Counted from the first letter of the stretch, positions 1 through 64,000 are shown. The stretch: DNA of 64,000 bases from Squalus acanthias (GCA_030390025.1 CM059432.1:40178001-40242000), one strand, 5' to 3'. A program made the numbers and translations. Notes: generated by a model not told the origin, from the sequence alone.

Positions 1-12300: not shown

Positions 12301-14489
12301 TCCAGTCTCCCCTTGAAAACATTGAGTGTCTCCGCTTCCACCACTTCCCCGTCAGCAGCGAATTCCAGGTCATCACCACTCGCTGCGTAAAAAAGTTTTT
12401 CCTCACGTTCCCCCTGTATCCCTTGTCCAAAACCTTAAATCTGTGTCCCCTAGTCCTTGTACCATCAACTAGTGGGAACAGCCTTTCCCCATCTAGCCTA
12501 TCCAAACCAGTCATAATCTTGTACACCTCTATCAAATCACCCCTCAACCTCCTTTGCTCTAATGAAAACAAATCCAGCTTCTCCAACCTGTCCTTGTAGC
12601 TAAGATTCCCCCATTCCTGGAACGATTCTGGTAAGTCTCCTCTGCACCCTCTCAGAGCCTTCACATCCTTCCTAAAGTGTGGTGACCAGAACTGGACGCA
12701 ATACTCCAGTTGTGGCCTAACCAGCGCTTTATAAAGGTTCAGCATAACTTCTCTACTTTTGTACTCAATACCTCTTTATGAAGCCCAAGATCCCATATGC
12801 TTTGTTAACCACTCTCTCAATATGCTCTGCCACCTTCAGGGACCTATGCACATTAACTCCCAGTTTCCTCTGTCCCTGCACACTCTTTAAAACTGCGCCA
12901 TTAAGTGTATATTGCCTCTCCTGTTCCGTCTGCCAAAATGCATCACCTCACGCTTCTCTGTATTCCATCTGCCCATTCTGTTAGCCTTTCTATGTCCCGT
13001 TGCAGTCGATTGGTATCATCATCACTGTTTGCCACACTCCCAAGTTTGGTGTCATCGGCAAATTTAGAAATTCTACTCTCTATTCCAATATCCAGGTCAT
13101 TTATACATCTCAAAAAAAGCAGTGGCCCCAGCACTGACCCTTGGGGAACACCACTGTCTACCATACTCCAGTCTGAAAAACAGCCAGTTACCACAACTCG
13201 CTGTTTTCTGTCCTTAAGCCAATTCCTTATCTAAGCTGCCACTGACCCACCTATTCCATGAGCCTCAATTTTGTTAACCAGCCTTCTATGTGGTACGTTG
13301 TCAAAAGCCTGAAAATCCATGTAGACAACATCCATTGCATTCCCTTCATCAATCCTCTCTGTTACTTCATCAAAAAATTCATTTAGATTAGTCAAACACA
13401 ATCTGCCTTTTACAAATCTGTGTTGGCTCTCCTTAATTAGCTTAAACCTCACCAAGTGCCCGTTAATTTTTTCCTTGATTATTGTTTCTAAATCTTTACC
13501 CACCACTGATGTTAAACTGACTGGCCTGTAGTTACTAGGATTGTCCTTACACCCTTTCTTGAACAATGGTGTCACATTTGCCACTTTCCAATCCTTAGGC
13601 ACCTCCCCCGCATCTAGGGAAGATTGGAAAATTATGGCAAGCCCTTCTGCTATCTCCTCCCCCAATTCCCTTAGCAACCTGGGATGCAAGCCATCTGAAC
13701 CAGGCGACTTATCCACTCTAAGCATACCCAGCCTTTCTAGTACATCCTGTCTATCAATTTTCACCCCTTCCATTACTTCTACCTTTTCCACTTCTACCGA
13801 TATTTTGTCAGCATCCACCTCCTTAGTAAACCCCGATACAAAGTACTCATTGAGTATTCTAGCCTTGCCCTGTGCCTCTAAGCATATATCACCACCTTTG
13901 TCTCGAGTAGGCCCCACCCTGCCTCTTACTACCCGCTTACTGTTAACATGCCGGTAGAAGATTTTTGGGTTCCCTTTTATGTTAACCTCCATTCTACTCT
14001 CATATTCTCTCTCTGCCAATCTTATTTTCATCATCACATCCCCTCTCAACTTAGTGTATTTGGTCTGGTTCTCCCTTGAAGAATTCACCTGACATGCATC
14101 ATACACCCTCTTTTTTTGTTTCATCATCTTCTCTATCTCCCTCGTCATCCAAGGAGCCCTTGCTTTGGTTCCCTTACCCTTCCCTTTTGTTGGAATGTAC
14201 CTAACCTATACTTGGAACATCTCCTCCTTAAAGATCACCCATTGTTCCATTACAGTTTTCCCTGTCAGTCTTTGGTTCCATTTTACCCTGGCTAGATCCT
14301 TTGCATCCCATTGAAGTTAGCCCTATTCCAGTTTAGAAGTTCCACTCTAGATTGTTTCTTGCTCCTCGCCATTGCTAATCTAAATCTTATGATACGATGA
14401 TCACTCGTACCCAAGTGTTCTCCCACAGACACTTGGTCAACCTGACCCATTCATTCCCCAGCACCAAATCCAGCAATGCCTCCTTCCTA

Positions 14490-14653
14490 CAAAAGCAAAA
14501 TACTGCGGATGCTGGAAATCTGAAATAAAAACAGAAAATGCTGGAAATACTCAGCAGGTCAGGCAGCATCTGTGGAGAGAGAAACAGAGTTAACGTTTCA
14601 GGTCGATGACCCTTCGTCAGACCTGCTGAGTATTTCCAGCATTTTCTGTTTTT
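14490..14653 (-). mobile_element. Penelope-like terminal fragment with inverted partial copy, inserted in CR1 endonuclease
   Basis: 14-bp duplication ATGCCTCCTTCCTA (14476-14489, 14654-14667), visible as duplicated RKEA in the flanking ORFs. Inverted repeat 14527-14559 / 14621-14653. Hammerhead core CTGACGA..GAAACGTT on minus. Confidence 0.8.
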
Positions 14654-15064
14654 ATGCCTCCTTCCTAGTTGGATCAAGAACATATTGGTCAAGGAACTTC
14701 TCCTGGACACATTTCAGAAATTCCTCCCCCTCCTTTCCCTTTATCCTAGCATTATCCCAATCGATATTTGGGTAATTAAAGTCCCCCAATATCACCACTC
14801 TATAGCTCTTGCATATCTCTGCGATTTCCCTGCAGATTTGCTCCTCAACCTCCCACTCACTATTTGGAGGCCTGTAGAATACCCCCAATAGCGTGATCAT
14901 ACCTTTTTTGCTCCTCATCTCTAACCAAATGGATTCTGTCCTTGTCCCCTCAAGAACATCCTCCCTTTCCAACACTACAATGTCTTCCTTAATCAGCACT
15001 GCCACCCCACCTCCCTTTCTTCTTTCCCTATCTTTTCTGAACACCTTGTACCCTTGAATATGAA

Positions 15065-15688
15065 GGGGGCGATTTTGCCAGCCCTGGGGAGGTGGGTATG
15101 GAGGCGGGACTGCCGGGAAAATGGCAGAATTTAGAGGCGAGTACTGGGTCTGCGGGGGTCGGGGGGGGGGTGCAAAAGTGTGGTGTGAAGGTAAATGATG
15201 GGTGCAAGAGTGGAGAGGTGAGTATCTGAGGTAAGTGCAAAGTGTTAGTAAAAGTGTACTTACCTTTGTTTCTCCCTGCAGGCTTCAGTCAGTGTGTATG
15301 CGGAGAGTCTCGGACCTCCGTGTTGCAGATGAGAGATGGCCGTTGCATTCTCAGATGCAACAACCATCTCATTTCTGTAAAAGAAAGAAGTTTGATGAGA
15401 ATTCAAGACCTCATCAAACTACAGAGAATGTCACTGTTTGACAGCTTCACAGAGCTGTCAAACGATGACAATTCATCTGTCAAAAATTTTTGACAGATGA
15501 AACGTCATACGTTGACGTTCTCTGCAACTGGCTTTCCCTTACTTGGACTGCTTAGCCCGCAGGGCGGGCTTAACCAGGTCAATCAAGGGAAAATAGCGTG
15601 GGTTGGCCACAAATTGATGGAGGCGGGACATCGACCCGCCAAGCAGCAGTCCCGCCTCCAATGCGTCCCCATTAACAAAATCACCCCC
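15065..15688. mobile_element. PIF/Harbinger-type MITE
   Basis: TIRs GGGGGCGATTTTG / CAAAATCACCCCC, 3-bp flanks GAA/TAA; interrupts the CR1. Confidence 0.75.
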
Positions 15689-16339
15689 TAAGTGCCCAGT
15701 CCTCATCGTTTTTAAGCTACGTTTCCGTTATTGCCACAACATCATATTGCCACATGGCTAATTGTGCTTGTAGCTCTCTAACCTTTATTCACCACACTTT
15801 GTGCGTTTACGTACATGCATTCTAAACCCATTTTTTAATTTTTCGTAGTCTTTCTTAGTCTGCTCCTATCTAATACGGTGGTACTATTACCGCCTCCAGT
15901 ACTATCTTCTCTAGTACTATCCAACACACTCACTCTTTTATGCACCTTATTCCCCTTTTCTACTCCTATATGCTGGTGCCCATCCCCCTGCCAAGCTAGT
16001 TTAAATTTCGAGATGGCACATTAAATGCAGATCTAAATAAACTGGGGAGATTAAATCTTAAGGGAGGATTAAATGTATATATTTTTTAAATGTTACATTG
16101 TTTCAAGCTGTGGCCTTTTCCAGTGTTTGAGTTTTTAAACACTCCGATCAGGCTCCACAGTGCTGGAGTTTGTTTATTAATACCACTGACCTCTGTTCTT
16201 CTCTGAAAGGATCTTTGTAAGGTAAACAGGAGAGAAGACATCATTTATAAAAATTTAAGAAATTGAGCTTTTTTTCTCGATTTTCCCCCCCCCCCCACCT
16301 CTCTCTCTCTCTCTCACCCCACCTCCTGCCCTCCACATA

Positions 16340-16660
16340 CTGAAAGTGCTGCGGTACACTAACATGGGTGGCCTCCTTCCCCAAGTGGGCATTTTTCATG
16401 TGCAAGTCCAGACAATTGACGACTGTGGGAGTATCAGAGCCAAGCATAAATCTATCCTCAGTGACATCCACATTGACGCACTTTCAAGCAGGGGTTAATG
16501 CAGAGCATCATGGAAATGGGAACTGTGGCTGTTTTTTTTCCTTCTTTACACTCTGCCTCCCAGTAATCATCTACAACTGAAATCGGCTTGCTCAGTACAG
16601 ATCAGGAATCATACTTTTTTAGTTAGTATGGTTCAGTTAAATACAGTAACTGAGCCATTG
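16340..16660 (-). mobile_element. Ancient tRNA-derived SINE (tentatively AmnSINE2-like)
   Basis: Diverged similarity to 60553-60905 and 61800-62105; ends near actgagcc (A-box complement). Confidence 0.45.
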
Positions 16661-18006
16661 GGGTCCATTAAAAGCCTTTAAAATTCCAAATCTAATTTTC
16701 AGTGTATTAAGCTTTAAAATCAAAAAAATAAAGTTGTGAGCACTAGTTTAAAAAGAAATTGATTGTTAGAAACTTGTTTTATTCCTTTGTTCATTAAATT
16801 TAAAACATCATTAATCATGCTAAAAACCTTGCACCGAATGAAACTCCAAATCTACTTATTGAAGGCCTTCTGAAAGTCCATGTGTACCACGTTATTAGAA
16901 ATACTTGTATGTATTAAAATCCATGAGTTTTTGTGACAATTGGTCACAATTCAGTTGCTCTTGTATAACACCCAACATTAATTTCAATGGGGTTAGGTCA
17001 CATTCAGAATTGACACCTACTATTCTTATTCCCTTCACAGGGTGGTGCTGTTACCTTGAAACAGTATCCAAAGAATGTCTGTTGTTATTGCTTGTCCAGC
17101 GGTGGTGCAGCAACTTCTCTCAGCCTGTTACAACAAACATCTAAAAAAAAAACATTTCCTCTGAATAACAGTCCAATGGCACAGTAGTACATAAAAATCC
17201 TTACGTTAGTAACAATTATACAACCCCCCCTCCCTGTCCATTAAAATCAATGGGTAATACTGTAATAGTAAAGGCGGCTGTTCTTGCTTGTTCCAAAGCT
17301 GACACTCCCAACCTCTGAAGAACAGTATTACAAGAAAGCCTGTTACTCTCACCTGGACCTCTCAACCTGGAACAACAAATACAGCTAAAGGACATATCAT
17401 TTCCTCCAACTAACCATGAGCAAAACCCAGGAGATTCACTAGCATATATAAAAAAGTTTTGAGACACGTCGTGACATTTCAAATGTGACACTTAGTCATA
17501 AGTATACATTTCTATGTCACAGTTTTTAAAAAGTGTACAAAAGTAATCATTTGCTGCTAGTTTCAGAGAAACATTGCTAGCAACATAACTCCAATTGACC
17601 TCAGATGAAAAAAACAGCAATTAGCCTCCAATTGACCCCAGGATATGCTTATTTACTTTCATTAAGACCTTGTGGCCTTAAATCCTTATAAAACAGTATG
17701 TTCCCTGATTTATGTCAGCAGCCCTACAGGGGAATCCAAGAGTAAATAGCTATAATGTTAAATTTTATGCCAGTGCACACTTGCTGTCAACTTTCCCTTA
17801 AGGAATAAAAACACCACGGGAAAAATGGTCCTACCGTGGCTAACGAGAAATTAAAGATAGCATTAGATTAAAGGAAGAGGCTTATAATGTTGCCAAAAAG
17901 AGTAGTAAGCCTGAGGATTGGGAGGATTTTAGAATTCAGCAAAGGAGGGCCAAGAAATTGATAAAGAAAGGGAAAATAGAATGAGAATAAACTAGCGAGA
18001 GACATG

Positions 18007-18760
18007 GGCCCAGAAATTGATCCGGCTGCGCGAGAGTACGCACAGTGTACACTCACGCAGCCAGACTTCAATTGCCGGTTTTCAGCATGCACTGCGCATG
18101 CACTGAAAACCGGCAATTGATCTTTCGAAAAGGGGGCGGGTCCTCAGTGCACCGCGTGCGCGCTACAGGCTGCGCGCACGCAGTGCACTTCATCGCTTGC
18201 GCACGCAGGTAAGTATTGAAGAATCTGGAAAAGAAAAAAGGAAGCGCAGGAGACACTTTTAACCAGGTAAGTACATAATTAAGTAGTATTTAGAATTTTT
18301 TTTTACAGGTAAATCTTTAGTAGCGACTTTAAAGACAGGTAAGTTTATTTTTATAACATTTTAAAAGATTTAAAATTTTTTCAAAAATTTATTTTTTTGT
18401 TTAAAAAGGTTAATTTATTTAATTACACTTATTTTAATTATGTGATGGGGTTTTTTTTTAATTTAATGGAGGTTTAGCTCTTCTTTTGGGGGCTTGTTGT
18501 ATTCCTAGTTTTCACAGCAGTTCAATGGCCGCTGTGAATTCTATGAATGAGAGCTTGGTGTGCTGCCATTGGCTGTAACTCAGTCACGTGATCCCACAGT
18601 GCACTCGAACTAACTCCGCACTGTGGAATCACGATGCACTCGCAGCTGATGGCTGGAACATGAAGTTCCAGCGAGCTGGGACTGAAAAAGCCAACGCGCA
18701 GTGAGACATCGCGGGAAGGGCTTACCCTCGCACGAACCCTCACACTGCAATTTCTGGGCC
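18007..18760. mobile_element. PIF/Harbinger-type MITE
   Basis: Perfect 13-bp TIR GGCCCAGAAATTG / CAATTTCTGGGCC, flanks ATG/ATA, subterminal palindrome 18069-18119. Confidence 0.8.
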
Positions 18761-19260
18761 ATAAAACAGACTAAAAACTTCTAAAGGTATGTAAAAAGGA
18801 AAAGATGAGCAAAAGTAAACATGGGTCCCTTACAGGCTGAGACAGGAGAAATTATAATGGAGAATAAGGAAATGGCAGAGAAATTAAACAAATACTTTGT
18901 GTCTATCTTCACGGAAGAAGATGCAAAAAACCTCCTGGAAATAGTGGGAACTAAGGGTCTTGAACTGAAAGTAATTAGTATTAGTAAAAAAGATAGTACT
19001 GCAGATATTAATGGGACTGAAAGCCGATAAATCCCCTGGACCTGAAGGCCTACATGCTAGCGTTTTACAAGAGGTGGCTATAGAGATAGTGGATGCATTG
19101 GTTGTCATCTTCCAAAATTCCATAGATTCTAGAACTGTTCCCACGGATTGGAAGGTAGCAAATGTTAACCCCACTATTAAAAAAAAAAGGAGGGGAGAGA
19201 GAAAACGGGGAACTACAGACCAGTTAGCCTGACATCAGTAGTAGGGAAAATGCTAGAATT

Positions 19261-20750
19261 TTTTTTTCATTTGTTTATGGGATGTGGGTGTCGCTGGCAA
19301 GGCCAGCATTTATTACCCATCCCTAATTGCCCTTGAGAAGGTGGTGGTGAGCCGCCGCCTTGAACCGCTGCAGTCCGTGTGGTGAAGGTACTCCCACAGT
19401 GCTGTTAGGTAGGAAGTTCCAGGATTTTGACCCAGCGACGATGAAGGATTGCTGATATACTTCTAAGTCAGGATGGTGTGTGACTTGGAGGGGAACTTGG
19501 AGGTGGTGGTGTTCCCATGCGTCTGCTGCCCTTGTCCTCTAGGTGGAAGAGGTCACAGGTTTGGGAGGTGCTGCCGAAGAAGCCTTGGCGAGTTGCTGCA
19601 GTGCACCTTGTAGATGGTACACACTGCAGCCACGGTATGCCGGTGGTGGAGGGACTGAAGGTTTAAGGTGGTAGATGGGGTGCCAACCAAGCGAGCTGCT
19701 TTGCCCTGGATGGTGTCGAGCTTCTTGAGTGTTGTTGGAGCTGCACTCATCCAGGTAAGTGGGGAGTATTCCATCACACTCCTGACTTGTGCCTTGTAGA
19801 TGGTAGAAAGGCTTTGGGGAGTCAGGAGGTGAGACACTCGCCCCAGAATACCTAGCCTCTGACCTGCTCTTGTAGCCACAGTATTTATGTGGCTGGTCCA
19901 GTTAAGTTTCTGGTCAATGGTGACCCCCCAGGATGTTGATGGTGGGGGATTCGGCGATGGTAATGCCATTGAATGTCAAGGGGCGGTGGTTAGACTCTCG
20001 CTTGTTGGAGATAGTTATTGCCTGGCACTTCTATGGCGCGAATGTTGCCTGCCACTTATCAGCCCAAGCCTGAACGTCGTTCAGGTCTTGTTGCATGCGG
20101 GCATGGACTGCTTCATTATCTGAGGAGTTGTGAATGGCACTGAACACTGTTCAGTCATCAGTGCACATCCCCATTTCTGGCCTTATGTTGGAGGGAAGGT
20201 CATTGATGAAACAGCTGAAGATGGTTGGGCCTCGGACACTGCCCTGAGGAACTCCTGCAGCGATGTCCTGGGGCTTTGATGATTGACCTTCAATCACCAC
20301 AACCATCTTCCTTTGTGCTAGGTATGACTCCAGCCAGTGGAGAGTTTTCCCCCCTATTCCCATTGACTTCAATTTTGATGCCACACTCGGCCAAATGCTG
20401 TCTTGATGTCAAGGGCAGTCACTCTCACCTCACTTCTGGAATTCAGCTCCTTTGTCCATGTTTGGACCAATGCTGTAATGAGGTCGGGAGCTGCATGGTC
20501 TTAGCGGAACCCAAACTGGGCATCAGTGAGCAGGTTATTGGTGAGTAAGTGCCGCTTGATCGATGACACCTTCCATCACATTGCTGATGATTGAGAGTAG
20601 ACTGATGGGGCAGTAATTGGCCGGATTGGATTTGTCCTGCTTTTTTTGGACAGGACATAACTGGGCAGTTTTCCACATTGTCGGATAGATGCCAGTGTTG
20701 TAGCTGTACTGGAACAGCTTGGCTGGAGGCGCGGCTAGTTCTGGAGCACA
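19261..20750 (-). mobile_element. CR1/L2-group LINE ('family B'), RT region to 3' end
   Basis: AGVPQGSVRGPTIFSCFINDLP, GVTIDQKLNWTSHI, YKAQVRSVMEYSP; poly-T on + at 19259. Confidence 0.9.
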
Positions 20751-22619
20751 AGGACACGGTAACAGGGCACTTAGAAAATAATAATAGGATTGGGCAGAGT
20801 CAGCATGGATTTATGAAAGGGAAATCGTGTTTGACAAATCTGTTAAGAGTTTTTTGAGGTTGTAACTAGCAGAATAGATAAGGGGAAACCAGTGGATGTG
20901 GTGTATTTGAATTTTCAGAAGGCATTCGATAAGGTGCCACACGAGGTTATTAAACAAAATTAAGGCTCATGGGATTGGGGGTGATATACTAGCATGGATT
21001 GAGGATTGGTTAACGGATAGAAAACAGAGTAGGAAAAACTGGTCATTTTTGTGTTGGCAGGCTGTAGACTAGTGGGGTACCGCAGGATCAGTGCTTGGGC
21101 CTCAGCCTCTATCAATGAATATCAATGATTTAGATGAGGGGACTAAATGTAATATATCCAAGTTTGCTGATGATACAAAGCTGGGTGGGAATATAAGTTG
21201 TGAGGAGGATGCAAGGAGGCTCAAGGGGATATAGACAGGCTAAGTGAGTGGGCAAGAACATGGCAAATGGAATATAATGTGGAGAAATGTGAAGTGCTGA
21301 CATTGGCAGGAGGGTGTAATTACAGCATAGCAAGTTTACATAGGCAGTTTCCATTCTAAAGAGGAATTTATTTCTAATAAATTTACGTTTGCATACATTT
21401 CCTGTCTGCACCACTGAACTTCCAGCTGTCATGGTTTTGTTACACTGAATGGCCTCCTTGTGTGCTGTATCATTCTTTGATTCTAACTTATTCTATTATA
21501 AATTCCTATGTCCATATAATGAAAAGCGCCTATATAAACTTATCAATCTAACTTTGGCAATCTAGCTATCGGGTTCCCACAATTCTATCACAATGCTCTG
21601 TGAATTTTTTTTTATTTGCCATTTTTTCCCTCAGTAACTGAAATTCCTAATGCCCATAATTAGAATTCAACTAAAATAAAAGATTCAAACATTACAGATT
21701 TCACAATAATATTTTTAAACATAAAGGGAAGCGAGACACTGAACCAGAAGAGGAGTGATAGAAAGAGCAACACTAACACAAAGACAGCAGAGACAGGTAA
21801 GAGAGAGACCATATTCTCTAACTTACCATGTGCAATGCCATGGGAGACCACGCAGTAATATATTTAAAAATCAAATGTCTGCACACACTTCCTGTTAGCA
21901 TTTGCCATTTTAAATTCCTATGTCCACAATTATAATGGAACTATCTATGTTTTGGTATGCTGTAATTACATTCTCCCCAATCAAGGCAGGACCCATGATA
22001 TCTGGGTCCCCACCTGAGGGGGCAACATGCTCTGGCTCTTCAGGCAGTAATATCTACCTCATCATTTTCAATCGTCAACCCCTCTTGCCCAGTTATACTC
22101 TGTGCATGCCCCTCTGGTTCGCTCTCTACTGCCCCCAATGGATGTCTCTGGGCTATTCTTTGGGAAGGAGAAAGTGATTAACACTACATGTGGTGAAGTG
22201 CTAGCAGGGCCAGACACCAAGAGGCCTCATTTTTATTCTTCCCCTCTGCTTCTTCTTCCTCAAGCAGACGTAAAGGAGGTAAATAAGGGAGCTTAGGTTG
22301 CTGAGGAGCAGAGTTCACCTGTCACTATCAGTGGAAAGAATGATGTGAGGGTTTGTGTTTTGCTGATACAAATGATAAGAAGCAACAAAAGCAAGATGTT
22401 ATCACAAATGTACAATTGGCACCTGCTCTCCTACTCTTGATTCCCTCCCTCCCCAGGAATTCCAATGCTAGCTCCTTGCAGGAAGAGAGAGGGTGGAATT
22501 GTGAAGTCGACTACCACTCTCCCAGCTGTTATGAGATGTCCTACCCTAGAAAAAGAAAGCAGCTAACCTCAACATCAGGGCAGCATCCGACCGAGCATGG
22601 CACTAAGAAGCCCCAGAAA

Positions 22620-23310
22620 AGATAGTCAATGGGGGTCAAAGGGAAAACCCTCCAGTGACTAGAGTCATACCTGGCACATAGCCCCAGGACATCAGAGCAG
22701 GGAAGTGTCTTTGGCCCAATCACCTTCATTCATCAATGACCTTTCCTCCATCATAAGGTTATGAGTCAGGCTATTCAAGTGGCAGGAAACATTTGTGCCA
22801 TATAAATGCCAGTTAATGACCATTTCAAACATGAGAAAGCCCAGCCATCTCCCCTTGGCCTTCAGAGGCCACACCATTGCTGAGTATCCCACCATCAACA
22901 TTCTAGGAGGCACCACTGACCAGAAGCTGAACTGGACTAGCTATATCAACACCATTACGACAAGAGCAAGGCAGAATACTCTGTGACAAGTGGTTCACTT
23001 CCTCACCCCTCAAAGCCTCTCCACCATCTACAAGGCTCAAGTCAGGAATGTGATGGAATACTCAATACCTGCTTGGATGGGTACAGCCACAACAACACTC
23101 AAGAAACTTGGCAGCATCCCAGATAGAGCAATATGCTTGATTGGTGTCCCTGCCATTGAATTTAATATTCTTTTCCACCACCTCTGCACTGTGGCTGCAG
23201 TATATATAATCTACAAGATGCACTGTAGCAACTCACCAAGGTTATTTAGACAGTACCTCCCTCCCCTGTGACCTTTATTACCAAGAAAAACAAGAGTAGC
23301 AATGTAGTGG
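22620..23310 (+). mobile_element. Degenerate family B LINE fragment
   Basis: INILGGTTDQKLNWTSYI, IYKAQVRNVMEYS. Confidence 0.8.
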
Positions 23311-23379
23311 GAGCATAAGTGACAGGAAACAGAGAGTAGTGGTGAACGGTTGTTTTTCAGACTGGAAGAAGGTATATGT

Positions 23380-24088
23380 AGGATTACATAGGGTATACGG
23401 CACAGAAACAGGCCATTCGGCCCAACCAGTTCATGCTGGCATTTATGCTCCACTTGAGTCTCCTCCCGTCTTTCCTCATCTAAATCTATCAGCAAAACCC
23501 TCTATTCCCTTCTCCCTCATATGCTTGTCTAGCCTCCCCTTAAATGCATCGATACTATTCGCTTCAACCACTCCCTGTGGTAGCGAGTTCCACATTCTCA
23601 CCACTCTCTGGGTAAAGAAGTTTCTTCTGAATTCCCTAATGGATTTCTTAGTGATGATCTTATATTGATGGCCTCTAGTTATGCTCTTCCCCACAAGTGG
23701 AAACATTCTCTCTGTATCCACTCTATCAAAACCTTTCATAATTTTAAAGACCTCTATTAAGTCACCCCTCAGCCTTCCTTTTTCAATGATGCGGAGATGC
23801 CGGTGTTGGGCTCCTTTTTCAAGAGAAGAGAGACCCAACCTATTCATCCTCTTCTGATATGTATACCCTCAAATTTCTGGTATCATCCTTGTAAATCTTC
23901 TTTGCACCCTCTCCAGTGCCTCTACATCCTTTTTATAATATGGCGTCCCGAACTGGGCGCAGTACTCTAAGTGTGGTCTAACCAAGGTTCGATACAGGTT
24001 TAGCATAACTTCCCTACTTTTCAATTCTATACCTCTAGAAATAAACCCTAGTGCTTGGTTTGCTTTTTTATGGCCTTGCTAACCTGTA
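23380..24088 (-). mobile_element. CR1 LINE 3' part
   Basis: ORF 23476-23847 RLRGDLIEVFKIMKG..NFFTQRVVRMWNSLP and CR1 tail. Confidence 0.9.
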
Positions 24089-24962
24089 AGAACATAAGAA
24101 CATAAGAAATAGGAGCAGGAGTAGGTCATTTGGCCACTTGAGCCTGATCCGCCATTCAATAAGATCATGGTTGATCTGATCTTGGCCTCAACTCCACTTT
24201 TCCACCCGTTCCCCATACCCTTGACTCAACTGTAGCTCAAATATCTGTCGATCTCCACCTTGAATATATTCAATGACTCCGCCTCCACAGCTCTCTGGGT
24301 AGAGAATTCCAAAGATTCATGACCCTCTAAGAGAAGAAATTCCTCCTCATCTCTGTTTTAAATGGGCGACGCCTTATTCTGAAACTATGCCCCCTAGTTC
24401 TAGATTCCCCCACGAGGGGAAACATCCTCTCAGCATCTACTCTGTCAAGCCCCCTCAGAATCTTATATGTTTCAATAAGATCACCTATCATTCTTCTAAA
24501 CTCCAATGAGTATAGGCTCAACCTTTCTTCATAAGACAACCCCTTCATCTCAGGAATCAACCTAGTAAACTTTCTCTGAACTGCCTCCAATGCAAGTATA
24601 ACCTTCCTTAAATAAGGAGACCAAAACTACATGCAGTACTCCAGATGTGGTCTCACCAATACTCTGTACAGTTGTGGCAAGACTTCCCTACTTTTATACT
24701 TCATCCCCCTTGCAATAAGGGCCAACATACCATTTTATTCTTAATTACTTGCTGTACCTGCATGCTAACTTTTTGTGTTTCATGTATGAGGACCCCAGAT
24801 CCCTCTGTACTGCAGAATTTTGTAGTCTCTCCATTTAAATAATAATTTGCTTTTTTATTCTTCGTACCAAAGTGGATAACTTCACATTTCCCCACATTAT
24901 ACTCCATCTGCCAAATTTTTGCCCACTCACTTAATCTATCTATATCCCTTTGCAGACTCTTT

Positions 24963-25674
24963 GGGTTGGATTTTGATACTGGGACGGGTTGGGGTCGTGT
25001 CATCCGCATTTCGTGTTATCCACCCGCCTGCAATTGGATGTGTGAGATTGATGCAAATTTCACTTAATTGGGCAATTGAGTTCCAGCATGTGGGAACCCA
25101 TGAACCAATTAGTGGTTTCAGTCTGAAAGTCGCCTCTGATGATGTCATCATTGCAGGTCAGAGACTGCCTGGCCTTTGCTGTGAGAGGACCTGGATGCAA
25201 AATGAGCAGCATCTCAGAGAGAGAGAGAATGATTTTTTTTTCCATCCAGGTCCTCTCACAGGAAAGGCCAGGCAGTCTCTGAAGACATTCAATGCAGCAG
25301 CATCAGAGGCGACTTTCAGACCTAATACTACTACTACCTTCATCACATCTCCATTGTAATAGTGGACCTGCAGCTGATAGTCAGCTATCCACTTGTGCTC
25401 CCGCCAGTTTTCACTGGCGTGTTTCACATCAAGCGTGCTTCACATCAGAAAAGGGTTAAACTAGCTAAAACGTTTCAAAATGGCATTACAGAGCCAATTT
25501 AGGGCTTGTTAAGGGCCTCTCCCACCTCTTGGAGGCGGGACGGAGTCGGGAACACCGCACACGATTTTATCAAAATTGCTTAGAGGCGGGATGAGGTCGG
25601 GACCCCCAAATCTACAACTTTAACCCCCCCCACGCCTCCAAACCCGACTCCACGGGTCATTGAAAATCCAGCCC
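24963..25674. mobile_element. PIF/Harbinger-type MITE
   Basis: TIRs GGGTTGGATTTT / AAAATCCAGCCC with exact TTT TSD; removal restores CR1 gactcTTTgtgtcc. Confidence 0.85.
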
Positions 25675-25934
25675 TTTGTGTCCTCCTCACAACTTGCTTT
25701 CCCACCTATCTTTGTATCATCAGCAAATTTGGCTACAGTACACTCGGTCCCTTCATCCAAGTCATTAATATAGATTGTAAATAGTTGAGGCCCCAGCACT
25801 GATCCCTGTGGCACCCTACTAGTTACAGTTTGCCAACCTGAAAATGACCCATTTATCAGGACTCTCTATTTTCTGTTAGTTAGCCAATCCTCTATCCATG
25901 CTAATATATTACCCCAACCCCGTGAGCTCTTTAT

Positions 25935-26497
25935 TTGTTTTTTTATTTGTTTTTTTTTTAATGGGATGTGGGCATCGCTGGCAAGGCCAGCATTTATTGC
26001 CCATCCCTAATTGCCCTTGAGAAGGTGGTGGTGAGCCGCCTTCTTTAACTGCTGCAGTCCGTGTGGTGAAGGTACTCCCACAGTGCTGTTAGGTAGGAAG
26101 TTCCAGGATTTTGACCCAGCGACGATGAAGGATTGCCGATATACTTCTAAGTTAGGATGATGTGTGACTTGGAGGGGAACTTGGAGGTGGTGGTGTTCCC
26201 ATGCACCTGCTGCTCTTGTCCTTCTAGGTGGAAGAGGTTGCGGGTTTGGGAGGTGCTGCCGAAGAAGCCTTGGCGAGTCGCTGCAGTGCATTTTGTAGAT
26301 GGTACACACTGCAGTCACGGTACGCCAGTGGTGGAGGGAATGGATGTTTAAGGTGGTAGAGGGGGTGCCAATCAAGCGGGCTGCTTTGTCCTGGATGGTG
26401 TCGAGCTTCTTGAGTATTGTTGGAGCTACGCTCATCCAGGCCAGTGGAGAGTCTTCCATCACACTCCTTACTTGTGCCTTGTAGATGGTAGAAAGAC
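25935..26497 (-). mobile_element. Family B LINE 3' fragment
   Basis: ORF 26007-26462 SPLAWMSVAPTILKKLDTIQDKAARLI. Confidence 0.85.
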
Positions 26498-26953
26498 TTA
26501 TCTTATCTTGTGCAGTAACCTTTTATGTGGCACCTTATCGAATGCCTTCTAGTAAATCCAAATAGACTACATCTACTGGTTCCCCTTTATCCACCCTGCT
26601 CGTTACATCCTCAAAGAACTCTAGTAAATTTGTCAAACACGATTTCCCTTTCATAAAACCATGTTTGCTCTGCATGATTGTACTATGACTTTCTAAATGT
26701 CCTGCTATTACTTCCTTAATAATGGATTCCAGCATTTTCCCAATGACAGATGTTCGGCTAACTGGCCTATAGTTTCCTGCTTTCTGTCTCCCTCCTTTCT
26801 TAAATAGGGGTGTTACATTTGTGGTTTTCCAATCCGCAGTGTCCTCTCCAGAATCCAGGGAATTTTGGTAGATTACAACCAACGCATCCATTATCTCTGC
26901 AGCCACTTCTTTTAAGACCCTAGGATGCAGACCATCAGGTCCAGGGGACTTGT

Positions 26954-28622
26954 CGGGGAACATTCGGTCTAATGAGAGGGAGGAATTGAATGAAATCAGT
27001 ATTTGTAGGGAAATGGTGTTAGGGAAATTGACGGGATTGAAGGCCGATAAATCCCCAGGGCCTGATAATCTACATCCTAGGGTACTTAAGGAAGTGGCCC
27101 TAGAAATAGTAGATGCATTGCTGGTCATCTTCCAAAATTCTATAGACTCTGGAACAGTTCCCATGGCTTGGAGGGTAACTAATGTAACCCCACTATTTAA
27201 AAAAGATGATAGAGAAAAAACGGGGAATTATAGACCAGTAAGCCTGACATCAGTAGTGGGGAAAATGCTAGAGTCCATTATAAAAGATGTAATAGCAGAG
27301 CACTTGGAAAACAGTGACAGGATCGGACAAAGTCAACATGGATTTACAAAAGGTAAATCATGCTTGACTAATCTACTGGAATTTTTTGAGGATGTAACTG
27401 GTAGAATAGATAAGGGAGAACCAGTGGATGTGGTGTATTTGGACTTTCAGAAGGCTTTCGATAAGGTCCCGCATAAGAGATTAGCGTGCAAAGTTAAAGC
27501 ACATGGGATTGGGGGTAAGGTACTGACTTGGATAGAGAACTGGTTGGCAGACAGGAAGCAAAGAGTTGGAATAAATGGGTCTTTTTCCGAGTGGCAGGCA
27601 GTGACTAGTGGGGTACCGCAGGGATCGGTGCTAGGACCCAGCTATTCACAATATATATAAATGATCTAGACGGGGAACTAGATGTAATATCTCCAAGTTT
27701 GCAGACGACACAAAGCTGGGTGGGCATGTGTGCTGTGAGGAGGATGCAGAGAAACTCCAGTATGATTTGGACAGATTGGGTGATTGGGCAGATGCATGGC
27801 AGATGCAGTATAATGTGGATAAATGCGAGGTTATCCACTTTGGTGGCAAAAACAGGAAGACAGATTATTATCTGAACGGCAATAGATTGGGAAAAGGGGA
27901 AGTGCAACGAGACCTGGGTGTCCTTGTGCACCAGTCGCTGAAGGGAAGCATGCAGGTGCAGCAGGCGGTTAAGAAGGCAAATGGTATCTTCATAGCGAGA
28001 GGATTCGAGTACAGGAGCAAGGATGTCTTGCTGCAGTTGTACAGGGCCTTGGTGAGACCACACCCTGAGTATTGTGTGCAGTTTAGGTCACCTTATCTGA
28101 GGAAGGATGTTCTTGCCATGGAGGGAGTGCAGTGAATATTCACCAACTGATACCTAGGATGGCAGGAATGACGTATGAAGAGAGATTGGATCGATTAGGC
28201 TTATATTCGCTAGAGTTTGAGTTTGCTAGAAGAATGAGAGGGGATCTCATTGAAACTTATAAAATTCTAACAGGACTAGACAGACTAGATGCAGGAAGGA
28301 TGTTCCCGATGGTGGGGGAGTCCAGAACCAGGGGTCACAGTCTAAGGATAAGGGGTAAGACATTTAGGACTGAGATGAGGAGGAATTTCTTCACCCAGAG
28401 AGTGGTGAACCACTGGAATTCTCTACCACAGAAGGCAGTTGAGGCCAATTCATTAAATATATTCAAGAAGGAGTTAGATATATTTCTTAAGGCTAAAGGG
28501 ATCAAGGGATATGGGGAGAAAGCAGGGACAGGGTACTGAATTTGGATGATCAGCCATGATCTCATTAAATGGCTGAACAGGCTCGAGAAGCCGAATGGCC
28601 TACTCCTGCTCCTATCTTCTAT
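26954..28622 (+). mobile_element. CR1 LINE RT-to-tail, inserted antisense inside another CR1
   Basis: ORFs 26950-27660, 27728-28135 and 28132-28539 with YLDFQKAFDKVPH and SGVPQGSVLGP; CR1 tail at ~28550-28620. Confidence 0.95.
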
Positions 28623-30119
28623 CTTTAGTCCCATTAGTTTGCCTAGTACTTTTTCTCTAGTGATAGTGATTGTTTTAAGTTCCTCCTTCCCTATAGCCCC
28701 TTGATTATCAATTATTATTGGGATGCTTTTAGTGTCTTCTACCGTGAAGACCGATTCAAAATATTTGTTTAAAGTCTCTGCCATTTCCCTGTTTCCCATG
28801 ATTAATTCCCCAGTCTCATCCTCTAAGGGACCAATGTTTACTTTAGCTATTCTCTTCCTTTTTATATATCTGTAGAAGCTCTTACTGTCTTTTTATATTT
28901 CTTGCTAGTTTACTCTCATAATCTATTTTCTCCCTCTTTATTATTTTTTTCGTCATCCTTTGCTGCTTTCTAAAAATTTCCCAATCTTTTGGCCTACCAC
29001 TAATCTTCGCAACATTGTATGCCTTTTCTTTCAATTTGATACCATCTTTAACTTCCTTAGTTAGCCACGGATGGTTCCTCCTTCTCGTAGAGTCTTCAAT
29101 CTATTTTCCCAGTCCACTTTAGCCAATTCTGTCTTCATACCTTTGTAATTGCCTTTATTTCAGTTTAGAACATTAGTTTCAGACCCAAGTTTCTCACCCC
29201 TCAATCTGAATTTGAAATTCTATCATGCTATGATCACTCTTCCCTAGAGGATCCTTTACTATGAGATCATTAATTAATCCTGTCTCATTACACATTACCA
29301 GATCTAAAATAGCCTGCTCCCTGGTTGGTTCCACAACATATTGTTCTAAGAAACTGTCCCGAATACACTCTATGAACTCATCCTCAAGGCTACCCTTGTC
29401 AATTTGATTTGTCAAATCTATATGAAGATTAAAATCGCCCATGATTATTGCAGTATCTTTCTTACAAGCCCCCATTATTTCTTGATTTATGCTCTGTCCT
29501 ACAGTGTAGCTACTGTTCGGGGTCCTATAGACTGCTCCCACCAGTGACTTCTTTCTCATACTATTTCTTATCTCCACCCAAACTGATTCTACATCTTGAT
29601 CTTCTGAGTCAATATAATTTCTCACCACTGCACTGATCTCATCCCTTATTAACAGAGCTACCCCACCTCCTTTTCCTTTCTGCCTATCCTTCCGAAATGT
29701 CAAATGCCCCATAATATTTAGTTCCCAGCCTTGGTCACCTTGCAACCACATCTCTGTAATGGTTATCAGATCATACCCATTTATTTCTATTTGTGCTGTC
29801 AACTCATCTGTGTCGCAACTTTAAGTGATTTGTGTATTTGTACTCCGAGATCCCTTTGTTCCTCTACCCCACCTAGGCTCGCACCCTCCAAGTAATAAGT
29901 GACCTCCCTATTTTTCCTACCAAAATGTAATACCTCCCATTTATCTGTGTTGAACTTCATTTGCCAATTATATACCATTCTGTAAGTTTATTAATATCCT
30001 CCTGTAATTTGTTGCAGTCCTCCTCAGTATTGGCTATCCCCCCCAATTTGGTGTCATCCGCAAATTTAGAAATTGTGTTTTTGATTCCAAAGTCTAAATC
30101 GTTAATGTAAATTGTGAAC

Positions 30120-30367
30120 GTCATGATGTGGAGATGCCGGCGTTGGACTGGGGTGGACAAAAATGAGAAGTCGCACAACACCAGGTTATAGTCCAATAGT
30201 GCTCTTTGATGTAGGAAAGATTTGAATATATTTTGTCTGTGTTTAAATTGTGAATTCTGGGAGATTCTCTCACTGCTAACTTACCTGACGAAGGAGCGAA
30301 CTGTTCCGAAAGCTTGTAAAATTAAATAAATCTGTTGGACTATAACCTGGTGTTGTGCGACTTCTCA
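30120..30367 (+). mobile_element. Penelope-like terminal fragment (second family) with inverted repeat
   Basis: 12-bp duplication TAAATTGTGAAC (30108-30119, 30368-30379); perfect 34-bp inverted repeat 30163-30196 / 30335-30368; contains a hammerhead core. Confidence 0.8.
30281..30319 (+). ncRNA. Minimal type I hammerhead ribozyme motif (Penelope-associated)
   Basis: TTAC-CTGACGA-A-GGAGC(gaact)GTTCC-GAAA-GCTT-GTAA: stem I TTAC/GTAA, 5-bp stem II, palindromic AAGCTT replacing stem III. Confidence 0.65.
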
Positions 30368-31044
30368 TAAATTGTGAACAGCAGTGGTCCCAACACTGAT
30401 CCTTGTGGAACACCATTACTCACCTTCTGCCACTGTGAATAGCTACCTTTTACTCCTACTCTCTGCTTTCTGTCTTGAAGCCAGCTAACTATCCATTCTG
30501 CTACTTGTCCCCTGACTCCGCATTCTCTGACCTTGTTCATCACTCTATTATGGGATACCTTATCGAAGGCCTTTAGAAAATCTAGATAAATTACATCTAC
30601 TGCATTACCACTGTCTACTCTCTCTGTTACCTCTTCAAAAAATTCAATGAGGTTGGTCAAGCAAGACTTTCCCTTTTGAAATCCATGCTGACTATTCCTT
30701 ATTATATTTTTGGTTTCTAGATGTTCTTCTATTTTCTCCTTTAGTAGGGATTCCATTATTTTTCCTACCACCAATGTTAAGCTGACTGGCCTATAATTCC
30801 CTGGACATGTTCCATCCCCCTTGTTGAATATAGGTATTACATTAGCTATCTGCCAGTCTTCTGGCACTACACCTTTTTCTAACGAATTATTAAATATGTT
30901 TAGTAATGCCTCTACTATCTCTTCCCTAGATTCTTTTAAAATGCGTGGATGCAATCCATCCGGACCAAGGGTTTTATCCTCTTTGAGTTTGATTAGTTTA
31001 TTTAATATATCCCCTCTTTTTATTTTAAATGCACTTATCTCATT

Positions 31045-31615
31045 ACTAGATAGAGAGAAACTGTTCCCATTAGCAGAGGGGTCGAGAACCAGATGACACA
31101 GATTTAAGGTGACTGGCAAAAAACCAAAGGCGACATAAGAAAAAACTTTTTTACACAGCGAGTGGTTAGGATCTGGAATGCGCTGCCTGAAAGGGTGGTG
31201 GAGGCAGACTCAATCACGGCTTTCAAAAGGGAGTTGAATAAGTACCTGAAAGAAAAAAAATTGCAGGACTACGGGGAAAAGGCGGGGGAGTGGGACTAGC
31301 TGAGGTGCTCTTGCAGAGAGCCGGCACGGGCTCGACGGGCCGAATGGCTTTCTTCCATGCTGTAACCATTCTACGATTCTATGATCATCACCTCCAGGTT
31401 CCTCTCAAATCACGCAGCAGCCTGACTTGGACATATATTGCCATTCTTCCATCATTGCTGGGTCAGAATTCTGGAATTCCCTACTTAACACTATTGTGGA
31501 ACTACAATCACCACAAGGATTGCAGCAGTTCAAAGATAAAGCCCACCACTACCTTCTCAGGGAACTAGCAATGGGCAATAAATGCAGTCTTGCCAGCATT
31601 GCCCAGATCCCTCCA
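31045..31615 (+). mobile_element. CR1 3' end followed by family B LINE 3' end
   Basis: aactttttacacagcgagtggttaggatctggaa..ggccgaatggc tail to ~31385, then catcacctccaggttcctctc..atgggcaataaatgc. Confidence 0.75.
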
Positions 31616-33311
31616 AAAAATTATTAAAGGGCCAAATTGGCTCCATGACATGCGTGAAACTGAAGTATCTACATGCAGACCATAATGGAGGTGCTGACAG
31701 GTGAATACAACAAACATTAAAATTCCATGTGAAGCTTTCAGCAGGATGATAACCTATAAGGATATGAGTAAAGGAACATTTGCAAGTGCTGCCTCATGAG
31801 CATTAATGGTAAGCTCTTCAAGCACTTTAATGCAGCAAGGGGCAGACTTGTTTACTACAGTGCATTCTTGGAAGGTGTGGCTGGCTCCTCTTACTTTGCT
31901 TGACCTCATAAGGTCATTACATTTTTTGCTTCATCGAGTGGCTATGGGTCAATACTAGAATTGGCACTGAGTTCCCTAACAACCTCCTTTCATTTCTCTG
32001 CTGTTGTTTTTCTTGGAGTCCGCTACCTGTTAGTGCCAAAAAGTGCCTCCCTCCTTTCCCTTACTAAACTGGGACACAAAGGAAAATCCAAGCTCGGCTG
32101 TAGGGGATTTCAGGTGTTAACCTATGTTCCATCACTTCATGTCTCAAAATGTTGGGGTATGTTGTGGAAATGAGTTATGGTATGCTTGCATGTTGCCACC
32201 CAAAAAAAATATTCTGGAAAGCATGTACAGCACATTCTACAGAAAAGGAAAATGAACAGTGGCTTAATATATACCAAATCTTGATGTGTAAATTATTTTT
32301 ACATTGCAGCTGAGAGAATTAAAAAAAACTGCAGCCTACTTGCCAATATGATTAACAGCTTCTTTTAGTTGAAGTGAAATGTTCTTCATTGACTCCTCCT
32401 TGGACCACCTGTCTCAGATCTAGAATTCATTTTGCATAAGAAAAATATGCATTCCACATGGACAGCATATGAGTACATCATACCCCACAATCGAGCCCCC
32501 ACCCTCTTCCTGGCGGCAATGTATTTCTACTAACGGGGCTGTTGCTCTGATTTGATTAATGTTCCCTCACCACTTTGTACATTAACCACTGGTTGAACCA
32601 TTAAAACTTGAAAAATTTAGTATTTCATGAACATTTTGTTTCAGGATTTTTTTCAGTGTTGCTTTATTGTTAGCCCTATCCCCACCCCCACTTCACCAAA
32701 ACAGCTGCATGAACACAAGCTTGCTTGTTTGGCTGGGGCTAGGAAGCAGTACAATATGCAAAGACCACGACAGATACCAACAACTGGCCAAGCTACCCTT
32801 GAGCAATACAAGAACAAAACTCTTTTAGCCACTTCTCCCTCTATCGCAGTTATCCCCATCCAGAGCAGTTTAACTCCTGCCATGGGGAAAAACTTAATCA
32901 AGAATTTTGGAAAAATCTTACAAATACAACTTAATGCATATTTCGATATTGCTTAGTGTATACATTAAGTTACTGGTAAGAACCTTGAAAAGCCTATCAG
33001 CTTAGTGAAGTAATTGGAATTGGTTGGAACCACTTAGTCCTGAGTGCTATAATCAAATCTGTTATAAGTTTGGGGAAATGAAATGGGCAAATAACTGATG
33101 AGAATAAGAGAACAATTAGGAAATAGTAACCACAACGTAGTTAGGTTCAATATAAAATTAGAAAAGGATAATAAAGAGTCAAAGATAAGTGTTGGACTGG
33201 GAAAAGGCAAAGTTCAGCATTGGGCATTGTTTGTAAAATTGGCAAAAGAAAAAATTAAATATAATAGATAGTCTTCCATACCAGATTGTCCATTTCAAAG
33301 CTAAATTCCTT

Positions 33312-33477
33312 GGGGGTAATTTTGACTTTTGGCAATAGTGTAAAACGATTGATATCGAATCAGCCACCCATTATACATCTCTCCGGATTTTCATTTCCAT
33401 TGACTTTCATTGATGTAATGGGCAGCTGATTTGATATCAGCTGTTTTGCACTATCACCCAAAGTCAAATTTACCCCC
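33312..33477. mobile_element. Short palindromic MITE
   Basis: GGGGGTAATTTTGACTTT / AAAGTCAAATTTACCCCC termini; arms pair imperfectly over ~60 nt. Confidence 0.75.
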
Positions 33478-34602
33478 TTTATTCCTTGTCAAAAAGATGC
33501 TTGCATACAAAAAAATGTTGCAGTGGAAACATAAGCCAGTCCTGCCATGCACCAGTTCTTAGGACCCAGGCTACACATAGGGCCTCCATTCAGTTATCCT
33601 TATCTCTCCATTCAGTTATCCTAGCCCTCAAATATCCCTAGGTGATTCCAGGCTCTCTCCCCTCAATTCTCCTAGGCCCCACAGTACTTCCAGTCCACAT
33701 CTCCTTCCAGTGTTCCTCCACCCAGTAATTCCACATCCCAGCCCACCTTTCTATTCCCGTTCCTCAGCTGGTCCCACATTCCAGTCCCCAACCCCAGTGC
33801 CCCAACACACTTCCCGACTTCCCACCAACCTCAGTCCCCCATCTGCTGAGTCCACCCACTCTTCAAATTTCCCCATGAGTACTCCCACCTACCCCAAGTC
33901 ATCCCAAGAGTCAGCTCATCCACCCCCCCACCCCCCCCCCCCACCACCACCATGAATATTGCAGAGTACAGCTACCCTCAAAGTCCTCCAAGGCCCCAGA
34001 TGCAGACCTGCTGAGTGTTTCCAAAGATTTACAGAAGCAATGAAACAGAATAAAAAGATACAGTCACCACAATGTTAAAAGTATGTGACAGCCATAGTGA
34101 GAGATTGAGAGAAAAACAGCAAGACAGAGAGACACAGAAATAATTAGAGTGGAAAAGAAGCAGAATGACGAGCACTGAAAGAGAGACATACTATTTTTGT
34201 CTGTGCAGAAAGCCACAGGAGATCAACTATACATGATGCATTACACGTTATAATGCTCCTGAAATTATAAAATATTGCATCCTCTGACTCACTGTGAGCA
34301 GTGTCACAGGAGATTTGCTAATATCTGTAAAGTGCCAGTGCTGACAGTCAAACCTGTACAGAAAAGATTATTTGGAACGCAATAAAATACTGCACTTAGT
34401 TTTATCCTGACCAGCAGAAGATATGGGAGAAATTGCATTATAACACATTTGTTGCAAATCACTTGTCTAAAACTAAAGAATTATATAACTCATGCATGTA
34501 TGCAATACGTTTACTTTGAATAAGAACAATGCCGTATTATTTTGTGTTCAGAAGTCCGAAGCACAAAACTTCAAAACATGTTAGTATTACTTAATTCACT
34601 AT

Positions 34603-35306
34603 GGACCAGAACATTAATTCGTCTTGCCCTTGCTGGTTTAATTTCCATGAGCTTTTGCACGACAAGTTGCTGCAAGTGGGAGATGGAAATGGCGTGGTGG
34701 CCTCTACAGGGCATCTAGGACCTGTGTGATCAGGGTAAGCAACTGTGGAGCACCTTAACCAATCAGATTGGAGAATCGTTAATGAGCAGCGCAGTGTCTG
34801 AACCAGGAAGTGTAAATTAGAATAATGAATTCAATGTCAAATCAGGTACAGAAAGCAAAAGAAGGAGGGAAAGAAAGACTGGATTAAGAGAGAGAGAAAA
34901 AAAGAGACAGAAATAAAAATAATTAAAAGCTAAAGGAATGAGACTCCACACTTGTAAAAGTAAACTTCCAGTGCCAGAGAGATTGTTTGGCAGTAATTAA
35001 GACTTATCACACCATTTAAAGGGGTACTTAGACTGAAATGGGCAAACTCTAACTTTCTGTGGCGAGTTTAGTCTTTATCTATGACGCAAGTACAGGAACT
35101 TCATGCTGTTGAATGCATTTGAATGGGGAGCCAGACGGCGAGTTTTCACGCAGTTTACGGAGGATTAGGCACATCTCGGACAGCAACTTCCAGATTTTTG
35201 CATTTAACTGCGCATCTGCGCTCACCTGAAATTGCTGTCCGATTTGCGCATAAATAACGGTGAGCGCCATTAGCCTCACCATTATTTTTACAGTAAATTC
35301 TGGCCC
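34603..35306. mobile_element. Probable PIF/Harbinger-type MITE
   Basis: Ends GGACCAGAA.. / ..AAATTCTGGCCC, with CpG-rich subterminal regions like the other MITEs. Confidence 0.5.
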
Positions 35307-35314
35307 ATTATCTT

Positions 35315-35328
35315 CCAGCAGATGGCGT
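35315..35328 (+). promoter_or_regulatory. Candidate CTCF site
   Basis: CCAGCAGATGGCGT fits the CCASYAGRKGGCR core. Motif match only. Confidence 0.4.
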
Positions 35329-36739
35329 AGCAGCAGATCATGGTTACACAGCTCATGGAGATTGAAGTTCAGACTCTTTATAGGACTTTGGTTGCTCAGA
35401 ATCAGGGCCTGAATGAAAATGTAATCATACCAAGTTTCTGTCATGACTTCTAAAAAAAGAAATTATCAGCATCTGAAAATTGATTTATTTTCTACAGTAT
35501 GGGAAAAGTGCTGGAAGATAGTAGAAGATGATCTGACGAGGTCTGGCTGTTCTCATTATGGATGTGGTTATACTTCATCGTGTCTATGGTGATTGTATCT
35601 GACACTAAGATTGTATAAAGTGTTGATTTCAAACTGGTTGGGCACCTGGAGGCTCTCTACAAAAACAACCTGCATTTGAACCACTGCATCTCAGGTAGAA
35701 AATTTTCAGTCTCAGCCATGGCATTAGGATAAAGTGGTGATCAATTGAAGGAACTATATGCTTAACTTGGCAGGTAGAATCCCTAGACTGCAGGTGGAAA
35801 GGCTGAGCATTTAACTGCATTTTTCCATCCACCCATTTGACCAATTTTGTAGGCAGCTTGTAGTGCAGTGACATATGTGACAAGGTTCACTGGCACATGT
35901 TACTTCAGCTGACTCAGAGACGGGGTGGAGAGAGGTGGATCCAACTAGAATACAGAATTGATTTCCTAAATATATCATTCTTTTAAATTCGAAAATAAAG
36001 TTACCTTTAAAAATGAATTTAAAGGCATGCTGCACATTTAAACATGAGCAAGAAACTACTTTAACATTAGTTCCACTGAACTTTTAATTGTGGCTCAATT
36101 AGGTAAGGTCTTTATCATATTTTGTAGAACTGATAATTATGTGCTTTATGGTGTTATTGTGGGATCCTTGAATAAAATTAGTTAGCTGAGGTGTGGTTTG
36201 ATAAATCGTTTCTACTGCTGTATTTGAAGGACTTTGTAGTATTTGTTAAACTTTATAGTGTTTTCTAGTCTGCTGCACCTATGATGCAGCTTATGTAATG
36301 TTTGTGATCTACCAGCAACTGTCTTCTTTGGAGAGAGGAGGTAAGCAATGTCTCTTTGGGATCAAGTAGACAAGATTACATGAATGGCAATGGAAAATTG
36401 GAACTCAGTCAATCCTCTTAGGCAGATTCAGTAATCCAAAACCAAGATCTGCAGTACTCCAGTGCACTTAATGATTGACTGTTAAGCCTGGCTTATTGCT
36501 GTGACCTGGTGAGGTAGACTAGGGTCTAGCATTCTACTGAGTTGGCTACAGATAACTCTGCAAGCCAAGGTCCTAACATTAATTTGATCCCAGCTGGACA
36601 AGCAACAGTAAGCTTACTCATGGCCTGTGCTGGTAAGCTGCCTGGTTTTAGCATCAGTATTTAGGATCCCTAAGCCTTGACTCATGCTAACCTACAATTA
36701 GGTTCTCTGGACTAATTGGGGTGTATCCCTATGAGTACA

Positions 36740-37690
36740 CAGAAATAGATAGAAGTTACAACAGGAAACAGGCCATTCGGTCCAACCAGTCTGTGCCAGT
36801 GTTTATCCTCTATGCAAACAAAACAGTTCTAATTACATAAATTACATTTACCCACCCTGTTCCCATATGCCTTCAACCCCTTTTTCTTCATCCACCTATC
36901 CAATCTAATCTTGAATGTTGACATAGCTTCTCCCTCAACCACTATGGAAGCGAATTCCACAGCCTCACAACTCTATGTGTAAAGACATTTCTCCTGCCCT
37001 CTTCTAATCCTCTTACATTTAATCTTGTATCTTTGGCCACTTGTTCTTAGCCCCTAACTACTTCAGAACATAAGTACATAGGAACAGGAGTAGGCCATTG
37101 AGCCCTCAGGCCTGTTCCACTGGAAACAGTCCGCTTCTATCTGCCCTGTCTCATCCCTTCATAATATTAAAAACTTCCATTATATCACCCCATAATCCGT
37201 ATTGTTGTAACGGGGTAAGAAACAACTTTTTTGTATTTGTATTTCCTCATACCAGGCAGCATCTTAGTTAATCTGTGTTGTATCCTCTCTAAAGGCTTCC
37301 TATAGTATGGAGTGCAATACTGCACACAGTATTGTAACTGAGGTTTTATATAGGCTTATCAGTACCTCTTGGCTTTTATATTCTGTACCTCTTGAGATAA
37401 AACCTAGAATTCTATTTGCTTATCAACCTGAGGTGCTGCCTTTAATATTTGGTGAAACTCTACTCCCAAGTTCCTCTGCTCTTCCACAGTACCAAGCCTA
37501 CTTCCATTCAGAGTATGATTACTGCTGGGTTTTTTAACCAAAATCCATCACCTCACATTTATTAACATTGAATTCATCTGCCAATTTTTAGCCCATTCTC
37601 CCATATTATCAATATCCCTTTGCAGTTTCCTTTGGTCCTCAAAAGAATTAACTATATGTCCTATTTTAGTATCATCTACAAATTTCAAAA
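36740..37690 (-). mobile_element. Degenerate CR1 3' portion
   Basis: ggaaacaggccattcggtccaacc tail complement, gaattccacagcctcacaactct, ttgaattcatctgccaatt. Confidence 0.65.
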
Positions 37691-37884
37691 ACACTTTCTC
37701 TACGCGTCAACTTATCTGGCCCACATAACAGTTTCATCCAGCCTGTGCTTAGGATTGTTGAGTCTCCTGGAATGGGATATGAATCTCCCAGGCACTACTT
37801 CCAACTGCCCGGGAGAACTGGGGGGTGACTGGAAACAGAACTGGCTATTGGAGGAGAGAGAGACGGATCGGGGGTAGAGAGGGA

Positions 37885-38530
37885 GAGGGTAACGGGACTG
37901 GGGGTCAGAGAGAGGGTAATGTGACTGAGGTCAGAGAGAGGGTAATGGGACTGGGGTCAGAGAGAGGGTAACGGGACTGGGGGTCAGAGAGAGGGTAATG
38001 GGACTGGGGTCAGAGAGAGGGTAATGGGACTGGGGTCAGAGAGAGGGTAACGGGACTGGGGGTCAGAGAGAGGGTAACGGGACTGGGGGTCAGAGAGAGG
38101 GTAATGTGACTGAGGTCAGAGAGAGGGTAATGGGACTGGGGTCAGAGAGAGGGTAACGGGACTGGGGGTCAGAGAGAGGGTAACGGGACTGGGGGTCAGA
38201 GAGAGGGTAATGTGACTGAGGTCAGAGAGAGGGTAATGGGACTGGGGTCAGAGAGAGGGTAACGGGACTGGGGTCAGAGACAGAGTAACGGGACTGGGTG
38301 TCAGAGAGAGGGTAACGGGACTGGGGTCAGAGAGAGGGTAACGGGACTGGGGGTCAGAGAGAGGGTAATGTGACTGGGGTCAGAGAGAGGGTAATGGGAC
38401 TGGGGTCAGAGAGAGAGTAACGGGACTGGGGGTCAGAGAGAGGGTAACGGGACTGAGGTCAGAGAGAGGGTAACGGGACTGGGGATCATAGAGAGGGTAA
38501 CGGGACTGGGGGTCAGAGAGAGGGTGCCGG
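37885..38530 (+). repeat. G-rich minisatellite, 26-27 bp unit, ~24 copies
   Basis: Unit GGGG(G)TCAGAGAGAGGGTAAYGGGACT with recurrent GTGACTGAGG variants. Confidence 0.95.
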
Positions 38531-38929
38531 GACTTGGGACCAGGGAGAGCGTGGCAGGGGACTGGGGGGTTGAGGAGAGGGTGATAAGGACTGGGGGGGA
38601 TCAACGATGGAGGCTTGGGAGAAAAAGGGAAACTGGGGAATAGGGGTCAGGAGATAGTAAATGGGGTCTCATGGGAGAGAGGGAAACTAAGGATGGAGGT
38701 CGGGAGATTGGGGCTCAGGTAGTGAGAGAGCGGGAGACTAGGAAATGTGGGTCGGAAGATTAGGGCTCAGGCGGGGGAGAATGGAAACGGAGACTCGAGA
38801 TCAAAGAGGAGGACAGGACTGAGAAATGGGGTGGGGATGAGTGGGGCAGGTGTGGAGCTCAACATTTCCTGCAGAGCCGGGAACAGCAACATGGCGAGTG
38901 GGAGCGGCATCGAGAGAGTAGCAGCCAGT

Positions 38930-40240
38930 AAAGGGCCCTCCTCAAATTCGGCTGCCTTCAAAAGTTTGTCACCATCCTCCGCCTGCTTCACGACGACATG
39001 CAAGCCGTGATCCTGACCAACGGATCCACCACAGACCCAATTCACGTACGGACCGGGGTCAAGCAAGGCTGTGTCATCGCACCAACGCTCTTCTCGATCT
39101 TCCTGGCTGCAATGCTCCATCTCACCCTCAGTAAGCTCCTCGCTGGGGTGGAGCTAATTTACAGAACAAAGGGGAAAGTGTTCAACCTCCGTTGCCTCCA
39201 GTCCAGATCCAAGGTCGTCCCATCCTCTGTCATCGAATTACAGTATGCAGATGACGCTTGCGTCTGCGCACACTCTGAGGTCGAACTCCAAACCATCGTC
39301 AACACCTTCACTGAAGCATACGAGAGCATGGGACTTACACTAAACATCCATAAGACAAAGGTCCTCTACCAACCTGCCCCCGCCACACAGTACTGCCCCC
39401 CGATTATCAAAATCCATGACGAGGCCTTGGACAATGTGGACCACTTTCCATACCTCGGGAGCCTACTGTCAACAAAGGCAGACGTCGATGACAAAGTCCA
39501 ACACCGCCTTCAGTGTGCCAGTGCAGCCTTCGTTCGCCTGAGGAAGAGAGTGTTTGAAGACCAGGACCTCAAACCAGCACCAAGCTCATGGTCTACAGAG
39601 CAGTAGTGATACCCGCCCTCCTTCAGAGACATGGACCATGTACAGCAGGCACCTCAAAGCACTGGAGAGGTACCACCAACGCTGCCTCCGCAAGATCCTG
39701 CAAATCCATTGGCAGGATAGGCGCACCAATGTCAGTGTTCTCGCTCAGGCCAACATCCCCAGCATCGAAGCTTTGACCATGCTCGATCAGCTCTGATGGA
39801 CAGGCCACATCGTCCGCATGCCCGATACGAGACTCCCAAAGCAAGCACTCTACTCGGAGCTCTGACACGGCAATAGAGCCCCAGGTGGGCAGAGGAAACG
39901 CTTCAAGGACACCCTCAAAGCCTCCTTGAAAAAGTGCAACATCCCCACCGACACCTGGGAATCCCTGGCCCAAGACCGCACAAAGTGGAGGAGAAGCATT
40001 TGGGAAGGCGCCGAACACCTCGAGTCTCTTCGCCGGGAGCAAGCGGAAGCCAAGCACAAACAGCGGAAGGAGCGCACATCAACCCAAGCACCTCACCCAC
40101 CCACCCCTTCAACCACCGTCTGCCCCACCTGTTGCAGAGACTGTAGGTCCCACATTGGACTCATCAGTCACCTGAGAACTCATTTTTAGTGTGGAAGCAA
40201 GTCATCCTCGGTTCTGAGAGACTGCCTAAGAAGAAGAAGA
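38930..40240 (+). mobile_element. RTE-clade (BovB-like) LINE, 5'-truncated
   Basis: RTGVKQGCVIAPTLFSIFL, ELQYADDAC, FPYLGS, C-terminal CPTCCRDCRSHIGLISHLRTH; (AAG)n tail; frameshifts and stops. Confidence 0.9.
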
Positions 40241-41010
40241 ATTAAATCTGGGGACCTTACTGTGGGTAAACAGTGAAACACTGTTGGGGCGAATGGGGAT
40301 CAAGGGTACGGAGATTGAGAATTCTCACTGCCCACGGGGAGCTGCACTCCCTGATTTTACATTGCAAGCTTCCAACTGTCAATGCTCATGAGAGAGGAGG
40401 GGAGCAGCGTGCCGCACAGCCGCAATCCCAATCCCTGGGTTCCTCTCGCAGGGTAACAAGCTCCACAAACAACCTCAGGCCTGACGCTCCTATCTCACCT
40501 GTCAACTCCTCGCTCGGGAGTTTGCAGAGTTTGTAGCCGGAGCCCAAGCCCGAAGGTTCAATCAGCAATGAGGGGAACAACAGAAAGATGAGATTTGAGC
40601 AGAGTATCGGCTGTCCTGGCGGCAGGGATTATTTATCTAAATTATTTTGGAGTAACATATTTGTAATCATTTTTTGAAGAGCATGTCACTCCTCCATGTA
40701 TTTTTTTGTTTTAAATGTTTGGAACGATAGTGAGATGGATTGAATATCTTTTTCAAAAATGTAACGTGATGAATGGATTTGTTTTTTTATCTCTTGTGTA
40801 GTCAATCTTAGAAAGTCAAATTAGCCTGGTTCTGGGTTGTTGTCTTGTTCAGTCTAGGTGTAAATTGTTTTTGGAGTAGGTGATAAAAATCTGGATCCCA
40901 CATTTCAGTACATAGCAAGCTGCACACTACACTCCCAGGCTCGTCCGTTTTTTGTTTGATTTGGAGGGGTAAAAAAAGGAAATGGTGAGTTTGTAAAGTA
41001 AGACCATCCA

Positions 41011-41094
41011 CAATATAGAGTTATACAGCACAGAAAGAGGCCCTTCGGCCCATCGTGTCTGTGCCGGCCATCAAGCCCCATCTATTCTAATCCA
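41011..41094 (-). mobile_element. CR1 extreme 3' tail (~85 bp)
   Basis: Minus: GGCTTGATGGCCGGCACAGACACGATGGGCCGAAGGGCCTCTTTCTGTGCTGTATAACTCTAT. Confidence 0.75.
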
Positions 41095-41102
41095 AAGGGG
41101 AG

Positions 41103-41175
41103 TGGAGAATGCGGGCATCGATCCCACTACCTCTCACATGCTAAGCGAGCGCGCTACCATTTGAGCTAATTCCCC
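41103..41175 (-). tRNA. tRNA-Ala(AGC), variant or pseudogene
   Basis: 73 nt GGGGAATTAGCTCAAATGGTAGCGCGCTCGCTTAGCATGTGAGAGGTAGTGGGATCGATGCCCGCATTCTCCA. Anticodon AGC, G3:U70 pair. One D-stem mismatch and two new G-U pairs versus the common vertebrate Ala-AGC; only TTT downstream. Confidence 0.85.
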
Positions 41176-42101
41176 AGTCACATGCTAAACTAAAGTGACT
41201 TGGGCCTAGTAGCCCAATAAGCCCACTCTTTGAAACAGAATCCAGAGAGAGAGATGGAAGCAGAAACCTCAGCAAATAATTAATATACAGAATGCTGTAG
41301 CTGCACTCTAAACTAAACTGAACTAAAAAATTTCTTACCACAGAAGGTAAACTAACTGACTGTAACGACCCGTTTTGGCTCTGTCTTCCTTTTTAAAAAT
41401 GAGCACTACACTGGCTACTCTGCAGTCCTCCAGTACACATTCACACTCAATAGAGCCCTGAAATATAAGTGTTCGGGTCTCTGCAATTTCCTGTCTCAAC
41501 TCCTTCAGGATCCTAGGATGTTTCTTGTCAGGCCCTGGTGCTTTGCTTTCCCTCAGCTTAATGAATTTACCTAAAATTTTCCTTTTATCCATCGTAATAT
41601 TGCTCATCTCACTCTCAACTACTTCAGGACTCATCTCCTCTCCAATATCCTTCTCTTGGTAAATACCGATGCGAAGTATTTATTATATACCTCTGCCATT
41701 TTATGATAATTCTCTACAAATTGACAATCCTCCTCTCAAAGCTCCCACCTCGCTTTTAACAATTCTATTTTTTATTGATATATTTATAAAATACCCTACT
41801 GTTCATTTTGATGGGGGGGTTTTGAATTTTTTTCCTCATTCTCCCTCTTAGCTTCTTTATCCCATTCTTAATCACTTTTATTACTTTCTCATCTTCTCCT
41901 TTAGCTTTTTCAATATTGTTATTCTTGTAGTCCTTGTCTTCAATTTTAATTGGTTTCTAATCTCTTTATGCATGGCCTCCTAAATCTACGAGTAGTTTCC
42001 ATCTTTTTGAATGGAATATACTTATTCTGCACCGTTGCAATTTCTTATTTTAAAGGCATAAGCTCTACAAAGCAAAATACTGCAGATGCTGGAAATCTGA
42101 A

Positions 42102-43080
42102 ATAGAGTCATAGAGTCATAACGGCACAGCAGGAGGCCACTCGGCCCATCGAGTCTGCGTCGGCTCTCCGCAGAGCAATTCAGTCAGTCCCACTCCCCCG
42201 CTCCATCCCCGCAGCCCTGCAAGTCCATTTCCCCCAAGGGCCTATCCAGTCCCCCCCCCAAAAGACATTGCGTGTGTCCGCTTCCACCACTTCCATCGGC
42301 AGCGAGCTCCAGGTCCCTACCACCCGACATGCAAAAAAGTTTTTCCCCACATCCCCCCTGCATCTCTTGCCCAAAACCTTAAATCTGTGTCACCCAGTCC
42401 CCGCACCATCAACCAGCGGGAACAGCCCATCCAAACCCGCCATAATCTTGTACACCTCTATCAAATCACCCCTCAACCTCCTCCGCTCCAATGAAAACAA
42501 ATCCAGCCTCTCCAACCCATCCCTGTAGCCAAGATCCCCCATCCCAGAACCACTCCGGCAAATCTCCTCTGCACCCTCTCAAGGGCCCCCACATCCCTCC
42601 CAAAGCGCGGCGTCCAGAACTGGATGCAACACCCCAGCCGTGGCCCAACCAGTGCTCCACAAAGGCCCAGCACAACCTCCCTACCCCTGCGATCAACACC
42701 TCCATTCATGAAACCCAAGATCCCACACGCTCTGCCAACCACCCTCCCAATATGTCCTGTCACCCCCCACGGACCCACGCACACTAACTCCCAGGTCCCT
42801 CTGTCCCCGCGCATACCCCAAAACCATGCCATCAAATGTACACTGCCTCTCCCTGTTCCCCCCACCAAAATCCATCACCCAACACCTCTCCGCACCAAAC
42901 TCCATCCGCCACCCATCTGCCCACTCTGCCAGCCCCTCTATGCACTGCTGCGGTCGACCGGCACCACCCCCACTGCCCGCCACACCCCCAAGTCCGGTGC
43001 CATCGGCAAACCTAGAAATTCTACTTTGTATTCCAATATCCAGGTCATTTATATATATCAAAAAAAGCAGTGGCCCCAGT
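42102..43080 (-). mobile_element. 5'-truncated CR1 copy with strand-specific A>G hypermutation
   Basis: Colinear with ~12167-13130. RT motif SKFADDTKLGSVANSDDD reads SRFADGTGLGGVAGSGGG. Confidence 0.92.
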
Positions 43081-43167
43081 CAAAAAAAGCAGTGTCCTCT
43101 GATAATAAAAACAGAAAATACTGGAAATACTCAGCAGGTCAGTCAGCATCTGTGGAGAGAGAAACAG

Positions 43168-43204
43168 AATTAACGTTTCAGGTCGGTGACCTTTCGTCAG
43201 AACT
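43168..43204 (-). ncRNA. Minimal hammerhead ribozyme motif (Penelope-associated)
   Basis: Minus: AGTT-CTGACGA-AAGGTCACCGACCT-GAAA-CGTT-AATT. Confidence 0.55.
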
Positions 43205-44749
43205 CGTGAGTTGCTCTACAGTCCTGTGTGCCACATTTCTCCTTCCACCTTACCTCAGCCTCACTCTTTATCTTTCTAATATCTGTCCAATTAGATCTGG
43301 TGCATTTTTTTGTACTGACTAATTCCCTTTCTATTTGAATCTTAAACCTTATCATATTGTGATCACTACTCTCGGGGTGCTCACCCACATTTAGCTCATC
43401 TACCTGATCTATTTGCAAACATACTCATAACCAGATCTAAAAATGCCTCTGCCCTTGTAGGCCTACTAACATACTGCTTGAGGAAGGAGTCATGCACACA
43501 TTTTAGGAATTCTATTCCCTTTTCTTCTTTACTTGCTCTCTGTCTCAATCGATAAGTGGATAATTAAAGTCTCCAGAATAATAATGTTGTAATTCCTACT
43601 CATCTCTCTAATCTGACTACAGATTTCTTCTTCCATTTCCTTTCCATGATTTGGAGATCTATAATACCCCCCACTAATGTATCAAGCCCTTTTTTTATAT
43701 TTGAGCTCCAACCATACTGACTCTGTCACTACCCCTTCCTCGTCAACATCAACCCTCACTATGACATGTATTCCCCCTTTTACCAATATTGCCATTCTGC
43801 CTCCTTTCTTAACATTTTTAATCCCTAAATATATTATATTCTAATATGTTTATTTTCTATTCTTGTCTAGTTTTCTATCAAGCTTAGATTTTCCTGAAAA
43901 ATAATTGCTTCCAGTTCTGCCTAGTTAATTTCCACACTCTGTGCATTACAATACATGCATTTTAACCATTTCTTTCACTTTAAAAAAAAACACTATTCCT
44001 TTTCCCATAACTTTTTGTCTAAGCTATGCATACCTTCACTTCAGCCTTTTCCCCGTTCATTTGATTTTATTCCTCTACTCTATATCCCTCTTGCTAAATT
44101 GTTTTCTTCATATTATCCTCATCCATTTCTCCTTTCTCTATTAGCTAATCCTATTTTTTTTATAGTTTCCCAGCATCCCCCTTCCTAATTTCAAAACCTC
44201 ATCACTTCCCTATTTAACCATTTTGCTCGTACATTAACACCCTGCCTGTTCAGATGTAGCCCATCCTTACAAAGTAGCTCCCATCTGTCCCAGAACTGGT
44301 GCAAATGCCCAACAATGTGGAATCCCTCTTCCTGACACCACTCTTTAGCCATGCATTGATTTCCCTAATCTTCCTGTCCTTCCCTGTTCTAGTGCAAATC
44401 CAGCTCCTAAGCATGTTTCCTAATCTCCTAAACTAATTTTGCAGGATTTCAATCCTGACTTTACGCACATCAATGGCTCTCACATGGACCACCATAACTG
44501 GTTGCTCTCCTTCCCTTTATGGAGCAGGTGCAATAAATATCAGACAAATGTATACTCTAATTATGTATTTTTTTTGAATAGTTTGATCTGGAACCTGTTA
44601 AATATAGCGATAGGCTCCCACACAGCTCAGACATCAAGCAAACTAAAAAAAAAGTCTTGTGAATTGTTGGTCAGTGTTGGTATTCACCATTAAAGGGTAA
44701 GACGACACATGATCAGTGGTGTACATTCAAGGAGTTATTTTACAACTTC

Positions 44750-46280
44750 CAAAAAAAATATATTCCACTGAAAAGAAAAGGGTGTAAAAGAAAGGACAGT
44801 CATCCGTGGCTAAGTAAAGAAATTAAGGATAGTATTCGACTAAAAACAAGGGCATATAAGGTAGCGAAATCTAGTGGGAGGACGGAGGATTGGGAAAACT
44901 TTAAAAGGCAGCAAAAAATAACAAAAAGATTGATTAAGAAAGGGAAGATAGATTATGAAAGTAAATTAGCAAAAAAAATATAAAACAGATAGTAAGAGTT
45001 TTTATAGTTATATAAAAAGAAAAAGGGTGGCTAAAGTAAATGTTGGTCCCTTAGAGGATGAGACCGGGAAATTAATGGTGGGAAATATGGAGATGGCAAA
45101 AACACTGAATGAATATTTTGTATCAGTCTTTACAGTAGAAGACACTAAGAATATCCCAACACTGGACAAACAGGGGCTATAGGGGGAGAGGAGCTAAACA
45201 CGATCAAAATCACTAAGGAAGTGGTACTCGGTAAAATAATGGGACTCAAGGCGGATAAATCACCTCGACCTGATGGCTTACATCCTAGAGTCTTGAAGGA
45301 AGTGGCGGTAGGGATTGTAGATGCATTGGTAATAATTTTTCAAACTCCCTGGATTCCGCTAAGGTCCGGCAGACTGGAAAACTGCTAATGTAACACCCTT
45401 ATTTAAAAAGGGCAGTAGACAGAAGGCTGGTAACTATAGACCGGTTAGCCTAACATCTGTGGTAGGTAAAATTTTGGAGTCCATTATTAAGGAAACAGTA
45501 ACAGGACATTTGGATAATCATAATTTAATAGGACAAAGTCAGCATGGTTTTAACGAAGGGGAAGTCATGTTTGACAAATTTGCTGGAGTTCTTTGAGGAA
45601 GTAACATATAGAGTGGATAAAGGGGAACCAGTGGACGTAGTGTTTTAGACTTCCAAAAGGCATTTGACAAGGTGCCACACAAAAGATTATTGCTTAAGGT
45701 AAAAAATCACGGGATTGGGGTAATATTCTGGCATGGATAGAGGATTGGCTATCTAACAGAAAGCAAAGAGTTGGGATAAATGGTCATTCTCAGACTGGCA
45801 ATCAGTAACTAGTGGTGTTCCACAGGGGTCAGTGCTGGGTCCCCAACTCTTTACAATCTATATTAACGATTTGGAGGAAGGGACCAAGTGTAACATATCA
45901 AAATTTGCAGATGATACAAAGATGGGAGGGAAAGTAGTGAGTGAGGAGGACATAAAAAACCTGCAAGGGGACATAGACAGGCTAAGTAAGTGGGCAGAGA
46001 TTTGGCAGATGGAATACAACACTGGAAAGTGTGAGGTGATGCACTTTGGCAGGAAAAATCCTAGAGCAATTTATTATCTTAATGGCAAGAAACTGGAGAG
46101 TACTGAAGTGCAAAGGGATCTGGGGGTCCTGGTGCACGAAACTCAAAGGTTAGTATGCAGGTGCAGCAAGTGATTAAGAAGGCAAATGGAATGTTGGCTT
46201 TCATTGCTAGGGGGATAGAATATAAAAATAGGGGGTATTGCTTCAGTTGTACAAGGTATTGGTGAGACCGCACCTGGATT
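44750..46280 (+). mobile_element. CR1 LINE ORF2 fragment
   Basis: LGPQLFTIYINDLEEG..SKFADDTKMGG; frameshifted upstream RT. Confidence 0.9.
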
Positions 46281-47373
46281 AGCGTCTTGTTTGCATATTG
46301 TGTCTTGGAACCAATGTATTGATGTGGTAATTGTTATTACTTCATTCTTAATAATGAACCCTTTAATTGCAACATTGTATTTTATCTCTGGCTTGTACAT
46401 ACTAATCGGATGTTTGTATCAAACACTGTTTATTATAGGTTTTTAGTTTTGCAATACTACTGTGTCTAAGATTAGGCATTACTCATATTTGTTTAGCATT
46501 CTCTACCATAGCAAGGCAAACATTTCTTTTCCCTTTGGGCAGCCGTTCCACTGTGAGCAAGGCTAACGTTTTCTCATCAGGAAGCAAAGTGAGAGCACCA
46601 AAAGCAGACAACAGGAAAGAAAATTGAACCTAGAAGGTGAGGCATGGGGGCAAGAAGAAAGACAGAACTTCAGAACAAGGGTGAGATCACGGAAAGAGTA
46701 ATGTAGCTCAGTCTAAGACCCAAAACAGGGATTAGGAACAGACCTTCACAAGAACCTAAGCCAGTATTAACTTTTATTGGTACAATGGATCCATATGGTC
46801 AATATTTTGTACATCCAGGTAAATTAAAAAGGTAATGAGGTTATAATGACATTTAAAAATCTGAGTTAATAAAACATTTTCTTACATTCCGCAAATCAAC
46901 TTATAACACTTAATCACTGGACACTCTATGTTTTGATTCTGCCGTGGGTCAGTTTACTTGTTAATAAAATATTATTTCGTTGGATCGAATTTCTTTATTT
47001 AGATCTGAAAGACTGAAACATTAAATCAAGATAAATGTAATTCCCTATAGTAAAAACACCTCATAAAGGAAAACAAATGCCTTTTAATGTTAAAATGTGG
47101 TCAGTGCTAGTTGGTTTTACAACCAAATTGATAATCGAATCATGATGTCTGTGCTTAACTGCTTTTATCCATGATTACCTACTTGATGACCATAACATAA
47201 GGGATGAAATAATTGGCTGAAAATCATTTTTATTATTTAAAAAGTGAAATTTAATGTGAATCTGTGTGTTAATTACAAAGATGTGTCAATGATGGATTGG
47301 GGTTTGCACAATTTGAAAAACTGTCTCAACATTTGGTTTATACCTTTGTGTTATACTTATACAGTTACTAAAC

Positions 47374-47501
47374 AAAGGGTCATTGACCTGAAACGTTAAC
47401 TCTATGTTTCTCTCTCTACAGATGCTGCCTGACCTGCTGAGAATTTCTGTCATTTTCTGTTTTTATTTCAGATTTCCAGCATCCGCAGTATTTTGCTTTT
47501 G
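47374..47501 (+). mobile_element. Penelope-like terminal fragment (truncated within the ribozyme core)
   Basis: aaagggtcattgacctgaaacgttaactct..gcatccgcagtattttgcttttg; 8-bp duplication TACTAAAC at 47366-47373 and 47502-47509. Confidence 0.75.
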
Positions 47502-47738
47502 TACTAAACTGAGTGCTTGGAGACTAAATGCTAAGTTTTATATTTTTTGGTAAAGTATGTCAGACTGTATTCTTTAGTTGAACAAGCCTTGGAGGCCAAA
47601 TGTAGGAGGATAAGCTAATTTCTTTTGAGCTAGTGATAAAGCAGGAAAATTATAAATTTTAATAAAGTTGTCCTTATAAAACCAAACACAGGGACATTAT
47701 TACAATAATATTGTTCAAGCAAATTTGTAATACATTTA

Positions 47739-48583
47739 GGGGGAAAAATTTGGTTGCTTTGCACCTCCCGTTTGCGCCCTAAGAGGGCGCTAATGGGATG
47801 CAAAGCAACTAGCACCCGGGTGCGGCGAGGTTTGCGCCGCTCGCGAAATTGACCAGACATTTTGCGGCAGCGCTAAACACTACTGCCACGACCTGCGCCC
47901 GCAGATCGTGACGTCAGTCGAGAGTGCATCGCCCCGGTAGCATCCCGGACCGGATATTGAGTGGCGCCCCTGCCTTTCCGCCTGCCGCTAGCAACAACAG
48001 GTTGAGGGGAACGTTTTGCAGTCGGGAAGGGACTGGGGGAGTGCTATTTAAAGGCGACCGCTTCCTGCCTTTTTTTGTCGGTGACATTTTTGCGCCACGC
48101 ATTCTGAGAGAGACTTTTGGAGAGATTCAATGCTGTGTGAAGGAGTTTTGGGTACTGAGCAGCACTTTGCAGGTTCATTTTGATTTGACCTTCCTTGCAT
48201 TGATTTAGAAGAGACTTTGGGGGCTCCACTCTGAGCTCTTTCCCTGGGCTTCTCCATTGTTCTTTCCAGCAGATTTGATGTACAGGTCTCTCCAGGCCGA
48301 GATTCAAGGCTGCAATGAGCAGAGTGTGGATGGAGAGCAAGATCGACCCTCCCCTTTAAGAACTGGCCAGTGTGTCTGTGTCCCATTGCTGACTGACATC
48401 ACATGAGCTTAGCCAGCACTCTGAGGTAGCACCTCGCTCCTCGGCATTAGCGCCTTAAGAGAGGTTTGTAGCGCTTGATTTAGTGCTCCAATCACCTCCA
48501 GGGGCGATAGAAGCCAAGTTTGCAGTCGGAGGCGATAATTAGCGCCAGGCGCCCCAAACGGGGCGATACCGAATTTCTCCCCC
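47739..48583. mobile_element. PIF/Harbinger-type non-autonomous element
   Basis: TIRs GGGGGAAAAATTTGGT / ACCGAATTTCTCCCCC (14/16), flanks TTA/ATA. Confidence 0.8.
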
Positions 48584-48679
48584 ATAGTCTTTAACTTCAA
48601 ATTAGGTTTGCCAACAGTGTGCTCATGCTCATTTTTAGCTGATTAACAGTGCTCTCTGCCCTTATAAACGGAAATACAA

Positions 48680-49180
48680 GAACTAGGGGCTATAAATACA
48701 AGATAGTTACTAATAAATCCAATAGGGAAATTAGGAGAAATTTATTTACTCAAGAGAGTGGTTAGAATGTGGAACTCACTACCACAGGAAGTAGTTGAGG
48801 CAAATAGCTTAGATGTTTTCAAAAGGAAACTAGACAAGTACATGAGAGTAAAAGGAATAGAAAGATATGCTGAAAGGCTGAGATAAGGTAGATAGAATGG
48901 GAGGAGATTTGTGTGGAGTATAAACATCTTAATGTCTCTACTTACCATAGACCACCCCTTTTGTTCTTTTATTCCTCCCCCCAGCCTCCCCCTTGCTTTT
49001 TTATGTTTCATTTCCTGCTTTTTTCTCAGTTCTGAAGAAGGGTTTCGACCTGAAACGTTAACTCTGTTTCTCTCTCCACGGATGTTGCCTGGCCTGCTGA
49101 GTTTTTCCAGCGTTTTCTGTTGTTGTTTCAGCACAGACTAGTTAGCCCAAATGGCCTGTTTCTGTGCTGTATATTCTATA
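48680..49180 (+). mobile_element. CR1 3' end with Penelope-like insertion (~48928-49128)
   Basis: agaaatttatttactcaagagagtggttagaatgtggaactc; tail resumes at cagcacagactagttagcccaaatggcc. Confidence 0.75.
49028..49063 (+). ncRNA. Minimal type I hammerhead ribozyme motif (Penelope-associated)
   Basis: AGTT-CTGAAGA-AGGGTTTCGACCT-GAAA-CGTT-AACT: stem I AGTT/AACT, short stem II, palindromic AACGTT. Confidence 0.65.
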
Positions 49181-50229
49181 TAATTATATGTAAACAAAAA
49201 TGTGTGATTCTATATTGTAGTAAGCAACCTCACATAGACTGATGTAAAAATGTTTTTTGGATTAAAAATCTATAAAGTGTTCTAAAATTAATCAGAATTT
49301 TTAATATAAAATTTGAAATTTTCTAAAGGGGCAGTGGAGGGAATATCCATGGGCCTCCCTAGAGTGCTGCATGGCATAGACTTTGGCAGGAGTGTGTACA
49401 ATTTTAAATGTACTACCTACGCCTCTATTCTTTGCTATAATATAGGTATTCTGTTCCTACATAATAATGTCATTATTATTGGGATTGTAAATGGTAACTT
49501 TTTATCCCTCTCATTTCAAAAAATATTACTGAATAGGGGCCGCGTTGGCCAGGTGAGTTTGTTTAGTATGGTTTATATTGCTGATCATCTATAATGTATT
49601 TGATGGTTTTAGGAATTTGTGTGTAGTTTTATGCACTGTTTGTTTTGCTAAACACATCAGAGAGGCGGCTTTTGTTATTAACTCGATTATCTTCGAGGAA
49701 GGGAAGAGAAAAAAGGCAAAGGAATAGTAGTCTTATACTACTCTACACAATGAAAATAATTAGTATTTTGTCATGTTGCGATGGTACCTGTTGCCGTTTG
49801 CAAAAATTTTCACTTCACCTTCGAAGAGAGGGTATCAAAAGTATGTCGGGCAGGTAGTCTAAGGCCTCAAAATATTTTATAGTATGTTAAAAATGTTATA
49901 TTCCGCGTAGAAACAGAATACACGTCATGGATTTAATGTATAAAAAACAGAATTTATGCTTCCTTTGTTTCCAGTTACATGATATGTTTTGAACGCATTC
50001 TCATGAGACTTCCTTAACGTTATGACGATCCATATTTAAATAATATTTAAATAAAATGTAAACTATTTTCCATAGACAATACAATTATGAATTTTGATCG
50101 CCACCTCCCCTCCAAAAAATGCATTGCCGGAATGATAAGTGTATTTTTTAAATTGCACACATTAAAAAAAATTCAAAACATTTCCAGATAAATGTTACGT
50201 GCAGACTTCCCTGGCAGGGTCAACCGCAA

Positions 50230-51130
50230 ACCCTGCTGAGCAGGTTTGCTTGCTGTACACCTAAGCAGCCGCTAGACTCCCTCCGACTTCTTCCTGGCTC
50301 CCACACCAGATCACGTGCGTTAGTGACAGAACGTCCCCAGATGCCAACGCTCTTTTGATTGGACAGGAGAGGGTCGGGTGCGAGGCGGGGCATTGTGACG
50401 CGCGGCGGCGATCAGCTGTTGGAGTTCCACAACAATAACAATACAGGGAGGTGAGAGCGGGCGGCACGGACCAGGACATTCACCCGCTGACGCTCTCCAA
50501 ACACAACAGCAACAAAGAGATACGGCAACTCTCATTTTATCCTCTCTCTTTCTTTTTTCTACCTCATAGTTTTTTTTAAAAAAAAGTCCTTAAAAATCGA
50601 GCCCGCGCTGAAAATTTTGTTTACATACAAAAGAGGGGTCAAAAAAGTGCAATACCTAAAGTCAGGCAAGTGGCGTGAACTTTCCTTGTGTCTGGTCGCA
50701 TTTTTCTTCTGAACTCGATTCTCTTGCGTTAGCTGAGAGAAGGTGCGAGAAAGGAGAGAAAAGACAAAGCGAAGGGAGAACTGCAATCGAGCAACATGAA
50801 CGGTTACTCCGGATAAAGTGTATTTGTAGGTCGATTCTTTTTTTTTCTTTAGTGTTAAAGTGCCGCGTCGTGTTAATCTGGTAATGTTGACGTTTTAAAA
50901 CGCGACCACCGAGCCCTTTATGTGTGGTATCGTTCATCATCTCGGGTGTCGGTTTACTCGATCTTTTCTTACAGCCAGACGTCCAGCTGGGCGCTTTAAA
51001 ATGCTTACGTTAGCTTTTAAAGGCGTAACTAAACAGTCTTCAACTGGGCTGTGTGCGATTTTTGGAGAAGATGAGGTTAGAGACATTTTGCTGTTGTGTT
51101 GCTGTTGCTCGCGATAGCTTGTGCGGATGT
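50230..51130 (+). promoter_or_regulatory. TP53INP1: CpG-rich promoter and non-coding first exon region, probably of TP53INP1
   Basis: Non-repeat CpG-rich segment with E-box TCACGTG (50311-50317), inverted CCAAT (50358-50362), GC box (50383-50389), half-CRE TGACG (50396-50400). Candidate donors GAG|gtgaga (50451) and CTG|gtaatg (50881). Confidence 0.7.
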
Positions 51131-52684
51131 TTGTTTTCCTGCATGAAATGTTTGATGACTGGTTGATCAGTGTTGCTTTTTTTCCCTCCTCGGATTCTGA
51201 AAGCAGTTTTAAATATTTACTGAATAAATAGTTCAATTGTGTTTTGTTTTACATCTGCATACTGTCGAACTAAATTCTAGTTATTTTTAATATATATATA
51301 TGATTATTTATGGTAGAATGTGACTTATTTCTTACCAAGTGGTGCTGTAATGGAAATCTTCTCGACGAACAAAGAATTGGGCCATTAAAACGGCTAATCT
51401 GATAATCTACAGTGTAGAGACGGATTTCTTTTCCAAACACACCCGAAACAGAGCCCCCCCCCCCCCCCCCCCCCCCCCAGATTCTGGGTGCTCGCGGTGG
51501 GGAGACTCGGTGAAGGGCAGGCGGTTCCTGGTGCAGCACCATCTTCCACTGATGTCACCATGGGATCTGGCTTCGGTTCTTGGGACTTTGCAATGGTTGT
51601 GCCATGGCAACCTGGGGCTGCTTCCATCCTTAGTCAAACGTGCTACCGGACGTCTTACAAGTGGTTACACAGATGCTACTGAATGACTGACAGTGGATTT
51701 ACTTCGCGCAGTAATCTAGTCAGATGTTGCAGTAATTGCTCGAAAAGTTTGTTCCATCAGATGAACCCAATATTGGATTAATGCCAGTAATCCTCTGGTA
51801 GACATCTGGCTTTTTTTTAAATTTTGGAAATAAAATTACCACTAGTTACTGTAGTACTTCACAGGATGTAAGACCACATATGGTACAAAGTTGACAACCA
51901 AGCTAAATTACAAAATAATTACTGGTCACAGATTCTCAGTATAATATAGTAAACAAACTTAATCGAGAGCATTTGGAAATTGCTTACTGTCTTACAATAT
52001 ATAGTAGCAATGATATTCCCTTGTATAAGTTATTAAGTGCACGTTCACTGCTTATTAAATGACACAGTATAATACTGCTGGTCAAATCACAAGATAGGAT
52101 CAGATAAGGAAAACCATTCAGTTCATTGTAGCCAGATTGACCCTACAACATCCAATGGTTTCTTGAATGAATCCAGGGTTTTTGTCCTTAACCAGAAGTC
52201 CATTCTATGTGTTGATCATCCTTCACTCACAGGAAGGAGCCTGCTATCTGTTGGTGTTCATTATAAACTCCCACCAGAAAGAAGGTGAGAAGAGTAACAA
52301 GAAATAACTTTTACAGACTAACACACAAGTCTGTGGTGTGTTACAGATAACTACCACATCTCAGAGTTGAGACTTTCTGTTTATGAATTTACTTCAGAGT
52401 GTCCTTTTCTAGTATGAACTGTAATTTCTTGAGACATTTATTTCTATAGGTTAATATTTGTAATGTTATTACTGTAAGTGTGTTGCAAAATAATTAATCG
52501 CAGATTTTGATTTATTTAAATGGTGCTATTTTAAGGCTCCAGGGATTGTGAGATGTGACTCTTTTAGCTTTGCCTCCCTTATTGTGAATACCACAGCCTC
52601 TGCTAGGCACTTTGCCATGAAGTAAAGTTAGACTTGTTCTTGCTGTACCCATTTAGCATTAGTGTTAATAAGTTTGAGACTGGG

Positions 52685-52878
52685 ATAACACTCCTGCTCT
52701 TCTTCGAATAGTACTATGGAATCTTTTATGTCCACCCAAGAGGGCAGATGGGGCCTCAGTTGAACATCTCATCCGAAAGACAACACTCCCTAAGTAATGC
52801 ACTAAGGTGTCAGCCTGGATTATCTGTTCAAATCTCTGGTGTGTGGCTTGAACACACAAAAGTGCTATCACTGAGCCA
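52685..52878 (-). mobile_element. SacSINE1-like SINE 5' half
   Basis: gggcctcagttgaacatctcatccgaaagac..gtgctatcactgagcc matches 3573-4008. Confidence 0.7.
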
Positions 52879-52899
52879 ATGATGACCCCTAATAAGTTA

Positions 52900-53500
52900 C
52901 AAGATGTAAAAAGAAAAAACATGCAGCAGCTGCAATTTGAAATAGAAATGTAGAATACTGCAAATGCACAACTTCTGAACAGAGAAAAAATCAATCAATG
53001 TTTCAGGCGTAGACCCTTTGTCAGAATTGGAAACCAGAAAATGAGCGAGCCTTTTATAAGACTGAACAAAACAAAGAGGGGAGAACAACAGGCAAAATTG
53101 ATAGGTATCCTAACTGTTATCTGAGGCAGTGTAGCCTGTGAACAAGTTTATTTCTAAAGCTGAAAAGAAGTGAGGGAAAAGGTGCTGGATGATAGGCAAT
53201 GATCACCTCAGTAAGGCAGTGAAGAGATACAAGAAACAAAAAAAGGATGAAAATAAGGTGAATGGGAGAAGCAGACGGGAAAGGGAAGGAAGACAGCTAA
53301 TATGAAGTTGCTAATGTTGGTGTCCAGACTGGAGGTCTACATGTGCCAAGGAGAAGGGTAAGAAGGTGTTCCAGAAGAATGAGATGTTTGCAAAGCAGTC
53401 ACCCCATTTGGTCTCTCCAGTGTATAGGATACCACACATTGAGAAGAGAATACAGTATTAGATAAAGTTGGATATCACTTGGTGAAACATATATTTAGGC
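52900..53500 (-). mobile_element. Degenerate Penelope-like remnant
   Basis: Decayed hammerhead complement atgtttcaggcgtagaccctttgtcagaa followed by a purine-rich tract. Confidence 0.4.
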
Positions 53501-54073
53501 ATCTCCGCAGCCAAGTTCTTTTTAAGCTATTTCTCACCCACTGCAGTGCCACACACTATCTCCCTGACCTGCTCCTAGGCCTACATGATTCCTGACCTCC
53601 TTCCAGGCCTATACCAACTTGTAAATATCCACAAAGTGACACAGGAGAGCAACCGAGGGTGTGACATCCAATTGTACCATCTGCCCTTATCTACTGTAAC
53701 AGGATTTTTGTATACATCAGAGAAACCCAATTGAGGGTATTGCAGAACATTGGTATGATGGAGGCTGGAACAGTCGCTTTTGCATCTTCACAAACTTTGT
53801 CGTGGAGCCCACCAGCATCTGTAGTGTCTTTACATTCTGATGAACCAAATTGCTGGATATATTTATTTCAAACTGACTAAAATCACCAAGCTTAAAATCT
53901 AAAATCATTCCTTTTTGGAGGCGATGGAAGATACAGCTTACATTCCTCAGAAGAAATGAGATATTAGAGACCAGTCTGAAAGATTGATCCAGCCTTTCCT
54001 GTTGCTCTAGTTAGTCCTTTATTGGTACCACCTGTTGAAATATTTTTCCGTGGTAGATAAAATCAGAAACATT

Positions 54074-56300
54074 GGCCTAGAAATTCGAACCATTTGCGCT
54101 GGCCGTTAAGGCCGGTTTTGAAGAAAAAATGGCGGCCGCCTCGCTTCCACCCACATATTGGGCAGGTCGGCAGCGCTGCCGTTGCCTGCGCTCGCCACAA
54201 GTATTTTAATTACCAGGAGCGTGCAACACCAAATTGACGCACGCTCCGCCATTTTGGACATTGCCGCTACTCTTACTGCCCTCTCCAAAGCACGCTCGTT
54301 CGTGCAGCCATTGACAGCGCGTAGAGCTGGGAGAAAGCGGCGATGAGCTATAAACTGTACAGTAAACAACTGCTGAGATAACTGGTAACTATGGAGAGCT
54401 CAAACTATGTAACTGGAGTGAAAACTGCTTCCAATGAGATGCACCAAATCTGCCCCCTGGTCAGTCAAACATTACAGGTGGTAAATACTTTTAAAATAAA
54501 CTATACTGTACTGTACTACAGTTGTAAGAATCTCAGGAAAAAATCCAAGCTGCATTTCCTTAAATTTTATTAATTGGGTTTCCTAGTTTAGGAACTGATA
54601 AAATAATGGGGCAGACATTGCAGTCTCTGTGATGGTGTACTGTCAGAGTATGGCATTGTAATCTATTTCAAAGGCCCCGGAAGTTCCGGTTTTCTGCATG
54701 TGCTTGCGCATGCGCAAAATCCGGAACTTGCGATCTGTCAAGGTACACCTTGACAGATCATCCGAATGAACTGTAAAATGAGTATCGCTGGCGTAATGTT
54801 GGGCTATTTGCCCAACAACTGCCCAGTAATTGCCCATGCAACTCTTACGGCTGGTAAAAGCAAGCGTAGGGCCTGCTTTCATCAGCGTAAGGGTATATAT
54901 AAGGCTTAAATAAAATATTTAAAAATCTGAAATTATGCACATACACTTTAAATGAGTTTATGCAAAAATTGGCCCGGATTAAGATGTTTAAAATTATTTA
55001 ACAAAAAATCAAATTTTTATTGAAGTTGGATCAATGACGGGACTTACGAATAAAATTGCAATCCAGTACATTTATATTTATTCGAATTCTGTACAAATGT
55101 ATAATTATTTGGGGATTCAATTGCATATCATTAGGAGATTCCCTTCGTAAATGATTGCAATGGAATCCTCTTTTTTTCATTGGAGGACCAGGCCCACGTG
55201 ATCCCAGGGACGCTTCCGAACCACCTGCGTCCCTGGGATCTGTGGGCCTTTATGCTGCTGTATGCCTGGAGGCCCGAGACCGCAACTCTTCGCAGCCTGG
55301 GTGCCTGGAAGTAAATTCGTAAATATTTTGTAGGTCGGAGGCGTACTCCTGAGGTACGCCTCCGACCGCAATTTCTAGGCCAATATGCAAAGTTTTTAAG
55401 TCTGTTGTTAAAAGGCCAAGAATTAAGGAAAATTTAACTGCATATTCCCACCAAGAGTTTTTCAAAAGTCTGTTGTTAAAAAATTTAATTGAACTCTCTG
55501 CTGAACGATTTACACCAGTAAACTCGTGGCCAAGAGGTTCATGTTACCCTTTATTTAAAAATGTATTTCAATTCACATTTACCTTGCTACTTTTAAATAA
55601 GTTGCACCCAAATAACTGACTTTAATTGTCTTTCAGTTTATTGCAAAAATTCTTTAATATGATCCAGATCGAGCTGGCTTTTTTTTCGCTGTTGCTTAAT
55701 TTAATTTTTTTCTGATTTTTCATCAAGATCCAGTTTACATCACGAAAATGCTGATGGACCCGCTAAAGAAAGAAATATTAAGATTTATAGAGGTTTTTTT
55801 TGTTCTTATTGAAAATATATACATAGGTGCCTATACAGTTCCTATACAACTATAATCGTAAAATAAGCTTGGAAGGATAGTTTGGTATTTCCATAGTATA
55901 TATCTTGTGATCACTGCCCTATTTTAACAAATTTAGCAAGTGGCCAGTACTCAGTCACTGATATCACTTGCATCATGCCGCTTTAGCAAGATCTCTCTTC
56001 CATATAATGGCGCTACTTCCTTTAAATTGCACGCAGTCCATTAAATTTTCTGCGTTCAGCTCATATTTTGGCCATAATCTCAGGATTTCTCATGCAACGT
56101 TTTAAGGACATCTATGCCACAGTCTTTCATTTGGAAATGTACTGTTAATAAGGTGACTGCCCGAGCTTCTGCACTTCGCTTATTTAAATCAGCAGGCAGC
56201 ACCAAAATACCGGTGCTGCCAGTGCTCATTTTGCAGGCCGCCGTTAACCTTGTCCCATGGTAGCACCGCCCGTTTTCGGGCTTAATCAAATTTCCAGGCC
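54074..56300. mobile_element. PIF/Harbinger-type non-autonomous element (outer)
   Basis: TIRs GGCCTAGAAATT / AATTTCCAGGCC with ATT on both sides. Confidence 0.65.
54608..55381. mobile_element. PIF/Harbinger-type MITE nested in the outer element
   Basis: Ends GGGGCAGACATTGCAGTC / GACCGCAATTTCTAGGCC with AAT on both sides; subterminal palindrome (~54677-54729) like the one in 18007-18760. Confidence 0.7.
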
Positions 56301-56939
56301 ATTATTTCTCACCTGCATCTCTGTTTTGAAATGTTTGATTTATTAGTCCTGATGGACATTGTAGAAGATCAATTTGACCCCTAAATTTGCATAGCTTGTA
56401 TTTTAAGACAATATTTTTCCAGTTTCCTTCATTTTAGCCATCATCTTTTTTCACAAGACTTTAGCGTTCCTTGTGCTTTCTTCTGTATTCAACTTTTTTT
56501 GGTAGGGAGCCTTTTTTATTCTTAGCCTTTTCTTTCAAGTGGAAGCCGTTTCTTTTTACTGTCATTCTTCTGTAAAGAGACCGTGTTACCATAGCAAAGT
56601 ATCCTGCAAGACACATTACTGCGTTTGTACACAGAGGAATGCAAAAATATATGGTTATATTATTGTTCCACTCACAAGTGTGTTACAGTTTGAGCAAATA
56701 GAAGCCTAAAAGCTATCATAAAGTTTCTGTTGTAGCACAGATACTTCCCAGCAGGCGACATATTGGTATTTTGAACAAGAGTTTTCAGAGCTGGCTATAC
56801 CAGGAAGTGAGCCTGACTGAAAGGCTTCTAAATATAGCAAACAGGACCTTTTAAACTTTCATCTAAAGCACAGTAGTTTCCTAATATTGCTATTGCAATA
56901 ATCCTTGCTAGCTACTATCAATGTTCCTAGCAGTAGGAC

Positions 56940-59860
56940 AAAAGAGCAAAAGAGCTGAATTCCAGAGGTGAGAGTGACTGCCCTTGACATCAAGGCAGCA
57001 CTTGACCGAGTGTCGAATCAAGGAGCCTTAGTAAAATTGAAGTCAATGGAAATCAGGGGGAAAACTCTTCACTGGCTGAAGTCATACCCAGCACAAAGGA
57101 AGAGGTTGTGGTTGTTGGAGGACAATCATCTCAGCCCTAGGACATCTCTGCAGGAGTTCCTCAGGGCAGTCTCCTAGGCCCAACCATCTTCAGCTGCTTC
57201 ATCAATGACCTTCCCTCCATCATAAGGTCAGAAGTGGGGATGTTCGCTAATGATTACACAGTGTTCAGTTCCAATCGCAGCTCCTCCGATAATAAAGCAG
57301 TCCATGTCCGCATGCAGCAAGACCTGGACAACATTCAGGCTTGGGCTGATAAGTGGCAAGTAACATTCACGCCACACGAAGTGTCAGACAATGACCATCT
57401 CCAACAAGAAAGGCTGCGAATTTACGAACCTCGGTGGGTCCATGGTGGGTGATGTCGGTGGCAGGTCCCGACCCCACTGCTGGCTCCAGCCCGCTGTGTA
57501 GAATGAATTTCCCTTGATTAGGCTTGTTAAGCCCGCCCAGCGCGTTTCTTGGCTAATTACAGGAAGTGGGTCTCGTGACGTCATTTGATGACGTGTCATC
57601 AGCAGGTTCCCTTAAAGGGACTATGGCCAAATTTATTTAGACATTTGTGCTGCCAGTGTTCTACAGCATTGAGGTGCTGCAAACACTGAGAAGCACTGCA
57701 TATGCTTATGGAGGGAGTCATAGCACACAGGGAGGTCCTCTTCCCTTCCCACGGGCGGAAGAGACCTCCCCAGGAGATCAACACAGTCTGGTTGCACATT
57801 GCAGAGGAGGGCACAAGCAGGGATGTGGTCAGGAGGACCAGGGTGCAGTGCCGCAAACGTCTCCGTGATCTCAGTAGATCACAAAACGTTAGTATAAAGC
57901 CACACTCAACCTCATCTTGCTGTGCCTCTCATCATATCCCCAGCACTCTGCCTTCCCTACCCTACTCCTGCACATCCTTACTCACACCAACTTACCTTGC
58001 ACCTCCACCCATCCCTCTCTAGCTACATCATCACATCCCCATCTCACTAGCCACCCCTCACACTCACCCTCATCCAAGTGCAATCATACCAACTAACAAC
58101 ACACAAGGGTAGGCACTTGGGTGTTTTATCCAATGTTCATGTAAAGTTTATGTTAATGTGGTGTCAAATATTGAAACCTTTATTTTCAACACTTTGCGTT
58201 CTTGGACAGATTTGTCTGCATCTTTGAAAGTGGCTTAGTGAGTTGCAGTGAATGGTGAGACATAACGGTACCCCCTCCACCCCCCTGCAATGGTGATGAG
58301 TGTGAAAGGAATGGCTTGGGCATTGTAGGGATGCTTTATGGTGTTGGCGTGGGGTGGTGCCAACCTGGCGCATCATGTGGCAGCCAGGGTGTACAGTGTC
58401 AAGTGAAGTAAATCTGACCATGGTAAGGCCATCCCTGGCTTCCTGGGCAGCAATGTGGTTGGGTGCTGATGCCCTCTGTCCTGTGCAGCATCAGGTGATT
58501 GAGGAATAGGTTGTGATGTTGGTGCTGCTGGTGTGCCTGGTGATGCTGGTGTTGGGCTGATCATAGTGGGATCCTGAGGACCAAGGTGAGAGAGTTTCAA
58601 GGGCACCCATGCTGATGGAATCGATGGCAGGTGAAGTAGAGATGACAGAAGCAATCTGTCAATGGTGGGAGAGGTAATGAGGTCAGACTGGATGGAGACT
58701 TGTGTAAAGACTTGCAGCATCCTGAATCTGTAGAGGAAATGCAGTTTAGAGAAGCTAGTGGTTAAAGGAACATGTCAATCAGCTGGGGGCCTTGACATGA
58801 CATTTGAAGCTGTCAACTCATCAGCTGATTCAATGGCCACTGACCTCCTGCCTCAGTTTCACAGACGAGGCCTAGGCACAGCGGGAAACCGGTGGGCGAC
58901 CTGTCAAATCCAAAAAGCTGGGAAAAAAAACATTGGTAAATGGCTGTAAACAAGCTATTAACGATTTTAATTGCATCCCCCGCCGCTGCGTGTTGTGTCT
59001 GCTCAGCGCTGACAGACCTAACATTTGGTAAAGGTGTGTGGCGGCGGGTTCACACCGGGGTCTCGACCCGCTGGGGGGAAAAAAACTTTCCCACCCGACT
59101 CGCCACCGATCACGCCCGCTGACCCCCCCCGCCCTGCTGCAAAATCCAGCCCAGAAAGTCTAACCACCTCCCTTTGACATTCAATGGCATTACCATCGTT
59201 GAATCCCCCACCATCAACATCCTGAGGGGTGACCATTAACCAAAAACTTAACTGGACCAGCCACATAAATACTATGGCTACAATAGAAGGTCAAAGGCTG
59301 GTTATTCTGCGGCGAGTGTCTCACCTCCTGACTCCACAAAGGTTTTCCACCATCTACAAGGCACAAGTCAGGGGTGTGATGGAATACTCTCCACTTGCCT
59401 GGATGAGTGCAGCTGCAACAACACTCAAGAAGCTCGACACCATCCAAGACAAAGCAGCCTGCTTGATTGGCATCCCATCCACCACCTTAAACATTCACTC
59501 CCTCCACCACCGGCGTACCGTGGCTTCAGTGTGTACCATCTACAAGATGCACATGCAGCAACTCGCCAAGGCTTCTTCGACAGCACCTCCCAAACCCATG
59601 ACCTCTGCACCTAGAAGGACAAGGACAGCAGGCGCATGGGAACACCACCACCTGCAAGTTCCCCTCCAAGTCACACATCATCCTGAACTTGGAAATATAT
59701 CGCTGTTCCTTCATCATCACTGGGTCAAAATCCTGGAACTCCCTCCCCAACAGCACGGTTCAAGAACGCGGCTCACCATCACCTTCTCGAGGGCAATTAG
59801 GGATGGCCAATAAATGCTGGCCTTGCTAGCGATGCCCACATCCCTTGAATGAATAAAAAA
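56940..59860 (+). mobile_element. Family B LINE RT-to-3' end, split by a Harbinger element
   Basis: RVTALDIKAALDRV, GMFANDYTVF..QQDLDNIQAWADKWQV; resumes at 59153; A-tail at ~59854. Confidence 0.9.
57410..59152 (+). mobile_element. Internally deleted PIF/Harbinger transposon with Myb/SANT-like ORF remnant
   Basis: ORF 57702-58022 LMEGVIAHREVLF..VWLHIAEE..RRTRVQCRKRLRDL is a Myb/SANT-like DNA-binding domain. Right TIR AAAATCCAGCCC is identical to that of 24963-25674; left end degenerate; probable AGA TSD. Confidence 0.8.
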
Positions 59861-60017
59861 AAATTCTGACTAATTGCTTGGCTTTAATTTGAAGTCCTTT
59901 GGGATGAACAAGTGGATATTTTGCCAGATCCATTCATTTTAATGCAAACACTTCTTAAAAGAATTGTATGCCGCGTTCTCACCATCCTTATGTTTTTCGT
60001 ATTTTCATCTTGTACAA

Positions 60018-60152
60018 CAGGAATCAAGGGATATGGGGATCGGATGGGAAAGTGGAGTTGAGGTCGAAGATCAGCCATGATCTTATTGAATGGCGGAGCA
60101 GGCTCGAGGGGCCGTATGGCCTACTCCTGCTCCTAATTCTTAATGTTCTTAT
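60018..60152 (+). mobile_element. CR1 3' tail
   Basis: ggaatcaagggatatgggg..gatcagccatgatcttattgaatggcggagcaggctcgagggg. Confidence 0.8.
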
Positions 60153-60552
60153 GTCACACTGTTTCTAATCAGTTACGATTGATTGCCATTTCTTTTTAGG
60201 TCCTTGGCCTAAAGAACATTGTGCAGTTTTCCATCCAGCACAACCAGAAGAAAGTGGTACTATACCTGAAACAGACTGCATAATTCTGAATAATTTTCTA
60301 TTCCACATCTTCCTCAGCCAGTGTTTTTGGCAGATCAGCCTTGCAGTTTCCATTAAATATAAATTGTCAAAACTGGGAACCTTTACTTTCAGCTGTTATA
60401 AGTCATGTACAGTCATAGAATCTACTTCACTCACTTAATCTCATGAGGGAAAGTTCGACATAAATAATCTCCAGTCCCCAAAGATTATTAAGCAAATAAT
60501 ATATTGTTCTGAATAAAACACATTGACCTGTGATTTTTCTCCCTTTTTTTTC

Positions 60553-60905
60553 CTGAAGATGCTCACTCATGCTGGGGCATGATTTCATGGGTGCTGGCCA
60601 TTTTCTGATACATTACACAACTGACTATTCTAGACATGTGAACCTAGGCAATGAGTGTCAGCATTCTTGGCCATGAGGTCATCACAGATGAGCCCAATCC
60701 TGTTCTCACCTGATAGTCACATGTGCACCTTCCAGTAGGGGTCACTGCTCTTCAATCAGAAGAAAATCTGGCTGATTATTTCACCCCACTCCCTAGCTCA
60801 GGAATGCTGGGCCCAGTTGTAGCCCTCGTACTGCAACTCCAACAAAGACCAGCCAACTCCGCCCAGACAGGCGATGGAACCTGGGACTTTTCTGATCTGT
60901 ATGGC
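60553..60905 (-). mobile_element. Ancient tRNA-derived SINE (tentatively AmnSINE2-like)
   Basis: B-box-like GGTTCCATC on minus near 60880; catcacagatgagcccaatcctgttctcacctga..ttccagtaggggtcact is complementary to ~61925-61990. Confidence 0.55.
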
Positions 60906-61144
60906 TTTATCAACTGAGAACCCTAAGAAAAAACTGAAAGAAGATTTGCAGTGAAGAGATTCAGAAGTTTTCAAGTTAAAGACTTTGAATTTTAACATTA
61001 GAGTTGTTGCTTAAATAGATGTACAGTACTTGGTTTACATAGGCTTTTTTAGATTGTGGAGTATTACTGTATATTTCTTTTTCATGTTATCCTGTTTCAT
61101 TTTTTTCCGTTTTTTAATATTTTTATAACTTTGTTTCCACACAG

Positions 61145-61303
61145 ATGCATGAAAATTTGTATATCTTCACCGTGTGGAATTTTGGAATTATATGCATTTT
61201 GAGCACTCTCTGACCTACTTCCTTGTGCCACTAAAGTGATTAGTTGCTCCATTCAGTCAATCACCATTGTACAACAGTAGAAGTACCTGACTTTCACCGA
61301 GCT
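61145..61303 (+). other. TP53INP1: TP53INP1 exon 2, 5'UTR part
   Basis: Long polypyrimidine tract and ttgtttccacacag| acceptor at 61144. Confidence 0.7.
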
Positions 61304-61421
61304 ATGTACCAACGCTTCTCAAGTATGTTGTTTGGAGCAATTGACCATGCTGAAAATGATAGTCAGGAGCCTGAGATTAGTGAAAAGGAGGATGATGAAT
61401 GGATTCTGGTTGATTATATAG
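61304..61421 (+). CDS. TP53INP1: Tumor protein p53-inducible nuclear protein 1, first coding exon (LIR motif)
   Basis: MYQRFSSMLFGAIDHAENDSQEPEISEKEDDEWILVDYI + G|gtaaga. QEPE..EKEDDEWILVD matches TP53INP1 rather than TP53INP2. Later exons are not seen in the window. Confidence 0.93.
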
Positions 61422-61799
61422 GTAAGACAATTTAATCCAGAACACAAGTTAATGTGCATAAATGACCTACGATGTTATATTGGTGATGACTTCAACATTA
61501 GACTGCCTCTTTATACTCATTAAGACACCCTGTGGATTTAAACATAACTGACCAATATCGATATGAATACTTTTTTCATATCATAAATCATCATCCAGTG
61601 ACCTGAAGTTTTTGTAGCAATTTGATGCATCTTTTCACAAGATGTTTTTGTGAGCTTAGCCACATCAAGCTGTACCATATGACCAGGATTCACATAACTG
61701 CTATTACTCTAGAATCACAGCTTGGGTATTTCTTAAATCTTCAGTTAAACTAAATACCACTGGCTAAGTGCACCATATGATGTGTTTGAGTTATATAAA

Positions 61800-62105
61800 C
61801 TAGAAAAGTCACAATTTGATCACCAACCTGTGCTAAATTTTCTTAGTCAAGTGTGGGAGGGGTTTCAACAATTTGCCTCGTGGGTCTCTGGGCTGGGAAG
61901 GGCAAAAAAAAATTCTCCTGATAGGTAACCCCTGTTGGAAAGTGCAGATGTGGACAGAAAACGAAACCAGGATCAGGCTCGGTTGTAATGGCTAAGCCTA
62001 CACTTGAAGGATAGCTATGTGGACAAGATACCAAAGAAGTTCTGGTACCAGTGGAACTGTATGCCAATACGAGTCCTCAGTTTCTGGAGAGAAGGTGAGA
62101 AAATT
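61800..62105 (+). mobile_element. Ancient SINE copy (tentatively AmnSINE2-like)
   Basis: gtaacccctgttggaaagtgcagatgtggacagaaaacgaaaccaggatcaggctcggttgtaatgg; inverted relative to 60553-60905. Confidence 0.5.
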
Positions 62106-63594
62106 GAGTTATGGGGAAGATACTTAAAATGTGGAAACCATATAAAAACAACTCAAAAGTAACAAGAAATAACATTTCTTGAAGTGCCACAAACCAAGTT
62201 GACTTGACTAACTACCATTACGCCAATCAAATAATCACACACAATGCTGTTTCTTTTCATGACACTGTACATATACCTAATGAAGGTACTTTATTTTTCA
62301 ATAAATGGGAATTATATTTTAATGAATTAGCTCATAATCCTAAATAATTTAAGGATTATCTGATATATTTTCCTTTTTCTTGTTTGTGTTTTATGGTTCA
62401 GAATTGCTGCTTAGAGGCAGCCTGGGACCAGATTTTTTGTTTAGAGCTTCTGTTGATGTGACATCATAGCCTCAGGAATCTGCAGGGATTCAGCTGGGCT
62501 CCGCCCATAACTTTGGCAGGACACCGGCAGAACTCATTGAAAAACGACAGGGACCCAGTTGCGCCCGGTCTCTTGTGTTTCCAGGACTTTCCAACCTGCC
62601 TTGTAAGGGCAGAACCTCCATCCACCCCTTACAAGGCAAGTGTCATCAGGGGATGGAGCCAGGGCGAGAGACTCGCTACGCTGGGAGTTCTCACATCCTC
62701 ATTTTATTCAGGACTCGTTGTCGGACTGGACGCTGGTATGCCCAGTGAGATGAGACATATCAGCTTCCAGATGGCTGTAAATGGGTCAGGCAAGTGGTCT
62801 AGACTCCCAACAGCAAAAATTGTCTTTTTCAAATGTCTTGATCGGCCTCCTCACACAGGGTGCTAAAGAGGTCATGACTGGGGTCTGCGGGTAGGGAGGC
62901 GGGACCTAGGGAACTCCCACCCCTAATGACGCCAAGGCGCTGGATTTTCTAACTGTATGGTGTAGTAGGTGCTGGAGTGGAGACCACAGTGGTCTTTGTG
63001 CCTGCCTGCCCGCCCAATGCAAATTGGGTGCCTTCCCACAAACTCCAGTTGGATTAGCACTGGAGAGCACCACCATGGATTTCCAGGGCCCATGTTATTC
63101 CTCTCCAGTGACATCATATATAGGAAGGGTTAGCTGATATTAGCATTCGTCATTCGTGATGTCATTGGAGCAGAACATTCTCATAAGGGAAAGCACACTG
63201 CAAAATATCTGCCCCAAACTTCCTCTGACCACCAGTTCAATAGATTAATCTAAGTACAAATGAAAAACACGAGCATGTACACGGGTGTTTATTTTTATAA
63301 CACTTAGGAATTATGGAGCAATTCCATAATGCTCCATTTTTCCTTTAACAACATGAATTGGTTATTGTATAAATAGACTACAGCATGGGTCTTTATATAA
63401 CCTGCAAATGACTCAGGAACTCTTCTGAACTGTGCCACTCATGTTAGACAATTGAGTGCTGCTATATGATGCCATGCCAAGATCAAATGGCATCCTCTAT
63501 GCATTACACCACTGAGCTGGGATTTTTCTTTAGGTCTTGGGTTTGGCATAGATTCTAACACAATATTATCATTGTGGGTTTTTTTTTAAATAGT

Positions 63595-63925
63595 CAGTAA
63601 GGTAGATGCATTGAAACTATTTCTCTGGTGAGGGAATCCAGAACCAGAGGGCATAATCTTAAAATTAGAGCTAGGCCATTTAAGAGTGAAATCAGGAAGC
63701 ACTTTTTCCACACAACAGGAAGTGGAATCTGGAATTCGCTCCCCAAAAAGCTATGGATGTTGGGTCAATTTAAATTTTTAAGACTGAGATCAATAGACTT
63801 GTGTTAGGTAAAGGGATCAAGGGATATGGATCAAAGACAGGTAAATGGAGTTGAGATACAGATCAGCAATGATCTAATTGAAAGGCAGAACAGACTCAAG
63901 GGGCTGAATGGCCATCTATTCCTAT
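63595..63925 (+). mobile_element. CR1 3' fragment
   Basis: gaaactatttctctggtgagggaatccagaaccagagggcataatc..gggctgaatggcc. Confidence 0.8.
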
Positions 63926-64000
63926 GAGCCACTGTATAGTTTTTATGTGAGATATGCTTCTGTACTGCAGGGACTATTTTGTATCTTGCTGTAGAATCAC

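Follow-up and report, generated by a model that had tools for sequence, protein, structure and literature searches.

Retroelement sequences can carry the marks of host deaminases into DNA, and two such enzyme families have been described in this role. A>G hypermutated proviruses have been attributed to ADAR in Rous-associated virus 1 (RAV-1), avian leukosis virus (ALV), HTLV-2, STLV-3 and BLV (PMC12925331, PMC8025556). In the available text of these two sources, duplexed RNA is hyperedited (up to ~50% of adenosines), reverse-transcribed and integrated, and leaves A>G clusters in DNA, much like those that we describe here. The viruses concerned are exogenous, however, the cells are somatic or cultured, and some of the clusters are short (~70 bp in BLV), according to the same text. 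Here the element is a non-LTR LINE that uses target-primed reverse transcription, the edited blocks span 0.3–2 kb in at least nine copies, and the copies have reached germ-line fixation, one of them (copy A) being shared with another species label.

APOBEC-type G>A fossils have been catalogued in vertebrate retroelements (Knisbacher & Levanon 2016, PMC4866542; Zaranek et al. 2010, PMC2873906). As far as the available portions of those papers go, they share with the present copies a hypermutation by a host deaminase before or during integration, visible as clusters of mismatches, on one strand and in one direction, to relatives or a consensus. They differ in enzyme class, in substrate (cDNA there, dsRNA here) and in direction: here the change is sense A>G, over a G>A background of 9/146. 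The method of the later survey, in the part of the source at hand, chose alignments dominated by G-to-A and not those dominated by A-to-G or C-to-T (PMC4866542), so that the A>G class seen here would have been screened out there.

At the RNA level, chicken CR1 3' fragments pair mutually and are massively hyper-edited, and the elephant shark has ~200,000 hyper-editing sites, in the accessible text of Porath et al. 2017 (PMC5625713). The element type and the enzyme signature of that account are the same as in our copies, but the editing reported there is transient and seen in RNA-seq over unchanged DNA, whereas in our case the DNA itself is altered. ADAR1 has also been found to restrict human LINE-1 independently of editing, and the available section of that report gives no editing in >2.5 kb of L1 RNA (Orecchini et al. 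2017, PMC5224506). Both cases bring ADAR together with a LINE ribonucleoprotein; in contrast to that account as available, the editing here is extensive and integration was not prevented. Restriction of L1 without editing implies, within the limits of that excerpt, that LINE RNA is not an established substrate on the path from hyperediting to integration, which counts against the reading that we prefer below.

In the full-text literature, whose coverage leaves out most subscription journals, we found no report of germ-line-fixed LINE copies hyperedited by ADAR. Writing in Ann N Y Acad Sci in 2015, Knisbacher and Levanon reportedly discussed ADAR editing of retroelement RNA, although not integrated ADAR-edited copies.

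A truncated CR1-like insertion in a host repeat

The window, the whole 64,000-nucleotide stretch of Squalus acanthias DNA that we analysed, holds both the hyperedited copy A and an unedited sister, copy B (Table 1). Copy A has its sense strand on the minus strand of the window, and its 3' end, at the low coordinates, consists of two ATGACTCT octamers. On either side lie 9–10 nt of the host repeat, forming a target-site duplication (TSD) of ~9 nt, and the insertion point is bridged by an uninterrupted copy of the same host repeat inside B (~14487–14660). The initial annotation extended the element to 43080, which we correct: CR1 homology stops at 43079, and the nucleotides from there to the right TSD copy are junction filler. 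The filler has the look of a small template jump, or else of a microhomology join made as reverse transcription ended.

Table 1. Features of copy A, its insertion site and sister copy B, in window coordinates
Feature	Position	Strand	Description
Sister copy B	12164..15284	-	Near full-length CR1-like LINE; decayed endonuclease and RT reading frames; unedited comparator
Left flank	42065..42104	.	Host repeat, unedited; 40/41 aligned positions match; 0 T>C
Left TSD copy	42096..42104	.	TCTGAAATA; belongs to the host repeat entered by the LINE
Copy A	42105..43079	-	5'-truncated CR1-like LINE insertion; homologous to 12164-13131 of sister B
Hyperedited block of copy A	42140..43012	-	873 nt; 117 sense A>G at 254 scorable sites (46%)
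Unedited 5' portion of copy A	43013..43079	-	0/20 sites changed; p ~1e-5 at the in-block rate
5' junction filler	43080..43097	.	18 nt: 15-nt repeat of 43058-43072 plus TCC; read from the sequence
Right TSD copy	43098..43107	.	TCTGATAATA
Right flank	43098..43211	.	Host repeat, unedited; 92% identical to the copy inside B; 0 T>C

Contigs from public sequencing runs show no position in either flank of copy A at which the window has C and the family T. Many of these contigs join ~42099–42104 to ~43104–43125 and represent other host-repeat copies, which lack the LINE. The host repeat (42065–42104 plus 43098–43211, and 14487–14660) is palindromic, with ends that are mutually reverse-complementary in the copy inside B, and it is extremely abundant, with a summed contig depth of 10^5–10^6 in all four runs examined. 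It resembles a SINE or MITE of the hairpin-forming type and would be a likely dsRNA source in its own right.

In sister copy B, matches to RVT_1, Exo_endo_phos and Exo_endo_phos_2 are all above the Pfam cut-offs, and a copy of the host repeat splits the element at 14490–14653, a stretch that other family copies skip. A common 3' start, at B coordinate 12162–12171, is found in 40 of the 41 aligned family copies (the exception, L032, starts at 12194), and the 5' ends of the 41 range from 13002 to beyond 14380. All 17 of the 3' ends displayed have an octamer-type terminus, with one to three ATGACTCT units followed by unrelated flanks; four of them (B, L035, L040 and L003) have base changes or a shorter unit. 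A 3' end without poly(A) that closes in short direct repeats is a hallmark of CR1-type elements. The combination of an ORF2 with endonuclease plus RT, octamers in place of poly(A) and 5' truncation supports a CR1-type architecture, and 'CR1-like' is the safest label for a family assigned by its architecture and 3' end rather than by phylogeny. With a TSD around it, and with the common 3' end and variable 5' truncation of its family, copy A has the features of target-primed retrotransposition. One 32-mer of the element, taken in its unedited form, matches 13,742 places in the 3.7-Gb genome when up to three mismatches are allowed.

Two subfamilies can be distinguished over 2.3 kb, with ~88% (L044–L056) and ~93% (L058–L070) identity to B. 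Some loci hold CR1 3' fragments in inverted pairs. At L042, two such fragments lie head-to-head ~50 nt apart (168–959, reverse, and 1011–1995, forward; 73% and 92% match to B), and a similar, more diverged pair occurs at L024 (1501–2475 and 3923–3132). If co-transcribed, a pair of the L042 type would fold into a long duplex of the kind that is hyperedited by ADAR.

A one-strand spectrum of derived changes

The initial annotation compared 42585–42690 of copy A with 12657–12762 of sister B. Over these 106 ungapped nucleotides our recount is identical to the earlier one, with 27 differences that comprise 24 T>C, 2 C>T and 1 A>T; 24 of the 32 available T sites are changed, and both C>T changes fall at CpG in sister B. 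The alignment, which had been described as gapless, is so over this stretch only and has eight indels over the full length. Across the whole copy there are 118 T>C among 176 mismatches to B.

We polarized these changes by the per-column majority of 30 relatives, namely B and 29 other copies from the genome. Of the 9,513 first-look candidates in the search for relatives, 40 were scored; copy A alone matched at 100% and the next best at 82%. Two of the relatives, L029 and L030, span part of copy A only, and their ends are misaligned in the majority comparison. Against this majority, copy A has T>C on the plus strand, equivalent to sense A>G, at 117/279 sites, compared with 4/229 for A>G (Fisher p 3e-31). 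Strand-symmetric AT>GC change, which the initial annotation had named as a sign of biased gene conversion, is thus not what we see against the family majority. The other transitions, C>T at 12/314 and G>A at 9/146, are similarly rare, and all 11 classes other than T>C amount to 40 changes, or 36 without A>G. Plus-strand C>T is sense G>A, the class that APOBEC-type editing would produce, and at 12/314 it forms no excess in copy A; sister B is not the mutated copy.

Each of the 30 relatives has 0–14 T>C against the majority. This excess in copy A alone means that plus-strand C (sense G) is the derived state and that copy A is the outlier. The same polarity had been argued from the conserved RT motif, and that argument is upheld: FADDTKL in B has become FADGTGL in copy A. 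In an all-against-all comparison of the window and 29 loci (~180 kb; aligned pairs of at least 200 bp), 62 of 1,891 pairs were skewed, with a single transition class accounting for half or more of their mismatches, and every one of these involves copy A. The footprint expected of ADAR, A>G only and on one strand of the molecule, is found in copy A and in the eight further copies described below.

Divergence in classes other than T>C is 4.4% for copy A, 3.3–3.9% for four other hyperedited copies and 7.6% for a further one, L040. The value for copy A is near that of its relatives, so its age is about equal to theirs. L040 falls within the more distant of the two CR1 subfamilies, and hyperediting is therefore not confined to one subfamily or one time.

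Within copy A, the changes form a dense cluster, with tens of per cent of adenosines altered over hundreds of bases. The cluster ends before the 5' end of the insertion (Table 1); on the low-coordinate (3') side just two scorable sites lie ahead of the first edit, and the 3' limit is uninformative. Because the changes are confined within the inserted cDNA and the flanks are clean, they predate integration. The claim that this process leaves GC- and CpG-rich dead copies also holds numerically, with a GC content of 0.598 in the block compared with 0.478 in B, 35 CpGs compared with 20, and a CpG observed/expected ratio of 0.62 compared with 0.47.

Preference for the 5' neighbour

Editing in the copy A block depends on the base 5' of the adenosine (chi-square p 9e-10). 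The edited fraction is 75% after U (33/44), 67% after A (40/60), 43% after C (23/54) and 22% after G (20/89), and there is no significant effect of the 3' neighbour in the same block (p 0.76). ADARs order their 5' neighbours as U~A>C>G, with G depleted. For the 106-nt stretch, the earlier tally of 8/14 after C or G is reproduced exactly, whereas that of 16/18 after U or A becomes 15/17 in our count. The ADAR-like preference that had been drawn from this small stretch stands on the larger samples, comprising 254 sites in copy A and 2,236 in five other copies. Pooled over those five, the rates are 50% after U (213/427), 45% after A (314/696), 28% after C (121/430) and 12% after G (82/683) (p 2e-52). 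Five copies cover a common block of 127 sites. Of these sites, 22 are edited in every copy, always with U (12) or A (10) on the 5' side, and 19 are edited in no copy, always with G (15) or C (4) there.

Eight further hyperedited copies

A genome search with 42585–43012 returned normal copies that plateau at 77%, together with five hits unlike the plateau copies, of which four lie above the plateau (83%, 82%, 81% and 78%) and one, L040, at 76%. No identical G-rich copy was found in this genome, which agrees with the initial view of a single edited transcript rather than a subfamily or duplication; apart from copy A itself, nothing matches its edited block at more than 83%. Sister B matches the five atypical hits at 76.5–88.7%, compared with 91–93% for the six normal copies fetched. 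Scored against the majority of 36 normal rows, which themselves have 1–12 T>C each, the five carry plus-strand T>C at 186/685 (L032), 87/632 (L033), 166/692 (L034), 32/273 (L035) and 259/704 sites (L040), with 12, 10, 5, 4 and 10 opposite A>G changes, respectively. One normal row, L005, is misaligned, with all classes inflated; it is left out of these ranges and of the private-mutation counts below, but is among the rows that set the majority.

Probes made of exact patterns from edited copies matched 5, 3 and 2 places with up to three mismatches, and the control, the probes read backwards, matched 0. Three new loci came from these probes. Over 1 kb each, and compared with B only, they have sense A>G and T>C counts of 72 and 3, 39 and 2, and 29 and 5. 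There are thus eight further insertions with their own blocks of sense A>G, of 29–259 changes each, and nine verified hyperedited copies including copy A. Set against the 13,742 places of the unedited 32-mer, this is about one per few thousand, with nine as a lower bound because the probes catch only patterns near known ones. Long edited queries and two 440-nt queries of the genome returned plateaus of normal copies only. The 26 loci fetched from the long edited queries are normal in all four transition classes. Including these, 61 loci were fetched besides the hyperedited ones, and none of the transition classes is in excess among them.

In each of the nine copies the changes are on the sense strand of the element, however the copy is oriented in its contig, a uniformity that is partly due to ascertainment, as edited probes found the eight. 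The nine are on separate contigs or widely spaced, the flanks that follow the octamer tail differ, and so do the 5' ends. The sets of edited sites are not nested: copy A and L032 share 54 sites, with 59 found in copy A only and 23 in L032 only. Overlap between edited sites is nevertheless above the prediction of a uniform model (for example, 54 shared compared with 35 expected). We attribute the excess to site preference under the 5' neighbour rule, although it also fits partial common descent.

Of its private derived alleles outside the editing class, copy A shares 0–3 with the other edited copies; among 595 pairs of normal copies, the mean number of shared private mutations is 1.85 and the maximum 9. 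L040 shares 7 with L033 and 10 with L034, mostly CpG transitions, and also shares 10 with the normal copy L020. These sequence comparisons support the view that the nine hyperedited copies would represent independent events.

Internal blocks with sharp limits

The edited stretch of several copies lies in the interior of the insertion, which is unedited over long parts to either side of it. L032 is edited at ~12702–13587 (B coordinates) inside a copy that spans 12194–14354, and L033 at ~12710–13578 inside a copy that spans 12167–14180; L034 is edited at ~12693–13655. The block of L040 exceeds 2 kb and holds its 259 changes, and blocks across the copies span 0.3–2 kb. Rates of 46–60% per site within blocks adjoin ~0% outside them. 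Such sharp limits beside unedited cDNA point to an enzyme limited by a duplex and not to a bias of the polymerase or of the nucleotide pool.

Five copies (L032, L033, L034, L071 and L072) have a block start within ~40 nt of 12700 in B coordinates, and L032 and L033 also nearly share the block end, at ~13580. The common start hints at one recurrent antisense partner, although it is partly an effect of ascertainment, the probes lying just inside this limit. The 3' terminus is unedited in all nine copies, over lengths that range from ~30 nt in copy A to ~700 nt or more in L073; such a pattern would be compatible with a requirement that the 3' recognition element be intact.

Copy A in independent DNA

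The edited sequence of copy A recurs at single-copy depth in DNA contigs from two samples and studies, which is a check of the kind that the initial annotation had proposed. Contig X1, 350 nt over 42719–43042, has 2 differences from the window and keeps 51 of 52 edited sites. Contig X2, 467 nt over 42576–43042, covers 79 edited sites with 6 differences, and of the five that are itemized two fall on edited sites. Either X1 or X2 may come from the sample of the assembly itself, but not both; at least one is therefore independent of the assembly, and copy A is no assembly artefact.

A third contig, from run X6 under another species label, covers 44 edited sites in 308 nt over 42560–42838. It has 19 differences and 1 gap, and none of the 11 differences that are itemized reverts an edited site. 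The left flank of copy A is also present in run X6 and in a further run, X8, with 13 differences in 295 nt. Copy A is a germ-line insertion, and it is most likely older than the split between the species labels. At two edited sites the assembly has C and a run has T, namely 42976 (X1 and X2) and 42611 (X2 and X8); these sites are either polymorphic or were reverted after insertion.

Origin of the edited copies

We consider that these copies began as RNA. Sense CR1 RNA would pair with antisense CR1-containing RNA to form a long duplex, in which an ADAR-type adenosine deaminase would turn about half of the duplexed adenosines into inosine. A CR1 reverse transcriptase, acting where a chromosomal target is nicked, would then use this RNA as its template and take inosine for G, giving a 5'-truncated product that would become fixed in the germ line. 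Which enzyme acted, the duplex partner of the RNA, the cell type or tissue and the timing relative to translation are our reading of what is observed, that is, the one-strand spectrum of derived changes, the limits of the blocks, the 5' neighbour rule, the anatomy of the insertion, the presence in independent DNA and the recurrence in eight further copies. On this evidence the editing fossil proposed in the initial annotation is supported, and we put the probability of ADAR hyperediting of a CR1 RNA duplex, followed by target-primed reverse transcription and fixation, at roughly 0.87. Exons with the A_deamin domain lie at 6 loci in the genome, although such loci also include genes of the ADAD/ADAT type, and A_deamin genes are expected in any animal. 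It had further been suggested that the RT was supplied in trans if editing came before translation. This is plausible, as the blocks cover the region of the RT active site, yet editing after translation would also serve.

A one-strand spectrum that arose before integration and is confined to the insertion would equally result if the CR1 RT misincorporated dC opposite template A, for example from a skewed dNTP pool, with no RNA editing at all; hypermutation through pool bias is a classical idea for retroviruses. Such an error would not be expected to respect sharp blocks, however, and the edits have unedited cDNA on both sides in L032 and L033, stop short of the 5' end in copy A (0/20) and occur at 46–60% per site beside ~0% outside. 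The 5' order also matches the U~A>C>G of ADAR, and we regard misincorporation as very unlikely. Much the same low credence goes to a change of the DNA after integration, whether through ADAR acting on dA in R-loops (RNA:DNA hybrids), through a transcription-coupled asymmetry of mutation or through GC-biased gene conversion. The copy A locus is GC-enriched, as such a process could leave it, and deoxyadenosine in DNA:RNA hybrids can serve ADARs as a substrate in vitro (Zheng et al. 2017, as cited in the available text of PMC12925331), but the edits stop inside the insertion, the flanking host repeat has 0 T>C, and the sense strand of the element is the one changed in all nine copies regardless of orientation, in part through ascertainment. 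Biased gene conversion in particular is strand-symmetric and is ruled out by the asymmetry of 117 T>C to 4 A>G.

Other G-rich copies do exist, with more G sites in common than expected under a uniform model, as would be the case for members of a G-rich CR1 subfamily or of a segmental duplication in which G is ancestral and the 'normal' copies form another subfamily. That account is largely refuted by the 83% best non-self match to the copy A block, by site sets that are not nested and by how few derived alleles outside the editing class copy A shares (0–3, compared with a mean of 1.85 in the 595 normal pairs). It must also contend with hot and cold sites that obey the 5' neighbour rule exactly and with a conserved RT motif that is broken in the supposed ancestral form, and we find it scarcely credible. 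An error of assembly or sequencing would have had to arise at single-copy depth in the DNA contigs of two studies and again in a run of another species label, and can be set aside with near certainty.

Hyperediting of CR1 RNA by ADAR ahead of reverse transcription may be extended to a more general proposal, which we advance tentatively and with more doubt than confidence. In this lineage, inosine-rich LINE RNAs may be a regular, if rare, substrate of germ-line retrotransposition, perhaps retained in the nucleus and mobilized in trans via their unedited 3' recognition end, and the shared block limits may record one recurrent antisense partner, which could be an internal antisense transcript or else come from a source locus that carries an inverted fragment.

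Significance of edited retrocopies

The hyperedited copies form a small recurrent class, rather than a single copy, and are apparently undescribed RNA-editing fossils, although built from known parts. If our reading is correct, an RNA with about half of its adenosines as inosine was still copied by a LINE RT and reached the germ line. ADAR hyperediting would thus be mutagenic for the offspring of retroelements and not just a block to them, and would complement the G>A record left by APOBEC enzymes. Each copy would freeze one edited RNA molecule, with neighbour preferences, duplex limits and editing density that are legible without RNA.

For the genome, the process would convert AT-leaning sequence into GC-rich sequence in a single step (GC from 0.48 to 0.60 and CpG observed/expected from 0.47 to 0.62), and the edited segments may be raw material for new regulatory sequence. 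They are also a trap for the dating of repeats, in which edited copies appear ~12% older than their true age. If inosine-rich LINE RNAs are indeed a recurrent substrate, these copies would be a fossil record of the specificity of ancient germ-line ADAR and of the architecture of its dsRNA, as well as an instant source of GC- and CpG-rich sequence.
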